Source: Minisyncoccota bacterium
GTDB taxonomy: Bacteria; Patescibacteriota; Minisyncoccia; Phycocordibacterales; UBA9973
Length of the DNA: 64,000 bases
Direction of reading: 5' to 3'
Assembly (NCBI GenBank): GCA_028718635.1
Contig: JAQULK010000001.1
Location: 479,755-543,754, forward strand
Translations under genes and position numbers: made by a program
Shown: positions 1-64,000 of the stretch, in pieces
Numbering within the stretch: the first letter of the stretch is position 1
Layout of the letters: every line of letters starts with the position of its first letter
The notes under the pieces: generated by a model
What the model was told of the DNA's origin: nothing
Database searches by the model: none
The model's input: the letters and a program-made list of their open reading frames with translations, nothing else

Positions 1-1640
1 CCTGATTTGATGGCGAGGATGGCAGGGTCATTTTCATTTTTTGTTTGGATAATAATTTTTTCTTCAGTGTTTTCGATTATGGAAAGTATGATTTGAATGA
101 TTTTTTCTCCCATTTTAAAATTTGGAATGCTCCAAAGTGAATCAAAAGAAGCCACGATAGAAAGCGGAATCTTGTCTTTGAGATAAAAAAATGCCATTTC
201 TGTGCCCATGAGAATTGCTCCTCCGCTTTCAGCAGAAAATTCCCTTATAATTTTTTTCGCTCCAGCTGCTGTTTTTGCTGATTCTTTATCCAGCTTAAAA
301 ATTTTTATTTTCGGCTCGCCCGTAGGGCTATGCCCGAGGTGAAAAGTCTTCTCTATTTCTTCAAATACAGTATCGGTGCCGATGCCGAGAGGCAGCAGAT
401 TCCAGCTTCCACAAGAAACGCAAGCTACGTCTCCCTCTTTGTTCATCTCACATCTATTGCATATAAACATTCTTTTTTTGTTTTGGTGAGAACTATAAAG
501 GACTAGGGGTGCTTTGCATTTTTCACAACTTACTATTTCATTGCAGTCTTTGCACAGAGTCATGGTTGCCAAACCTTTTCGGAGAGTAAAAATGAAGATC
601 TTCTTTTTATTTTCAAGCGTAGATTTTATTTCTTTTATACTTTCGTCATTAAATATTTGGAATTTTTTATTATCTTTTTTTTCCCCGCCTGCCAATTGGC
701 GAGCGGGTTTTCCTAAAACCTCTATTTTTCCATTAAAATCAATTCTAAAAGACAATGGATATAAGGAATTAAAATTACCAATATCTTTTCTCCCTATTGT
801 CTCGTAACGTAGGATCTTATCAGCCATTACAAATCTTGCATTTATTTTTGAAGCATAAATTTCTACAAAAACTCTTAAATCAATATGAGTCTTATTCATC
901 ATCCTATAAGCATTCGAATTTTCATGTTCTAAAATTATAGTGCCAATGTCTTTTTTAGGAATAGATAGAAATATCGGAGTACAAATGATCAGGACCGGAT
1001 GAGTTGAGTTCACAATTTTCTCATAAGTTGCTAAATTTTTTTTAGCACTTATTCCGCCGTGCAAAGAAAAAGTGAATTGTTCAATTCCTTTTGATAATTG
1101 ATCAGTAAATTTTTCTATATCTGTCTCTGTTGGCAGAATCATAAAGATAGATTTATTTCTAGCAAAGGATTCACGAACCAGAGTTTTATATATAGAGATG
1201 CGGTCTCTTAATGGATATTGAAACAATAACTTCTCTGCTTTCAACTTTAATGTTGATCTTTGTGCAGGCTCGGCTCGTACATTTTGCAACCTGGCAATCT
1301 TGTCGTATTCTTCTATAAAAATATTTGGAATTAATGAAGAAATAGTGCTGTTTTTATTTTGAGCAAAATATTTACTTGTATCAAAAATCGTATCTAAAAA
1401 TTCTTTTAAAAAAACTGAACTCCCTTTATCTTTTGAGACTTTTCTAAGATTAAAATTCATTTTTCGTACATTGCTTTTTTCTGCTTTTAATTCTTCACTC
1501 GCGGTAACCAATGCCAAGGTTTCTTTATTTCTTATTGAAACAGACACAATGTTTCCAACATTTATATTTGAATTGGTAAAATAAGTTAAATCACCACTCG
1601 GGACACTTTTTTTAAGCGGTATTATAGATATTATTTTCAT
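1..1640 (-). CDS. priA: Primosomal protein N' (PriA-like), 3' end runs off the window
   Basis: Manual minus-strand reading from ATG at 1640 (MKIISIIPLKK..DLTYF); CKDCNEIVSCEKC and CVSCGSW Zn motifs, LGIGT and ILMGTE motifs. Not in the ORF track because it is open at the edge. Confidence 0.8.
   Translation of the reverse strand, partial: MKIISIIPLKKSVPSGDLTYFTNSNINVGNIVSVSIRNKETLALVTASEELKAEKSNVRKMNFNLRKVSKDKGSSVFLKEFLDTIFDTSKYFAQNKNSTISSLIPNIFIEEYDKIARLQNVRAEPAQRSTLKLKAEKLLFQYPLRDRISIYKTLVRESFARNKSIFMILPTETDIEKFTDQLSKGIEQFTFSLHGGISAKKNLATYEKIVNSTHPVLIICTPIFLSIPKKDIGTIILEHENSNAYRMMNKTHIDLRVFVEIYASKINARFVMADKILRYETIGRKDIGNFNSLYPLSFRIDFNGKIEVLGKPARQLAGGEKKDNKKFQIFNDESIKEIKSTLENKKKIFIFTLRKGLATMTLCKDCNEIVSCEKCKAPLVLYSSHQNKKRMFICNRCEMNKEGDVACVSCGSWNLLPLGIGTDTVFEEIEKTFHLGHSPTGEPKIKIFKLDKESAKTAAGAKKIIREFSAESGGAILMGTEMAFFYLKDKIPLSIVASFDSLWSIPNFKMGEKIIQIILSIIENTEEKIIIQTKNENDPAILAIKS
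315..338. repeat. Short palindromic repeat, family D (CTCGCCC-TAGGGCTA-G-CCGAG), inside priA
   Basis: ctcgcccgtagggctatgcccgag; related copies at 36701-36726 and 39029-39054. Confidence 0.7.
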
Positions 1641-1676
1641 ATAATTTATGTTTCATTCTAGCATAAAAATGTGTTA

Positions 1677-1720
1677 TACCCCCACACCTATTTCCTTGAT
1701 TTTAAATAGGTGTGGGGGTA
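1677..1720. repeat. Intergenic palindrome TACCCCCACACCTATTT...AAATAGGTGTGGGGGTA
   Basis: Long inverted repeat between divergent priA and mreB. Confidence 0.75.
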
Positions 1721-1736
1721 TATTGCTTCTATGGGT

Positions 1737-1818
1737 CCTGTTAGAAACCGCGGTCGCAATTTAATAGAAATAATCAAAACTAGTCACGGCTTTTTGACCG
1801 CGACCTGTTTCTAACGGG
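1737..1818. mobile_element. MITE-like element, family B (TIR CCYGTTAGAAAC), immediately before the mreB ATG
   Basis: cctgttagaaac...gtttctaacggg with inner cgcggtc/gaccgcg stem; same termini as 3563-3679 and 13483-13532. Confidence 0.7.
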
Positions 1819-2832
1819 ATGGCATTCTTTTCAAATAAATTAGGGATAGATTTAGGAACGGCTAATACGCTGGTATTTATGCCTGGTAAAGGCATCGTTT
1901 TAAACGAGCCTTCAGTTGTGGCAGTTTCTGAACAAGATAATAAAATTATAGCGATTGGTTTTGAAGCAAAAGACATGATAGGTAAAACCCCGGAATCTAT
2001 TATTACTTATTGTCCAATGAAAGATGGAGTTATAGCAGACTATCGAGTTACTGAAGCAATGCTCCGTTATTTTATTGGGAAAGCGATGGGTAAATTTAAT
2101 TTTTTTAAACCCGATGTAATGATTTCTGTTCCTGCTGGGGTGACTTCTACTGAAAGAAGAGCTGTGATTGAAGCAGCGATACGTGCCGGAGCTAAAAATG
2201 CTTATGTGGTTAAAGAGCCGATATTGGCGGCGATTGGCGCAGGGATTCCAATTTATGAATCTAAAGGCTATATGGTTGTAGACATTGGCGGAGGCACGAC
2301 AGATGTGGCAGTAATTTCACTTGGGGGAATTGTATCTTCTACTTCAGTAAAGTGCGCCGGAAATAAAATAGATCAAGCCATAGCAGATTATATTAAAAAG
2401 ACTTTTAACTTAGCGATCGGTGATAGAACCGCCGAAGAGGTAAAAATTAAAATTGGTGCGGCTGTTCTTTTAGAAGAAGAGCTTCGTGTTACCATAAAAG
2501 GCAGAGATTTTATCCAAGGATTGCCGAGAAGCGCCCAGGTGGGGACTAATGAAATTGCCAAGGCAATAAATGATGAATTGAAACAAATAATAAAAGCTAT
2601 TAAAGATGTCCTTCAAGAAACTCCTCCAGAGCTCGCTTCAGATATTATTGACCATGGGATCATTATGACCGGCGGTTCTTCTCAATTAAGAAATCTTACA
2701 GATTTGGTTTATAGAAAAACCGGAGTCAAAGCTACCCTGGCTGAAGATGCTCTTTTTTGTGTGGTGAAAGGCACAGGCATAGCTCTCGAGCATTTAGATG
2801 TTTATAAAAAAACAGTTTTAAGTAAAAAGTAG
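1819..2832 (+). CDS. mreB: Rod shape-determining protein MreB
   Basis: GIDLGTANT, DIGGGTTD actin-like motifs. Confidence 0.97.
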   Translation: MAFFSNKLGIDLGTANTLVFMPGKGIVLNEPSVVAVSEQDNKIIAIGFEAKDMIGKTPESIITYCPMKDGVIADYRVTEAMLRYFIGKAMGKFNFFKPDVMISVPAGVTSTERRAVIEAAIRAGAKNAYVVKEPILAAIGAGIPIYESKGYMVVDIGGGTTDVAVISLGGIVSSTSVKCAGNKIDQAIADYIKKTFNLAIGDRTAEEVKIKIGAAVLLEEELRVTIKGRDFIQGLPRSAQVGTNEIAKAINDELKQIIKAIKDVLQETPPELASDIIDHGIIMTGGSSQLRNLTDLVYRKTGVKATLAEDALFCVVKGTGIALEHLDVYKKTVLSKK

Positions 2833-2834
2833 AA

Positions 2835-3548
2835 ATGAATATTTTAGAGCACTTAGATAAAAATAATTTACACCACGCATATTTGATAGAAGGCGCGCGG
2901 GAAGAAATTTTTTTAGAAATTAAGGAATTTTTAAAAAAAATTGACGTAGATACTGTCGGTAATCCTGATTTTGTCAATATTTCAATTGATAATTTCAAAA
3001 TCGATGACGCTTTTGCTTTACGTTCAATGTCGGCTGGTAAAAGTTTTTCTTCTGTAAAAAAAATATTTTTAATTTATGCTAATACTATGTCTATAGATGC
3101 TCAAAATGTTTTACTTAAAATGTTTGAAGAACCGATAGAAAATACACACTTTTTTCTAATAGTGCCGGATGCCAACTTTCTATTGAAAACTTTCATTTCT
3201 AGATTTTATTTAATTTCAGCTAGGCCTTGCCTAGATGAAGAAGAGGCGAAAGAGATAGAAAAATTTATTAAGATGCCATTAAAAAATAGAATCGATTATA
3301 TTAAAGAATTACTTGCCGTGCCTGAGGAAAAAGAGGAGGACATCGCTCCACTTGATTCTGCCCGTTCCAAAGCTTTAAGATTTTTAGATGCATTAGAATT
3401 TGTTTTACATAAAAAAATGTCAAAGGCGGCCTTTGACATTAATCCATTTCTTCATTTTTTCAAAGTCCGAGAATTTCTTCGTATGCCAGGAAGTTCCACA
3501 AAAAGTTTGATGGAATCTGTAGCTTTAATTACACCAAATATGTTATAA
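2835..3548 (+). CDS. holB: DNA polymerase III delta'-like clamp loader subunit
   Basis: HHAYLIEG, AQNVLLKMFEEP, TFISR motifs. Confidence 0.8.
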   Translation: MNILEHLDKNNLHHAYLIEGAREEIFLEIKEFLKKIDVDTVGNPDFVNISIDNFKIDDAFALRSMSAGKSFSSVKKIFLIYANTMSIDAQNVLLKMFEEPIENTHFFLIVPDANFLLKTFISRFYLISARPCLDEEEAKEIEKFIKMPLKNRIDYIKELLAVPEEKEEDIAPLDSARSKALRFLDALEFVLHKKMSKAAFDINPFLHFFKVREFLRMPGSSTKSLMESVALITPNML

Positions 3549-3562
3549 TAGGAGTATGCAAT

Positions 3563-3679
3563 CCCGTTAGAGATCGAATAGTTAAAAAATCAATCGGGTT
3601 GTAAATAAAAATATCAGCGAGTTTTGTCGAATTATTAACTTAAATTACGAGAATCTAAAGATTCTCTATCTCTAACGGG
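3563..3679. mobile_element. MITE-like element, family B, with 7-bp target duplication ATGCAAT at the frr start
   Basis: atgcaat(3556-3562)-cccgttagagat...atctctaacggg-atgcaat(3680-3686). Confidence 0.8.
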
Positions 3680-4231
3680 ATGCAATATAATTTTTCAAAT
3701 TTCAAAATGGAGTTAAAAAAAGTGGGAGGATTTTTGAGTAAAGAATACAACCAACTTAACATAGGACGTGCATCACCAATGGTGCTTGATGGTATATCTG
3801 TTGAATCATACGGAACATTTCTCCCTATAAAGAATGTGGCTTCTGTGTCTATCGAGGATCCGAAAACACTTCGCATAGCTCCTTTTGATAAAACTCAAAT
3901 AAAAGGGATAGAAAAGGCGATCATCGCTTCAAATTTAGGTTTGTCGGTGGCGACTGACGACATGGGCATCAGAGTTATTTTCCCGCAACTAACGACTGAC
4001 ACCAGAAAGACTCTCGTAAAAGTTTTAAAGGAAAAACTAGAAGAACAGAGGATCGCTGTGCGCAGGGAACGCGAAACTATTTTGAGTGATATAGAGGCGA
4101 AGGAAAAAGGCGGTTCGATGACTGAGGATGAAAAGTTTCGAGCCAAGGAAGAATTGCAAAAAATTGTCAACGAAACAAATAGCAACCTGGAAGCAATTTT
4201 TGAGAAAAAAGAGCGTGAAGTAATGGGGTAG
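3680..4231 (+). CDS. frr: Ribosome recycling factor
   Basis: IGRASP, FPQLTTDTRK, RIAVRRERE motifs. Confidence 0.95.
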   Translation: MQYNFSNFKMELKKVGGFLSKEYNQLNIGRASPMVLDGISVESYGTFLPIKNVASVSIEDPKTLRIAPFDKTQIKGIEKAIIASNLGLSVATDDMGIRVIFPQLTTDTRKTLVKVLKEKLEEQRIAVRRERETILSDIEAKEKGGSMTEDEKFRAKEELQKIVNETNSNLEAIFEKKEREVMG

Positions 4232-4258
4232 AAGTCAATTACGAATTAAGAATTACGA

Positions 4259-5392
4259 ATGAGCATAATTATTTTTATAATCATCCTTCTAGTACTAGTA
4301 CTAGTTCATGAAGCTGGGCATTTTTTTACTGCGAAAGGATTCGGCATCAGGGTGGACGAATTTGGCTTTGGTTTTCCGCCGAAATTATTCAGTTTTAAAA
4401 AAGGGGAGACAGAATACAGTTTCAATTTATTGCCCTTGGGCGGTTTTGTTAGAATTTTCGGAGAGAATGTTGATGAGGCTAATTTACTGGAAGTTGGATT
4501 TTTAGATAAAGAAAATACTCCTGAAAAGATTGAATTGGAAAAAAGAAGTCTAGCAAATAAGCCAAAATGGCAGCAAGCTTCAGTGCTTTTCGCCGGAATT
4601 TTGGCTAATTTTTTATTAGCTTGGATTTTATTTTCTATTGGTTTTATGTCTGGGCTTCCGACATCGGCCGGCAGTGAACTTGCTGGTTATAAATTGCAAG
4701 ATGTGAATTTGGTAATCGTTTCCATTCTGCCGAAATCTCCTGCTGAAAATGCGGAGCTCAAAATAGGAGATAAAATCGTAAATATAAAAAATGATAATAA
4801 TTTTTCAGCCTCTATAAGTCCTGAAATTATAAAATCTTTTGTGGTTGATGGCGGAGGTAAGGAAATTGACATTGGATACACCCGAGGCAAAAATCCCGAA
4901 GTAAACATTGCCAAAATAACTCCAAAAGAAACCAACGGAGAATTTACCATCGGTATTTCGATGGATGAAATCGGTACGGCAAAATTACCCTTTTTTAGTG
5001 CGCTTTCAGAAGGGATGAAGCTAACCTGGTTTATGACCAAAAATACAGCTATAGGTCTTTTTACGCTTATTGTTGACGGGTTACGAGGGCAGGGGAGCTT
5101 TGCTTCAGTGACCGGCCCTGTCGGCATGGTTGGAATTGTGGGAGATGCTTATCAATTTGGCTTCGTCTATCTTTTATCCTTCACTGCCTTAATTTCAATA
5201 AATCTTGCAATCATAAATTTGATTCCATTTCCAGCTCTCGATGGCGGGCGGCTTTTCTTTTTATTAATTGAAAAAATAAAAGGTTCGCGCATCAATCCAA
5301 AAATTGCGAACACTTTAAATATGGTTGGTTTTAGTATTTTGATATTGCTTATGATTGTCATTACTTATCACGATGTAGTTAAATTGTTTTAA
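4259..5392 (+). CDS. rseP: RIP metalloprotease RseP (M50) with PDZ domain
   Basis: HEAGH, NLIPFPALDGG. Confidence 0.93.
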   Translation: MSIIIFIIILLVLVLVHEAGHFFTAKGFGIRVDEFGFGFPPKLFSFKKGETEYSFNLLPLGGFVRIFGENVDEANLLEVGFLDKENTPEKIELEKRSLANKPKWQQASVLFAGILANFLLAWILFSIGFMSGLPTSAGSELAGYKLQDVNLVIVSILPKSPAENAELKIGDKIVNIKNDNNFSASISPEIIKSFVVDGGGKEIDIGYTRGKNPEVNIAKITPKETNGEFTIGISMDEIGTAKLPFFSALSEGMKLTWFMTKNTAIGLFTLIVDGLRGQGSFASVTGPVGMVGIVGDAYQFGFVYLLSFTALISINLAIINLIPFPALDGGRLFFLLIEKIKGSRINPKIANTLNMVGFSILILLMIVITYHDVVKLF

Positions 5393-5452
5393 CCTCTCCC
5401 CAACCCCTCTCCATATTAATGGAGAGGGGAAAGCAAGGGGTGAGGAGAATTT
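5392..5452 (+). repeat. Palindromic repeat, family C (CCCCTCTCC..GGAGAGGGG)
   Basis: Near-identical inverted copy at 39785-39851; partial copy inside purL at 42762-42800. Confidence 0.8.
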
Positions 5453-5454
5453 TT

Positions 5455-6189
5455 ATGCAAAAAACGAAATTGATTCATGAAGTCAGGGCGGTAAAAAGCA
5501 AAAAAGAACTTGCAAATATTATTAAAGCGCAAAGAATCAGCGAAAAAGTTTTGCAAGATGTTTTGAAAATTCTAAAGACTGGAGTGAGCGAAATTGAAAT
5601 CGCTAATTTTATGAAAAGATCTTTTATAAAATACAGCGCACCCATTTTATCTTTTGCACCAATTGTTTCTTTTGGTAAAAATACTGCTGATATTCATCAT
5701 GAACCCGGAAGCGCAAGGTTAAAAGAAGGTGATATGATAATGCTGGATTTTGGATGTACGGTAAACCATTATTGCTCGGATATGACGAGAACTTATTTTT
5801 GGGGAGAGCCTAATAATCGACAAAAGAAAATTTATGAAAGTGTTTTAAAAGCTCAAAATCTCGCTCTAGAAAAAATACGAAAAGGGGAGAGAAGAGGAAA
5901 AATGATAGATAAGGCAGCCAGAGATTTCTTAAATAAAAAATATGGCGCGAAGAAGTTTGCTCATGGTCTTGGTCACGGAGTCGGCACAGTTATCCACGAA
6001 TGGCCGAATTTCAAACCGAAGAGCAAAGACGTAATTCCCACAGGTTGCGTGATGACTGTAGAACCAGGGCTTTATTTTAAAGGTTTTGGCGGAGTACGTA
6101 TAGAAGATATGGTTTTAATAACCAAAAATGGTTATAAGAATCTAACAAATGTGCCGAAAGATTTTAAAAGTGTTATATTAAAATCATGA
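5455..6189 (+). CDS. M24 family (Xaa-Pro type) aminopeptidase, catalytic domain only
   Basis: DFG..Y.SDMTRT, HGLGHGVG..HE, EPGLY, GVRIED; start moved to MQKTK because the upstream part is repeat-derived. Confidence 0.9.
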   Translation: MQKTKLIHEVRAVKSKKELANIIKAQRISEKVLQDVLKILKTGVSEIEIANFMKRSFIKYSAPILSFAPIVSFGKNTADIHHEPGSARLKEGDMIMLDFGCTVNHYCSDMTRTYFWGEPNNRQKKIYESVLKAQNLALEKIRKGERRGKMIDKAARDFLNKKYGAKKFAHGLGHGVGTVIHEWPNFKPKSKDVIPTGCVMTVEPGLYFKGFGGVRIEDMVLITKNGYKNLTNVPKDFKSVILKS

Positions 6190-7151
6190 AGAAGAAATTA
6201 AAAATCGGGGTGTTAATGGGAGGAAAATCAGCGGAGCATGAAGTGTCGCTCAAGTCAGCCAACAATGTGATTAAAGCGTTGGATGAAACAAAGTATCACA
6301 TTACTCCGATAAAAATAAACAAAGACGGAAAATTCGATTTCAACAATCTTAAAAATTTTGATGTTATTTTTCCAGTAATGCATGGACCTTTCGGTGAGGA
6401 CGGCAGTATGCAGGGTCTTTTAAAACTCGCCAGTGTTCCTTTTGTGGGGCCAGGAGTGCTCGGTTCGGCTGTCGGAATGGACAAAGATGTTACCAAAAGA
6501 CTCTTGCGAGATGCTGGTATTCCTATTGGAAAATTTATCACTGTTAAATTTGGCGACAAAATAAATTTTAGTAAAATAAAAAAAGAACTTGGTTTGCCAC
6601 TTTTTATTAAGCCAGCCAATATGGGCTCATCGGTCGGAGTTAGTAAAGTGCGAAATGAAAAAGAATTCAAAAAAGCTCTTGGTGAGGCGTTTAAGTTTGA
6701 CACTAAGGTAATTATTGAAGAATTTATCGATGGACGGGAGATAGAGTGTGCGTTGCTTGGAAATGACATGCCTATGGCATCTATCCCAGGCGAAATTATT
6801 GCCAATCAGGATTTCTATTCTTATGATGCAAAATATATTGATGAAGGATCAGTGGCAGTCATACCAGCAAAAATCGATAAAAAGACCACAAAAAGAATTC
6901 AAGAATTAGCCATCAAAACATTTCAGGCGCTTAATTGCGAAGGAATGAGCAGGGTAGATTTTTTTCTTAAAAAAAATGGGGATATTTTAGTAAATGAGAT
7001 AAATACGATTCCAGGATTTACTGATATCAGCATGTATCCTAAATTATGGGAAGCGAGCGGTGTTCCTGCCTTGAAACTTTTAGACAAGTTGCTCGAGCTT
7101 GCAATAGAAAGATTTGAAAAAGAGCAGAAATTACAAACAACAGTCAAATAA
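6186..7151 (+). CDS. ddl: D-alanine--D-alanine ligase
   Basis: GGKSAEHEVS, HGPFGEDG, FYSYDAKY, NEINTIPG. Confidence 0.96.
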   Translation: MKKKLKIGVLMGGKSAEHEVSLKSANNVIKALDETKYHITPIKINKDGKFDFNNLKNFDVIFPVMHGPFGEDGSMQGLLKLASVPFVGPGVLGSAVGMDKDVTKRLLRDAGIPIGKFITVKFGDKINFSKIKKELGLPLFIKPANMGSSVGVSKVRNEKEFKKALGEAFKFDTKVIIEEFIDGREIECALLGNDMPMASIPGEIIANQDFYSYDAKYIDEGSVAVIPAKIDKKTTKRIQELAIKTFQALNCEGMSRVDFFLKKNGDILVNEINTIPGFTDISMYPKLWEASGVPALKLLDKLLELAIERFEKEQKLQTTVK

Positions 7152-7153
7152 TT

Positions 7154-8302
7154 GTGAAAAAGAATTTACCCCTCTCATATACAGAGCTTTCGAAAAGAAA
7201 TTTAATTCACAATATTAAACAATTTAAAAATTTAGCCAAAAAAGGGACCCAATTCTCCGTTGCTATCAAGGGAAACGCTTATGGTCATGGACAGAATGAA
7301 GTGGCTCAAATTCTTGAGCCGTATGTGGATTATTTCCAGGTTGATAGTTTTGAAGAGTTAAGATTGTTGCGAAAAGTAAGCAAGAAAAAAGTTTTAGTTT
7401 TAGGATATATACAAAAGCTAAATTTATTAGAAGCCGTTAAACTCAGTTGTATTTTGACTGTTTTTTCAATACAGCAAATAAAGCATATATCAGCCATGGC
7501 TGATATATTAAAAATAAAACAAGAAATACATTTACCCGTAGACGCATATCTAGGACGAGAAGGATTTTTATTAGACGAATTGCCAAAAGTTTTTGGAGAA
7601 ATAAAAAAGTGCAAATTTATAAAACTCACTGGCATTTATGCGCATTTTGCAAACATTGAAGATACTTCTAATTTTACTCATGCGCAAAAGCAAATAAAAG
7701 AATATCAAAAAGCTTTAAAATTGGCAGAAAAATTTAATTTTAAAAACCTACAAACACACATATCAGCGACTTCTGGACTTTTAGCTTATGAAACAGGAAA
7801 GGGGATTCATCCAATTATACGCTTAGGTATTGGCGTTTATGGAATGTGGCCTTCTGAAAATTTGAAATTATTATACAAGAATAAAATTAATTTAAAACCA
7901 GTGTTCACTTGGAAAACAAAAATAGCGCAAATTAAAATAATGCCCTCGGGGAGAACTATCGGCTATGGATTGACCTATAAAACAAAAAAAGAAACCAAGA
8001 TTGCCATTATTCCTCAAGGCTACGCAGACGGATTTGATCGAGGTTTTTCCAATAATGGCGTAGTGCTGATCAAGGGTACTCGATGCAAAATTTTAGGCAG
8101 AGTGTCTATGAATATGTTTACAGTAGATGTGAGCCATCTGAAGGGTGTTAGAATGGAAGATGAAGTGGTACTTTTGGGAAAACAGGGTAAAAGTGAAATT
8201 ACTGCAGAAGAAATGGCAAAAAGAATTAATACTATTAATTATGAGATGACCACGCGGATAAGTGCATTGCTACCAAGAATTATTGTGAATTACGAAACAT
8301 AA
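7154..8302 (+). CDS. alr: Alanine racemase
   Basis: IKGNAYGHG PLP lysine, GYADG, GRVSMN. Confidence 0.95.
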   Translation: MKKNLPLSYTELSKRNLIHNIKQFKNLAKKGTQFSVAIKGNAYGHGQNEVAQILEPYVDYFQVDSFEELRLLRKVSKKKVLVLGYIQKLNLLEAVKLSCILTVFSIQQIKHISAMADILKIKQEIHLPVDAYLGREGFLLDELPKVFGEIKKCKFIKLTGIYAHFANIEDTSNFTHAQKQIKEYQKALKLAEKFNFKNLQTHISATSGLLAYETGKGIHPIIRLGIGVYGMWPSENLKLLYKNKINLKPVFTWKTKIAQIKIMPSGRTIGYGLTYKTKKETKIAIIPQGYADGFDRGFSNNGVVLIKGTRCKILGRVSMNMFTVDVSHLKGVRMEDEVVLLGKQGKSEITAEEMAKRINTINYEMTTRISALLPRIIVNYET

Positions 8303-8398
8303 ACTTTTCTCCGGTACGGATTTTTCGAAGCTTGAAAAATCCTGAAGTTCTCGCGCCGCCGCGCTCGAAACCCTTGCGAAAAGTTATGTTTCGTAATT
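8288..8398 (+). mobile_element. 111-bp structured palindromic element, family A, copy 1; supplies the alr stop codon
   Basis: aattacgaaacataaacttttc...gaaaagttatgtttcgtaatt with two inner hairpins. Confidence 0.9.
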
Positions 8399-8438
8399 CA
8401 AGCTTGCTTTTTAAGCTTTTTTATATTAATCTATAAGT

Positions 8439-8597
8439 ATGTCACAAGATAGACTTATAAAACTTGCTTGCGGAACTTGCAAACGCATAAATTACTGGTC
8501 CAGCAAGAACAAAAAACTCGTTACTAAAAAAATCGAGCTTAAAAAATATTGCAAATGGTGCAAAAAGCAGACGAAGCATAAGGAGGTTAAAAAGTAG
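8439..8597 (+). CDS. rpmG: 50S ribosomal protein L33 (Zn-ribbon type)
   Basis: Manual translation MSQDRLIKLACGTCKRINYWSSKNKK..IELKKYCKWCKKQTKHKEVKK; 52 aa, missed by the ORF track. Confidence 0.95.
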   Translation: MSQDRLIKLACGTCKRINYWSSKNKKLVTKKIELKKYCKWCKKQTKHKEVKK

Positions 8598-8667
8598 ATT
8601 TCAGATAGATTTTTTACTTATTTATGTTACACTTTAAACGACCTTACAAAGGATCGTTTTGTTTATT

Positions 8668-8738
8668 GGGTCTATAGTTCAGTGGTAGAATAGCGGTCTC
8701 CAAAACCGTTGACCGAGGTTCGAATCCTCGTGGACCCG
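8668..8738 (+). tRNA. tRNA-Trp(CCA)
   Basis: Acceptor GGGTCTA/TGGACCC, anticodon arm gcggt-ctCCAaa-accgt, T arm GGTTCGAATCC. Confidence 0.95.
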
Positions 8739-8739
8739 C

Positions 8740-9006
8740 ATGGAAGAAAGGATTCAAAAACTAGAGAAAGAAATTGAAGAAATAAAACAAAGGAATTTAA
8801 GGGTGGAAGGGGATAAGGCTTGGGAAACTAGCTATTTTCGAGTACTTTTAATTTCAGGAATCATTTATGTAGTGGCAGTGAAAGTTTTGTATTTTATTGG
8901 AAATAATAATTATTTTTTAAATGCCCTTGTTCCGCCGATAGGGTATTTTATTTCTGTGCAATCTTTGCCTTTTGTTAAAAAATGGTGGATTAAATCAAAG
9001 TCTTAG
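8740..9006 (+). CDS. Small membrane hypothetical protein (coiled coil + 2 TM)
   Basis: 88-aa ORF, RN.RVE.DKAWETS then hydrophobic segments. Confidence 0.7.
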   Translation: MEERIQKLEKEIEEIKQRNLRVEGDKAWETSYFRVLLISGIIYVVAVKVLYFIGNNNYFLNALVPPIGYFISVQSLPFVKKWWIKSKS

Positions 9007-9058
9007 CTGTATTTATAGCATCACGGGGATTGCTATTTTCGGAGGATTATTCATAATA

Positions 9059-10624
9059 ATGAACATGGCGCGTTTGTGGAGAAAAACATTTTCGAAAATA
9101 AAAGAAATTTTAGCTACAATATGGCAATACATTTTTGCGCTTGATTATGTCAAATCGCACAAATTAGAAATGTCCGAAAGCGAGCAAAAATTCCGCCTTA
9201 TTGCCGAATCGGTAAACAATGCAATCATTACATTCGATGATGCCGGACTCGTGGTGTATTGGAACAAGAGCGCCAAACGCATTTTCGGCTATGATGAGAG
9301 GGAAGTCCTTGGAAAGTCATTTATTTTAGGTAAGAACGAAAAAGAGAACAACTGGAACGTAGAAAAAAATACCTCTGTCGAGATAATTGGTGTGCGGAAA
9401 AACGGTGAAGAATTTCCCCTGAAAGTTTCATATTCGTCGTGGAAAATCGGCGTGAAGATTTTTCATACAGCAATAGCCCGCGATGTCGGACGTTACCGTG
9501 AATCAGAACAGAAACTTCGGGATTATGCTCAAAAAATGGAGGAAGGCAAAGCATTCGATGATGCGCTTCTTTTGAGTATTGCCGACGGTATTCTGGTAAC
9601 CGATACAATCGGCAGAATTACTTACATCAACAAAGCGCTCGAGGGGCTCTGTGGTATGAAGTCTTCTGAGTTATTACACCATGATCTGGATGAAAGTATC
9701 CCTTTTTTTGATGAGTTTAAGAGAAGAGTGCCACGGGACAAACGGCCTATATATATAGCGCTCGATGCAGAAAAAAGAAAAGAATTCTCGTCAGTCGCAA
9801 AATCTGCTACCTTTTATTTGGCTAATAAAAAAAGTAAACGCCTAATTCCTTTATCTATTAGTTCTGCACCGCTCGTAATAGATGGCAGTGTCAGGGGAGC
9901 GATCGGAGTTTGGCGCGACATCACCAATGAAAAAGAGATAAATAAAGCGAAAGATGAATTTTTATCTTTAGCAGCACATCAATTACGAACCCCGCTCACT
10001 ACTATTTCTTTAACCACAGAAATGCTGATGAAAAATGTGGTAGGGGATATAAATAAGGAGAATAGAAAATATTTGAAAAGCATTTTTAAAGAGGTGAAAA
10101 ATATGACAGAGATGGTTCAAACATTCTTAAATATTTCCCGTATAGAAATGGGTAAATTTGAAATAAAGCCGAAACCGGTAAAATTATTCGAGGAGATAGA
10201 AGAAATAGCCGAAGCAGTATTGCCTCAAATTAATCACAAGAAAGTCCGTTTTAAGAAGAAATATGATAAAAATCTTCCTACTCTAAACTTAGACAGAAGA
10301 GTTTTTAGAATAATTCTTGAAAATCTTCTTTCAAATGCTATTAAATATTCGAGACTAAACGGTCAGATAACTCTACTTGCAAAAGAAACTAGTAATAATG
10401 CTATAATACAAGTTACGGATAATGGTATTGGTATTCCGAAAAAAGATCAAGACAAAATATTTACAAAAATGTTTCGAGCAAAAAATGTTTCTGAAATCAA
10501 AAGCAATGGTTCAGGATTGGGTCTTTATTTGGTAAAAAATCTTGCAGAACAAAATGGTTATAAGGTCTCTGTCAAATCAAAAGAAGGCAAAGGCACTACT
10601 TTTTCAATTTCTTTGCCTCTCTAA
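9059..10624 (+). CDS. PAS-PAS sensor histidine kinase
   Basis: Two PAS-like regions, AAHQLRTP (HisKA), NAIKY, DNGIGI, GSGLGL; start approximate. Confidence 0.92.
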   Translation: MNMARLWRKTFSKIKEILATIWQYIFALDYVKSHKLEMSESEQKFRLIAESVNNAIITFDDAGLVVYWNKSAKRIFGYDEREVLGKSFILGKNEKENNWNVEKNTSVEIIGVRKNGEEFPLKVSYSSWKIGVKIFHTAIARDVGRYRESEQKLRDYAQKMEEGKAFDDALLLSIADGILVTDTIGRITYINKALEGLCGMKSSELLHHDLDESIPFFDEFKRRVPRDKRPIYIALDAEKRKEFSSVAKSATFYLANKKSKRLIPLSISSAPLVIDGSVRGAIGVWRDITNEKEINKAKDEFLSLAAHQLRTPLTTISLTTEMLMKNVVGDINKENRKYLKSIFKEVKNMTEMVQTFLNISRIEMGKFEIKPKPVKLFEEIEEIAEAVLPQINHKKVRFKKKYDKNLPTLNLDRRVFRIILENLLSNAIKYSRLNGQITLLAKETSNNAIIQVTDNGIGIPKKDQDKIFTKMFRAKNVSEIKSNGSGLGLYLVKNLAEQNGYKVSVKSKEGKGTTFSISLPL

Positions 10625-10628
10625 TTTT

Positions 10629-11306
10629 ATGCAAACAAATCAAAAAAATTATAAATATCTTGGAGTGATCAGTGTTTTCTTTGTTTCTATTTTATTAATT
10701 TCTAATGTTGCTTCGACAAAGATTTTAGATTTTGGTTTGTTTACTTTTGATGGGGGAACTTTGCTTTTTCCTCTTTCTTATATCTTTGGAGATATATTAA
10801 CCGAAGTTTATGGTTATAAAAAAGGGAGAAGCGTTATTTGGCTTGGATTTTTTATGGCTTTATTGATGTCAGTTATTTTTATAATAGTGGGCAAACTTCC
10901 TCCTGCAGTAGGTTGGGATAATCAAGCTGCGTATGATGCCATTTTAGGGTTAACACCGAGAATTGTGATAGCAAGTTTAATAGCCTACCTCTGTGGGGAA
11001 TTTTCTAATTCGTATGTTTTAGCCAAAATGAAAATATGGACTAATGGTAAATGGCTCTGGACTAGAACAATAGGATCAACTCTCATCGGAGAGCTGATAG
11101 ACAGCACTCTTTTTATTTCGATAGCTTTCCTTGGCGTCCTTCCTAATTCTTTGCTTTTTACCTTAATAATTTCCAATTATATATTCAAAACTGCAGTGGA
11201 GGTGCTGTTTACGCCGGCTACTTATAAAGTTGTGAAATTCCTAAAGAGGGAAGAGGGCGAAGATTATTACGACAAAGACACAGATTTTAATCCGTTTAGA
11301 GTTTAA
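10629..11306 (+). CDS. Queuosine precursor transporter (YhhQ/VUT family)
   Basis: FPLSYIFGDILTEVYG, RTIGSTLIGELIDS, multi-TM. Confidence 0.9.
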   Translation: MQTNQKNYKYLGVISVFFVSILLISNVASTKILDFGLFTFDGGTLLFPLSYIFGDILTEVYGYKKGRSVIWLGFFMALLMSVIFIIVGKLPPAVGWDNQAAYDAILGLTPRIVIASLIAYLCGEFSNSYVLAKMKIWTNGKWLWTRTIGSTLIGELIDSTLFISIAFLGVLPNSLLFTLIISNYIFKTAVEVLFTPATYKVVKFLKREEGEDYYDKDTDFNPFRV

Positions 11307-11314
11307 GAATCGTG

Positions 11315-11425
11315 AATTACGAAACATAAACTTTTCTTAGGTACGGATTTTTCGAAGCTTGAAAAATCCTGAAGTTCTCGCGCCGTCGCGCTCGAAACCC
11401 CTGCGAAAAGTTATGTTTCGTAATT
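11315..11425 (+). mobile_element. 111-bp element, family A, copy 2 (between convergent genes)
   Basis: Near-identical to 8288-8398. Confidence 0.9.
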
Positions 11426-11765
11426 ATTCTCTTTTCTCAAATACTTGCAAGACCCAGCCTATGATTGCAAGGACAATACCGAATAAAAACGCAGACCAGA
11501 AACTGTCCACTGTAAACCCTGGGACGATGTAGCTTGCCAGCATGACCAACAATCCATTTATAACTAAAACAAAAAGACCGAGGGTGAAGATTGTGATAGG
11601 CAAAGTTAAAAATATAAGTATCGGACGCAAGATAAGATTAATGGCTCCAAGAACGACAGCTAGAACAAAGGCTGCCAATAATCCGCTGACATGCACTCCG
11701 GGCAAGATATAAGCTGTTATTAATATTGCTATCGTCGAAACGATAAAATGTATAAATGTTTTCAT
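11424..11765 (-). CDS. Phage holin family / YvlD-like 4-TM membrane protein
   Basis: N..LRPIL..LTLP..I.TLGLF..VIN motif. Confidence 0.85.
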   Translation of the reverse strand: MKTFIHFIVSTIAILITAYILPGVHVSGLLAAFVLAVVLGAINLILRPILIFLTLPITIFTLGLFVLVINGLLVMLASYIVPGFTVDSFWSAFLFGIVLAIIGWVLQVFEKRE

Positions 11766-11805
11766 ATATGTTTATTATAACAATCAACTATGATAAAATA
11801 CAAGT

Positions 11806-12009
11806 ATGAAAAATATTTCAAAAAATAAACAGGGCGGTTTTTTACAAATAATTATTCTTCTTATTATAGTTTTGCTTTTAATGAATTATTTTCATCTCAC
11901 TGTATCTGATATTTTGAATTATTTTAATCTTACTTGGGCTGAAATCATAAATTGGCTAAAGGGAGCTTTTGATTGGTTTAAATCATTATTTCAAAGCGTA
12001 GTAAGATAA
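11806..12009 (+). CDS. Small protein with a prepilin-like N-terminus
   Basis: MKNISKNKQGG|FLQIIILLII followed by a hydrophobic helix. Confidence 0.55.
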   Translation: MKNISKNKQGGFLQIIILLIIVLLLMNYFHLTVSDILNYFNLTWAEIINWLKGAFDWFKSLFQSVVR

Positions 12010-12044
12010 GTTAAATACAACATATATTTATTATTATGTGGATA

Positions 12045-12072
12045 AGTTCGCTTTACATATATTGTGCGAACT
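12045..12072. promoter_or_regulatory. dif-like Xer binding site (11-6-11)
   Basis: AGTTCGCTTTA CATATA TTGTGCGAACT directly upstream of the xer gene. Confidence 0.6.
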
Positions 12073-12087
12073 AGTATACTATTGTTT

Positions 12088-13068
12088 ATGAACAGCAAAA
12101 ATGTCACTCAACCAATATCCCAATATATTCTCCCCTTTCTTGATTACTGTGAAATTGAAAAAGGATTATCTAATAATACACAACGCAATTATGAGCAGTA
12201 TCTTAAATTATTTACTGATTGGCTAAAGAAAAATAATAATGAAGACTTGAAGCCACATGAATTAACCGCAAACCATATTTGGGATTATAGGTTATATTTA
12301 GCTCGAAGCTATAAAACGCGTTCTGGCGAATATTTGGGTAAGAAATCTCAAAATTATTATCTTATAGCGGTACGCGCTCTCCTTGATTTTCTTGCTGATC
12401 GTGATATAGAAACACTTTCCTCTTCTAAGGTTAAATTAGCTAAACAAAAAACAGATGAAACTATTTCTTTTCTTGAAGTTCGCGACATTGAAGAAATGCT
12501 AAAAACATCTGATATAAAAACTTCTATTGGTCTTCGCGATCGCACAATCATGGAACTATTCTTTTCGTCTGGTATGCGTATTTCTGAATTAGTAGCATTA
12601 AATGTTGATCAGATGTCATTTTTGAAAGATAAGGATACAAAACGTACATTTGAGCTTTCTATTGTTGGAAAAGGGAAACACATACGAACTATATTTATTT
12701 CTCCTCGCGCGGCTCTATGGCTTAGGATTTACCTAGCGTCAAGAAAAGATGTTCAGAAGAAGCCCTTATTCATAAATCATCGCGGAAAAGATATAGATGA
12801 TGATCACAGACTTACTCCCCGCTCAATACAGAAAATGATTTCAAGATGTGCAATACTTGCAGGAATTTCAAAAAAAGTTACGCCACATACGCTTCGCCAT
12901 AGCTATGCTACCGATCTTTTGAGCCATGGGGCTGACTTACGAAGTGTGCAAGAGCTTCTAGGCCATAAGAATGTTGCTACGACGCAGATTTATACCCACG
13001 TAACAAACAAGGGGCTTAGAGATATACATGAAAAGTTTCATGGAGGAAAGGAGCTTGATAATAAATAA
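12088..13068 (+). CDS. XerC/D-family tyrosine recombinase
   Basis: SGMRISEL, GKG, HTLRHSYAT, LLGH..TTQIY catalytic residues. Confidence 0.95.
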   Translation: MNSKNVTQPISQYILPFLDYCEIEKGLSNNTQRNYEQYLKLFTDWLKKNNNEDLKPHELTANHIWDYRLYLARSYKTRSGEYLGKKSQNYYLIAVRALLDFLADRDIETLSSSKVKLAKQKTDETISFLEVRDIEEMLKTSDIKTSIGLRDRTIMELFFSSGMRISELVALNVDQMSFLKDKDTKRTFELSIVGKGKHIRTIFISPRAALWLRIYLASRKDVQKKPLFINHRGKDIDDDHRLTPRSIQKMISRCAILAGISKKVTPHTLRHSYATDLLSHGADLRSVQELLGHKNVATTQIYTHVTNKGLRDIHEKFHGGKELDNK

Positions 13069-13102
13069 CATATTATTATGACCAGATATTGTATAACTTT
13101 TA

Positions 13103-13564
13103 TTACCTACACGAGGTAGAAAGCGTATATCCGGCCGCTTGCGCCTCTTCCCCTGTTGTAAAGTAAACTCTGTTTTCTTGTTTGATAGTTTTCCCAGCAG
13201 AACAACCTAGAGAATAATATTTACTTCCCTTGCTTGAAGCAAAGAAATTTTTTCCTGAATTATTTGTATTATTTTCAGCTGGTGCCCTATTTTCGCTATT
13301 TATGAACGCAGATAGAACATTAGCCGTTTTGCCCGTAATTGGGTTCGTATATTCGATTTTTAGGCCTTTCTGGCTGTTTTTCTTTGATAGTCTACCTAGC
13401 TCAAATGACCCTATGCCCACTAGAATTACAATAACAACTACTAAAATATCCTTCCCCTTTTCGCTTTCTATGAATTGCTTGACCCCGTTAAAGACAGAGG
13501 GTCGCTGCGAGCCCTCGCGGTCTTTAACGGGGTTGATTTTTTCTTGGGAATTGTGTAGACTCAT
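13103..13564 (-). CDS. Membrane-anchored protein with C-terminal Ada-like metal-binding domain
   Basis: TM helix, then FFASSKGSKYY..C..NRVYF..EEA..AGY..C; start MSLHN chosen. Confidence 0.7.
   Translation of the reverse strand: MSLHNSQEKINPVKDREGSQRPSVFNGVKQFIESEKGKDILVVVIVILVGIGSFELGRLSKKNSQKGLKIEYTNPITGKTANVLSAFINSENRAPAENNTNNSGKNFFASSKGSKYYSLGCSAGKTIKQENRVYFTTGEEAQAAGYTLSTSCR
13483..13532. mobile_element. Family B element in frame within a CDS, flanked by TTGA direct repeat
   Basis: ttga-ccccgttaaagac...gtctttaacgggg-ttga; encodes NPVKDREGSQRPSVFNGV. Confidence 0.75.
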
Positions 13565-13596
13565 ATTATTACTTATAAAGTATAACATAAAACAAC

Positions 13597-13872
13597 ATGG
13601 CACATAGAAAGGCGGGCGGAACCGCGAAAAACTTAAGAGATTCAAATCCACAATACCTTGGCATAAAGCTTACAGATGGCCAAAAGGCTCAATCTGGGTC
13701 TATTATCGTTCGTCAACGAGGTACAGCTATAATGGCTGGTGTAAACGTATCTACAGGCAAAGATCATACCCTTTTCGCTATTAAAGACGGGATAGTAAAA
13801 TTTGGCACTAAACGCAAAACATCTTTCAACGGCAAAACTGCGGTTAAAAAATTAGTAAACGTAGTATCTTAA
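13597..13872 (+). CDS. rpmA: 50S ribosomal protein L27
   Basis: [26 protein letters not shown]. Confidence 0.97.
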
Positions 13873-14312
13873 GCTTTCTCTACTTTTAGTTTAAAATAAG
13901 ACTTTTTATCTTTTACAGAAATTGGGATTTCAAACTCCCCTATTTCTTTAATCGGTTTTTCTAACACAATGGATTCTTCGCTGATCTCAGCTCCGTGTTG
14001 AGCTTTCATTTCTTTTATGATTTCCTTATTTTTTATTCCGGAAAATAAATGCCCTTTTTCATCCGCTTTAGATTTTATGGTGACGATTTTCCCTTTTATT
14101 TCTTCCAAATTTTTCAAGAGAAGGCTTTCCTGAGTTTCTCTTTCTATTCTGATATTTTTCATTTTCTTTTCCAGTTGAGCGATCGCGTTTGGAGTCGCCA
14201 TTTCTGCTAGCTTTCTTGGAATCAAAAAATTCAAAGCGTATCCGTCATTGACGTCCTTAATGACATATTTTTTTCCTACTCTCGGTACGTCTTTTAAAAA
14301 TATTACTTTCAT
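13869..14312 (-). CDS. rplI: 50S ribosomal protein L9
   Basis: [25 protein letters not shown]. Confidence 0.96.
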
Positions 14313-15541
14313 GATTTTAACAATAATTCTACTGCCTTATCCATTTGTGGATCTATTTTTGTATCTAAATCTTTTTGAGTTATTTCCACAGGGTAATCCG
14401 GCGTTAAACCCTTTTCAGAGATGGAAGTTCCATTAGGAGTCAGCCATTTTGCCACGGTAATTTTTAAAATCGTATCTGGAGTCACGTCGACGACTTCTTG
14501 TACTGATCCCTTGCCGAAACTTTGACTTCCTACTAATTTTGCCCTTTTGTTATCTTGCATAGCCCCAGCCAGAATTTCAGAAGCCGAAGCTGAACCGCCG
14601 TCTATCAAAATTACAAATTTCAATTTGTCATTAAAAATATTATAACCCTTGCTTCTAAAGATCTCCGCCTTTCTATTATTGCCGTAGTCTTCAGTCACGA
14701 CGGTTTTTCCGCTTGGCAAGAACCAGCTTGCCATATCCACAGCGGCATCCAAATATCCACCAGGATTTCCTCGCAAATCAAGCAAAAGTTTGTCTGAACC
14801 AGATTCTGAAAATTTCTTCATGGCATTGCGGAAAAGATTGGCGGAATTGGCAGAAAAACTATAAAGTTTTATTACGAAAATCCCATCGGTTCTTTTTTCC
14901 GTATCCAAGGTTGGTATGTTTATAGTATCTCGCACAATTTTTATTTCTTCCGGTTTGTCGCTTCCCTCTCTCAAAATTGTGAGCGTAACTGCCGTTCCTT
15001 TTGGCCCTCTTATTAATTTAATTGCTTCGTCAATACTTAAGCTAGAAGTCATAGTTGAGTCAATTTTAAGAATTTTATCGCCGGATTTTATATTTGCCTG
15101 ATAAGCGGGAGTATTTTTGAGCGGAGCGATAACCGTGAGTATTTTATCTTTTAATCCTACTTCAATGCCAATACCATCAAAATTACCGGCAATTTCTTCC
15201 TCAAAAGACTTTGTCTCGTCTGGATTAAAAAATACGCTGTATGGGTCGTTTAACGAGCTTACAAGCCCTCCAATAGCTCCGTAGACCTTGTCTTGGTCAG
15301 TAGTTTTACCTACAGACGGACTCTTTTCATTAATGATATTCCAAACTTTCCAAAATGGGGCAAAGTCTGTTTTTGTTATGACCTGGGTTTCTTTATTGGA
15401 AATACCTATGACCTTATCTATCTCCGGTCTGTTTGAGTCGCCGACATACACGCCTCCGATGAAAGTAATCATAAACAAAAAAACTATTAAAATAGTGAAA
15501 GCGACACGTCTTGTTTTTAAAAAATCAGCGAATTTTTGCAT
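14309..15541 (-). CDS. S41 carboxyl-terminal processing protease
   Basis: PDZ domain, [22 protein letters not shown]; start approximate. Confidence 0.93.
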
Positions 15542-15545
15542 TATA

Positions 15546-15776
15546 TTATATATTTTCTTCTTTTCTGAAATCGTTTTCTTTAAAATTGTCAAAAGTTTTT
15601 TCCATTTTTATTTCTTTAATTTTTGGTTCTTTACACAGAATATAACCTAAATAAACTAGCCCAAGCCCAGAAAGAGTAGTTAAAACATCTTTCCATGAAT
15701 ATGGAAAACCTAAATATGGCAATATCGTTATCCAAATACCTAAAAACAAAAATATGCGCACTTTTTTCATAAGCAT
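15546..15776 (-). CDS. Small membrane hypothetical protein
   Basis: LPYLGFP.SWK with 2 TM segments. Confidence 0.65.
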   Translation of the reverse strand: MLMKKVRIFLFLGIWITILPYLGFPYSWKDVLTTLSGLGLVYLGYILCKEPKIKEIKMEKTFDNFKENDFRKEENI

Positions 15777-15811
15777 ATTGTATCAGTAAAAGACGAATAT
15801 ATGCAAGCCCA

Positions 15812-16585
15812 TTATTTCAAAAAAGCATCTATATTTTTTTTGTGCTGTTCGTAAGTTGCCGCGCAGTGGATTTTTCTATTTTTATCGTGCAAGTAAAAAA
15901 GACAATTGGTTTTTTGCGGATTGTAGGCAGCATTGATGGCAGCCAGGCCTGGGTTTGCGATAGGTCCGGGCGGTAGTCCAGCATAGAGGTAAGTATTGTA
16001 TGAAGAGTTTATTTTTTTATCCTCAGAGGTTACATTTTGCCACCATCCATCTTCTTCGCTACCCTTGGCATATTGCAAAGTCGCGTCTACTTGCAGTTTC
16101 ATTCCATTGAAAATACGATTCCAAATTATTCCGGAAATCAAAGCCATATCATCTTTACTCCCCGCTTCCCGCTGGATGATAGAAGCGATTTTGATGACAG
16201 TGTCTTCATTGGTTATTTGTTTGGATTTTGGTTTTTTAACGGTACTTACTTGTTTATTAAATTCGTCAAGCATCGTTGTTTTGACCGTAGAAGGATCGTC
16301 ATCCTTGTAGATTAAATAAGTTTTTGGGAAATAATAGCCCTCCACGCTTGCATTAATAAAATCCTCTTTTTCCTGCGTGTTCCAATTGAGCTTGTCTGCC
16401 ACCACCTGCGCCACTTGTTCTTTGCGCAGACCCTCCTCCACCCTGACTATGCGCATAGAAGGGTTCGCCAGGCTCAAATAAAAAGAAATCCTAGTGAGCA
16501 GAGACGGATCGAATTTATAGTAAAAAACCAAAGTGGATATCAGTACAACGAAAAGAAAAATTAATGTAATAATATATTTCTTCAT
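15812..16585 (-). CDS. mltG: Endolytic transglycosylase MltG
   Basis: EGYYFPKTY, IASIIQRE, LQVDAT, YNTY..GLPPGPI.NPG. Confidence 0.92.
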   Translation of the reverse strand: MKKYIITLIFLFVVLISTLVFYYKFDPSLLTRISFYLSLANPSMRIVRVEEGLRKEQVAQVVADKLNWNTQEKEDFINASVEGYYFPKTYLIYKDDDPSTVKTTMLDEFNKQVSTVKKPKSKQITNEDTVIKIASIIQREAGSKDDMALISGIIWNRIFNGMKLQVDATLQYAKGSEEDGWWQNVTSEDKKINSSYNTYLYAGLPPGPIANPGLAAINAAYNPQKTNCLFYLHDKNRKIHCAATYEQHKKNIDAFLK

Positions 16586-16610
16586 TAATATAATTGTAAC
16601 ACAAAAAAGT

Positions 16611-17603
16611 CTAGTTCTGAATTGAATAATCTAAACTTTGAGTGATTATCATATTGTGATGGCTTAAATAATAGTTTATAGAAAAAATTGCCCCGATAAT
16701 AGCCAGAACGATTAAGCCATTTGTTATTAAATCAATATGATGATTTTTCATTTTTAGAATAATATATAAAAGCAATGCAATAAAAATTATTCCAAAAATA
16801 ACGTAAAGAATTATATTGGTAGTGTTGCGAGGCGAAGCCAATAATTTTTGCCAGAAAGTAGGATTTTGAATTGGATTTGTTGTGGTATTTAGAATAGCGT
16901 TGTTAGGGGTATTTTCTACATTTTCTACGGTCTCTGTTCCGAGAACATTTGCTGGTTCTTTTGTGTTTGCAACCTTAGGTGTTGTTACTGTTATTTTTGT
17001 AGTTGTTTTTTGGGGCTGGTTTTGAGTTACTGTTTCTGGTAAAGGATTTGCATATACTTGTGCCACGAATATTGTTTCTCTGCCTTGATAAATGCCTTTT
17101 GCGATTCCTGTGCCTATCTCTGTGTAGTTCCCTTTTACGATATTTGCTCTGTGGGTAGGGCTCGCCATCCACGCATTCGTAACATCTCTGGAGTCGCTAA
17201 AATTAATAGCGAGGTTTTCACCCGCGTATTGGTATTTGTAACCGACTTGCATGAGCCAATACCAAGGGGTTTTTCCTTCAGGACTGGTGTGGGAGAAATA
17301 GCTTTTTGTCGCCATGTCATTTGCTTTCATTTCGGCTGCCTTGTTTAAAATCGGACTCACGGTTAAAGTCGGAAGATTTTGAGATTGTCGTTCAATATTT
17401 GTAAGATCATCCAAAACTGCGGGCAAGACAGTGGCCATGCCCCCTTTGGTGTTTAGATGCGTGAGTGTCGGGATTAAGAAAGTGAAGAGCTCAAATAAAA
17501 TAATAATCGCGACGATATTGCGAGTGCTCACATCCCGCAAGATATGCGGGCGATGATTATTTCCTTCGTGTGGAATAAAATGTTTTTTAAGCCAAGAAAA
17601 CAT
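16611..17603 (-). CDS. CAP/SCP domain membrane protein
   Basis: YFSHTSP, AGENLA, WMASPTHRANI. Confidence 0.9.
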   Translation of the reverse strand: MFSWLKKHFIPHEGNNHRPHILRDVSTRNIVAIIILFELFTFLIPTLTHLNTKGGMATVLPAVLDDLTNIERQSQNLPTLTVSPILNKAAEMKANDMATKSYFSHTSPEGKTPWYWLMQVGYKYQYAGENLAINFSDSRDVTNAWMASPTHRANIVKGNYTEIGTGIAKGIYQGRETIFVAQVYANPLPETVTQNQPQKTTTKITVTTPKVANTKEPANVLGTETVENVENTPNNAILNTTTNPIQNPTFWQKLLASPRNTTNIILYVIFGIIFIALLLYIILKMKNHHIDLITNGLIVLAIIGAIFSINYYLSHHNMIITQSLDYSIQN

Positions 17604-17620
17604 TTGTATATTATATATAA

Positions 17621-17650
17621 CAAAACCCTATCTGTAAAGATAGGGTTTTG
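17621..17650. terminator. Hairpin terminator downstream of pbp2
   Basis: caaaaccctatct-gta-aagatagggttttg inverted repeat. Confidence 0.7.
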
Positions 17651-17669
17651 TTTGTTAGATTTAAAATGT

Positions 17670-19400
17670 TTATTTAAAATATTCTGGGGTATTTACAGAC
17701 ATCCAGTTTAGAAGCTGGCCCATAATAGATGCAGCGGCGCCACTGCCTGTTGAAGATGGCCCATTCTCCATCATTATTGCAAAAGCGTATTTGGGATTGT
17801 CGTAAGGGAAAAAGCCGATGACCCAGGAGTTCACTTTATTTTTTGCGAGGCCGACTTGCGCGGTACCGGTTTTTGCAGCGACTTGGGTAAAATTAACGTT
17901 GAGTGATTTTGCAGTTCCAGATGTAACAGCAAGCCTCATTCCTTGGTGGATGGTGTCAAAATAATTTTTGTTTAAATTTAGCAAAGTTTTTTGATTTTCC
18001 TTTTCTGTGTCTCCGAGAATTAAATGCGGAGTCAGCATTGTCCCCCCGTTTCCTATAGCGGCTACGGCGCGAACCATTTCCATCGGAGTCACTTGGAAAC
18101 CATATTGTCCGATGGCGGTGTGATAAGTGTCTCCAATGCGCCAAGGGTCATTTTTGAAATTCAAAGCTTTCCATTGCGGACTCGGGATTGTCCCCTTTTT
18201 TTCATCTGGCAAGTCGATTCCAGACCTGTCTCCAAAGCCAAAAAGCTTGGCATATTTTTCAATATTTGCTATTCCAAGCCCTTTTTGATCTTGAAATCCT
18301 CCCCCAATTTCATAAAAATATACATCCGAAGATACTGCCAAGGCTTCCATCATATTAGTCCAGCCGTTTACTTGCCAGTCCTTAAAAACAGTCTTTTGGT
18401 CAGGAAAATAAGGATTTGGAATAGAAATAGAACCCGTAGAAAGAATTTTTTTATATGGATCAATCACTCCTTCAGTCAGAGCTCCTAAGGCAAAAAATGG
18501 CTTCACGATAGACCCAGGGGTATAGAGTCCTGAGATATTTTTATCCAGAAAAACTTTCCTTTTATCCGTTAAGTAACTATTTATCGTCTGTACATCTTTT
18601 CCAAGAGATAAAATCTCAGAATTATACTCAGGAAAACTGGTAGTGGTTAGGATCTCTCCGTTTGTAGCATCCATTATCACCCCTGATCCGCCTGAAAAGG
18701 TTCTATTAGCTGAAAGATTTTTAATAAGATTAAATAGTTCTCCTTGAATTCGAGCGTCGATCGTAGTTACTAAATCTTTTCCTTGTTTGGGAGTATTTAC
18801 AATATTTTCTGAATAAATTTTACCGAAAGCATCAGTTTCCACTATTGTTGCTCCATTTTCGCCCTCAAGAGTATCGTTGTATTCTTTTTCCAATCCATCT
18901 TTTCCTATAAATTTACTTTGCCAAAAATTCCCAGTGTTGTCTTGCGAAGGATAGCTCACATATCCTAAAAGATGCGAAAATCCAGGAGATAAATATGCGC
19001 GAGCAGGAGGATTTGCGATTTTGTTTTCTTCAAGAGGTGGATTGATTCCAAGATCTCCTTTTTCGTTCCAGGCCAACTCCTTTTTATTTCGATCATAAAT
19101 TATCCCCCTGTCGGCAAAAATAAGAGTCTTTTCAAACATATTGTTTTGACTTCGGTTAAAATACGACTCACCTTTTTGTATTTGCAGATAGACTAGGCGA
19201 GCTCCAAAAATCCCAGAAAAAAATAAAAACAAAATACCCAGCACTAAAATAGTTTTTTTGGAGATCGGGCGCTCTATTCGCCCCTCAAATTGCTGGCGAT
19301 CAAAATTCTGCAAATTTTTTGAGTCTAGGAAAATTTCATCTGGCTCTACGAAGGAATTTTTATTTTTTAATTTATTTTTTTTAATTATTCTGGTGATCAT
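17670..19400 (-). CDS. mrdA: Penicillin-binding protein 2 (class B)
   Basis: GSIVK (SxxK), SSDVYFY, KTGTAQ. Confidence 0.9.
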   Translation of the reverse strand: MITRIIKKNKLKNKNSFVEPDEIFLDSKNLQNFDRQQFEGRIERPISKKTILVLGILFLFFSGIFGARLVYLQIQKGESYFNRSQNNMFEKTLIFADRGIIYDRNKKELAWNEKGDLGINPPLEENKIANPPARAYLSPGFSHLLGYVSYPSQDNTGNFWQSKFIGKDGLEKEYNDTLEGENGATIVETDAFGKIYSENIVNTPKQGKDLVTTIDARIQGELFNLIKNLSANRTFSGGSGVIMDATNGEILTTTSFPEYNSEILSLGKDVQTINSYLTDKRKVFLDKNISGLYTPGSIVKPFFALGALTEGVIDPYKKILSTGSISIPNPYFPDQKTVFKDWQVNGWTNMMEALAVSSDVYFYEIGGGFQDQKGLGIANIEKYAKLFGFGDRSGIDLPDEKKGTIPSPQWKALNFKNDPWRIGDTYHTAIGQYGFQVTPMEMVRAVAAIGNGGTMLTPHLILGDTEKENQKTLLNLNKNYFDTIHQGMRLAVTSGTAKSLNVNFTQVAAKTGTAQVGLAKNKVNSWVIGFFPYDNPKYAFAIMMENGPSSTGSGAAASIMGQLLNWMSVNTPEYFK

Positions 19401-19408
19401 GTTCGGTT

Positions 19409-19675
19409 TTATGCGGGGTAAAACTTTAACTTCTTTTTCATAATTTCTACGATTATGAAAATAATTACTGTCATAATAAAAGAAACAAAAATCATATTGT
19501 TGAATTTCGCTTCTTTTGCTCCAAAAAGCAAATCTGATAAAAGAAATAGAACAGCTGCTTCGAAGAATTTATTAAAATAAATCATGCCTCCTAATGCCAA
19601 AATTGCAGATACCCACCAAGGCATGAAAAGTATTGAAAGCAAAAGCAAAAAAAAAGCCAAAACTCTAAGTAACAT
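19409..19675 (-). CDS. Small membrane protein upstream of pbp2
   Basis: 88 aa, strongly hydrophobic. Confidence 0.65.
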   Translation of the reverse strand: MLLRVLAFFLLLLSILFMPWWVSAILALGGMIYFNKFFEAAVLFLLSDLLFGAKEAKFNNMIFVSFIMTVIIFIIVEIMKKKLKFYPA

Positions 19676-19716
19676 AATCTTATATTACACGCTTTATTTC
19701 AAAATACAAAATATGC

Positions 19717-19746
19717 AAAAACGACTAGGTCTGACCTAGTCGTTTT
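19717..19746. terminator. Hairpin terminator at the end of the purE-purB transcript
   Basis: aaaaacgactaggt-ctg-acctagtcgttttt. Confidence 0.75.
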
Positions 19747-21473
19747 TAATACACTTCCTGCTGATAACATTTTTCACAATACACTATTTCAGGCCGATCT
19801 GGGGCATAACTGGTTTCAAATTCAACTTCACATTTACCAGTATGGATATGATCTTCCTTATCACACATACATTGTCTATGCCAGAGCTTAAATGGGTTTC
19901 TTTGAGCGATACGTTGATAATGTCTGCAATTTGGACAAAGTTTCGGGATAGGTAAATTCATTCTTTTGTAAAAAGAAAATTCCTCGGCTATAACCTTAAA
20001 GGCTTCAGTGCATTGATCATTGCATTTCCCTTTGTGCTCGCATTCTATAACCTTACCGATTATTTCTTCTTTTGTGTCGGCAAAATTATCCGGAAGATCT
20101 TTGTTGTTGATTTCGATTTTATAGTTTCTTTCTTCGGTGTCTTTCCATTTGTAACCTTGTTTTAAAGCTTCTTCTTTAGTTAAAGGAAAGTATTCTTGAG
20201 CAATGGTTTCGTTGTAGCAGAAAGGACTTAATTCTGTTGGAAAGAACTCTCCGTATTTGTATATTCTACCTTTACTATCTATGTAGGGCATAGTGTTCAT
20301 ATGCTCTATAATTTTAGGGACTAATTCTTCGTATTGTTCTTTGGTGTATTGTTTGTTTAGGATGCAGTAGGATTTGTTGCGGAGACCGACGCAGGCGAAA
20401 CAATTTGAACATACATAACAAAAATCACAATAAGAAAGTTCATCAGATTCACCGCAAGTATTTGAAAATTTTGTATTAGTATTTTTCCAAAATGATATGT
20501 ATTCATAAGTAAGCTCCATAAATTCACAATAATTTGTATCGTAAACATTGCGACCATCAATCATTCGCATACAATATTTTTCATCTTCACATTTTTTAAC
20601 GTCGAAACAATTGTGAACATTTTTTGATTGAACGATGTTGTTTCCAGTCACGTTTTTGCACTGTATTTCTATGGCAAATTTATGCGGAACATTTCCTTTG
20701 ATTTTTAGAAATTCTTTTTGAATGTTTCTTAGTCCTTCTCTTCCATTTTTAAGCAACTCATTTTTCTTTTCAAGATATTGTTCCTTAGAATATGCTTTAT
20801 TGAAAATGTGATATTTTTGACTGCGCAGTCCTGTACAACCAATACAATCTTGGCAATTTTTGCAGTCAAAACAATAAATAAGGTCAAAAGAATTGGAACA
20901 TTCTTGAGCAAATATAGAATTTGATAATTTTTCGCAATCTATGCATTGGTAACAAAATTGACATTCTCGCGCTAGATGAGTATCAACGCAATTTTTTGAT
21001 TCATAGGGAGACCCATACATACAGTCCTCAATAGCGATGGATCCGAAACAAAGATAAGAATTTTTAACATCGCCAACATAATTGCAATAATCACTATTGT
21101 GAACAAAGTTAGCATTTAAATTTATCCTAGGAACTTTCTCTTGTAATTCCTTGAATTGGATAAAAAAATTCTTAGAGAAATCGTATTGTCTTCCATAAAA
21201 TAAAGCATCCCAATTATCAGACCAATAATAGTCGCGTTCATAAACTTTAAAGGGTTTATCTAAAGAATAAACAGAAATAATATTTTTACCGCTTCCGTCG
21301 CAAGTCCTTTTGTAAAGGGTTCTCTCGTTTCGAAAAACAAAACGACGCTGTAAACGGCAATCTGGGCAAAAAGTCGGAGGAGGTACTTTTATTTTTTGGT
21401 AAAATTTAAAATCCTCCGATTCTATCGTAAAATCTTTTTTACAATTTTGACAGATTTTTGTTTCACTTTGCAT
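19746..21473 (-). CDS. Cys-rich hypothetical protein, paralog 1
   Basis: CQNC, CPDCR, many CxxC repeats, C-terminal YCEKCYQQEVY. Confidence 0.85.
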   Translation of the reverse strand: MQSETKICQNCKKDFTIESEDFKFYQKIKVPPPTFCPDCRLQRRFVFRNERTLYKRTCDGSGKNIISVYSLDKPFKVYERDYYWSDNWDALFYGRQYDFSKNFFIQFKELQEKVPRINLNANFVHNSDYCNYVGDVKNSYLCFGSIAIEDCMYGSPYESKNCVDTHLARECQFCYQCIDCEKLSNSIFAQECSNSFDLIYCFDCKNCQDCIGCTGLRSQKYHIFNKAYSKEQYLEKKNELLKNGREGLRNIQKEFLKIKGNVPHKFAIEIQCKNVTGNNIVQSKNVHNCFDVKKCEDEKYCMRMIDGRNVYDTNYCEFMELTYEYISFWKNTNTKFSNTCGESDELSYCDFCYVCSNCFACVGLRNKSYCILNKQYTKEQYEELVPKIIEHMNTMPYIDSKGRIYKYGEFFPTELSPFCYNETIAQEYFPLTKEEALKQGYKWKDTEERNYKIEINNKDLPDNFADTKEEIIGKVIECEHKGKCNDQCTEAFKVIAEEFSFYKRMNLPIPKLCPNCRHYQRIAQRNPFKLWHRQCMCDKEDHIHTGKCEVEFETSYAPDRPEIVYCEKCYQQEVY

Positions 21474-21478
21474 TTTTA

Positions 21479-22852
21479 TTACTTTGAAGCGAGTTTGGAA
21501 GCAAGACCGGTGTAATTTTCCGGAGTGATTGTTAAAAGTTCCTTTTTGATCTTTTCATTTACATCTAGGGATTTTATAAATTCGTGAATATCTGCGAGGG
21601 TTATTTGTTTACCACGAGTCAGTTCTTTTAATTTTTCATACGGCATAGCCACACCTTCACGTCGCAGAATAGTTTGGATCGCCTCAGTAATTACTTCCGG
21701 ATGATTGTTAAGATCTTCTTTTATTTTAATTTCGTTTATAGTAATTTTACTAAGTCCCTTAAGGAGTGAAGTATAAGCTACATATGAATGTCCAAAAGCC
21801 GTACCAAAAGCGCGTTCCACAGTAGAGTCCGAAAGATCCCGTTGTAGACGAGAAATAGGCAATTTTCTAGCAAAAAATTCAAAAAGCGCATTGGCTAAGC
21901 CGAGATTCCCCTCGCTATTTTCAAAATCGATAGGATTTATTTTATGGGGCATAGTTGAAGAGCCGACTTCCCCTCCCTTCACTTTTTGAGTTATCCAATT
22001 GTCGGAAATATATCTCCACATATCTTGATTGAGATCGATAAGCATGTTGTTCATTCTCTTGAAACGATCAAACAGCTCAATATAAGAATCATGAGGTTCG
22101 ATTTGGGTTGTGACTGAATTTAATTCAAGTTTGAATGTTAAATCTTTATTTAAATCTTTGATGAAATCTTCGGAAAATTTTACCCAATCGATTTTTGGAA
22201 AAGCTACTGCATGCGCATTATAATTTCCGGAAGCACCGCTCATTTTTACCATTATTTTTTGCCCGAGCAAATGATCCAAACCTCGTCCGAGCCTGGAAGC
22301 AAACACATTTATTTCTTTGCCGAAAGTGGTGGGGCTTGCCGGCTGACCATGAGTACGCGCAAGCATAGGTAAATATTTATGATTCTTAGCCAAAAGCTCG
22401 AGTTCCTTATTTATTTCTTTTAACGCAGGCATCAAGACATTTGCGACAGATTCGCTCAATATTAATCCATAAGCAAGATTGTTTGTATCATCGGAAGTAA
22501 GGGCAAAATGCACCCATTCTATGCTGTCTTTTAAAGACGTCTTTGAAAGTTCATTTTTTATAAAATATTCAACTGCTTTTACATCATGATTGGTCGCCCT
22601 TTCTATTTCTTTTATTTTTTTATATGAAATCTCATCAAATTTTTCGTAAAGATTTTTAACTATTTTTATTTCGTTTGGCAAAAACTTACGAAATATTTTA
22701 TTCTCTGATAAAGCAATTAAATATTCTGCTTCTATTTTTACTCGGTACTTCATCAATGCTTCCTCAGAAAAATACTGTACCAGTGCGCGAGTCTTTTCAA
22801 AATATCTTCCATCAAGTGGGTTTATGGAATTTTCTATTGTTTTATATTTCAT
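21479..22852 (-). CDS. purB: Adenylosuccinate lyase
   Basis: TNHDVKAVEY, RTHGQPA, GSSTMPHKINPIDFEN. Confidence 0.97.
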   Translation of the reverse strand: MKYKTIENSINPLDGRYFEKTRALVQYFSEEALMKYRVKIEAEYLIALSENKIFRKFLPNEIKIVKNLYEKFDEISYKKIKEIERATNHDVKAVEYFIKNELSKTSLKDSIEWVHFALTSDDTNNLAYGLILSESVANVLMPALKEINKELELLAKNHKYLPMLARTHGQPASPTTFGKEINVFASRLGRGLDHLLGQKIMVKMSGASGNYNAHAVAFPKIDWVKFSEDFIKDLNKDLTFKLELNSVTTQIEPHDSYIELFDRFKRMNNMLIDLNQDMWRYISDNWITQKVKGGEVGSSTMPHKINPIDFENSEGNLGLANALFEFFARKLPISRLQRDLSDSTVERAFGTAFGHSYVAYTSLLKGLSKITINEIKIKEDLNNHPEVITEAIQTILRREGVAMPYEKLKELTRGKQITLADIHEFIKSLDVNEKIKKELLTITPENYTGLASKLASK

Positions 22853-23786
22853 TTTTTATTTCGTATTTTTTTAAATTACTTGCAATTCTTTTTGCAATAT
22901 CCCCTATTTCGACTTTAAAAGGAATACCGGTAATTTGTTCGCAAATTCGGATGTATCGGCTGGATAATTCTTTTACCATTTCGATCGGTGCTTCCGGCAA
23001 AATTTTGTCTTTATAAGGGTCGGAATTATTTTTAAACCATAAACGCAAAAATTCTTTATCAAAATTTTCCGGTTCTAAGCCTTGGTCTATCTTGCCTTGG
23101 TATGAATTTGCTTGCCAATATCTAGAAGAATCCGGAGTGTGAATTTCATCCACCAATACTATTTCATTATTTTCATCCAAGCCGAATTCGTATTTCGTAT
23201 CTACTAAAATCAAACCGTGAGCTAATGCAATTTCTTCTCCGCGTTTGAATAATTTTAAAGAAATATCAGCAATTTTTTCCCATTGCTCTTTTGTCATATA
23301 CCCGCCATCGATTATATCTCTACTTGAAAGCGGTCGGTCGTGCTCTTCGTGTTTGGTGGTAGGCGTCAAGACGACTTTATCCAATCTCTGATTTTTCTTC
23401 ATACCATCAGGTAAAACAAAATCTCCGAAATCTCTTTGACCTCTTTGATATAAAGTCCAAAGGGAGGTTCCTGTAACTCCGGTAATGAACGCTCTCGGTA
23501 CGACTTCTACAGGAAAAACTTTACACTTTTTGCCTACCACTACATTCGGGTCTGGAAAATCTATTACATGATTTTTCACGATATCCTTTGTGTTTTCAAA
23601 CCAAAAACGGCTAACCTGGGTCAGCACCTGTCCTTTGCAAGGTATCAACGCAAGGTTGCGGTCAAAAGCGGAATACCTATCTGTAGAAATTAAAATTACT
23701 TTATCATCCTGGGTATACACGTCTCTCACCTTACCGACATATTTTTCTCCCAAGTTTTTGAAATCCGTTTTTTCTAAAATATTCAT
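22842..23786 (-). CDS. purC: SAICAR synthase
   Basis: GKVRDVY, DTKYEFG, DEIHTPDSSRYW, DKEFLR. Confidence 0.97.
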   Translation of the reverse strand: MNILEKTDFKNLGEKYVGKVRDVYTQDDKVILISTDRYSAFDRNLALIPCKGQVLTQVSRFWFENTKDIVKNHVIDFPDPNVVVGKKCKVFPVEVVPRAFITGVTGTSLWTLYQRGQRDFGDFVLPDGMKKNQRLDKVVLTPTTKHEEHDRPLSSRDIIDGGYMTKEQWEKIADISLKLFKRGEEIALAHGLILVDTKYEFGLDENNEIVLVDEIHTPDSSRYWQANSYQGKIDQGLEPENFDKEFLRLWFKNNSDPYKDKILPEAPIEMVKELSSRYIRICEQITGIPFKVEIGDIAKRIASNLKKYEIKNEI

Positions 23787-23790
23787 TTAT

Positions 23791-24831
23791 TTATATTAAA
23801 ATTACTTTTCCTTCTCCTTTAATAATTTTACCAATTTCATATATTTTAAAATTCGGATATTTTTTAAAAATTTCTGTAATTTTTGTTTTTTCTGATAGTT
23901 CCGAAACCAGAACCATTCCAATTCCCATATTGAAGGCGGTATACATTTCTTGTTCACTAACATTACCAATTTTTTGTAAGAAAGGAAAAATGGGAAGAAC
24001 TGGCCATGAACCTTTTTGGATTTCTGCATCAAGATTTTTAGGAAGGATGCGAGGAATATTTTCCATAAATCCTCCGCCAGTTATATGCGCGATTCCTTTT
24101 ATCTCAACTCCGGAATCCAGAATTTCCAATATCGGTCTGGTGTAATTAGTGTGTACTTGTAAAAGCGCTTCGCCCACAGTCATACCAAGTTCGGGAATTT
24201 TTTCATTGACGTTGTGCTTAGCAATTTCAAAAATTAATTTTCTTGCCAAAGAAAATCCATTTGTGTGCAATCCAGAAGAAGCGAGCCCAAAGACGACATC
24301 TCCTTCTTTAATTTTTTCTCCAGTTATTATATTATCTTTTTCTACTATGCCAGTGATGCATCCAGCGATGTCATGTTCTCCTTTTATGTATACTCCGGGC
24401 ATTTCAGCGGTTTCACCGCCGATGATAGAAACTCCTGCTTCCCTGCAAGACTTTGCCATACCTGAGACCATCTGCTCCATTTCTTCTGGAACAAGTGTTT
24501 CATTTGCTACATAGTCTAAAAATGTGACCGGTCGAGCTCCCATTGCGAGGATGTCTCCACAACTATGCCCAACTATATCTTCACCTACGGAATCATATTT
24601 GTTTACCATTCTAGCCACTAATAGTTTTGTCCCTACACCATCAATACTTTGGACTAAGATTGGATGTTTGTAAGATTTTAAAATTTCTCCCAGATCATAC
24701 AGTCCGCCAAAGTGTCCTATGTTTGTAAGTACAGCATTAGTGTGAGTGCTCGCCACGCTTTCTTTTATTCGTTTTACGACTTCATTTCCAGCTTCAATAT
24801 TTACACCAGCTTGTTTGTACAAGTCACTCAT
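23791..24831 (-). CDS. purM: AIR synthase
   Basis: DGVGTK, GGETAEMP, SSGLHTNG, HITGGG, FNMGIG. Confidence 0.97.
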   Translation of the reverse strand: MSDLYKQAGVNIEAGNEVVKRIKESVASTHTNAVLTNIGHFGGLYDLGEILKSYKHPILVQSIDGVGTKLLVARMVNKYDSVGEDIVGHSCGDILAMGARPVTFLDYVANETLVPEEMEQMVSGMAKSCREAGVSIIGGETAEMPGVYIKGEHDIAGCITGIVEKDNIITGEKIKEGDVVFGLASSGLHTNGFSLARKLIFEIAKHNVNEKIPELGMTVGEALLQVHTNYTRPILEILDSGVEIKGIAHITGGGFMENIPRILPKNLDAEIQKGSWPVLPIFPFLQKIGNVSEQEMYTAFNMGIGMVLVSELSEKTKITEIFKKYPNFKIYEIGKIIKGEGKVILI

Positions 24832-24832
24832 T

Positions 24833-25351
24833 TTATTTTTTTAGGTATTTTTTATATCCAACTTTTAAAAGTTTCTCACCTTTTATTTTAACTGCAATCT
24901 TCATTTTATCTTTATAAGCAATCAATTTCTTTTCTAAATTTTTATCATTTATTGCAAGCATGGCAATCGCCAGCAACCCTGCATTTTTTGCAGAGTTAAT
25001 GCCGACAGTCGCTACAGGTATTCCCGAAGGCATATTTATCGTAGAAAGAATTGAATCAAGGCCGTATAAATTTTTAGTTTTAATAGGCACGCCGATGACA
25101 GGCAGAGTCGTGAGAGAGGCGATCACTCCTGCCAAATGCGCTGCTCCGCCTGCGCCTGCAATGATGATTTTTAATCCGCGAGCTTTTGCGCTCACTGTAT
25201 ATTTATGAACCAAATCAGGGCTTCGGTGCGCAGAAGCCACTGTCATCTCAAAAGGCACATTAAATTCTCCGAGTATTTTCCCTGCTTCTGCCATTACCTC
25301 CAAATCTGAATCCGAACCCATAACTATGCCGACAATAGGTTTTTTACTCAT
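24833..25351 (-). CDS. purE: N5-CAIR mutase / AIR carboxylase PurE
   Basis: MGSDSD, SAHR, AGGAAHL, MPSGIPVATV. Confidence 0.97.
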   Translation of the reverse strand: MSKKPIVGIVMGSDSDLEVMAEAGKILGEFNVPFEMTVASAHRSPDLVHKYTVSAKARGLKIIIAGAGGAAHLAGVIASLTTLPVIGVPIKTKNLYGLDSILSTINMPSGIPVATVGINSAKNAGLLAIAMLAINDKNLEKKLIAYKDKMKIAVKIKGEKLLKVGYKKYLKK

Positions 25352-25376
25352 GAAATTATCTTATCACATTTTTCAA

Positions 25377-25487
25377 AATTACGAAATATAACTTTTCGAA
25401 GGGGTTTCGAGGCTGACGAGCCGAGAACTTCAGGAATTTTTAAGCTTCAAAAATTCCGTACCGAAGAAAAGTTTATATTTCGTAATT
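25377..25487 (-). mobile_element. 111-bp element, family A, copy 3
   Basis: Reverse-oriented copy with paired arm changes (gaaatata/tatatttc). Confidence 0.9.
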
Positions 25488-25502
25488 TATTAGAACTAAT
25501 TT

Positions 25503-27020
25503 TTAATGTTTAAAATGTCGAAAGCCAGTCGTTACCATCGCCATATTATATTTATTCGCCATATCAATCGATGCTTGATCATTTTTCGAGCCTCCAGGAT
25601 GAATTACCGCGCTTACACCCTCTTCTCCTGCTAACTCTACGCAATCAGGAAATGGAAAGAATGCTTCAGAGGACATCACTGCGCCTTTGAGAGAAAAATT
25701 AAATTTTTTAGCTTTATCGACAGCTTGCTTTAAGGCATCAATGCGAGAAGTTTGCCCGCAACCCATCGCTAAAAGCGTCCCATCTTTTACTAAAGCAATA
25801 GAATTAGATTTTAAATGTTTTGTAATTACTGCAGCTACAAGCAAGTCTTTTTTTTCTTGATCCGTCGGTTCACGTTTTGTTGTTACTTTTAAATCTTCTT
25901 CAGTTTCAATATGCGTGTCTCGATCTTGAGAAAGAATTCCGGTAAAACAAGTTCGGTTTTGTTTTTGTGCAAGGATTGGTTTCTGCCATTTCAAAATTCT
26001 GCAATCTTTTTTCTCCATTAATATATCGAGCGCTTCTTTAGAAAAGTCTGGCGCGATGATTACTTCTACGAAAAGTTTTTGTTCTTTGATAAGCTTAGTA
26101 ATGTCTTCTTCTATGGTTCTGTTGGATGCCAAAATTCCACCAAAAGCTGAAAGCGGATCTGCGTTATAAGCTGCTTGATATGCTTCAAATAAATGCCCTT
26201 CTTCTCTAACTGCTAGACCGCAAGTATTCATATGTTTTACGATAGCAAAAGCAGGATCTTTAAAATCATAAACAGCCATAATGGCAGCCTCTGTATCTAT
26301 AAGATTGTTATAGGAAAGTTCTTTTCCGTGAAGTTGGATAAAACTTTTTTCTAGATTCCCGATAAATTCAGCTTTCTGGTGCGGATTTTCTCCATAACGC
26401 AATTTTTTTCCTTGAAAATATGCACGAATAGCATTGTCGTAAGCGCTCGTCACCTCAAAAGCATCACCTGCAAATTTTTTACGTTCTTCTAAAGTTGTTT
26501 CTGTGCCTTTTTTAAGTATCTCTGCTAATTCCTGATACTGATTTTTAGAAGGAATAACTACAACATCATTAAAGTTCTTCGCCGCTGCACGAATTAGAGA
26601 TATTCCGCCGATATCTATTTTTTCTATTATTTCTTCCTCGCCCGTCGAAGCATTGGCGAAGGAGGGCTCGTTTTCATATCTTTCTAAAGTTTCTTCGAAT
26701 GGATACAGATCCACGATTACTAAATCAATATTCTCTATGTTGTGTTCTTTCTTTTCTTTCTGATCGTCAACGTTATCTCGGCGATTCAAAATTCCGCCGA
26801 AAATTTGTGGTTGTAGTGTTTTTACTCTACCACCAAATAAAGCAGGATAATTGGTGATTTCTTCCACTTCAGTCACTGGCACGCCAAGCTTGCGAATAAA
26901 TTCTGCAGTCCCGCCGGTCGAAATAATTTTTACATTATGCTTGGCCAGAAGCTTAACAATTTCTTCTAGTCCATCTTTATTAAAAACTGAAATAAGCGCC
27001 GTTGTAATTTTTTTATTCAT
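25503..27020 (-). CDS. purH: Bifunctional AICAR transformylase/IMP cyclohydrolase
   Basis: ALISV, GRVKTL, IDIGG, LRYGENPHQ, ELSYNN, RHFKH. Confidence 0.97.
   Translation of the reverse strand: MNKKITTALISVFNKDGLEEIVKLLAKHNVKIISTGGTAEFIRKLGVPVTEVEEITNYPALFGGRVKTLQPQIFGGILNRRDNVDDQKEKKEHNIENIDLVIVDLYPFEETLERYENEPSFANASTGEEEIIEKIDIGGISLIRAAAKNFNDVVVIPSKNQYQELAEILKKGTETTLEERKKFAGDAFEVTSAYDNAIRAYFQGKKLRYGENPHQKAEFIGNLEKSFIQLHGKELSYNNLIDTEAAIMAVYDFKDPAFAIVKHMNTCGLAVREEGHLFEAYQAAYNADPLSAFGGILASNRTIEEDITKLIKEQKLFVEVIIAPDFSKEALDILMEKKDCRILKWQKPILAQKQNRTCFTGILSQDRDTHIETEEDLKVTTKREPTDQEKKDLLVAAVITKHLKSNSIALVKDGTLLAMGCGQTSRIDALKQAVDKAKKFNFSLKGAVMSSEAFFPFPDCVELAGEEGVSAVIHPGGSKNDQASIDMANKYNMAMVTTGFRHFKH
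26640..26667. repeat. Short palindromic repeat, family E, in frame in purH
   Basis: gcccgtcgaagcattggcgaaggagggc (EPSFANASTG); related to 62636-62661. Confidence 0.7.
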
Positions 27021-27064
27021 TTTTTTTATTTTCTTTTATTACTGTTTTTATAATTTTATTTACT

Positions 27065-27343
27065 TTATTTGAAAATAATTTCCCCACCAAATTTTTTTAT
27101 TGCTTCAGAAACCGAATTAAATCTTTCAGAACTTATCGGACGAACCGGAACTTTCGAATCATAAGTTTCTCCCGTTTGTTCTGTTGTAGTTAAATCAAAA
27201 CTATCACTAGGAACTTTATAAATACAAACACGAGGTTCAAATTCCTCTATATTTAAAACAGTAGATCCGTGATACAGAACTGGTGGCCTTTCCTGTTTTC
27301 CTTCAGGTGTTGTTTTTTTGATTTGTACTTGACTTTTTTCCAT
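27065..27343 (-). CDS. Hypothetical protein, possibly a truncated remnant
   Basis: 92 aa, LYHGS...IEEFEPR. Confidence 0.5.
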   Translation of the reverse strand: MEKSQVQIKKTTPEGKQERPPVLYHGSTVLNIEEFEPRVCIYKVPSDSFDLTTTEQTGETYDSKVPVRPISSERFNSVSEAIKKFGGEIIFK

Positions 27344-27374
27344 ATATTTTTATATAATTAGGTTACTTTTGGGG

Positions 27375-27650
27375 TTACCCACTGATCCCCGCTTCGGCGG
27401 GGTGACAATTACGAAGAAAGCTACCGATTTTCTTTTTTGAGGTCAATGGTAATCCGATGAAACTATCACTAGATAATTTTCTTAATATAAGTACAGGTCT
27501 TCTGAAGATAATTCCCTTACCACAAGACTCTTTAGCAACATTTAAGCCTACGGACATCCACCAAATTTCACCTTCTTTAAAGAAGAATTTTTGTTCCTTG
27601 ACATCCAATTCTTTTTTAATTTCATTCCATTTATCAAAATCTTTTTCCAT
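27375..27650 (-). pseudogene. PemK/MazF-like toxin, C-terminally truncated
   Basis: KEGEIWW..GLNV..E..GK...RPVLI...PLTS, then runs into a GC hairpin and stops at 91 aa. Confidence 0.65.
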
Positions 27651-27688
27651 ATTTTCTCTATTTTTTCTACTTTAGTTAAGTAAAGTAA

Positions 27689-29458
27689 TTAATAAACTTC
27701 TTGTTGGTAACACTTTTCGCAGTAAACTATTTCCGGTCTGCCAGGCGCATAGGAAGTTTCGAATTCATTTGGACAAGAATCATTTCCGTGAAAATGCTTC
27801 GCAGAATTTTGGTAAATATTATTTTCTGAAGCCCTACCCTTGCACATACATTTTCGATGCCAGAGTTTCAGCGGATTCCTTAAATTAATGCGTTGATAAT
27901 GTCGACAATTCGGACACAATCTAGGCAAAGGCAAATTCATTCTTTTATAAAATTTAAATTCTTCTGGAACTATTTTGAACGCCTCTGTGCATTGCTCTTT
28001 GCATTTACCGCCATGTTCGCAAGCAATAACTTTTCCCACTATATCATCTTTTACCTCATTAATATCGTCTGGAATATTTTTATTTTCTATGTCAACTTTG
28101 TAATTTCTTTCTTCCGTATCCTGCCAAGAATATCCTTTATCTAGAGCTTCTTCCTTTACTAGTGGAAAATACTCTTGCGCGATTGTTTCATTATAAGCAA
28201 AGGGAGATAATTCTGAAGGAAAAAATTCTCCGTATTTGTAAATAATTCCCTTTTTATCTTTATAAGGCATTTTCTCCATATGCTCTATAATTTTTGGCAG
28301 GAGTTTTTCATATTCTTCCTTTGTGTATTGTTTGTTTAAAATGCAATATTGTTTTTTGCGCAAACCCTCGCATCCGAAAATATTTAAACAATTATGACAT
28401 TCCTCACTGTAATAAGTATTTTGATTGCTTAAATTTCTAATACTAAAGGCTGTATTTGATCCGGCAAAACCGTGGGCAACTTCATATATAAGTTCTGCTT
28501 TAAAACCTTGAAAAGAAGTGTCATAACTATCTTTTGTTCCCCGTCTGCAAAAAAATAAATATTTTGAATCCTCTGCTTGGCCGGAAGTGAAAGACATGTG
28601 GACATTTCTAGCTTCCTTTAAATCATCCCCGTCTGAATTAACTGATTTATAAATCCGAGCATATCTATGGGGAAGTTTTGATTCTAACTCCTTTAGCTTT
28701 TGAATATTTTCCAAATGTTTTTTATAACTCCCAATATTTTCTTTTATAAATTTCTCATAATTTTCTTTTGAATATGGTTCATTGAATACGTGACATTGTT
28801 TATTTATGAGCCCGATACAGCCAAAACAATACATACAGTTTCTGCAGTCTATTAAATAATAACTTTCAATGCATTCTTGCGAGTAACGGCTAAAAAATAC
28901 TTTATTCAAACGCGTTGATTCAAAAATCTCATAACTAAATTCTATTTTTGATGAAAAAGCGACGTCCAAGGAATCCTGTGATTCCACCACTTGATTGCCA
29001 AAATATACTCTTTCATTATCTTTTCCTCCGAATAATAAATAGCATTCTTTGAAATCCAAACCGTAATTGCAATAATCGCTCAAAACAAAATTATCCCTGT
29101 AAAGATTTACTCTCGGAACAGATTTTTGAAGTGAATGAAATTGATCAAAAAAAGGAATCGAAAAATCATAATCACGGCCAAAAGTTATCGGATCCCATTT
29201 ATCAGAAAGCCAGCAATCACGACAATAAATTGTATAAGGTCTATCCTTGTGGTATATAGTCAATAATGATTTTTTACATAAAGCGCATTCACGCTTGTAA
29301 AAAACACGATTGTTTCTAAAAAGCAGTCTTCTTTGAAACCTGCAATCAGGGCAAAAAGTTGGCGCCAGCACTTTCATCTTCTCATAAAAATTGAAATCTT
29401 CTTTTTCTACAACAAACTTATTATTGCAATTTTGGCAAATTTTTGTTTCTGATTTCAT
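27689..29458 (-). CDS. Cys-rich hypothetical protein, paralog 2
   Basis: Same termini and motifs as 19746-21473. Confidence 0.85.
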   Translation of the reverse strand: MKSETKICQNCNNKFVVEKEDFNFYEKMKVLAPTFCPDCRFQRRLLFRNNRVFYKRECALCKKSLLTIYHKDRPYTIYCRDCWLSDKWDPITFGRDYDFSIPFFDQFHSLQKSVPRVNLYRDNFVLSDYCNYGLDFKECYLLFGGKDNERVYFGNQVVESQDSLDVAFSSKIEFSYEIFESTRLNKVFFSRYSQECIESYYLIDCRNCMYCFGCIGLINKQCHVFNEPYSKENYEKFIKENIGSYKKHLENIQKLKELESKLPHRYARIYKSVNSDGDDLKEARNVHMSFTSGQAEDSKYLFFCRRGTKDSYDTSFQGFKAELIYEVAHGFAGSNTAFSIRNLSNQNTYYSEECHNCLNIFGCEGLRKKQYCILNKQYTKEEYEKLLPKIIEHMEKMPYKDKKGIIYKYGEFFPSELSPFAYNETIAQEYFPLVKEEALDKGYSWQDTEERNYKVDIENKNIPDDINEVKDDIVGKVIACEHGGKCKEQCTEAFKIVPEEFKFYKRMNLPLPRLCPNCRHYQRINLRNPLKLWHRKCMCKGRASENNIYQNSAKHFHGNDSCPNEFETSYAPGRPEIVYCEKCYQQEVY

Positions 29459-30066
29459 TTAATTTTTCTTAATCTTTTAAGAATAAAATTTATCATAGGC
29501 TTATGATTTCCAATAGAACCAAAAATACAAGCTTTTATGTAGTCATTTTTTGATTTTGGGCTCCAATCTATCATTTCATAACCAATACTTGAAACCAATA
29601 AATCTAAAAACAATCGAATGGTTCGCCCATTGCCTTCTCGAAAAGGATGTACTGCGTTGTATTCGTTATGAATAAATGCAATTTTATACGCTATGTCATT
29701 TTTTTTATCTTGCTTTTTGGGAATATCTTCCTTCAAGATTTTATCTAAATATTTTAAAGATGAATCTAGGTGGTTAACCGAAGCAAACATCATTTTTCCC
29801 TTTGATATATCGACTTCTCTTTTGCGCCCTGCCCAATCATACAATGTGCTAAGAAAATATTTATGTATAGAAAACAAAAATTTAACATCAAATGTCGCAA
29901 TATCGCGATTCTCTTTTGAAAGAAAAAACTCATAAGCATCTACTAGTAATATAGTTTCAGCATCTTCTAGCTCTTTTTGACTGGAAATACCAAGCTTATT
30001 TTTCAAAACTCCTCCTTCTAGACCAGCACTCTTGTTTGTAATATTATAACGAGAATGCCCTGCCAT
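29455..30066 (-). CDS. Fic family AMPylase toxin
   Basis: HPFREGNGRTIR; start MAGHSRY chosen. Confidence 0.92.
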   Translation of the reverse strand: MAGHSRYNITNKSAGLEGGVLKNKLGISSQKELEDAETILLVDAYEFFLSKENRDIATFDVKFLFSIHKYFLSTLYDWAGRKREVDISKGKMMFASVNHLDSSLKYLDKILKEDIPKKQDKKNDIAYKIAFIHNEYNAVHPFREGNGRTIRLFLDLLVSSIGYEMIDWSPKSKNDYIKACIFGSIGNHKPMINFILKRLRKIK

Positions 30067-30202
30067 ACTTTTGCAATTTTTTAATGATAAGGTTGTTTTT
30101 TTGGGCGCGAGCAAATCTAATCCCCTCTATTTTTGAAGAGGCTGAAACAGCATTTTTAATTTGTTTTTTACTAACAAACTTAGATAATATATGATTTTTC
30201 AT
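30044..30202 (-). CDS. Fic antitoxin (VbhA/FicA-like), 52 aa
   Basis: Manual translation MKNHILSKFVSKKQIKNAVSASSKIEGIRF...; contains the (S/T)xxxE(G/N) inhibitory motif and overlaps the fic start. Confidence 0.8.
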   Translation of the reverse strand: MKNHILSKFVSKKQIKNAVSASSKIEGIRFARAQKNNLIIKKLQKYGRAFSL

Positions 30203-30228
30203 ATATATATTATAGCATAAAATTTCTC

Positions 30229-31779
30229 TTATTCAAATTCCGTTGTGGCTGGAGGTTTTGGGGTCATATCAAAAAATACACGGACAATACCTTTATGTTT
30301 TGTGAGAGCATTTGTGATTTCATTTACAATTTCTTCCGAGAAGTAATAGCCTTTAGCTGTCATAAAATCCACAGTCTGCACGGCACGGATAGCAAGAGAA
30401 TGTCCGTAAACTCTTTCATCGCCTTTTACGCCAACGGAATTAACCCCAAGAAGAGCGACAATGAGTTGGGAAATATCTTTTGTAACATCGTATTTTTTTA
30501 AAATATCATTTACTGTTTTGTCTGCTTCTCGCACAAGGTCAAGCTTTTCTTTTGAAACTGGCGTACCGACAATTCTTAAAAATAAACCGGGACCAGGGAA
30601 AGGATTACGTTCAGAAATACTTTTTGGAAGTTTAAGTGCGCGAGCAAGTTCTCGAACTTCATATTTAAATAAATTTCTAAAAGGATGCAAGTCTTCCACT
30701 TTCCAATTAAGGCCTACATTGTGATGAGTCTTTATCATTGCTGACTTCCCTGCTTTCCCACTTTCAATAATATCTGTAGCTAAAGTTCCTTGAATTATAT
30801 ACTTTGCGCCGGTTTTTTTAATTTGTTCTTCAAAAATTCTTTGATATACAGTGCGAAACTCAGCTCTTTTTCTCTCTCCATCAATAGTTTTCCCGATATT
30901 TTTTATAAATTCTTTCTCAGTAGAAATTACCTTAAGGTTTTTTATGCCAGCATTTTTAGTATTACTTTTTAATTCTAAAATTTCGTTTTTTCTCAATCCT
31001 CCAGTATCTATGGCGACACAGATGAGCCTACTCCCTAAAACTGGAGCGAGGACGGCAGCTAAAGTAGTGGAATCTACTCCTCCCGAAACTCCCAGGATAA
31101 CTTTTTCATTCCCGCCACGGCGGGCAGGCTTTTTTACAATATTTAAAACTTCTTTTTGAATTTCATGGATTAGATTTGAAGGATTCCAATCTTTCTTACA
31201 GTCAGCAATATCTAAGAAATTCTGCAATATTTTTTTACCTTCTTTTGTATCGGCCACTTCCGGATGAAATTGAATTCCGAGCACCCGATTATTTTTATTG
31301 CTCATGGCGTTTATTCCGCCTGAAGTGGCAATAGAGATAAAACCTTTTGGAAGTTTAGTAACAGTATCTCCGTGGCTTGCCCAGACTTGCGTCTTTTTAG
31401 GAACTCCATTGAAAAGCGGATGAGTTGTGTTTAAGGTAACTAGAGTTGGTCCATATTCACGATGAGCAAGAGGCCTTTCGACTTTTCCGCCATTTTGATG
31501 AGCTAAAAGTTGCATACCATAACAGATTCCTAAAATTAAATATTTATCATTTTTTTCGCTAGTGTTTAGATTTTTTGGCAATCCTGGCGCTCCTTCATTG
31601 TGAACACTCCAATTACTACCTGAGAGAATGACTGCTTTTGGGGTGTTGTTTTTGAGCCATCTGTCTGCTTTATTTGGAGGTAATATAATGCTTCGCACTC
31701 CGAGTTCGCGTAAAGTTCTGCCGATCACTAAAGTGTATTGCGACCCGTAGTCCACAATCAAGATTTGTATATCATTCAT
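30229..31779 (-). CDS. guaA: GMP synthase (glutamine-hydrolysing)
   Basis: DYGSQY, GICYGMQ, QFHPEV, SGGVDS, KPPATTEFE. Confidence 0.97.
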   Translation of the reverse strand: MNDIQILIVDYGSQYTLVIGRTLRELGVRSIILPPNKADRWLKNNTPKAVILSGSNWSVHNEGAPGLPKNLNTSEKNDKYLILGICYGMQLLAHQNGGKVERPLAHREYGPTLVTLNTTHPLFNGVPKKTQVWASHGDTVTKLPKGFISIATSGGINAMSNKNNRVLGIQFHPEVADTKEGKKILQNFLDIADCKKDWNPSNLIHEIQKEVLNIVKKPARRGGNEKVILGVSGGVDSTTLAAVLAPVLGSRLICVAIDTGGLRKNEILELKSNTKNAGIKNLKVISTEKEFIKNIGKTIDGERKRAEFRTVYQRIFEEQIKKTGAKYIIQGTLATDIIESGKAGKSAMIKTHHNVGLNWKVEDLHPFRNLFKYEVRELARALKLPKSISERNPFPGPGLFLRIVGTPVSKEKLDLVREADKTVNDILKKYDVTKDISQLIVALLGVNSVGVKGDERVYGHSLAIRAVQTVDFMTAKGYYFSEEIVNEITNALTKHKGIVRVFFDMTPKPPATTEFE

Positions 31780-31804
31780 AGTATGGTATTATACACGATA
31801 TATT

Positions 31805-33331
31805 ATGGCTTTGAAAGCGAAAAAAATTATAACCGAAATTAAAACAAAAATTGGAAAAAACATCCAAAGAGAAAATTTTAAAGAAGGCCTCACGTATGAC
31901 GATGTTTTGCTCGTGCCTCAATACTCGGAAGTCTTGCCTCGGAATGTTGATATTTCTTCTAAGCTTACAAAAAAAATTACGCTTAGCGTTCCGATTGTTT
32001 CTGCTGCCATGGATATGGTGACTGAAGCCGCTATGGCCATAGCTATGGCTCAAGAAGGAGGCATAGGAATTATCCATAAAAATATGGATATAGAAAAACA
32101 AGCAAAAGAGGTTCGTAAAGTTAAGCGTTCTGAAAGCGGTATGATCCATGACCCTATAACTTTGACAGAAGATTCATTATTGAGTGAAGCTCTAGCTATT
32201 ATGAAGGAACATAAAATCGGCGGTATCCCAATAATTAATGAAAATAAAGAATTAAAAGGAATTTTAACCAATCGCGATTTGCGATTTCAGGAAAATCTAG
32301 AGCTTCGAGTGAGCGCAGTTATGACCAAGGAAAACTTGATTACTGGAAGTATGGGTATGAATTTAAAAGATGCTGAAAAAATACTGACAGAACACAAAGT
32401 TGAAAAACTGCCATTGATTGATGGTAAAAACAGACTCATTGGTCTTATCACTTACAAAGATATAATGAAAGTAAAATCTCGACCGAAATCTTCTCGGGAC
32501 AATTTAGGCCGCTTGCGTGTCGGCGCGGCAGTCGGAGTGTCAGATGACACACCCGAGCGAGTAAAAGCGCTTCTGCAAAATGGAGTAGACGTAATTGTCA
32601 TTGATACGGCTCACGGCCACTCAAAAGGAGTGATCGAGATGCTGAAGAAAATTAAAAAAGAGTTTCCTAAATTGGAAGTCATTGTTGGAAATATTGCTAC
32701 CAAGGAAGCAGCTTTGGATTTAGTAAAAGCCGGAGCAGATGCGATAAAAGTCGGCATTGGACCAGGTTCGATTTGCACTACTCGAATAATCGCAGGAGTG
32801 GGTTTTCCCCAATTTTCTGCCGTGTATGAAATAGCCGAGGCTATCAAGGGTTCGGGTATACCCATAATCGCCGATGGGGGTATAAAACACACTGGAGACC
32901 TCACAAAGGCGATCGCAGCTGGGGCAAGCTCAGTGATGGCTGGTTCACTATTTGCTGGAGTTGAAGAATCCCCCGGCGAAGTAATTATTTTTGAATCCAG
33001 AAAATATAAAGCATATCGCGGGATGGGTTCTATTGAAGCTATGCAACTCGGATCAAAAGACAGGTATTTCCAAGATATGGAAAATGACATAAAAAAACTT
33101 GTACCGGAAGGAATCGTGGGTAGAGTTTCTTTCAAAGGATCGTTGTCGGAAGTAATTTATCAGCTCGTGGGAGGGCTAAGAGCTGGTATGGGATATTGCG
33201 GAGCACCCAATATAAAAACTCTTCAAGATAAAGCTAGATTTGTTAAAATTACTTATGCTGGTATAAAAGAAAGTCATCCTCATGACGTCGTAATTACAAA
33301 AGAATCTCCTAACTATAGTATCGGACAGTAA
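31805..33331 (+). CDS. guaB: IMP dehydrogenase
   Basis: CBS pair, GIGPGSICTTR, YRGMGS. Confidence 0.97.
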   Translation: MALKAKKIITEIKTKIGKNIQRENFKEGLTYDDVLLVPQYSEVLPRNVDISSKLTKKITLSVPIVSAAMDMVTEAAMAIAMAQEGGIGIIHKNMDIEKQAKEVRKVKRSESGMIHDPITLTEDSLLSEALAIMKEHKIGGIPIINENKELKGILTNRDLRFQENLELRVSAVMTKENLITGSMGMNLKDAEKILTEHKVEKLPLIDGKNRLIGLITYKDIMKVKSRPKSSRDNLGRLRVGAAVGVSDDTPERVKALLQNGVDVIVIDTAHGHSKGVIEMLKKIKKEFPKLEVIVGNIATKEAALDLVKAGADAIKVGIGPGSICTTRIIAGVGFPQFSAVYEIAEAIKGSGIPIIADGGIKHTGDLTKAIAAGASSVMAGSLFAGVEESPGEVIIFESRKYKAYRGMGSIEAMQLGSKDRYFQDMENDIKKLVPEGIVGRVSFKGSLSEVIYQLVGGLRAGMGYCGAPNIKTLQDKARFVKITYAGIKESHPHDVVITKESPNYSIGQ

Positions 33332-33350
33332 ATAATTTTAAATTAATTTA

Positions 33351-34739
33351 ATGTCTAGAAAAAAAGAATCTAAAAATATAAAACCCCACTTGACTTCCCA
33401 TATCGGAAGCAAGCGAGGTTTTATAGATGTAGTCGTAGGTCTTCAATGGGGCGATGAAGGAAAAGGTAAAAATATTGATCAACTTTTATCTAGTGGTATT
33501 TATGGGGCTGTCGCTCGTTTCCAAGGCGGAGCTAATGCAGGGCATACTCTCAAATTAGGCAAAACCACTTTCATTGGCCATATTGTTCCGTCCGGATGTC
33601 TTCACAAGAAAGTAGAATTGTATATTGGCAATGGCGTGGTGGTTGATGCTCTGTCTTTAGTCACAGAAATTTCTCAATTGAAAAGTTTAGGTTTCGATGT
33701 TGCTCCCCGTCTTTATATTTCCAATCGCGCAAAATTGGTCTCATATCTGCATCCTTTTTTAGACCAGGCGGAAGAGCATCGTCGAGGTAAATTAAAACAA
33801 AAACTAGGAACAAGAATAGGCACTACAGCGAGAGGCATAGGGCCAGTTTACAGTGATGCGCGAGCAAGAAGAGCGCTCTCCGTCGGCGACATATTATTGC
33901 CGGATTTTGAAAATAAAGAATTAATTTTGTCAGAATTCCATATGAATCTTTTGAATATGTATAAAGAAAAATATGGTTTTGAAATTGACCTTAAAAAAAT
34001 TAAAGAGGCTAAAAAGAAATGGCTCGAAGCTGTGAAAAAAATCAAAAAACTTAAGATTTGCGATCTGTCATCTTTTATACAAAAAAGACTTAAAGAAGGG
34101 AAAAATATTTTAGCTGAAGGCGCGCAGGCGGTGATGCTAGATATTAATTTTGGAGATTATCCGAATGTAACAAGCAGTAATACCCTACCAGCGAGCGTTT
34201 GCTTGGGTTTGGGCATTCCTCACACTTATCTGCGGAATGTATATGGTGTGATAAAAGCTTATACGACCAAAGTGGGCGGTGGGAGCTTCCCTGCTAGAAT
34301 TAAAGATCCTGAATTAGAAAAGCTTTTCCAAAATGCGGGCTGTGAATTCGGATCGACGACTGGACGGCCTAGAATGTGCGGTTGGCTTGATTTATTTGCC
34401 TTGCGTTATGCCATAGAACTTTCTGGAGCTAATAAGATTTTTATTAATAAGGCTGATATTTGTCCAAGTGATAAAATAAAAGTTGTCAACGGGTATAAAA
34501 GCAGCAATAAAGTTTTGAAAGATTTTCCACTTTACCTAAATAAGGTGACCGATGTAATTACAGAAGAAATATCTGGCTGGGGCAATGCCAACTTTGGTGT
34601 TAATGATAAAAAAAGAGTATCCAAAGAGCTCGTTTCTTATTTAAAATATATAAAAAGTAAACTCTCCGACCTAGATCTAAAAATTATCTCCGTCGGCACA
34701 GGCCCAGACCGAGATCAATTTTTCAAATGGGATAATTAA
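33351..34739 (+). CDS. purA: Adenylosuccinate synthetase
   Basis: QWGDEGKGK, GGANAGHT, EFGSTTGRPR. Confidence 0.96.
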   Translation: MSRKKESKNIKPHLTSHIGSKRGFIDVVVGLQWGDEGKGKNIDQLLSSGIYGAVARFQGGANAGHTLKLGKTTFIGHIVPSGCLHKKVELYIGNGVVVDALSLVTEISQLKSLGFDVAPRLYISNRAKLVSYLHPFLDQAEEHRRGKLKQKLGTRIGTTARGIGPVYSDARARRALSVGDILLPDFENKELILSEFHMNLLNMYKEKYGFEIDLKKIKEAKKKWLEAVKKIKKLKICDLSSFIQKRLKEGKNILAEGAQAVMLDINFGDYPNVTSSNTLPASVCLGLGIPHTYLRNVYGVIKAYTTKVGGGSFPARIKDPELEKLFQNAGCEFGSTTGRPRMCGWLDLFALRYAIELSGANKIFINKADICPSDKIKVVNGYKSSNKVLKDFPLYLNKVTDVITEEISGWGNANFGVNDKKRVSKELVSYLKYIKSKLSDLDLKIISVGTGPDRDQFFKWDN

Positions 34740-34777
34740 TTTGTGCGAGGTCTTGCTTTGCACAATACCAGAAAATA

Positions 34778-34806
34778 TTGACAAAACAGTCAATATATGT
34801 TATCTT
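34778..34806 (+). promoter_or_regulatory. Sigma70-like promoter for the 34865 ORF
   Basis: TTGACA-17nt-TATCTT, with GGAGG RBS before the ATG. Confidence 0.55.
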
Positions 34807-34864
34807 ATATGCGGATAATGTCAGGTGGTGCGGATAGTACTACCTATAAAAAATTGGAGGGATT

Positions 34865-35311
34865 ATGAAATACTTTTTTGGTGGTGGTTCAGAAAAACTG
34901 TCTGAAAGGAAGATAGGAGAAGATGTGGGAGAATTCATTGATTTTATGTTACTCATTCAACATGCTGGCGAAGATATTTTGTTGACCAGTAATCTGTACC
35001 TAATTGAAACAAATCTTCAACTTTTAATTTCATATTTTTGCCACGTTGAACCTATCAATGTTGCTGATATTAATGTTTTGAAAATAATCAACGAAAGGTA
35101 TCAACACATTATCAAAAGAAATGGTTATAAAAAGGCGCAAAAAGAAGAAGAACTGGCAAATCTTCGAAGGGAAATCAGTGAAATCCTTCAAAAAAATTCT
35201 GTTACAATAATTGACATGTGGGATTTTGGATGTAATCCCTTACACTACCATTCTCTCAGAGATTTCCCTCACAACAAAGGAAATGCTTACCTTGCCTATA
35301 TAGGTAAGTAA
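34865..35311 (+). CDS. Hypothetical protein
   Basis: 148-aa ORF with promoter, RBS and downstream hairpin (35321-35365). Confidence 0.65.
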   Translation: MKYFFGGGSEKLSERKIGEDVGEFIDFMLLIQHAGEDILLTSNLYLIETNLQLLISYFCHVEPINVADINVLKIINERYQHIIKRNGYKKAQKEEELANLRREISEILQKNSVTIIDMWDFGCNPLHYHSLRDFPHNKGNAYLAYIGK

Positions 35312-35416
35312 TCGCTATCAAGCCGTTCTAGAGCTGCGCCGAAAAGCCGCCTGAGGAACGGCTTTTCATTTGGGAAAATAATTTTCTTAGATTATCATAT
35401 ATGATATATTAAGAAA

Positions 35417-36736
35417 TTAAATTTTTTCTGTTTTTAAAGCAGATTGGCCGATGTCTTTGCGGTATTGCATGCCCCTAAATGAAATTTTTTCGATGGCTTT
35501 ATAAGCTTTTGCAAGGGCTTCTTCAAGAGAATTGCCTATAGCTGAAACTCCAAGCACTCGCCCGCCACTCGTAACAAGTTTGCCATTTTCCATTTTAGAG
35601 CCCGCATGAAAGACGACGATGTCGGGTTGCATTTCCGCTTCATCAATACCGGTGATTATTTTCCCCTTTTCATAATTTTCCGGATATCCGCCGGAAGCGA
35701 GCGCAATATTACAAGCGGACACATTTTTCCATTTTATTTCTTGTTCATTTAATTTTTTATCAACACAGGCATTCAAAATTGCTAATAAGTCCGTGTCGAG
35801 CAGTCTCATGTAAACTTGGCATTCTGGATCACCAAAACGGGTATTGAATTCAATAATTTTAGGACCGTCCTTAGTCAGCATTAGGCTCGGATATAAAATT
35901 CCTTCAAAAGGAACTCCATCATCCATCATGCCTTTCAGTGTGGGAGCTATCACTTCCTTTTCTATCCTTTCCATCATCTCCCCGCTCACAAACGGAAGCG
36001 GTCCTATTACCCCCATTCCGCCAGTATTGGGTCCTTTGTCCCCTTCAAAAATTCTTTTGTGATCCTGCGAGCTTGGGAAGATCTTATAATTACTGCCGTC
36101 TGATAAAGCATGAATTGAAATTTCATGGCCGATTAAAAATTCTTCTATCACTACTTCATTGCCGGAATCCCCGAATATTTTCTTTACCATGATTTCCTCA
36201 AGTGCAGTATTTGCCTCTTCAATATTTTGAGCGATGATTACACCCTTACCGAAAGCTAGACCGTCTGCCTTGATAACGATCGGAAATGACTGCCTGCTAA
36301 TGTAATCTTTTGCTTCTTCAAATTTATTGAATATTTTAAATTTGGCTGTCGGTAGATTATGCTTATACATGAAATCTTTTGAAAAAGTTTTAGACCATTC
36401 CAAATGCGCCGCAGCCTTGGTCGGCCCCCAGATCCGCAAATTTGCCTTTCTAAATTCTTCCACTAGGTCAGTAGCCAATACCCCATCCGAAGCAGCGAGG
36501 GTTAAGTCAATATTTTCTTTTTTAGCGAACTCTATCAACTTTGGAATATCCACAGTCTTAATGTCTACATTTATTCCCAATTTCAAAGTACCGGCATTTC
36601 CAGGGGCAAAGAAAATCTGTCCGCACTGCGGTGATTGGGCGATCTTCCATCCCAAGGCATGTTCTCGTCCGCCACCTGCACCGATAATTAAAATTTTTTG
36701 CCTCGCCCCAAGGGCTACGGCCGAGGGTTTTTGCAT
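35417..36736 (-). CDS. purD: Phosphoribosylamine--glycine ligase
   Basis: GGREHAL, KADGLA.GKGV, QDHKR, NTGGMG, EFNTRFGDPE. Confidence 0.97.
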   Translation of the reverse strand: MQKPSAVALGARQKILIIGAGGGREHALGWKIAQSPQCGQIFFAPGNAGTLKLGINVDIKTVDIPKLIEFAKKENIDLTLAASDGVLATDLVEEFRKANLRIWGPTKAAAHLEWSKTFSKDFMYKHNLPTAKFKIFNKFEEAKDYISRQSFPIVIKADGLAFGKGVIIAQNIEEANTALEEIMVKKIFGDSGNEVVIEEFLIGHEISIHALSDGSNYKIFPSSQDHKRIFEGDKGPNTGGMGVIGPLPFVSGEMMERIEKEVIAPTLKGMMDDGVPFEGILYPSLMLTKDGPKIIEFNTRFGDPECQVYMRLLDTDLLAILNACVDKKLNEQEIKWKNVSACNIALASGGYPENYEKGKIITGIDEAEMQPDIVVFHAGSKMENGKLVTSGGRVLGVSAIGNSLEEALAKAYKAIEKISFRGMQYRKDIGQSALKTEKI

Positions 36737-36745
36737 ATTATTTTG

Positions 36746-36856
36746 AATTATGAAACATAACTTTTCGAAGGGGTTTCGAGCGCGACGGCGCGAGAACTTC
36801 AGGATTTTTCAAGTTTCGAAAAATCCGTACCGAAGAAAAGTTTATGTTTTGTAATT
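36746..36856 (-). mobile_element. 111-bp element, family A, copy 4
   Basis: Fills the purN-purD spacer. Confidence 0.9.
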
Positions 36857-36861
36857 AATGA

Positions 36862-37491
36862 TTATTGTGTTAATTCTTGTAATACTTCGACATACAATGC
36901 ATTTTCTTTGATTTTTAATCGCCCATACAAGGACTCAACATTGTCACCTTCCTTGATTTTTTCAAAAGTTCTCCCTAAAACTGGACCAAAATCAAAATTC
37001 AAGGTTAAAAAATGAACCGATGATCCAGCGAAAGTGGCCTTTTTGTCCAAGAAATTAGCAATCGCTTTATCAGTCATCATGCCTTTGTTCCAAAGAGCTT
37101 CTGTTCCGTCTGGATTTTTAAAACTTTCATTAACTGTATCTGGAATTAATCCAGGGTGTAGATTTAAGATCTTATTTGGAAACGCAAGGATTACTTCATC
37201 TAAAATAATTTGTTTCCAGCCAGCCAAACAAATATACGTTGGATCAATTTTTCTTAGAAGCGCGAGCAAATTTTCTTTAGATTCGCAAATCTCAATTTTT
37301 AAATTATTTTTTCGAGCATGCTCTAGGCCTTGAGCCTTTTCAGTATCTGAAACTACTGCACAAATTTCAGCCTTAATTATCCCAGAATTGACTCCATCAA
37401 TTATCGCCTTGAGGTTTGTGCCAGTACCGGCATTAGAAATTAATACGACTAATTTTATTTTATCTGATGTTTTATTTGGTTGAGACATCAT
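36862..37491 (-). CDS. purN: GAR formyltransferase
   Basis: GTGTNL, LAGW, NLHPGLIP, GSSVH, D.GP. Confidence 0.9.
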   Translation of the reverse strand: MMSQPNKTSDKIKLVVLISNAGTGTNLKAIIDGVNSGIIKAEICAVVSDTEKAQGLEHARKNNLKIEICESKENLLALLRKIDPTYICLAGWKQIILDEVILAFPNKILNLHPGLIPDTVNESFKNPDGTEALWNKGMMTDKAIANFLDKKATFAGSSVHFLTLNFDFGPVLGRTFEKIKEGDNVESLYGRLKIKENALYVEVLQELTQ

Positions 37492-38872
37492 ATCTTACAT
37501 CTTTTTTGCGTTCTTTTAAATCAATAGGGTAAATACCAGTAAAGCATGAAGTGGATAATTTATCTTTTGGTAGTCCAATAGCTTTTATTAATCCATCGAG
37601 CGAGAGATAGTGTAGCGACGTAGCTCCCATAAATTTACGAACTTCTTCTACGCTCTTATAAGCTGCTATTAATTCATCTTGGTAGGGAGTATCCATGCCA
37701 TAAAAATCCGGATAGCGGATGGCGGGAGAAGAAATCAAAAGATGCACTTCTTTGGCTCCCGCTTTAAATAAAGTTTTGACTATTTTTTTACAGGTGTGTC
37801 CTCTGACGATAGAATCATCGATGACTATTATTTTTTTTCCTTTCAAGACCTGCGGAAGCGGTATGAGCTTGAGCGCTACGCTGTTTCGCCTGGATTGCTG
37901 ATCAGGTTCGATGAAAGTTCTATGAACATAGCGATTTTTTACTAAAGCCATCTCCATTGGAATACCAGAAGCTTGGCTGAAGCCCATAGCCACCGGTGTT
38001 GCCGTGTCTGGCACAGGTACGACAAGATCAACTTTTTTCTTAAATTCATGGGCTAAAGCTTTTCCGAAGTTTTCTCTAACCTGGTAAACTAATTTACCTG
38101 AGAGTACGCTATCGGGTCGGGCAAAATAAACATATTCAAATATATCGTGTTTTGGATTGGATGGCGCCAATTGGATGCTCTTTAGTCCTTTTTCATTAAT
38201 GACAACCATTTCTCCAGGTTTCACTTCTCTAAAAAATGTCGCCCCGATAGTTTGAAGCGCGCATGATTCTGAAGCAATAACATAACTCCGGCCAAGTTTT
38301 CCTATAGAGAGCGGACGCATTCCATAAGCATCGCGCAGAGCAACTAGAGTATCCTTGGTCATCATCACTAAAGAAAAAGCCCCAGTAAATAACGGGAAGG
38401 CTTTTTTTACAGACTCTGAAATTGAATTCCCCTCTTTAATATAAAAATCGATGGCATCCGCCATCAGCTCTGAATCATTGCGATCTTTTTTTAATGCTTT
38501 TTTTGAAGAAAGAAAATTCTCTAATGCTTTTGTGCTTGGGAGATTTCCATTATGCGCTAGCGCAAAAGATTTTTCTTTGTTTACGACGGGCTGAGCATGA
38601 TTGAGCGCGCCTCCCTTAGAGGTAGAATATCTATTGTGGCCGATAGCAATATTCCCTGTTAGTAATTTTTTTATTATTTTTTCCGTGTAAATTTGGGACA
38701 CGAGTCCTGCACCTTTGTGGGTTTTAAATTTTACTCCATTATTGGTGGTAATTCCGGAAGCTTCTTGACCCCTGTGTTGTAAGGCAAATAAAGCAAAAAA
38801 TGCCAGTCTGGAAATAGGCAAATCCTTACCGTATATCCCTACGATTCCGCACTTTTCTTTTAGTTCACTCAT
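37472..38872 (-). CDS. purF: Amidophosphoribosyltransferase
   Basis: EKCGIVG, LQHRGQE, HNRYST, DDSIVRG. Confidence 0.97.
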   Translation of the reverse strand: MSELKEKCGIVGIYGKDLPISRLAFFALFALQHRGQEASGITTNNGVKFKTHKGAGLVSQIYTEKIIKKLLTGNIAIGHNRYSTSKGGALNHAQPVVNKEKSFALAHNGNLPSTKALENFLSSKKALKKDRNDSELMADAIDFYIKEGNSISESVKKAFPLFTGAFSLVMMTKDTLVALRDAYGMRPLSIGKLGRSYVIASESCALQTIGATFFREVKPGEMVVINEKGLKSIQLAPSNPKHDIFEYVYFARPDSVLSGKLVYQVRENFGKALAHEFKKKVDLVVPVPDTATPVAMGFSQASGIPMEMALVKNRYVHRTFIEPDQQSRRNSVALKLIPLPQVLKGKKIIVIDDSIVRGHTCKKIVKTLFKAGAKEVHLLISSPAIRYPDFYGMDTPYQDELIAAYKSVEEVRKFMGATSLHYLSLDGLIKAIGLPKDKLSTSCFTGIYPIDLKERKKDVRYDVSTK

Positions 38873-38881
38873 AATTTTGTT

Positions 38882-38994
38882 TTAGTTATTTTACATCAAC
38901 TTTTTCCGGTACGGATTTTTTGAAGCTTAAAAAATCCTGAAGTTCTCGCGCCGTCGCGCTCGAAACCCCTCCAAAAGTTATGTAAAATAACTAA
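38882..38994 (+). mobile_element. Family A element, copy 5, with outer arms made of purQ 3' sequence
   Basis: Family A core; outer IR ttagttattttacat/atgtaaaataactaa. Confidence 0.85.
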
Positions 38995-39778
38995 CTGCAT
39001 TTTTAAAAATTTGTAATCCTGCCCCTTCCCTCGGCCATAGCCCTACGGGCGAGGCCTTGGAAACCTTTTTATTAAATTGCCACATTGGATTTTGGTGCGC
39101 AAACATTGCCCTCTCCGGATGTGGCATCATGCCTAGTACTCTGCCATTATATGCTAAAACTCCCGCAATGTCATGTTCCGATCCATTTGGGTTTTTTTCT
39201 AGGTTTTGAAACTCGCAAATTTCTCCATTTGCATATACAAAAGCAATTTCCCCACTTTTTTTCATTTTTAGGTATTCTTTTTGAGAGATTTTATAACGTC
39301 CTTCACCATGAGCTATCGGTAATGATATCTTTCTGATATTTTTTAACCAAGGACTACTTGCCCCGCCATGGCGTGGGGTTCCTTTAGCCTCTAGGTCCAC
39401 CCACCTATCCAAATATTTTCCATTTTTATTATAGGTGAGCGCGCCGGGTAAGATTCCTAAATTTGTCATTATCTGAAACCCATTACAAATGCCTATAGCA
39501 AGAGTATTGCCTGATAAAAATTCTATTAACTCCTTCGCTAAATGATTTTTAAATTTATTTGCGTAAGCTTTCCCGCTTCCTGTGTCGTCTCCATAAGAGA
39601 ATCCCCCAGGGAAAACCAAAATTTGATAACCAGAGAGCATTTTCGGCTTTTTTATCAGATCATTAATATGCACAATATCCACGGCTCCGCCCACTCTCTC
39701 AAAAGCGAATTTTGTTTCTTCTTCGCAATTCAATCCGTATCCAGACATTATTATTATTTTTGGTTTTTTGTTTTTCAT
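38978..39778 (-). CDS. purQ: FGAM synthase glutaminase subunit
   Basis: PGGFSYGD, GICNGFQ, AHGEG, MMPHPER. Confidence 0.96.
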   Translation of the reverse strand: MKNKKPKIIIMSGYGLNCEEETKFAFERVGGAVDIVHINDLIKKPKMLSGYQILVFPGGFSYGDDTGSGKAYANKFKNHLAKELIEFLSGNTLAIGICNGFQIMTNLGILPGALTYNKNGKYLDRWVDLEAKGTPRHGGASSPWLKNIRKISLPIAHGEGRYKISQKEYLKMKKSGEIAFVYANGEICEFQNLEKNPNGSEHDIAGVLAYNGRVLGMMPHPERAMFAHQNPMWQFNKKVSKASPVGLWPREGAGLQIFKNAVSYFT

Positions 39779-39784
39779 GATTTT

Positions 39785-39851
39785 AAATTCTCCTCACCCC
39801 TTTCTTTCCCCTCTCCATTATTGATGTAATGGAGAGGGGCTGGGGAGAGGT
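39785..39851 (-). repeat. Palindromic repeat, family C
   Basis: Reverse complement of 5392-5452. Confidence 0.8.
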
Positions 39852-41617
39852 CAATATACTTCACTTTGATAGCATCGTTCACAATAAACTATCTCTTTCT
39901 TTGCTGAAATATGTCCGGTCTTAAATTCTTCTTTGCATGGTTCGTCTCCATGAAAGTGTTTTATGGTATTTTTGTATATATTAGTTTTATCACTTGAACC
40001 AGCACACATACAAGATCTTTTTTCTAATTTTAATTTCAACCTATCTTCTATTCTTCTTTCAAATCTACATTCATGACACAAGGTCGGAAGCGGAAGATTT
40101 TCTTTTTTATAAAACAAAAACTCATTTTCTAGAATTTTATATGGATTTTTACATTTTTCACATTCTATAACTTCTTTTAGGATTTCATCATCAATTTCAG
40201 TTATTGATTCTGTAAGTTCTGATGCTTTTTTTGTTATTTTATATTCTCCCCTAGGTACATCTATCCATAAATACCCTTTATTTTTTGCCTCAGCCTCAGT
40301 AAGTGGAAAATGTTGTATAGCGACAGTATTATTGTAGCCAAGTGGAGAAAGTTCTATAGGAAAAAATTCTCCGTATTTATATACAAGACCTTGTGAATCC
40401 ACATAGGGCATATCTTCCATGTGTTTTTTTATTTGAGGAATAAGTTTTTCATATTCTTCTTTAGAATATTGCTTATTTAAAATACAATATTGTTTCTTTT
40501 TTAACCCAACACAACCAAAACAATCAGACGAACTAAAAAGATGATGACAGTATTCATTATTTCTTGATGAAGGCCAACAACTACGTGAAAATTTATTATT
40601 ATAGGAATTTTCACCACATTCTAAAGTTTCATAATTTAATTCAGTATGCTCTCCCCAGTTGCAAGAATCATAGTTATCCTTATTTCCTGGTACTTGCATA
40701 TACTGACAATAACGCATATTTTCACTTTCTCTTATTAAATAGCTATCATTTACATTTTTACAATTCGTCACATGAGAACCACTTGAATTTAAATTTTTAA
40801 GACCGTGTTGATATTTTGTCGGCTGAGTTAGCCAAAATAAACGTGCTTTTTTTCTTGCCTCTAAAATTCCAGAAGTAGAATTCAAATTCATTTTCTTTAT
40901 TTCTTTTTCATATTCTTCTTTTGTATATTTTTTATTAAAAATACAATAAGATAATTTACGCAAATTTGCACAACCAAAACAATCATTACATCCTAAGCAA
41001 TTACGACAAAAATAAAGATTATATGATTCTGCGCACATTATAGAAAAATAGCACTGATAACAATTTTCCAACCAAAAACATTCATAACAACGTTCGCAAT
41101 TTTTAATATGAGAATTATCAACACAATTCTTGCAGGAATCTACGCCATTTCCATACATACAATCCTCAGAATAATTTGAATTCACAATCAAATAACTGTT
41201 TTTTATATAAGACGCATTAAAAACATACGGACTATTATTAATAAAAGTATTATTAAAATTATATACAGGTACAACCTTACTTAATTCTTCTATTTGTTGA
41301 AAAAATGGCTTAGTAAAGTCAATATCTAAAGCATGCTCCATTGGATCCCAATTATCTCCAAACCATTCTTCTCGAGTCATTATTTTTCTTCCACTTTCTG
41401 CAGGGTAAGTAGAGAACATATTTTCACCCGTTAAAAAATTTTTTACTTTGAATAATTTTCTTTCATTTCTCCAAGCTAACCGTCTTTGTGCGCGACACAT
41501 AGGACAAAAAGTTGGAGGTGGAACCTTCATTTTTTCATAGAAATTAAAATCCTCCGGTTCTATTGGGAAATTTTCCTTGCAGTTTTGACATATTCTATTT
41601 TCTGTAATATACGCCAT
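39851..41617 (-). CDS. Cys-rich hypothetical protein, paralog 3
   Basis: CQNC, CPMCRAQRR, YGEFFP, YCERCYQSEVY. Confidence 0.85.
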   Translation of the reverse strand: MAYITENRICQNCKENFPIEPEDFNFYEKMKVPPPTFCPMCRAQRRLAWRNERKLFKVKNFLTGENMFSTYPAESGRKIMTREEWFGDNWDPMEHALDIDFTKPFFQQIEELSKVVPVYNFNNTFINNSPYVFNASYIKNSYLIVNSNYSEDCMYGNGVDSCKNCVDNSHIKNCERCYECFWLENCYQCYFSIMCAESYNLYFCRNCLGCNDCFGCANLRKLSYCIFNKKYTKEEYEKEIKKMNLNSTSGILEARKKARLFWLTQPTKYQHGLKNLNSSGSHVTNCKNVNDSYLIRESENMRYCQYMQVPGNKDNYDSCNWGEHTELNYETLECGENSYNNKFSRSCWPSSRNNEYCHHLFSSSDCFGCVGLKKKQYCILNKQYSKEEYEKLIPQIKKHMEDMPYVDSQGLVYKYGEFFPIELSPLGYNNTVAIQHFPLTEAEAKNKGYLWIDVPRGEYKITKKASELTESITEIDDEILKEVIECEKCKNPYKILENEFLFYKKENLPLPTLCHECRFERRIEDRLKLKLEKRSCMCAGSSDKTNIYKNTIKHFHGDEPCKEEFKTGHISAKKEIVYCERCYQSEVY

Positions 41618-41628
41618 AGCTGATATGT

Positions 41629-44600
41629 TTATTTCATTTTATTTGAAAAATTATGATAAGCATCATATAACTTTCTCACACTCGTTTCCACTACCTTATT
41701 CCCGACACGGCGGGCAAGTTTTCCATCTGCAATAATAAATTTATTATCTTTAGTCGTTTTACCCAGTTTAGTGCAAGGGATATCCTTCATCATTTTTTCA
41801 AAAGCGGAGACATTTCTCGGCGACACAGAAACTAAAATTCTCCCATGGCTCTCTGAAAATAACTTTATATCTGTGGGTAAAAAGGAAGCCTTGCTTCCTT
41901 CTTGAGGATTACTTAGAGAAATATCGCATCCAATCATTCCTCCCACGCAGGATTTGGCGAGCGCTATTCCTAGCCCGCCAGAATTTACAGGCATAGCCGA
42001 GGCTATTAATTCTTTTTGAATTGCTTTTTCCAAAGCGCAATAAATTTTTATATTTTTCTTTAAATCTACGTTAGGCACGTTTCCTAAATTCCCCTCTTGA
42101 GGGGTGCCTTTGGCGGGGTGGATCATTTTTAAATATTCTCCCCCACCAAGTTCATCTTTCGTTTCTCCAAGTAAATAAATTATATCGCCAACATTTTTGA
42201 ATTCTGGAGAAACAGTTTTATTCAAATCAGGCATAATGCTGATGGCTGAAATAAGAAGAGTCGGCGGAATGGAAACGGCCACAGGATTCCCTTTCTCATC
42301 GTAACCTTTGAAATCATTAAACATACTATCTTTGCCGGATATGAACGGCGTACCATAGCCCACAGCATAGTCATAACAAGCCTTAACGGAGGCCACGAGC
42401 TGAGCCAAGCGTTTTGGATCGTTGGAAGAACACCAACAGAAATTATCTAGAATTGCCATATGTGAAAGCGTTCCTCCTGCTGAAATAGCATTTCTAATAG
42501 CAGTATCTATAGCGCAGGAAGCCATATGGTAAGTACTAATGTCTCCATATGAAGGATATGTACTTGAAGATAAGACGACACCTTTATTTGAATTTAAAAC
42601 TGGCCGAAAAACTTGCGCCTCAGTATTTATGCGACCTCTTCCAGAAAGCGGTTTTAAAACAGAAGATCCTTGGACTTCGTGGTCATACTGCTCTGAAATA
42701 AAAGAAAATCCGCTAATATTTTTATTAACTAGTAAATTTTCTAGGACTTTGGTATATGTTTCCCCCCTCTCCTTATTAAGGAGAGGGGCTGGGGGTGAGG
42801 TGAATTTAATCGGTTCTGTATGCAAATGCTGTTTCGGTAAGCCATCATGCAAGAAATCCATAGGGATATCCATAATCTTTCTTGTCCGTCCTTTGGCGGA
42901 TTGCTTCCAATTAACAATACATTTTCCGGAATTTGTGAATTCACCTATCACTGTCGCTTCTACTCCCCGACTTTCCATCAATTTTTCAAATATTTTCCAA
43001 TTTTTCTTTGGCACAGATAAAGTCATACGTTCTTGTGATTCTGAGATCCAGATTTCCCATGGGCGAAGACTCGGATATTTCAAAGGAACTTTTTCGAGAG
43101 TAACTTTCGCCCCGCCGCACTCTTTTGCCATTTCAGCCACCGAACAAGAAATTCCTCCAGCGCCATTATCCGTGATGCTATTATATAAATTCATATCTCG
43201 CGCTTCTTTTATTATTGCATCACTTAATTTTTTCTGAGTTATTGGGTCACCGATCTGCACCGCAGTTGCCGGAGAACTGGAATCCATCACAACCGAAGAA
43301 AAAGTCGCTCCGTGAATGCCATCGAGCCCTACTTTTCCGCCGATCATCACAATATAATCTCCTGCCTGTGCCTTTTTAATATGAGAAGGTCGGGTTTTTG
43401 TTCCTGACTTAGGTAGGTTCCTTGGGATTAATCCCACTGTCCCAGCAAAAACTAAAGGCTTGCCTCTATATCTGTCGTCATAATGTACGAAACCGTTTAA
43501 AGTCGGTATACCGGAACAATTTCCTCCTACATTTATTCCTTTTACTACTCCTTCCATGATGCGTTTAGGTGACAACATTTTATTTTTCAAATCTTTATCA
43601 CGGAAAAGAGGTCTTTTATCCTCAGGATTGCCAAAACAAAAACCATAAATATTTGCTACGGGCTTTGCGCCTAGACCAAAGCCAATCGTGTCTCGATTTA
43701 CTCCCACGATACCCGTGATAGCTCCGCCAAATGGATCTAAGGCTGAAGGACTGTTGTGGGTTTCTACTTTATGCGTTATCAAATAATCTTTATCAAAAAT
43801 TATTCCACCAGAATTATCAGAAAACACAGAAACGCAAAAATCATTTTTACCTTTTTGTTTACGAATTATGCTTGTTGCGCCTTTTATGTAAGTTTTATAC
43901 AAACCATCCTTAATATCATCGATCGGATTTGCAAAAATAGTGTGTTTGCAATGCTCAGACCATGTTTGTGCGAGAGATTCCAATTCGATATCCGTCGGAT
44001 CTCGTTTAAGTTTTCTGAAATGTGCTTGAATTACTTTCATTGAGGCCAGATCGAGAGCCAAAGGACCTCGTCTTGCGCCTGTTCCGTCCAATATTCCTTC
44101 TTTGCCGATTTTTATAAGTTCTTCGTCGGGCACTTTTAAAGAAACATTAATTACCGGAGTAGTCTTTTTTAAAACAACCTTAGGCACCTCTAAGGGCAAA
44201 CCTTTCTTTTTTAGGTCAACAAAACTTATTATGTGTGAACGTTCGATCAGTGGATTGTGAAGTGACAAAGCAATTTTTTCTACCTCTTTCAACTTAGAAT
44301 TTGAAACTAAATAAATTTTAGAAGTATAGACAGCGAGATCATTTTTATTTTTTAGATGCAACAAGTCTAAAATAGTTTCCTCTACAGTATGCCCGACGTT
44401 ATCTGTGACTCCGGGCTTGAAACCTATTTCAATGGCATAGGTAAACTTATGTGTTGTTGGCTTCACCCGTAGGTCTATAGCCGAGGGAAATTTGTTTATT
44501 GAAAATTCTTCGAGGATGGGATTAGTGAGAGCTTGGGCTATCTTGAGAATTTTATCTCTTGAGTCACTTGCTAATTTGTGTGAAATTAAATAAGAGCTTA

Positions 44601-44646
44601 TAAAGCCAATCTTTTCTTTTGGCGTCACATATATTCGGGAAATCAT
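41629..44646 (-). CDS. purL: FGAM synthase PurL with N-terminal PurS-like region
   Basis: KPGVTDNVG (PurS-like), QTWSEHCKH, VETHNSPS, DGIHGATF, SESQERM, GKDSM. Confidence 0.95.
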   Translation of the reverse strand: MISRIYVTPKEKIGFISSYLISHKLASDSRDKILKIAQALTNPILEEFSINKFPSAIDLRVKPTTHKFTYAIEIGFKPGVTDNVGHTVEETILDLLHLKNKNDLAVYTSKIYLVSNSKLKEVEKIALSLHNPLIERSHIISFVDLKKKGLPLEVPKVVLKKTTPVINVSLKVPDEELIKIGKEGILDGTGARRGPLALDLASMKVIQAHFRKLKRDPTDIELESLAQTWSEHCKHTIFANPIDDIKDGLYKTYIKGATSIIRKQKGKNDFCVSVFSDNSGGIIFDKDYLITHKVETHNSPSALDPFGGAITGIVGVNRDTIGFGLGAKPVANIYGFCFGNPEDKRPLFRDKDLKNKMLSPKRIMEGVVKGINVGGNCSGIPTLNGFVHYDDRYRGKPLVFAGTVGLIPRNLPKSGTKTRPSHIKKAQAGDYIVMIGGKVGLDGIHGATFSSVVMDSSSPATAVQIGDPITQKKLSDAIIKEARDMNLYNSITDNGAGGISCSVAEMAKECGGAKVTLEKVPLKYPSLRPWEIWISESQERMTLSVPKKNWKIFEKLMESRGVEATVIGEFTNSGKCIVNWKQSAKGRTRKIMDIPMDFLHDGLPKQHLHTEPIKFTSPPAPLLNKERGETYTKVLENLLVNKNISGFSFISEQYDHEVQGSSVLKPLSGRGRINTEAQVFRPVLNSNKGVVLSSSTYPSYGDISTYHMASCAIDTAIRNAISAGGTLSHMAILDNFCWCSSNDPKRLAQLVASVKACYDYAVGYGTPFISGKDSMFNDFKGYDEKGNPVAVSIPPTLLISAISIMPDLNKTVSPEFKNVGDIIYLLGETKDELGGGEYLKMIHPAKGTPQEGNLGNVPNVDLKKNIKIYCALEKAIQKELIASAMPVNSGGLGIALAKSCVGGMIGCDISLSNPQEGSKASFLPTDIKLFSESHGRILVSVSPRNVSAFEKMMKDIPCTKLGKTTKDNKFIIADGKLARRVGNKVVETSVRKLYDAYHNFSNKMK

Positions 44647-44745
44647 ATAAGTATATATTATAATATGTGAGAATTAAAGACAAATATTTGTTTTTTACTA
44701 TTAGTTATTGTATGGTATAAAAAATTGAAAGGAGGTTATGTTCTT

Positions 44746-44961
44746 ATGAAAAATAATTTTTTGAGATTAGGGCCTATTACTAAAAAGGCAATGAATCTGC
44801 CTGGGGCAAAATTAATCAGAAGTACAGAGGGGGTAAGAATTTCCTTCGTTGTACCTGAAACAGGTAAGGTTTCAAGAGGATGCTTTTATTCCTCAGGTGA
44901 AGCAGCCGCACGAAGAGCACTTTCTAGGTGGGAGAGATTGCAAAAAAAGAAGAAGAAGTAG
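44746..44961 (+). CDS. Small basic hypothetical protein
   Basis: GGAGG RBS upstream, hairpin downstream (44975-45008); start uncertain. Confidence 0.45.
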   Translation: MKNNFLRLGPITKKAMNLPGAKLIRSTEGVRISFVVPETGKVSRGCFYSSGEAAARRALSRWERLQKKKKK

Positions 44962-45014
44962 GAAAAAGAATTTATGCGTTAGAGAGAGTAAAGCTCTCTC
45001 TAACGCATTTTTAT

Positions 45015-45785
45015 TTATAAATTTTTCCAATTATATTCAAAGATCAATTTTTGAGTGTGATAAATCTCTTGATTCTCTATCACTACGCCGACAGGATTCT
45101 CTGCATTATCTAGACTAATATGCGCTACTTTATTTCCACCATAAATTATTTCATAAGTGGAACGCAAATCCTCCTGCCCTTTACTACTTTTACTGCTTGA
45201 TAATTGCATCCATTTTCTTTCATCTAGGCCTACGGTATTACCCCCTTCACCAAGTGCGATTGTTTTAACTTTAATTTTTCTTCGAATTCTTTTATTACTA
45301 AAATCCCTCATTGCCTGATACACATTTTTCCTGACTGTGGCAGAAGAATAGACATAATAAGTTTTATCTTTGACCTTATCCATACTTTTCAAAACATCTT
45401 CGAGGATGTGCCTAATGCCTATCACTCCCTCATATAATTTTACTACTGGTTTCCCTCCTTGTTTTTCAAAGATAGTTTTAAAAAGTGGCAAGCTTTCCTC
45501 GATATTTTCTTTCACTTCCTTGAGCTCTTCTTGTTTTTTGTCTATCACTGCGAGTAAGGTTTCCGGTCGTTCGGCTATAAAATATTGTTTTGATTCTTTG
45601 TTGTAATAGGAAATGATTCCCAGATTGATCAAGGATTTTAAAATATCATAAGTAGTACCGCGATTTATTTTTGCTTTTTGGGATATTGTCCGCACAGAGG
45701 AAGACCCGAGCTCGATCAAAGCCAAATATACAGCTATTTCTTTTTCTGAAAGACCAAAATTTTTTAAAGCAACTTGAACCTGCAT
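45015..45785 (-). CDS. TrmB-family transcriptional regulator
   Basis: GLSEKEIAVYLALIELG..I.R.T.Y..L..L wHTH plus C-terminal effector-type domain. Confidence 0.88.
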   Translation of the reverse strand: MQVQVALKNFGLSEKEIAVYLALIELGSSSVRTISQKAKINRGTTYDILKSLINLGIISYYNKESKQYFIAERPETLLAVIDKKQEELKEVKENIEESLPLFKTIFEKQGGKPVVKLYEGVIGIRHILEDVLKSMDKVKDKTYYVYSSATVRKNVYQAMRDFSNKRIRRKIKVKTIALGEGGNTVGLDERKWMQLSSSKSSKGQEDLRSTYEIIYGGNKVAHISLDNAENPVGVVIENQEIYHTQKLIFEYNWKNL

Positions 45786-46000
45786 ATATGTATATTATAT
45801 TTTTATGACTAATTTGTCAACTTTTCTCCTGCAGTTTATTGATATTTTGCTAAAACCCTTTGTTTATTAGATTTTTATATAAAAAACTAAAGTAAATTTT
45901 CTACACATTTGACACAGTTATTACTTTTTTACTATTCTAGAGATAGATAAAAATCGCAAATCGAAAATAAAATAAAAATAAAAAAGGATAAGGAGGATTT

Positions 46001-46954
46001 ATGAAAAGACCTAGAGTTGCTGTTCCTTTTGATGCTGTAGTAGGAGTATCAGTTAACTCCGAATTTGAATTAGTAGTCAAAGATACACCAGGGCCGAAGA
46101 AAGAATTGGATATAAGCCTTTGTTCGTGTCCATCAGGTTCCTCAGGCAATGCAGATGGAGCGATCAGAAATTTAGGAGGACATTCAAGCCTTGTGGGTCT
46201 GGTTGAAGTCAACTATGACAAAGAAGAAGAAACTCTTGAGAGTTTACTTCTCAAGAGAGTAGTTAAGCAGAGCGGAGTATCATTTACACCAGTCCCCGTC
46301 CTTTCTAAAACCAACATCGCCGCAATTCCGATTATTAAGGGTAGTAATGGCCAGGTGTGGGGAAAGAAGGGTGAGATCATTCACTCTGAAGTGTCTCAAG
46401 CACTACAGATTCTTTCAGGACCAGAAGTCGGCATTGGCCCAAAAACCTTTGTTGTAATTACCGGTCTTCGTGCTGTAGAATTGCCGTTCGCTAAGGCACT
46501 TCTTTCTCAAGCACAAAAAGGTTATAGCGTATTAAACGCGAAAGAATCTTTTTGTAAAAGCAGAGAATTCAAGAAGATATTACCTTTAGTGGACCTTCTT
46601 GTGCTTAACCAGCGCGAATTCTTTAGCACGGGTATGTGTTTTTCAGAGATTTATGATTGTGGTCCAACACACATGGTGATGACTGACTCAGACAAAGGAG
46701 GGATGCTTTATTTTGGTCGCGGATACTATGAAAAATTTGCTCCTGTTAAATTTCCTAACAATAATTATGAAACAGGAGCGGGAGATTGGTTTTTAGGAGC
46801 ATTGGTTTCTGAATTGATAAGGCGTAAAATATCAACAGAAACCATGACTCTCAATAAGTTCAGAAATGTGGTTGCTTTCGCGGCACGTGTCGCAGGAAAG
46901 AAAATCACCATGACGGGCGGAGGGAATGGCCCTTCGCGGCACCAACTCCGTTAG
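46001..46954 (+). CDS. PfkB/ribokinase-family kinase, divergent
   Basis: GSSGNA, DLLVLNQRE, ETGAGDWFLGA anion-hole motif. Confidence 0.75.
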   Translation: MKRPRVAVPFDAVVGVSVNSEFELVVKDTPGPKKELDISLCSCPSGSSGNADGAIRNLGGHSSLVGLVEVNYDKEEETLESLLLKRVVKQSGVSFTPVPVLSKTNIAAIPIIKGSNGQVWGKKGEIIHSEVSQALQILSGPEVGIGPKTFVVITGLRAVELPFAKALLSQAQKGYSVLNAKESFCKSREFKKILPLVDLLVLNQREFFSTGMCFSEIYDCGPTHMVMTDSDKGGMLYFGRGYYEKFAPVKFPNNNYETGAGDWFLGALVSELIRRKISTETMTLNKFRNVVAFAARVAGKKITMTGGGNGPSRHQLR

Positions 46955-47045
46955 TAGTTGGAATATCGAAGTATTATCACAAGCCTGCTTTGCGACACTA
47001 TGTGTTTGCGAAGTGGGCTTGTTTATTTTATGCTATATTATATTT

Positions 47046-47618
47046 ATGAAATTTATTTTTGATTTTGATGATGTGTTGTTTTACAATAGCGATAAGCTAA
47101 AAAAACGTATATATTTTTGTTTAGATAAAGCGGGTATTCCTTATGGTACCGCCGAAGCTTATTATAAAAAAGTTCGAGGGGGAGAATTTTCTTTAAAGGA
47201 TTTTTTATCTGAACTAGTAGATCTTGAAAATAAAAAGGATATCGAAGCAGAAGAATTACATGAAGAAATAATGAGTGAATGCCCTAATTTTATCAATACT
47301 GAATTAGTGAATCTTGTACAAAAATTCGGAAAAGAAAATTGTTATCTAGTAACTTATGGTGGATATGAACATAATAAAAATAAAGTGGAAAGAAGTGGAC
47401 TCGCTCCTTTATTTTCTGAAATTCATATAGTGTCAAAAAGTAAAAAGGAAGCTGTAGAGAAAATATGCGCCAAACATAAAGATGAAAAAGTAATATTTAT
47501 AGACGATAAAATAAAACATTTTGAAAATTTAGATTTTAAAAAATATCCCAATTTACAAACGATACTTTTTGATGACAATGGTTTTGAGAAATTTCTTTCT
47601 ATTTTACCCCCTCTGTAA
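47046..47618 (+). CDS. HAD-superfamily hydrolase
   Basis: FDFDDV motif I, FIDD motif IV. Confidence 0.8.
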   Translation: MKFIFDFDDVLFYNSDKLKKRIYFCLDKAGIPYGTAEAYYKKVRGGEFSLKDFLSELVDLENKKDIEAEELHEEIMSECPNFINTELVNLVQKFGKENCYLVTYGGYEHNKNKVERSGLAPLFSEIHIVSKSKKEAVEKICAKHKDEKVIFIDDKIKHFENLDFKKYPNLQTILFDDNGFEKFLSILPPL

Positions 47619-48774
47619 GCGCAGGTTCTGTGTCTGTTTGAATTATATTAAATCGCAAAACCCCGATGGTCTGGCCTTGCTTCGTCTTTACATTTACTCG
47701 CCATTTACCCTCGGCTAAATTGTAGCGCATAGAATACGTGCGGAAACCGCCATCTCGCCCGCCTACTACAGGTAAATTTATCGTACTTCCAGTTACCCAT
47801 TTCTTCTGTATTTCATCATAATATTGCCATTCGTGAACAATAGTAAGGTTTAGATTTTTAGGAGAAAAAATAGCACTAAAAGCATAGATGGGTTCCCCGG
47901 AAACCTGATTGAAATTTTGATATAAATTGAAATAACCTCTCCAACCATAATCCTCAAAAGTCACATCATAATTCCCTTCTGAATTTTTTTGTATCGAATG
48001 ATACACTCCGGCATCTTTTAAGGATAAAGGAATCGGGGGAATCAGATTCGTAAAATACAAAAAATTGATTAGAATAGAAATTCCTAAAATTAGGAATAAT
48101 AAATCACGAAACATAAACTTTTCTTCGGTACGGATTTTTTGAAGCTTAAAAAATCCTGAAGTTCTCGGCTCGTCAGCCTCGAAACCCCTTCGAAAAGTTA
48201 TGTTTCGTGATTTAAGGTTAATAAAATAAAATAAAATTAAAAGGAATACGGTAATAAAAAGTAAACTAAGAAATCCGGAAAGTAAAAATACCCAAGCACC
48301 TATTCTATGTAAAATCACCGGCACGATAAAAATGGCAAAGGAATAGATCGAAAGAAAAAATAAGCTTATTTGGAAACTAAGGCGAATATAATGACGTTTA
48401 AGTGATTCATTCGCTATAAAAGCAAGAGCAAGAAGGACAATAAAAGGCCAAGTTACAAATATATCTGCGCTTCTGAAATAAAACACCAAGTAGGTAGACA
48501 AAATTCCTCCAAAGAAAAATTGCAGTATGTTCACATACCAAAAATGCGCTTTTTGAGGATTTTTCTCAGCCCCTCTTTCGTTTTCTTGGAGGTGAATAAG
48601 GGTGATAAAGATGCCCACAATGAGCAAATGTCCTAAAACCCATAAATTCTCCCATAATGTGTCTACCCTATGAAGCGTGAGCGCATCAAAAACGAAACCT
48701 CCAACTAGGGATAAAGATGAGATAGGTCGTTCAAATCTTCCATAGAAATTGCGAATTGGATCTAGAAAAAACAT
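47599..48774 (-). CDS. Membrane protein with C-terminal DUF2914-like Ig domain
   Basis: Multi-TM N-terminus; H.W...GGRDGGFRTYS..G.WRV.V. Confidence 0.8.
   Translation of the reverse strand: MFFLDPIRNFYGRFERPISSLSLVGGFVFDALTLHRVDTLWENLWVLGHLLIVGIFITLIHLQENERGAEKNPQKAHFWYVNILQFFFGGILSTYLVFYFRSADIFVTWPFIVLLALAFIANESLKRHYIRLSFQISLFFLSIYSFAIFIVPVILHRIGAWVFLLSGFLSLLFITVFLLILFYFINLKSRNITFRRGFEADEPRTSGFFKLQKIRTEEKFMFRDLLFLILGISILINFLYFTNLIPPIPLSLKDAGVYHSIQKNSEGNYDVTFEDYGWRGYFNLYQNFNQVSGEPIYAFSAIFSPKNLNLTIVHEWQYYDEIQKKWVTGSTINLPVVGGRDGGFRTYSMRYNLAEGKWRVNVKTKQGQTIGVLRFNIIQTDTEPALTEGVK
48102..48212 (+). mobile_element. 111-bp element, family A, copy 6, in frame inside a CDS
   Basis: Translated as SRNITFRRGFEADEPRTSGFFKLQKIRTEEKFMFRD. 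Confidence 0.9.
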
Positions 48775-48780
48775 TAAATA

Positions 48781-49380
48781 TTAAAGTAAATTATTTCTAG
48801 CATTTTTAAGCATACTCGCCCACCATATAAGCTGGGTTATCATAGTTTTAGCTTTTTCTGTGTAATTCAAAAAAAGTTCTTCGGGAGTAGACTTGCCAAA
48901 ACTTACCGGAAAATATTTTTCTCCATTTATTTGTATTGCTTCGCGAATGGGAACCATTTTTAACTCGATGGATGTCAGGCGCAAATGTTCGACCGAACGT
49001 GCACCGCCAGCTGTTCCATAACTCACAAAAGCTATCGGTTTATTGTGCCATTCAGAATAGACCCAATCAAGAGCATTTTTTAAAACCGCTGGAACTCCAT
49101 GATTGTATTCCGGAGTAGCCACCACGAAAGCATCCGCTTCAGCAATTTTCGCTGTAAATCTGGCAACTGCTTCATTCTTATAAGGTTCTTTCTTAGCAGA
49201 AGGAGTTATCGCTTCATTAAAAAAAGGCATTGCATAATCTCGCAGATCGAGCACTTCCACCGCCACACCCTCATGCTTTTTAATTTCTTCATTTATCCAA
49301 AAAGCAGCTTTATCACTAAAACGTCCTTCCCTAGTACTGCCCATGATCACTTTTATGTTTAATTTTGTATTTTCTTTCAT
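48781..49380 (-). CDS. NADPH-dependent FMN reductase
   Basis: GSTREGR, TPEYNHG.PAVLKNALDW. Confidence 0.92.
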   Translation of the reverse strand: MKENTKLNIKVIMGSTREGRFSDKAAFWINEEIKKHEGVAVEVLDLRDYAMPFFNEAITPSAKKEPYKNEAVARFTAKIAEADAFVVATPEYNHGVPAVLKNALDWVYSEWHNKPIAFVSYGTAGGARSVEHLRLTSIELKMVPIREAIQINGEKYFPVSFGKSTPEELFLNYTEKAKTMITQLIWWASMLKNARNNLL

Positions 49381-49409
49381 AGTATTTTTTTATAAAAATG
49401 GAGTAAAAA

Positions 49410-49745
49410 CTAATATAACCTTCCGCCCACAACTGCATTTTCTTTATCTGGAACCAATAGAACAACTTTTCCTTCATTATCCGGCACACCGAGGGTCAGC
49501 ACCTCTGATTCAAAAGAACCGATTTTTCTAATAGGAAAATTCAAAACACCTAGCACGAGTTTTCCAACCAATTCTTCTTTACTATAATAAATAGCTATTT
49601 GAGAAAAAGAGTTTTTGATCCCGACCTCAGGGCCAAAATCAATTTTTAATTTATATCCAGGTTTTCGAGCTTCTGGATGATCGTTTACTTCCATGATTTT
49701 TCCAACTCTGATATCTAATTTTTCAAAATCTTCAATAGTTGCCAT
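49410..49745 (-). CDS. csaA: CsaA-like tRNA-binding protein
   Basis: LDIRVGKI, IDFG, NFP.RKIG.F.SEVLTLG. Confidence 0.85.
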   Translation of the reverse strand: MATIEDFEKLDIRVGKIMEVNDHPEARKPGYKLKIDFGPEVGIKNSFSQIAIYYSKEELVGKLVLGVLNFPIRKIGSFESEVLTLGVPDNEGKVVLLVPDKENAVVGGRLY

Positions 49746-49748
49746 TAT

Positions 49749-50345
49749 TTATTCTAAAATTTTAAGAGCTTCCTTAAAAGCTACATCAATATTTGTAAAT
49801 ACAGGATAATTATATTTTTCAGCTTCCGCTTTAAAGTATGGCTGGTCTCCCAAGAAAAAAGCGGCAGACTGCAATTCAAGTTCGGTGTTTTCCCAAATAG
49901 GTTTGTCCTTATTTTTCTCCACTACCTCCTCGAGCGTTGACCCGGCTATCACGATGCAAGGAATATTTAAATCCTTATGTACCAGATGCGGTAAAAAGCT
50001 TACTCCTTCGAAAATAACGGGCTTCTCTTCTTCCGCAAAACTATTTATCTTGGCGAGCATCCCCTCCCATAATTTTTCGGATTGAGAAACAATATTTTTC
50101 CATTGTTGAGCATAGGATGTTTTTATATAATAAGTTCTCTTGTTTTTATTTTTCCAAAAATTTGTCGCATCGGTAAATTTCGGATCTGGACGAAGCTCAT
50201 GGCGAATATCGTCAGCGGATACATAAATTCCTCCAACTGTTTCGGCAAGCCTTTTAGCTAAGCTAGTTTTACCAATAGTGGGAATTCCAGTTATAACTAA
50301 TCTTTTTCCTTTATGTGGTAAAACTTTTTTTGATTCCATAAACAA
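49749..50345 (-). CDS. P-loop kinase-like protein
   Basis: GIPTIGKT Walker A, IFEG. Confidence 0.7.
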   Translation of the reverse strand: MFMESKKVLPHKGKRLVITGIPTIGKTSLAKRLAETVGGIYVSADDIRHELRPDPKFTDATNFWKNKNKRTYYIKTSYAQQWKNIVSQSEKLWEGMLAKINSFAEEEKPVIFEGVSFLPHLVHKDLNIPCIVIAGSTLEEVVEKNKDKPIWENTELELQSAAFFLGDQPYFKAEAEKYNYPVFTNIDVAFKEALKILE

Positions 50346-50389
50346 ATTTTAGTACAATAATGCGAATATATCAAATACCACTTTGAGAT

Positions 50390-50629
50390 TTAATTTTTCC
50401 CCCAGCCTATATTATCCCAGAATCTTTCATGGAAAAAATAGACGAGCGTGGTGTAAATATTGCTCAAAATCATAAAGCCAATAGCTACTTCTACTTTTTT
50501 TGTAAAAATAAAGATAATAGAAAAATCAAGCACAATGATGACCAATCTGTAAGTAATGGCTTTTATAATAGATCTGCGTAGCGTCTCTCCTGGATGATGA
50601 TGTGTATGAGGGAAAAATTTTTCAATCAT
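50390..50629 (-). CDS. DUF2061-like membrane protein
   Basis: RSIIKAITYR...YFFHERFW..I.WG. Confidence 0.8.
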   Translation of the reverse strand: MIEKFFPHTHHHPGETLRRSIIKAITYRLVIIVLDFSIIFIFTKKVEVAIGFMILSNIYTTLVYFFHERFWDNIGWGKN

Positions 50630-50696
50630 AAATCGCTTGTTATTGTTTGAGTCATTGGGAAATTATATCATTAATAAATTATAAAAGCCATGAAAC

Positions 50697-51323
50697 TTAT
50701 GATTTATTTGCTAGTAGAACTTTGCCAAGCCTTATTCCCCCGTAGACTATCAACAGCAACCCCACTATAAGATTTAATGCCTGAATCAAAATCATAGGAA
50801 TAGTTCCTTTTATAAAGGAAAAAACAATCACAAAGGTCCCGATAAATACAAAAGTCGCCAGACCTGTTGAAAATCCAAAAACAAGCAATTCTTTTTTTGA
50901 ATAATTATATTCCATAGCTTTGGCTGTAAACAAACTCGTCCAAAGAAATATAGTTAAAGGACTTGAGAGAGTGAGAAAAAAGGTATAAATAAAACTCGAC
51001 AAAAGACTTATTGAATTTATGTTCGGGTTGATTGAGACACTTTCCGTAAAAATATTTTTGATTATAAAAATACCAAATATTATCAAAACAAAAGAACTAA
51101 TAATTCCGAAAATTCTTTTTACTTTTTCTTTTTCTAATAATTTCCCGATCCCGAATATTGCGAGTGTAATGTAAATATAATCAGCGAAAGTGGCTCCCAA
51201 GGTGGCGACTAATCCATCGAGAGCGGTTTTCTGCAGAGTCAAATTGATAATGAAAATGAAAACAGGACCTATCGCCAACTGGAGGACTAGCCCTGTAAAT
51301 AAGCCATTTTTGAAAATTTTCAT
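50697..51323 (-). CDS. LysE-family translocator
   Basis: IGPV..I..TL..G...G...AD, multi-TM. Confidence 0.82.
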   Translation of the reverse strand: MKIFKNGLFTGLVLQLAIGPVFIFIINLTLQKTALDGLVATLGATFADYIYITLAIFGIGKLLEKEKVKRIFGIISSFVLIIFGIFIIKNIFTESVSINPNINSISLLSSFIYTFFLTLSSPLTIFLWTSLFTAKAMEYNYSKKELLVFGFSTGLATFVFIGTFVIVFSFIKGTIPMILIQALNLIVGLLLIVYGGIRLGKVLLANKS

Positions 51324-51356
51324 ATTTTAATATTAACACAAAACACTTTTCACTTT

Positions 51357-51593
51357 TTAGGTATTTTTGTTTTGAGGTTTAAGTAAAGACGTGCTTATAA
51401 CAACAACAATTGTAGTGATAATAATTGCGTAGAGAAATTTGACCAAAAGACCAGAGTTGTCTAAAGGGAAAAAGAAAGCAATAAGAGCTTTAATCGCGTC
51501 ACTCCAAGCAAGCCCAGCCACCAAGGAAAGCGCAGCTACGATATACCCCGAAGTCTGATTCCTGATTTGTGTTTTAAGTTCATCCTTTAGCAT
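51357..51593 (-). CDS. Small membrane protein (DUF5654-like)
   Basis: AALSLVAGLAWSDAI..YA.I.T. Confidence 0.7.
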   Translation of the reverse strand: MLKDELKTQIRNQTSGYIVAALSLVAGLAWSDAIKALIAFFFPLDNSGLLVKFLYAIIITTIVVVISTSLLKPQNKNT

Positions 51594-51657
51594 GGAATAA
51601 TTATAGCAAACTTATCAACTAAAAACGATCTTTCGTTACAATTAAATGCAGGTGAAA

Positions 51658-52854
51658 TTAATTATTTTTTATTTTTCTTGGTTCTAATAGCAATACCAAC
51701 TCTTCTGATTTGACTCTCGACTTTTTTGTAAGCTTATTTTTATTTAACTTATTATTACCACCCAAAGTACTAAATTTTCCTGTAATTGCATGTGTATGAA
51801 TGCGACTGTTTTTTTTATCTAAATTAAAATATTTTTTAGCAGATTCAAGTACTTGGTCCCCTGATAAACCATTACTGCATTTACCTTTAGGAAAAGTAAA
51901 AATAACCTTCACTTCTCTTTTTGATAAACCTGAAAGAAGTTCATCTAATGCTTTGAGTGATTGTCCTGCATTACTAAATTTGGACTGTGGACGTTCAGAA
52001 ATATCTGGATATCTTCCAACACCAGTTACCGGCCCACATTTTCCCCGGGCAATAGTTTCAAGTACATGATAGAAACGACTATACTGTACTCCGGAGTATG
52101 GTGGGTCGAGAAGAACTAAGTCACCCTTTTTTAATTTAGATATAAGTTTTTTTGCATCAGATATCACTGCTTTTCCCTTAACTAAAGAATGAAGAGGGGT
52201 GATTTCCTCCAAAGCTTTTTCACAAGATTTAAACACATCTATGTGCCAAGCAATTTTAATAAATTTTCCAGCACCAGTTGTCGGTTGAAAAGGTTGAGCA
52301 GTATGTCCAGGAGCAGCAGCAGCTCTTGAAGCAGCAATAATTATTGCAGCCAAGCAAACATTTCTGTATTTAGTTTTTTTTGGTAACGTCTTTAGAAGAT
52401 AATCAAGAATTAATGCTTGTTTGGGGCTGAAATAGTGACCGCCATAAGCATTCCAAATTGGACCTATTTTTGGAAGGGTTTCGCAAAGTTTTCTAGCTTT
52501 ATTTACTCTAATTTTAATACTTTTCTTGTAATTTTTATCAATCTCTTCTGCCTGATTTAAAAGTTTTGAATCTTTTATTTCTTTTTTAGTCTTTTCTATC
52601 CAAATCTCTTTTAAATATTCAGGATTAAGAATATTAGTCCGCTCTATAACTGCTTTTGAAAGAACAACTGCATATTTTTGTAGATCACCTGCAATAATTT
52701 CTCCTTTAAAATTTTGATTTGTGGCAACAAAGTTAACTACGCCTCCAGAACCACAAAATGGGTCTATGAATCTTTTTGCACTGGGAAGTTGCTCTCGAAG
52801 TAATTCTCCAAGACCATTCGCCAACATATATCTTTTTGATCCCATGTATTTCAT
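51658..52854 (-). CDS. D12/Dam-class N6-adenine DNA methyltransferase
   Basis: MKYMGSK, DPFCGSG (motif I), LDPPY (motif IV); ATG overlaps the upstream TGA (ATGA). Confidence 0.88.
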   Translation of the reverse strand: MKYMGSKRYMLANGLGELLREQLPSAKRFIDPFCGSGGVVNFVATNQNFKGEIIAGDLQKYAVVLSKAVIERTNILNPEYLKEIWIEKTKKEIKDSKLLNQAEEIDKNYKKSIKIRVNKARKLCETLPKIGPIWNAYGGHYFSPKQALILDYLLKTLPKKTKYRNVCLAAIIIAASRAAAAPGHTAQPFQPTTGAGKFIKIAWHIDVFKSCEKALEEITPLHSLVKGKAVISDAKKLISKLKKGDLVLLDPPYSGVQYSRFYHVLETIARGKCGPVTGVGRYPDISERPQSKFSNAGQSLKALDELLSGLSKREVKVIFTFPKGKCSNGLSGDQVLESAKKYFNLDKKNSRIHTHAITGKFSTLGGNNKLNKNKLTKKSRVKSEELVLLLEPRKIKNN

Positions 52855-54227
52855 ATGCCAAGTCCCCAAAGGGATATTCTTTCACACTCACTTAAACTAA
52901 ACATTTGTTGAGAAATACCCCTTATTAAATCATTATAAGAATAAGTTGTTCCCTGTGCATTCTCCCACGTTTTTATATCTTGAAGTGCTGCATCAATATC
53001 GGTCCAAAGGTCAAGAAAGTCAGCAATAGTTGTACCGTCTTTGATTAGTCCATAATCAGTTGCATATGGTTGCCACCAAAATTCTAGATCTGCTTTTGTA
53101 AAACCAGCCTCTCGAATCAGGCTTCCATTTATGCCGGTCGAAATTCTCAATAGAAGAGTGGCTCTCGCTAAAACCTGTAAATGGTGATTTGGGTGATCAG
53201 TAGAAGTAACCTTAGAAGCTTCTTCGATAATTCTCGATTCATTGGGTTGCGTCTGCCATGTAAGAAAATCTACCCAACCATTTTGTATCGGTAGGGCAAA
53301 GCCGAGAGCCGGAATATGTTTCATAACCCAAGCTCGATAATTCGCCAAGTGAGTAGGTAAACGAGGGTCTACACCATGAACAGCTCGGTATGACTGCGCC
53401 AAGCCTATTCTTAAAAGGTGTTTGTCAATCTCATCAAATCTGGATGAGGGATTTGGTTCGCACATACGCCATAATTCATTCAAAAAAGAAAGCGAGTCTG
53501 GTGCAGGAGCATTGGTTTTAGGAAGAATTCTAGATGGTCTATAACTAGAATGGTTTCGTAGTATTTGGTCATCACCAAATTGTTTTATATCTATTCCCCA
53601 AGATTTTAACCAAGAACGACCAATAGGATGGAGATTTACATTGAAGGCACCTAACCAAACAGAAAGAGCTATTGACCCAGGCGTAATAATTTCGGAAAGT
53701 GTTTCTGCAGATGGTTTTCTATCAGCCCAATGCTCAAGAGCTTCCCATGTAAATTTATGTGTTCCCTTTTGACTAGATGTCGTGACCGACCTTCTTGTTG
53801 TATTTGTTACAATTACATGTGTTCTATTAAATACCCCAACCCCGATGGATCCAAGAATGGACATTGCAGCACGCAACTCAGCATAGTAAGCAAGATGAAC
53901 AGAGCTACTTGAATCTCCTTTTATATGAAGATTGAGTGCTCTACCCAGTAGACTCCAACCATCACTACAGTGATTAAAAATTGAGGCAGCTATATAATTT
54001 TCAATCTGCCTCTGATATAAGGATCTTCCTCGAGCAATTACCTCTGTAGGATTTCCTCTATTTGCTGGATTTCTTTGGTAAGATTTGGAATATCTATTTT
54101 GTGGATTAATCCATCGCCTAACAGAGATGTGAGAACGAAGATTTTTTACCCCCTCCTTAATCGCATCAGGAGAAGCATTTCTTAACTGTTTTTTTAGTGA
54201 GTTTGCTGGCATGAATTTTTTTATCAA
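52851..54227 (-). CDS. Hypothetical protein with HEPN-like motifs
   Basis: HLAYYAELRAAMSIL...GTHK...LRNHSSY pattern; the HEPN assignment is inference. Confidence 0.6.
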   Translation of the reverse strand: MIKKFMPANSLKKQLRNASPDAIKEGVKNLRSHISVRRWINPQNRYSKSYQRNPANRGNPTEVIARGRSLYQRQIENYIAASIFNHCSDGWSLLGRALNLHIKGDSSSSVHLAYYAELRAAMSILGSIGVGVFNRTHVIVTNTTRRSVTTSSQKGTHKFTWEALEHWADRKPSAETLSEIITPGSIALSVWLGAFNVNLHPIGRSWLKSWGIDIKQFGDDQILRNHSSYRPSRILPKTNAPAPDSLSFLNELWRMCEPNPSSRFDEIDKHLLRIGLAQSYRAVHGVDPRLPTHLANYRAWVMKHIPALGFALPIQNGWVDFLTWQTQPNESRIIEEASKVTSTDHPNHHLQVLARATLLLRISTGINGSLIREAGFTKADLEFWWQPYATDYGLIKDGTTIADFLDLWTDIDAALQDIKTWENAQGTTYSYNDLIRGISQQMFSLSECERISLWGLGI

Positions 54228-55750
54228 ACAACATCTCCATCAAATCCGAGGTTTTTATAAATTGCTTTAGCATCTTTTCCTAATTTATTATCTTTAGATA
54301 AATGTTTAAGTAGCAAGCGTCTAAATTCTCTGTAACCACTACCACCTCTAAATGAAAGTTTGAGCGTTCTCTCTATTTCAGAGAGATTTTCAGCAGCCGA
54401 TGATCTCCAATCAAATGTTGAAAGTGCAATTGTAAGCTGGTCTATAAACACAGTAATCTGTTGTTGTTTCTTTAATAAATTATCAAGAGCTTCTGATACA
54501 GTCACTTCTGGATTCAGTTTCCATTTCTTCAAATTTAATTTATCCGTATTTCTGAATAGTATATCGTTGGTAATATTTAAAACGACAGAAATGCCTTGAT
54601 CATTATTCAGGAGTGTATGTGGTCCATAAAAAGCAGGATCTTTCTTGATCTTCCGCTTATAGTCAGTTTCTCTTAGTTTTTTTGCCCAATCAACTTTAAG
54701 TTCTTTAATAGATTTTTCTAGTGAGTTCCAAAGGTAAATTAAGAGAGCCGCTTGCTGGCTGCGATTCCAAGGAATCGTCATTTCATCATGCCCTGCTGGT
54801 GCTCCAAATAAACCCCCAATTGTTACTCCCTTACCTTCTGATGTTTTAATATATGTTTTTAATAAAGCTCTTATCCAAGCGGCTTGGGTAACAGAACTAT
54901 CTCCACTTTCACCAAGCATATTTATACGCTGATACCAAGAACTTGTTGGCTCAGACCAAAGTAATTCAACTATTTCTTGTGCTCTCGCTTCTCGGTATAC
55001 TTTGTGGCCCTCGAATCGATCTAACCAATCCTCAGTACGCAAAAGAGGATAAAGATCAAAAGCAAGACTTGGATTGATCCTCTTTGGCTTAATGTTTATT
55101 GTCCAGAATAAATAAGCCTGCCAGCTTAGATCTAAACCATAAAAAGCAACTACCGGTAACTCGTAATCCTCGTTAATATTTTCATCAAAGGCCAATAATC
55201 TATGTTGGCCATCAATTACTTCCAATGGATGAACTTGTTCTGGTTTCCATTTTTTTGTTTCTTTAGAAAAAGGAAGTTTTATTTCAGTGATGACAGCATT
55301 CTGGTCTATTGTTATTAAATCCTTAAATGCTACGAACCCCCCATTTCGTTTATCTTCTTTTGTTAAAATATTCACAACAATTGCTGTAGGTAGCCACCCT
55401 GGTTTACGAAGATCATCAAACCTACCATCTTGTCGTTGAGATTTTGTTAAATCTGACCATGGGTAACCATACTTAACATACTCCGCAATATTTTTTGAAC
55501 GAGATTGTTCGTAGGCACGTTGGATCCCCATGTCGCCAGACCTTTTTTTGCCATCTTTTGCATCTCTGCGATTTACACCAGACAAAAAACGCAGCTGGCG
55601 AGCAGACAATGAAAATATATAGAAACACTTTTCTGGTTCTCTTCGATGATTCTTTTTAATAAACTCAACTGATCCCCATTCTTTTAACCATTGATTTACC
55701 TTTAAGGCATTAATGGTTACATTTTTATTTGACTTAGATTTATTTTTCAT
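54224..55750 (-). CDS. DGQHR-domain (DndB/ParB-like) protein
   Basis: GIQR, LPTAIVVN, VIDGQHRL, F.TIN..PK. Confidence 0.9.
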   Translation of the reverse strand: MKNKSKSNKNVTINALKVNQWLKEWGSVEFIKKNHRREPEKCFYIFSLSARQLRFLSGVNRRDAKDGKKRSGDMGIQRAYEQSRSKNIAEYVKYGYPWSDLTKSQRQDGRFDDLRKPGWLPTAIVVNILTKEDKRNGGFVAFKDLITIDQNAVITEIKLPFSKETKKWKPEQVHPLEVIDGQHRLLAFDENINEDYELPVVAFYGLDLSWQAYLFWTINIKPKRINPSLAFDLYPLLRTEDWLDRFEGHKVYREARAQEIVELLWSEPTSSWYQRINMLGESGDSSVTQAAWIRALLKTYIKTSEGKGVTIGGLFGAPAGHDEMTIPWNRSQQAALLIYLWNSLEKSIKELKVDWAKKLRETDYKRKIKKDPAFYGPHTLLNNDQGISVVLNITNDILFRNTDKLNLKKWKLNPEVTVSEALDNLLKKQQQITVFIDQLTIALSTFDWRSSAAENLSEIERTLKLSFRGGSGYREFRRLLLKHLSKDNKLGKDAKAIYKNLGFDGDVV

Positions 55751-56156
55751 ATTTAAAATAATGCTTAAATTAGTACTTACTATTGTACCAAATTAGGATC
55801 CACAAAGCACGCAATTTAAGGTATGAAATAGTTAGTAATCCACCTTTATATATTTATCTTTTGACGCCGTTAACGCTAAAATAGTTTTTGCCCACGGGCT
55901 CACAAAATCAGAATCCAAGGATTCGATAAGTGAGTTCGTTTTGCGTTTAAGAGCAAAATATTTTAGATGATTATTAATTAATTTTGTTTAAAAAAACATA
56001 TGAATAAAATAAAAAGTTTGGTTTGGCACACAGAGAAGCGTATCGTATCTCAGTAGGTATGCTATGACGAATAGTTCTTGAGTAAGTTTCAACGCATCTC
56101 GTGCGGGATAACTGCGCTCAAACTGGCTGGGTGTCTGGTGCGAAGTTGGAACATTT

Positions 56157-56864
56157 TTAACGTTTGAATAAAGTTTTAATATTCTTTTCAAGATAGTATA
56201 TCCAAGAAAATAAAGTACAATCCAAGAAAATACCTGTAATTGTTAGGCATGTAATCCCAAAAAATACATATGGTAAATAACCATATTCTGTGGCACTGTT
56301 ATAAGCCCATTTTCCACTAACAACTATAAAGATTATGAGTGCAAGTACATTTAGAAGAGCGTCAGAGTGAATATTCTTACTTGTACTTTCTACTGCTTCC
56401 TCTTCCCATTCATGACTATAAGTACCATTACTCTCACTTTTTGTAATACTAGTTTTAAAGTAATCCTTATTTATAGGAAGAAAGTCGTAATGCCATTTAC
56501 GTCTGCTTTTATAGCCATGATTATCGTATTTCCATATCACCCTATCCATGAGTATGCTTAAAGGAGCAATTAATATAATTAATCCACATATCATATAAAG
56601 CCACCTGTATTCTGGAAGAAACGGTAAATAACTATTTAAACCATCAAGGCCATGGAGCAAAACTACGAGCAGAGAAAGAGTAAGAAATGTGCGATTCACT
56701 TTTGATGCATGTTCTTGAGGTTTAAAGTATATGTAACGACCAAGGGCTTTGTATACGACATACATTAAAACATAAACTATTGCCACATGAAATATCGTTA
56801 ATTCGTGAAGTAAAAGATTTTTTAGTTCATCAAAAGAAGATAGAAATAAAGATTCATTTAACAT
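56157..56864 (-). CDS. Multi-TM hypothetical cargo protein
   Basis: 235 aa, about 5 hydrophobic segments. Confidence 0.7.
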   Translation of the reverse strand: MLNESLFLSSFDELKNLLLHELTIFHVAIVYVLMYVVYKALGRYIYFKPQEHASKVNRTFLTLSLLVVLLHGLDGLNSYLPFLPEYRWLYMICGLIILIAPLSILMDRVIWKYDNHGYKSRRKWHYDFLPINKDYFKTSITKSESNGTYSHEWEEEAVESTSKNIHSDALLNVLALIIFIVVSGKWAYNSATEYGYLPYVFFGITCLTITGIFLDCTLFSWIYYLEKNIKTLFKR

Positions 56865-56882
56865 AATATTTTTAAGTTAAGA

Positions 56883-57599
56883 TTATTTTTTCTTACTACC
56901 AAATACTATATATAAAAAGATTTTATAGTAGAAAATAATAATCCCTGCAAAGAGCAAAAAGGAAAATACCAAAACGACAGGAATCATTTCTAGAAAGTAC
57001 ATTATAGTTTTACCAACAGATTTTTCATAAAAGAACCAGTTATCTTGGTACGATTTATCGGGTTGCAAAAAAGTAACCTTTGTATTATTAAAAGATGTGT
57101 AAGCATCAACAATTAAACATTTTATATCATTTTGTTTTATGTAATTTGAAAATGCTTCCGATGAGATTTTATTTCTGTAATTATTCTCCATTATAAATAA
57201 TTCATACAATATATCCGTATTTTTATTATCCTTAATTTTTTCATAATTATTGGCAAGTTCAGTAGAACAATAAACGTTATTTAAAGTACCCATATAATAA
57301 TCGTCTGGAGGACTATTTAATACATAAGTTCTATTACTGTCTCCTATCTTTTCCCCCATCTTAATAAGTGCACTTATTGGTTTAATCTCAGAAGTTATTC
57401 TTTCAGATATAGTTGCAACTTTTTTCCATTCTTGAACTCCAATATCACCCTTAAACAGATTAGAATTACTATAAACTATTAAATTATAAATAAAAAATAG
57501 AATAAAGGAAAAAATAAAAATAATTGATAGAAGTCTATGCCACCATTTATTTTTAAGATTCAAATCTTCTCTAGATAACCAATTTAATATTTTTTTCAT
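56883..57599 (-). CDS. Two-TM hypothetical cargo protein
   Basis: KWWHRL + TM, large loop, C-terminal TM (YYKIFLYIVFG). Confidence 0.7.
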   Translation of the reverse strand: MKKILNWLSREDLNLKNKWWHRLLSIIFIFSFILFFIYNLIVYSNSNLFKGDIGVQEWKKVATISERITSEIKPISALIKMGEKIGDSNRTYVLNSPPDDYYMGTLNNVYCSTELANNYEKIKDNKNTDILYELFIMENNYRNKISSEAFSNYIKQNDIKCLIVDAYTSFNNTKVTFLQPDKSYQDNWFFYEKSVGKTIMYFLEMIPVVLVFSFLLFAGIIIFYYKIFLYIVFGSKKK

Positions 57600-57602
57600 A
57601 AA

Positions 57603-57977
57603 TTATTTTTTTAATACTCTTTTAAAAATCTCAGGGTCTCTTTTTGCTGAACTTAAAATAACATCAAAATTAAAACGACCATACCCAAATGTTTCCTCTT
57701 CATAATCTTCATCCTCTTTGTCTTTTTCTTGGTCAAAATAATTAACAAAGTCTAATATGGCATTTATTAAAGTACCCATTATCATAATCGGTTTTTCAAG
57801 TTTCTTTGCATTATCAGAACCAGAAGTTTCATCACTTTTAATAAAAACAGCCATCATGTCTGCTTTCTGATAAATCTGTTTCCATAAGTACTCAACAATA
57901 GTTTTCCAATGGAAGGTATTACGATTAACCCACCAAATAATAACCCCTACGACAACTATTATTAGTAAATATCCCAT
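57603..57977 (-). CDS. Single-TM hypothetical cargo protein
   Basis: 124 aa, N-terminal TM, acidic patch. Confidence 0.65.
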   Translation of the reverse strand: MGYLLIIVVVGVIIWWVNRNTFHWKTIVEYLWKQIYQKADMMAVFIKSDETSGSDNAKKLEKPIMIMGTLINAILDFVNYFDQEKDKEDEDYEEETFGYGRFNFDVILSSAKRDPEIFKRVLKK

Positions 57978-58315
57978 ATGATTTTAATCATACAACTCTC
58001 GCTAAAAAAATCAATGGTTGTTTGACATTCCTTTTTTAAAGGCATATACTAATAGCGAGTACGGAACTGCACCTTGATTTATAAAGCACGCAAAAAATAA
58101 AAAAATAACAACACTCTCGCCTAAAAAAATTAAACCCTTTGTGGCTAGCATAAAATATATAAAAAATTAAAACACAGCTAGAAATATAAAATAAAAAAAA
58201 ATAAAGAGAGCCTAAATAATAAAAAAAATTAATTAGTGCCAAACAAAACAGGAACCAAAATTTGGGTTCTTTTTTCGTTTATTTCAAGCTGTTTTTCTGT
58301 ACCCGAAAAAAGGGT

Positions 58316-58501
58316 ATGGAATTAAAATATAGCCAAATTCTAATAACTCGTACTATAAACCACTTTAAGAAAAAGTATGGTTTAGACATTTCTGCCGAAA
58401 CAGCAGATGTCTATTTGGCTTCGTTCGCGGTGGTGTTCCGTTCGTTCGTCCGCCCGTCCTCTGTGGACGGCGGACGAACGGATACACCCGATGATTATTA
58501 A
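58316..58501 (+). CDS. Small hypothetical protein upstream of rep
   Basis: MELKYSQ..FKKKYGLDISAETA..YL. Confidence 0.55.
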   Translation: MELKYSQILITRTINHFKKKYGLDISAETADVYLASFAVVFRSFVRPSSVDGGRTDTPDDY

Positions 58502-58507
58502 CACTCG

Positions 58508-58538
58508 TTCTGCGGGTGGTAGTAACACCCGCAGAACA
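58508..58538. promoter_or_regulatory. Putative rolling-circle double-strand origin hairpin
   Basis: gttctgcgggtg-GTAGTAA-cacccgcagaac, 12-bp stem just upstream of rep. Confidence 0.6.
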
Positions 58539-58552
58539 TTGCAGATTGCAAT

Positions 58553-59608
58553 ATGATAGACACGATTAAATTTTTAATACCAATTGATAACAGTGAGGTT
58601 TTTGAGAGTATTAAAAATCAGCTTACTCGTACTCGTAGAGAAAATATGAAAACGAATGAATTAAAATTTGAATATTTTACAGAAGAAATTGAAGTAGGAA
58701 GTTATGAACGAACTGTAAGAATTTATCTGAAACAAGATAGCCCGAAAGGTGTATTCGTAGAATTTTCTTTGCCTAAACAATATTATGATAATAATGTAGA
58801 AATGATACACGCTTATGATATTGAATATGTTTTAGATAATTTTAAAAATGATGTTTGCCAATTTTTCCAAGAACGTATTCCTCCAATAGAACAATGGATT
58901 ATTTATCGTCTTGATGTTTGCTATAACTGGACTTTTGAATCAGAACAAAAATGCCAGTCCATTATGAATTTTATTCAGCGTATAGATTTCCCTAAAAAGA
59001 AAAAATATGTCTATGATACTTCTGTAATGTATAAAGGGTCTGCCTATACAATTAAATTCTATTTAAAGGGTGCAGAATTTAAGAGGCATGACTATAAAGA
59101 CATTTTTAAAAAAGATATGGATAAAGCTGATTTACTTCTTAATTGGGCAGAAAAAGTTTTACGATTTGAGGTTGAATTTAAGAAAGGATATTTAAGTAAT
59201 TTATTTCCTCATGGAAAAGTTTTAGTTTCTAGTATTGTTTACGATAAAATTATTGAGGACATATTAAAAAAATATCTTACTTTGGTTTTTCGCTACGTTA
59301 ATAAAGAAAATATGAAATATGAAAATGTTAGGCAGTTAATAGATAAAAGTTTCAAGCCAGCTAAAGCATTACGCTTGTATCAATTTTATAAGGGCTACTT
59401 TTACGAGCAAGATGAAAAGTTTCATATTAAAAAAGGACTTAACCCGTCTACGATTTGGCGATATAAAAACGATTTAAAAAATATTGGTGTTTCATTTGAG
59501 GAAAATTTAGGTGATTCCAGTTTCGTAGCGGTTGAGGAATTGATTGTACCCTCTGGAAAAGGAAAGTTTGATTTGCTTGATTATAAGCTAACTAGTGATT
59601 ATAGTTAA
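58553..59608 (+). CDS. Phage/plasmid replication initiator (gene II/X, Rep_trans-like)
   Basis: MIDTIK, EFSLPK...N, RLDVCYN, FYLK, LRFEVE motifs. Confidence 0.82.
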   Translation: MIDTIKFLIPIDNSEVFESIKNQLTRTRRENMKTNELKFEYFTEEIEVGSYERTVRIYLKQDSPKGVFVEFSLPKQYYDNNVEMIHAYDIEYVLDNFKNDVCQFFQERIPPIEQWIIYRLDVCYNWTFESEQKCQSIMNFIQRIDFPKKKKYVYDTSVMYKGSAYTIKFYLKGAEFKRHDYKDIFKKDMDKADLLLNWAEKVLRFEVEFKKGYLSNLFPHGKVLVSSIVYDKIIEDILKKYLTLVFRYVNKENMKYENVRQLIDKSFKPAKALRLYQFYKGYFYEQDEKFHIKKGLNPSTIWRYKNDLKNIGVSFEENLGDSSFVAVEELIVPSGKGKFDLLDYKLTSDYS

Positions 59609-59612
59609 ATTT

Positions 59613-61079
59613 ATGAAATACGTTATCTATTGCAGAAAATCAACCGATACCGAGGACAGACAAGTCCAATCCCTAGAATCCCAAGAAAACGAGCTTAAAA
59701 GGCTCGCAGAGGCTCAAGGACTGCATGTTGTTGCTATCTTACATGAAAGTATGTCCGCCAAGTCAGAGGGTCGCCCTGTATTCAATAAAGTGTTAGAAAT
59801 GTTTATTAAAGGAAAAGTTGACGGTATTATTTGTTGGAAACTAGACCGCCTAGCTAGAAACTTTATTGACGGTGGACGAATTATTGATTTACTGCAAAAA
59901 TCTGTTATCAAAGAAATTCGCACTCCTGAAAGTATTTATTTACCCAATGATAATGTGTTAATGATTTCTATGCAGTTTGGAATGGCTAACCAATACAGCC
60001 GTGATTTGAGTATGAATGTTAAGCGTGGTCTTCGTACTAAACTTGAAAAGGGCGAATGGTTAAATAAGGCACCACTCGGATACTTGAATGATAAAATTGC
60101 ACACAAAATTATTATTGACCCAGTACGCAGTAAATATATTATCCGTGCTTTTGAACTTTTTACGACTGGAAAATACGGACACAAAGATATTTCTAATATT
60201 CTTTTTTCCGAGGGATTTAGAAGTAGTGGTAATTTACAAGTGCCAAAGTCGGCAATCCAAACGATTCTTTTAAATCCTTTTTATTGTGGTTTAATGAAAA
60301 CAGGCGGAAAAATTTATAACGGAAACCATACACCCATTATTTCTAAAGCTATTTATGATAAAGCCCAAGAGGTAATGCAAGAACGCCTACACCCAAGAAA
60401 GAAAACTTTACTATTTCCTGTTAGAGGTTTGATTAAATGTAGCGAGTGCGGTTGTATGTATACCGCTAGTAGAAAAAAAGGTCATGATTATTACTACTGC
60501 ACTAATGGCAAAGGCATTTGTACTTCTGATAAAAAATATTTGAGAGAAAATGATTTGTATAAAAAATTACTTCCTATTCTTGAAAAAGTTGCGTGGGATA
60601 AAGAAGAAATTGAGTTGTTATACCTTGCATCAAAAGAGGACATTAAATACGAAACTGGATACTTAAATAAAACTCTAGAAAATCTTAAACAAGAGGCAGT
60701 CGTTATTTTAGAACGCCAAGGCAAACTTCTTAATTTATATTTAGATGGCTCTATGTCTAAAGAATTATACGAGGAAAAAAATATCGCTATTGAAAATCAA
60801 AGAGTGTTATTAGCCAAGCAAATTTCTGAAATTGAGGACAAAACCCAAAAGGCAGTTTCTGCTTTGGAACCGACTAAAAAATTGTTTTTAGATTGTGTTG
60901 TATGGGCGAAAGAGTTTTTAACACTTCCACCAGAGAAAAAACAAAATATTGTCCACGAGATACTTTGGAACCTTAACATGAAAGAGAAAAATATCGTTGA
61001 TTACCAACTTAAAAGTCCGTATTCTGCTATCGCAAATTTACCTCAAAATGCTAATTTCCACGCAAGGCTGGGAGACTAG
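59613..61079 (+). CDS. Large serine recombinase (integrase)
   Basis: YCRKST catalytic Ser, DRLARN, PLGY, Zn ribbon CSECG/YYYC, coiled coil. Confidence 0.95.
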   Translation: MKYVIYCRKSTDTEDRQVQSLESQENELKRLAEAQGLHVVAILHESMSAKSEGRPVFNKVLEMFIKGKVDGIICWKLDRLARNFIDGGRIIDLLQKSVIKEIRTPESIYLPNDNVLMISMQFGMANQYSRDLSMNVKRGLRTKLEKGEWLNKAPLGYLNDKIAHKIIIDPVRSKYIIRAFELFTTGKYGHKDISNILFSEGFRSSGNLQVPKSAIQTILLNPFYCGLMKTGGKIYNGNHTPIISKAIYDKAQEVMQERLHPRKKTLLFPVRGLIKCSECGCMYTASRKKGHDYYYCTNGKGICTSDKKYLRENDLYKKLLPILEKVAWDKEEIELLYLASKEDIKYETGYLNKTLENLKQEAVVILERQGKLLNLYLDGSMSKELYEEKNIAIENQRVLLAKQISEIEDKTQKAVSALEPTKKLFLDCVVWAKEFLTLPPEKKQNIVHEILWNLNMKEKNIVDYQLKSPYSAIANLPQNANFHARLGD

Positions 61080-61138
61080 GAATCGGACCTAGATTAAAGG
61101 CTTCAAAGGCCTCTGTCCTACCGTTAGACGATCTCCCA
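61068..61138 (-). tRNA. tRNA-Gln(TTG)
   Basis: Minus strand TGGGAGA...gaggc-ctTTGaa-gcctt...TCTCCCA G; T-loop TCCGATT is slightly atypical. Confidence 0.92.
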
Positions 61139-61230
61139 ATATTTTTTAAACAACTTAGTTTATAACATAAATAATGAAAAAAATCTATATTATAGATATA
61201 AAATTAGGTTAAAATTTGACATATCACCAC

Positions 61231-61270
61231 AACCTAAAAACCACTTACAAAAGTAAGTGGTTTTTAGGTT
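61231..61270. terminator. Hairpin terminator
   Basis: aacctaaaaaccacttac-aaaa-gtaagtggtttttaggtt. Confidence 0.75.
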
Positions 61271-61285
61271 TAAAAAACAAAATTC

Positions 61286-61444
61286 TTACATCATCTTATC
61301 CTTTTTCATCAAACCCCAAATTACGCCGATGACTCCAAGCACTATCAAAACCCACATCCAAGTTGAAGAGAAGCTCATCATTAAACCGATGATACCTACT
61401 ACAGCTAAAATAATACCGACTACTAACAATGTTGTTTTGTTCAT
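61286..61444 (-). CDS. Small 2-TM protein (52 aa)
   Basis: Manual translation MNKTTLLVVGIILAVVGIIGLMMSFSSTWMWVLIVLGVIGVIWGLMKKDKMM, followed by a terminator. Confidence 0.65.
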   Translation of the reverse strand: MNKTTLLVVGIILAVVGIIGLMMSFSSTWMWVLIVLGVIGVIWGLMKKDKMM

Positions 61445-61572
61445 AATTCTTTTTTAAATAGCTACTTATAATCGACCTTTATCTTCTTTAATTTTATTAT
61501 GCACGAAAAAAATAATCAAACTAATTTTCCACATTTAATCAAAACACAAAATGATTTCAGCTTTTTCGAATT

Positions 61573-62607
61573 CTATTTTTGAATTATCTCCACTAATGCA
61601 AGCTCAAGGGGTAATTCGGAGACAAAGGCATTATCAATATTTTTATATGCTTCAAGCAACACAGCCAATGTAGAAGAATTAAATGCCTCTTTACCCACAC
61701 CTCTAATTAAATCTTTAAGAAATTCTAAATCTGTTTCTCCCAAATCCCCTATCATTTCTTTTTCTAATTTTGGCGCATAGCGCAGGATTATAGCCATGCG
61801 GAATTTCTGAATTATGAGTTTGAAATATAATTTCATATCTAAATTCGCTTCTCCGGCAATGCGCACAGCAGAGACTCCTTTCTCTAGATCCTTTTCCGCA
61901 ATGGCAAAAATAAAATCATTAACCAGAGTCGTCTTCGGCGCACCAGTTATCTTTTCCACATCTTCCCTTTTAATTTTTTTACTCTTGCTAAAATTGAGAA
62001 TCTTTTGCAATTCCCCTAAACCATCCCGAAACGATCCATCGGCTAAAATAGCCAAAAGTTCTGCTGAACCAGCATCTAATTCAAACCCCTCCAACTTCGC
62101 GACGTCCAGCAATAATTTTTTACATACCACGTCAGAAGCTTTTTTGAAAGTGAAAACCTGGCAACGAGAAATAATTGTCTCGGGAACCTTATGAAGTTCA
62201 GTCGTAGCCAAAATAAAAATAACATGTTTCGGAGGCTCTTCTAAGGTTTTTAATAGCGCACCCCAAGCATCCTTGGAAAGCATATGCACCTCATCTATAA
62301 TGTAAACTTTGTATTTCGAATCAAAAGGTAAAACTCGCACACCGTTACGAAGCTCTTTTATGTCTTCAATTCCTCTATTGGAAGCAGCATCGATTTCGTA
62401 AAGATCATTGGCGGACACTCCTATGCTCGTCGCAAAGATTCTAGCGAGAGAGGTCTTGCCAGTACCGCGTGAACCGACAAAAAGATACGCATGCGAAACT
62501 TTATTTGTCTCTACAGAACTTTCTAGTATTTTGACAATATGGTCTTGTCCTAAAACCTCTTTAAAAGTTTTGGGTCGGTATTTGCGATACAAGGCTAAAT
62601 CATGCAT
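61573..62607 (-). CDS. dnaX: DNA polymerase III gamma/tau (short form)
   Basis: LYRKYRP, GSRGTGKT, IDEVHML, LLKTLEEPP, ISRC. Confidence 0.96.
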   Translation of the reverse strand: MHDLALYRKYRPKTFKEVLGQDHIVKILESSVETNKVSHAYLFVGSRGTGKTSLARIFATSIGVSANDLYEIDAASNRGIEDIKELRNGVRVLPFDSKYKVYIIDEVHMLSKDAWGALLKTLEEPPKHVIFILATTELHKVPETIISRCQVFTFKKASDVVCKKLLLDVAKLEGFELDAGSAELLAILADGSFRDGLGELQKILNFSKSKKIKREDVEKITGAPKTTLVNDFIFAIAEKDLEKGVSAVRIAGEANLDMKLYFKLIIQKFRMAIILRYAPKLEKEMIGDLGETDLEFLKDLIRGVGKEAFNSSTLAVLLEAYKNIDNAFVSELPLELALVEIIQK

Positions 62608-62647
62608 AAGCTTACTATATCAAAATTTTTCCTGCCCTGCCATAGCT

Positions 62648-63670
62648 TTAGCGAAGGCGGGTTAGAAAATCATTGATTATTTTTTCAACTTGTTTGGCGT
62701 TTTCGGTTTCCATTAATTTTACTCGGAGTTCTTTGGCTCCATGAAAATCGTTTACGTATGCCTTAAAATGCTTTTTCATAACAGCGAAACTTTTATGTTT
62801 AGGTTTTGAAAGTTCTTTTTCAAAGAGCTGAGTATGTTCTACTAAAACTCCTAGCTTCTCTTTTGAACCTATTTCTCTTCCAGAGAAAAACCACGGATTG
62901 CCGAAAACTCCACGTCCGATCATTACTCCATCACAACCATACTTCAAAGCTTTTTCTTCTCCATCTTTTATATCTTTTATGTCTCCATTGCCAATGAGCA
63001 TCATGTCTTTCCCGCTTTTTTTGATAAGCTTCTTTATTTTTTTAATGTGACTCCAATCAACCGGAACAAGCGAAAGCTCTTTGACGGTGCGCAAATGAAT
63101 AGTGAGTGCAGAGATATCTTCTTTTAATAATTCGGGAATCCATTTGTCTATTTCTTCTTTAGAAAAACCAATTCTTGTTTTGACAGACACTGGAATAGAG
63201 AGACCCGCAGATTTAATGCCTACGTGCGCTGCTTGGATAATTTTTCTTGCGAGTTGTGGATTTTTAATTAATGCAGACCCCGCTCCTTGGCTTATTACGG
63301 ATTTATCCGGACAACCCATATTTATGTCTATCCCATCAAAACCAAGGCTGGCGACATACTGACAAGCAATCTTCATATTGTCGGGATTGGCGCCGAAAAC
63401 TTGAACCACGATCGGCCTCTCGCTTTCTTTGAATTTTAAAATGTGGGCTAATTTTTTTCTGGCAAATTTATTGGCAAGACCATCTGCTGAGACAAACTCT
63501 GTCCAAAAAACAACTCTATTTTTATTTTCTCTATTTTTACCATATTTTGAGAGTACCGTTCGAAAAGCTATATCCGTAACATCAGACATTGGAGCAAGAC
63601 AGAAAAATGGTTTTTTAAGATTTTTCCAGAAGTTTTTTTTATTGGAATTTATCATAAACTTTGTTTCCAA
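62648..63670 (-). CDS. tRNA-dihydrouridine synthase
   Basis: LAPM, DINMGCP, SVKTRIG, GNGD, MIGRG. Confidence 0.93.
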   Translation of the reverse strand: METKFMINSNKKNFWKNLKKPFFCLAPMSDVTDIAFRTVLSKYGKNRENKNRVVFWTEFVSADGLANKFARKKLAHILKFKESERPIVVQVFGANPDNMKIACQYVASLGFDGIDINMGCPDKSVISQGAGSALIKNPQLARKIIQAAHVGIKSAGLSIPVSVKTRIGFSKEEIDKWIPELLKEDISALTIHLRTVKELSLVPVDWSHIKKIKKLIKKSGKDMMLIGNGDIKDIKDGEEKALKYGCDGVMIGRGVFGNPWFFSGREIGSKEKLGVLVEHTQLFEKELSKPKHKSFAVMKKHFKAYVNDFHGAKELRVKLMETENAKQVEKIINDFLTRLR

Positions 63671-64000
63671 ATCTCAAGTCAATATATTCCAAGGTTGAAT
63701 ATTTATTTTTGAATTTTGATTTTAAAGGTTCTGTATCTAGGGCTGCTTGCAAATTTTCTGCAACATTCTGAAAATCTGCATCTGCTTTAAGGATTATTTT
63801 TGGCTCTGTTCCAGATGAATTCTTGCCTGAAAGAAATACTTGCAGGTCTCCATCGTTTGTCGCATACATAGCTATGGGCTTCAACCCCATGCCGACCAGG
63901 ACGTCTCTAAATAAAATTAATTGCTTAAAATTTTGCTTGGAAAAATAAGATTCTGACTGGGTACCATAAAATTTAAAATAAACATTTCCAGAAAAATATG
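63639..64000 (-). CDS. FtsQ/DivIB-like protein, C-terminal part (5' end off window)
   Basis: LEYIDLRFGNKVY C-terminal motif. Confidence 0.6.
   Translation of the reverse strand, partial: YFSGNVYFKFYGTQSESYFSKQNFKQLILFRDVLVGMGLKPIAMYATNDGDLQVFLSGKNSSGTEPKIILKADADFQNVAENLQAALDTEPLKSKFKNKYSTLEYIDLRFGNKVYDKFQ

Follow-up and report, generated by a model that had tools for sequence, protein, structure and literature searches.

Gene content of the element

Within the window (the entire 64-kb stretch of DNA that was analyzed), a 4,941-bp element delimited by two 7-bp cores lies in the tRNA-Gln(TTG) gene (61066..61138, reverse strand) of a Patescibacteria-type genome, in which this is the only Gln(TTG) gene. 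The forward strand of the element codes for a conserved 61-residue small protein (58316..58501), followed by a 351-residue rolling-circle Rep of the Phage_CRI/II-X type (58553..59608; PF05144, E 3e-11; phrog_702; TIGR01629 below the cut-off) and a large serine integrase with Resolvase, Recombinase and Zn-ribbon domains, whose integrated form has 488 residues (59613..61079; ATG at 59613, stop at 61077-61079). The best sigma-70-like promoter match (58022..58050, forward strand; 11/12) lies ahead of these three genes, and is a match to consensus only in a region where the number of such sites equals that expected by chance. On the reverse strand are three cargo genes with no confident family: one of 235 residues with four hydrophobic segments (56157..56864), whose 3' end overlaps the integrase tail described below, one of 238 residues with two such segments (56883..57599) and one of 124 residues with an N-terminal hydrophobic segment (57603..57977). 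For the small protein, as for one of the cargo genes, the ESM Atlas yielded only leads below 0.9. The preliminary description of this DNA had listed the same content (a Phage_CRI Rep, a small ORF, an integrase and three membrane-type genes) and had noted the lack of Zot/pI, to which we likewise found no match in this genome.

A hairpin with the conserved loop GTG-NTAGTAA-CAC (58507..58537, forward strand) lies ahead of rep and is a candidate double-strand origin carrying the nick site. The region 58400-58560 has a structure z of -7.4, and a TAGTAA-loop motif precedes 7/7 Phage_CRI reps, the stems of which differ. The element combines an initiator with a candidate hairpin origin in the manner of rolling-circle replicons, with nicking being a predicted activity. 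A long G+C-rich hairpin (58432..58488, forward strand) overlaps the variable end of the small ORF. At E 1e-20 the Rep was recovered in 0/400 other genomes of the class, and one plasmid record and one phage record matched it weakly. In integrative mobilizable elements a relaxase or oriT draws on the conjugation system of a helper, and certain rolling-circle initiators also serve as relaxases. Genes for conjugation or FtsK-type transfer, such as mark ICEs and AICEs, are absent among the element's six genes; this absence is the one argument for the label "satellite" given earlier.

Attachment cores and the empty site

The two copies of the core GGCTGGG, the left at 56125..56131 and the right at 61066..61072 (neither assigned a strand), are identical over exactly 7 bp without extension and stand in the same codon phase. 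The left core adjoins the host flank, whose last base is 56124, and joins it to the P' arm; the right core lies within the final codons of the integrase and the 3' end of the tRNA. Recomputation from the sequence agrees with the earlier claim that joining these cores would yield a circle of 4,941 bp. As the window contains five forward copies of GGCTGGG, such a 7-mer is weak evidence by itself. The left boundary is, however, supported by an empty site in a genome of the same genus (G155), which is colinear up to the left core: here dnaX-side synteny is followed by a tRNA-Gln ending in CCA, which runs directly into a homologue of the left flank. The match to window positions 56112-56048 spans 66 nt at 82% identity (E 2e-10), with the alignment beginning at 56131, and this locus scored best of 29 tRNA-Gln loci (70; runner-up 36). 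The short core, the empty site and the reconstructed reaction attP x attB -> attL + attR are the hallmarks of large serine integrases. Together with the gene content and the tail searches described below, these ends bear out the description of an integrative rolling-circle mini-element.

Another genome (G076) joins tRNA-Gln to a homologue of window positions 51367-51608, which raised the alternative of a larger element of 9.4 kb. This was rejected, as there is no tail-like site in 51000-56120 (best score 1.6) and the G155 flank matches at 56124. The joints 61072-56132 and 56131-61073 were absent among the joints listed from six runs, all of them contigs, which is uninformative either way, and terminal repeats were found in none of the 117 contigs or loci checked (L021-L135, L167, L168).

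The integrase and its circle-specific tail

The integrase shows the domain order of its class, namely a catalytic serine domain, a recombinase domain and a zinc ribbon with a coiled coil; Foldseek confirms the fold, and S10 is invariant in 39/39 integrases. Beyond the left core lies its stranded 3' end (56132..56171, forward strand), consisting of the 12 codons VWCEVGTFLTFE (56133-56168) and a stop, which is also the right arm of attP. The predicted circle form would accordingly have 499 residues with its stop at 56169-56171, and integration costs the enzyme 12 residues and adds one. The proposal that attP lies within the integrase gene, such that integrated and excised forms differ in their C-termini, is supported by the sequence, the relatives and the empty site. 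An in-gene attP is shared with self-modifying integrases of the Mx8/DsiB type, and as in that type the two forms may differ in activity. All core domains precede the cut and are retained in the 488-residue form, which ends about where the SPbeta integrase ends, as extrapolated from an alignment reaching query residue 455 and SprA residue 511. Models of two proteins that bear the tail naturally show it as a continuation of the last helix (pLDDT about 74 and about 90).

A tail resembling W..V.TF had been predicted for homologous recombinases, and it does exist: among the 120 best homologues, 11 encode it in-gene, in the same register, including the closest (P0002, 82% identical). A protein profile built from these 11 natural tails ranks position 56133 first in the 761-kb genome (18.7; next 14.8), as does a DNA matrix of the tail (22.5; next 17.5). 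Of the same 120 homologues, 63 have integrated C-termini that read through a tRNA and 36 stop almost at once. Of the close integrases, 37/45 end at the 3' end of an antisense tRNA, the tRNAs being Gln (18), Ser (6), Tyr, Leu and Lys (3 each), Pro (2), Val and Arg (1 each). In 20/23 tRNA-bound loci with at least 4 kb of upstream sequence, two pairs of which are duplicates, there is an upstream in-phase tail with a core matching the locus's own tRNA; for loci outside the matrix seeds the count is 13/16. A G plus 3-nt core served as a filter, and 4/29 tail matches that lacked it were dropped. Opposite-strand tail matches numbered two, both from one duplicated locus. Genomes found via the small ORF alone have an upstream tail match in 3/3 cases where tRNA-Gln lies downstream, the match in L185 being weaker and without the G preceding the core.

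The tail is selected twice, as a DNA motif and as a protein. These constraints were counted in 30 tails, seven of which were added by hand-picking and which, being related, are not independent samples. At the DNA level third codon positions are fixed within the motif, with GTT in 27/30 tails (codon use 0.32) and GGA in 28/30 (codon use 0.28). At the protein level, in columns outside those used to find the tails, codon 10 is hydrophobic in 28/30 (shuffle mean 12.0; reached in 0/5,000 shuffles), and a stop within five codons past the motif occurs in 3/30 (shuffle mean 10.7, P 0.0012). Tails extend 12-30 codons from the junction, and their first 12 codons are stop-free in 23/23 as against 15/23 and 9/23 in the other frames, a difference partly built in by the protein-found seeds.

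The tRNA T-loop as a probable integrase motif

In the sites of large serine integrases the motif stands on both arms, about 5 bp further out in attP than in attB (PMC3783163). Following this geometry, GTTGGAAC in the tail (56145..56152, forward strand) and the tRNA T-loop (61081-61088) are likely the zinc-ribbon-domain (ZD) motifs of attP and attB respectively, with the former lying 5 bp further out. The best offset between the tail motif and the tRNA arm is 5 nt (0.54), with 4 nt close behind (0.50). We infer a crossover within tRNA positions 74-71 and binding at both motifs. The motif is apparent only on the tail/tRNA arm, that is, on one arm of each site; two-fold symmetry of attP gave no clear peak (best 0.33) and no conservation was found in the host-side arm of attB. 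Recognition of the T-loop would account for the use of eight tRNA types, and if the enzyme does read it, a single integrase family could be redirected from one tRNA gene to another.

A conserved small protein as the predicted directionality factor

A profile of the small protein gives 134 matches, and it occurs within 1.7 kb upstream of 34/35 related integrases, 22 of which were already in the profile. The predicted complex between it and the integrase scores 0.73, against 0.02 for the best of three controls, a value that may partly reflect likeness to the solved integrase-factor complexes that exist. The mark applied is reached by 116/157 solved and 2/215 mismatched pairs, counts that hold roughly with the alignments used here. 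The runs have at least 79% of contacts in common, with a partner pLDDT of at least 85, and place small-protein residues L34, F37, A38 and F41 against integrase residues 329-346, 417-425 and 469-476. This is the hinge between DBD2 and the coiled coil, the binding place predicted or observed for verified factors (PMC12286644, PMC11722253), on which large serine integrases depend for excision, and we read the small protein as a predicted recombination directionality factor; among virtual-pulldown matches, 4/11 of those tested in PMC12286644 were false. Given its conservation and predicted hinge binding, the small protein likely triggers excision and sets the direction, leaving the tail swap as a second layer at most.

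Functional interpretation

We consider it reasonably probable that a single account covers the element, its in-gene attP, T-loop targeting, excision through the small protein and tuning by the tail. The integrase would read the tRNA T-loop as its target motif while carrying the attachment site within its own last codons, and the circle would be copied after Rep nicks the TAGTAA hairpin. In the circular state, the last helix would be completed by the tail, and the enzyme would be the full one for integration. Once inserted, the 488-residue form, with core domains intact, would excise only if the small protein is made and acts at the DBD2/coiled-coil junction. By analogy with Mx8, loss of the tail likely damps this form; the 12-residue tail, which only the circle would encode, likely tunes the enzyme rather than fixing direction alone.

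The preliminary description saw the tail swap as a possible directionality switch. As we would specify it, the tail helix of the circle-made enzyme would lie over the small protein's hinge site and restrict that form to integration, and insertion would remove the tail and leave an enzyme competent for excision. The predicted interface does include residues 469-476, ten residues ahead of the cut; the tail is under protein selection, and its W-x-x-V-G-x-x-L spacing matches that of the small-protein contacts, albeit as a generic amphipathic pattern. Blocking of the factor site by C-terminal extensions is raised as a speculation in PMC12286644, and a title in its reference list names the extreme C-terminus of SprA as a toggle element. 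Nevertheless, the tail is short and extends an existing helix, its conservation is partly at the DNA level, core domains are kept without it, and a separate conserved factor would already account for direction; we regard the switch as unlikely. A related and equally doubtful proposal is a self-removing lock: the circle-coded tail helix would block the factor site and be cut off by integration, whereupon the 61-residue factor would excise, the same 40 bp serving as lock and, in imitation of the universal tRNA T-loop, as the attP motif. If the tail does gate the factor, it would form a second layer of direction control without a counterpart in the literature searched.

That the tail is merely attP DNA that happens to be translated, leaving both enzyme forms equivalent, would explain the fixed third positions, the arbitrary integrated C-termini and the location of the core domains before the cut. 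We judge this improbable because the codon-10 hydrophobicity and the stop deficit fall outside the DNA motif; the stop-free frame points the same way, with the seed effect noted above. SSV1 has a suicide-type integrase, and the integrated enzyme could likewise be dead, with excision depending on full-length enzyme supplied by an incoming circle or by a tandem copy that has acquired the tail of its neighbor. Stacked tails at several loci (L025, L036, L045, L059, L181) and tail-bearing integrases inside chromosomal contigs (L035) fit this idea, which was also raised for DsiB (PMC3146451). It is nonetheless quite improbable, since just 12 residues are lost, the catalytic, DNA-binding and coiled-coil parts are whole, and the predicted factor interface falls entirely within the integrated form. 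Finally, the small size, the membrane genes and a Rep family named for filamentous-phage gene II proteins could suggest that the element is a filamentous prophage in decay, or a satellite of such a phage. The prophage reading is largely refuted, and we hold either to be very improbable: the 98.7% complete genome has no match to the pI/Zot morphogenesis ATPase typical of inoviruses, the element's genes have no PHROG virion match, the nearest relative (L058) has other genes in place of the cargo, and Rep type is swapped or missing among relatives. In IMG/VR the single integrase as query gave no match, the integrase alignment as query gave seven loci, and the Rep gave only two 40-residue matches.

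Relationship to known systems

The tailed phage Mx8 uses a tyrosine integrase that acquires a long C-terminal stretch from the host, unlike the serine integrase here, which loses 12 residues and gains one. The integrases of LI/A118, SPbeta and phiC31 have attP outside the gene and non-tRNA targets. They resemble the present enzyme in domain order and zinc ribbon with coiled coil and, as likely parallels, in the offset of about 5 bp and, as with SprA and SprB, a small factor predicted at the DBD2/coiled-coil junction (PMC3783163, PMC11722253, PMC12286644), and differ in that the motif here is apparent on one arm per site. In Myxococcus phage Mx8 attP lies, as here, within the integrase coding sequence and integration creates a new 3' end, which in Mx8 alters and does not abolish activity (review, PMC6070905). 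A further parallel is DsiB, the large serine recombinase of the Dehalococcoides ssrA islands. Its 3' end invariably extends over attL and runs antisense into the gene of a structural RNA, and it was suggested to be whole only when on the circle or when another island adjoins it (PMC3146451). The present family instead targets the 3' ends of eight tRNA types, and in place of the six-gene integration module (dsiA/recF/parB/mom) this element has only the small ORF-rep-integrase series, with a Rep of the rolling-circle kind and the small protein as its predicted directionality factor. Its conserved tail was located and tested here, whereas the passages on DsiB in PMC3146451 do not define one. The filamentous Ralstonia phages phiRSM1/3 also combine a rolling-circle replicon with a serine recombinase that integrates at a tRNA 3' end, but have a small resolvase-like enzyme, attP between ORF14 and ORF15 and a full virion gene set (PMC3816273).

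Split or self-modifying integrases therefore have precedents in print in DsiB and Mx8, and what is new here is the predicted small-protein partner. The literature search returned no description of a tail-split element family, and published island tables may already list such elements. The 2011 idea of an att-overlapping serine integrase that is whole only on the circle is now testable via a 12-residue difference. Patescibacteria have few genetic tools; this element offers a small, complete integrase kit from that group, comprising enzyme, both sites, empty site, predicted directionality factor and replicon.

The CCA end of the target tRNA

Restoration of an encoded CCA end on excision had also been proposed, and the reconstructed empty site here does end in CCA. 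This is not a family trait, as only 3/23 reconstructed empty sites do so; we therefore reject it as a purpose and regard it as incidental. Rfam gave the tRNA as the sole match above threshold. About 8/41 host tRNAs (read by eye) encode CCA, and the host genome has a gene of the PolyA_pol family, which covers the CCA-adding enzyme and poly(A) polymerase alike.

Element ends and the empty site

The source genome (761 kb, 98.7% complete) carries the element on contig C1 between two copies of a 7-bp core at 56125-56131 and 61066-61072, the right copy being the 3' end of tRNA-Gln(TTG). As the preliminary description had it, both copies are in the same codon phase and joining them gives a circle of 4,941 bp; their match cannot be extended. 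As five copies of the 7-mer occur on the same strand of the window, the core by itself is weak evidence. We compared 29 tRNA-Gln(TTG) loci from a search of 151 genomes of the genus, in which the best match to the left flank was a genome (G155; local score 70, next 36) that is syntenic with the window on the dnaX side and whose tRNA-Gln ends in CCA. Beyond the tRNA, G155 is 82% identical over 66 nt to window 56112-56048, the alignment starting at 56131. Because this tRNA runs into the left flank of the window, the left end of the element is fixed at the core, and the comparison with relatives lacking the element returned the expected empty site with the same left boundary. The proposal that excision restores an encoded CCA holds for this site and for G155; however, only 3 of 23 reconstructed sites end in CCA, most host tRNAs do not encode it, and this end is incidental. 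The tRNA-Gln T-loop (61081-61088) has its second T replaced by C, unlike the G155 copy.

In another genome, G076, the tRNA is directly joined to a homologue of window 51367-51608, and the methyltransferase/DGQHR cassette left of the element is therefore a separate acquisition at a hotspot. This cassette (51658-55750, minus strand), which lies outside the element and is absent from the corresponding place in G076, encodes a DGQHR/DndB-like protein, an unknown 458-aa protein and a D12-class adenine methyltransferase; it contains no tail-like site.

The split integrase in related elements

The claim that integration switches the integrase C-terminus is borne out: the protein has 488 aa when integrated and 499 aa on the circle, where 12 new residues replace the last Asp. 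These 12 codons and their stop (56132-56171) form a tail stranded at the left end. Among the best 120 of 3,804 integrase homologues (self included), 63 continue into antisense tRNA sequence, 36 terminate no more than five residues on, a tail is present in 11, and the remaining 10 end otherwise. All 11 tails show [W/L]xx[VI][RG][TN] in the predicted register, as anticipated for a W..V.TF-like tail, and the closest homologue in this set (82% identical) is tail-bearing. A profile built from these natural tails ranks the window's tail top in the genome. The named relatives mostly belong to Nomurabacteria, Taylorbacteria, Paceibacterota, Saccharibacteria or unclassified bins, from which the host is probably a member of the Patescibacteria.

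When the comparison is restricted to the 45 integrases with 44% identity or more, the gene runs up to the 3' end of a tRNA in 37, with eight amino-acid types represented. An in-phase tail behind a core matching the locus's own tRNA was found 3.2-11.2 kb away in 20 of the 23 such loci whose upstream sequence extends for 4 kb or more (two pairs being duplicates), and in 13 of 16 loci outside the seed set; it is missing at L040, L043 and L057. A further set, recovered through the small ORF upstream of rep alone, comprised 8 family genomes among 250. Three of these have tRNA-Gln downstream in the same layout, each with a tail match (one weak), and a further short contig has two tails; in the other four, where the layout differs, no tail exceeded the threshold. 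We conclude that the split-integrase element is real.

Several loci (L025, L035, L036, L045, L059, L181, L182 and L186) have two to four tails stacked upstream, which suggests repeated insertion at one tRNA end. At L060 (71-1612) the integrase continues through eight tRNA-derived codons and on, in the same frame, into a tail that is not followed by any predicted tRNA, possibly a scar of imprecise excision. The flanks of tRNA-Gln(TTG) at L146 (G008) and L162 (G125) resemble, by eye, the 3'-terminal codons of integrases of this family, and L146 appears to be a remnant. Outside the window, the source genome has two inverted copies of a related tail (C1:639409, plus strand, and 644485, minus strand) adjoining a different large serine recombinase together with tRNA genes for Cys, Leu and Lys; the tail ending locus L023 is near-identical to this pair.

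Constraint on the tail

We examined 30 tails, namely 23 (including the window's) left after removal of four without a core and two duplicates, and seven hand-picked additions. The tail is constrained both as DNA and as protein. At the DNA level, 27 of the 30 use GTT for Val and 28 use GGA for Gly, against usages of 0.32 and 0.28 in integrase genes. Counted from the junction, the motif GTTGGAAC occupies positions +18 to +25 and the antisense T-loop +13 to +20, the best offset between them being 5 nt, with 4 nt nearly as good. The LI integrase model has its zinc-ribbon motif offset by 5 bp between attP and attB (PMC3783163). Speaking against a full match, no symmetry is evident in attP here, and attB lacks conservation on its host arm. 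At the protein level, and outside the columns used for finding tails, 28 of 30 tails have a hydrophobic residue at codon 10 (shuffle mean 12.0), and few contain stops (3 of 30 versus a shuffle mean of 10.7; P 0.0012). In models of two natural tail-bearing proteins the last helix runs on into the tail, which makes up its second half. Residue 511 of the SPbeta integrase aligns with residue 455 here, and by extrapolation its end (545) would fall near the cut.

Replication module and a predicted integrase partner

The Rep belongs to the Phage_CRI family (173 homologues at E 1e-10). A hairpin at 58507-58537 contains GTG-NTAGTAA-CAC, which is kept before 7 of 7 Phage_CRI reps, with differing stems. 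The closest relative with both ends present, L058 (Rep 72%, tRNA-Ser target, 5,299 bp), shares this module but carries other cargo genes. No Zot/pI was found in the 98.7% complete genome. An A-rich leader (58051-58315) with a terminator-like hairpin (58250-58271) separates the best promoter match from the small ORF; in many relatives this position is taken by a gene for 225-325 aa that matches no Pfam family and is absent here.

The small ORF (58316-58501; 61 aa) has 134 database matches and no family in Pfam, PHROG or NCBIfam. For 34 of 35 integrases it is found upstream at a distance of at most 1.7 kb (22 of them were already part of the profile), and it is kept whether Rep is Phage_CRI, HUH-type REP_ORF2-G2P or absent. 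At L022, L034, L036 and L046 it is immediately 5' of the integrase with no Rep between, and other loci have an unrelated HUH Rep. The predicted complex of the small protein with integrase 160-488 scored 0.73 (best control 0.02). In a benchmark roughly valid for the alignments used here, 116 of 157 solved pairs attained this value, as did 2 of 215 mismatched ones. At least 79% of contacts were common to the runs, with partner pLDDT of at least 85. The predicted interface (329-346, 417-425 and 469-476) falls where the zinc-ribbon domain meets the coiled coil, and its columns are only slightly more conserved than the surrounding region (0.63 versus 0.57). In the accessible text of PMC11722253, SprB binds the SPbeta integrase at this junction, where verified factors are also predicted in that of PMC12286644 (4 of 11 tested predictions were false). 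The modeling supports binding of the small protein to the integrase hinge as a prediction.

Control of direction and known systems

The analysis establishes the element ends, the empty site, the divided integrase gene and the twofold constraint on its tail. In the proposed mechanism the integrase would read the tRNA T-loop as its target motif and cross over within tRNA positions 74-71, Rep would nick the element DNA, and the small protein may act as directionality factor. We favor direction being driven by this factor, with the tail probably a modifier. Were the tail instead a self-removing lock on the factor site, its loss on integration would expose the hinge; we consider this lock unlikely. 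A tail without effect would agree with the 36 homologues that stop early; given the kept hydrophobic position and scarce stops, this appears improbable. Still less probable is a dead integrated enzyme, as the integrated form retains all domains.

Comparable parts are known from Dehalococcoides DsiB, whose 3' end overlaps attL and for which it was suggested that the circle alone encodes the complete protein (PMC3146451), Mx8, with attP inside int (PMC6070905), and phiRSM, in which a small serine recombinase acting at a tRNA end accompanies a rolling-circle replicon (PMC3816273). A literature search covering main texts found no description of this element family, and the sections available of PMC12884075, PMC6813254 and PMC13107129 hold nothing further on it.

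Elsewhere, the source genome encodes a tRNA with a TCG anticodon and a Gln-like acceptor (U1-A72, G73; C4:16389-16463) and a tRNA-Ser with an ACT anticodon (C1:266261-266348), the latter also present in L105. The purine gene cluster of the window is interspersed with genes for three cysteine-rich proteins (19746-21473, 27689-29458 and 39851-41617) that resemble one another and are 575-589 aa long.
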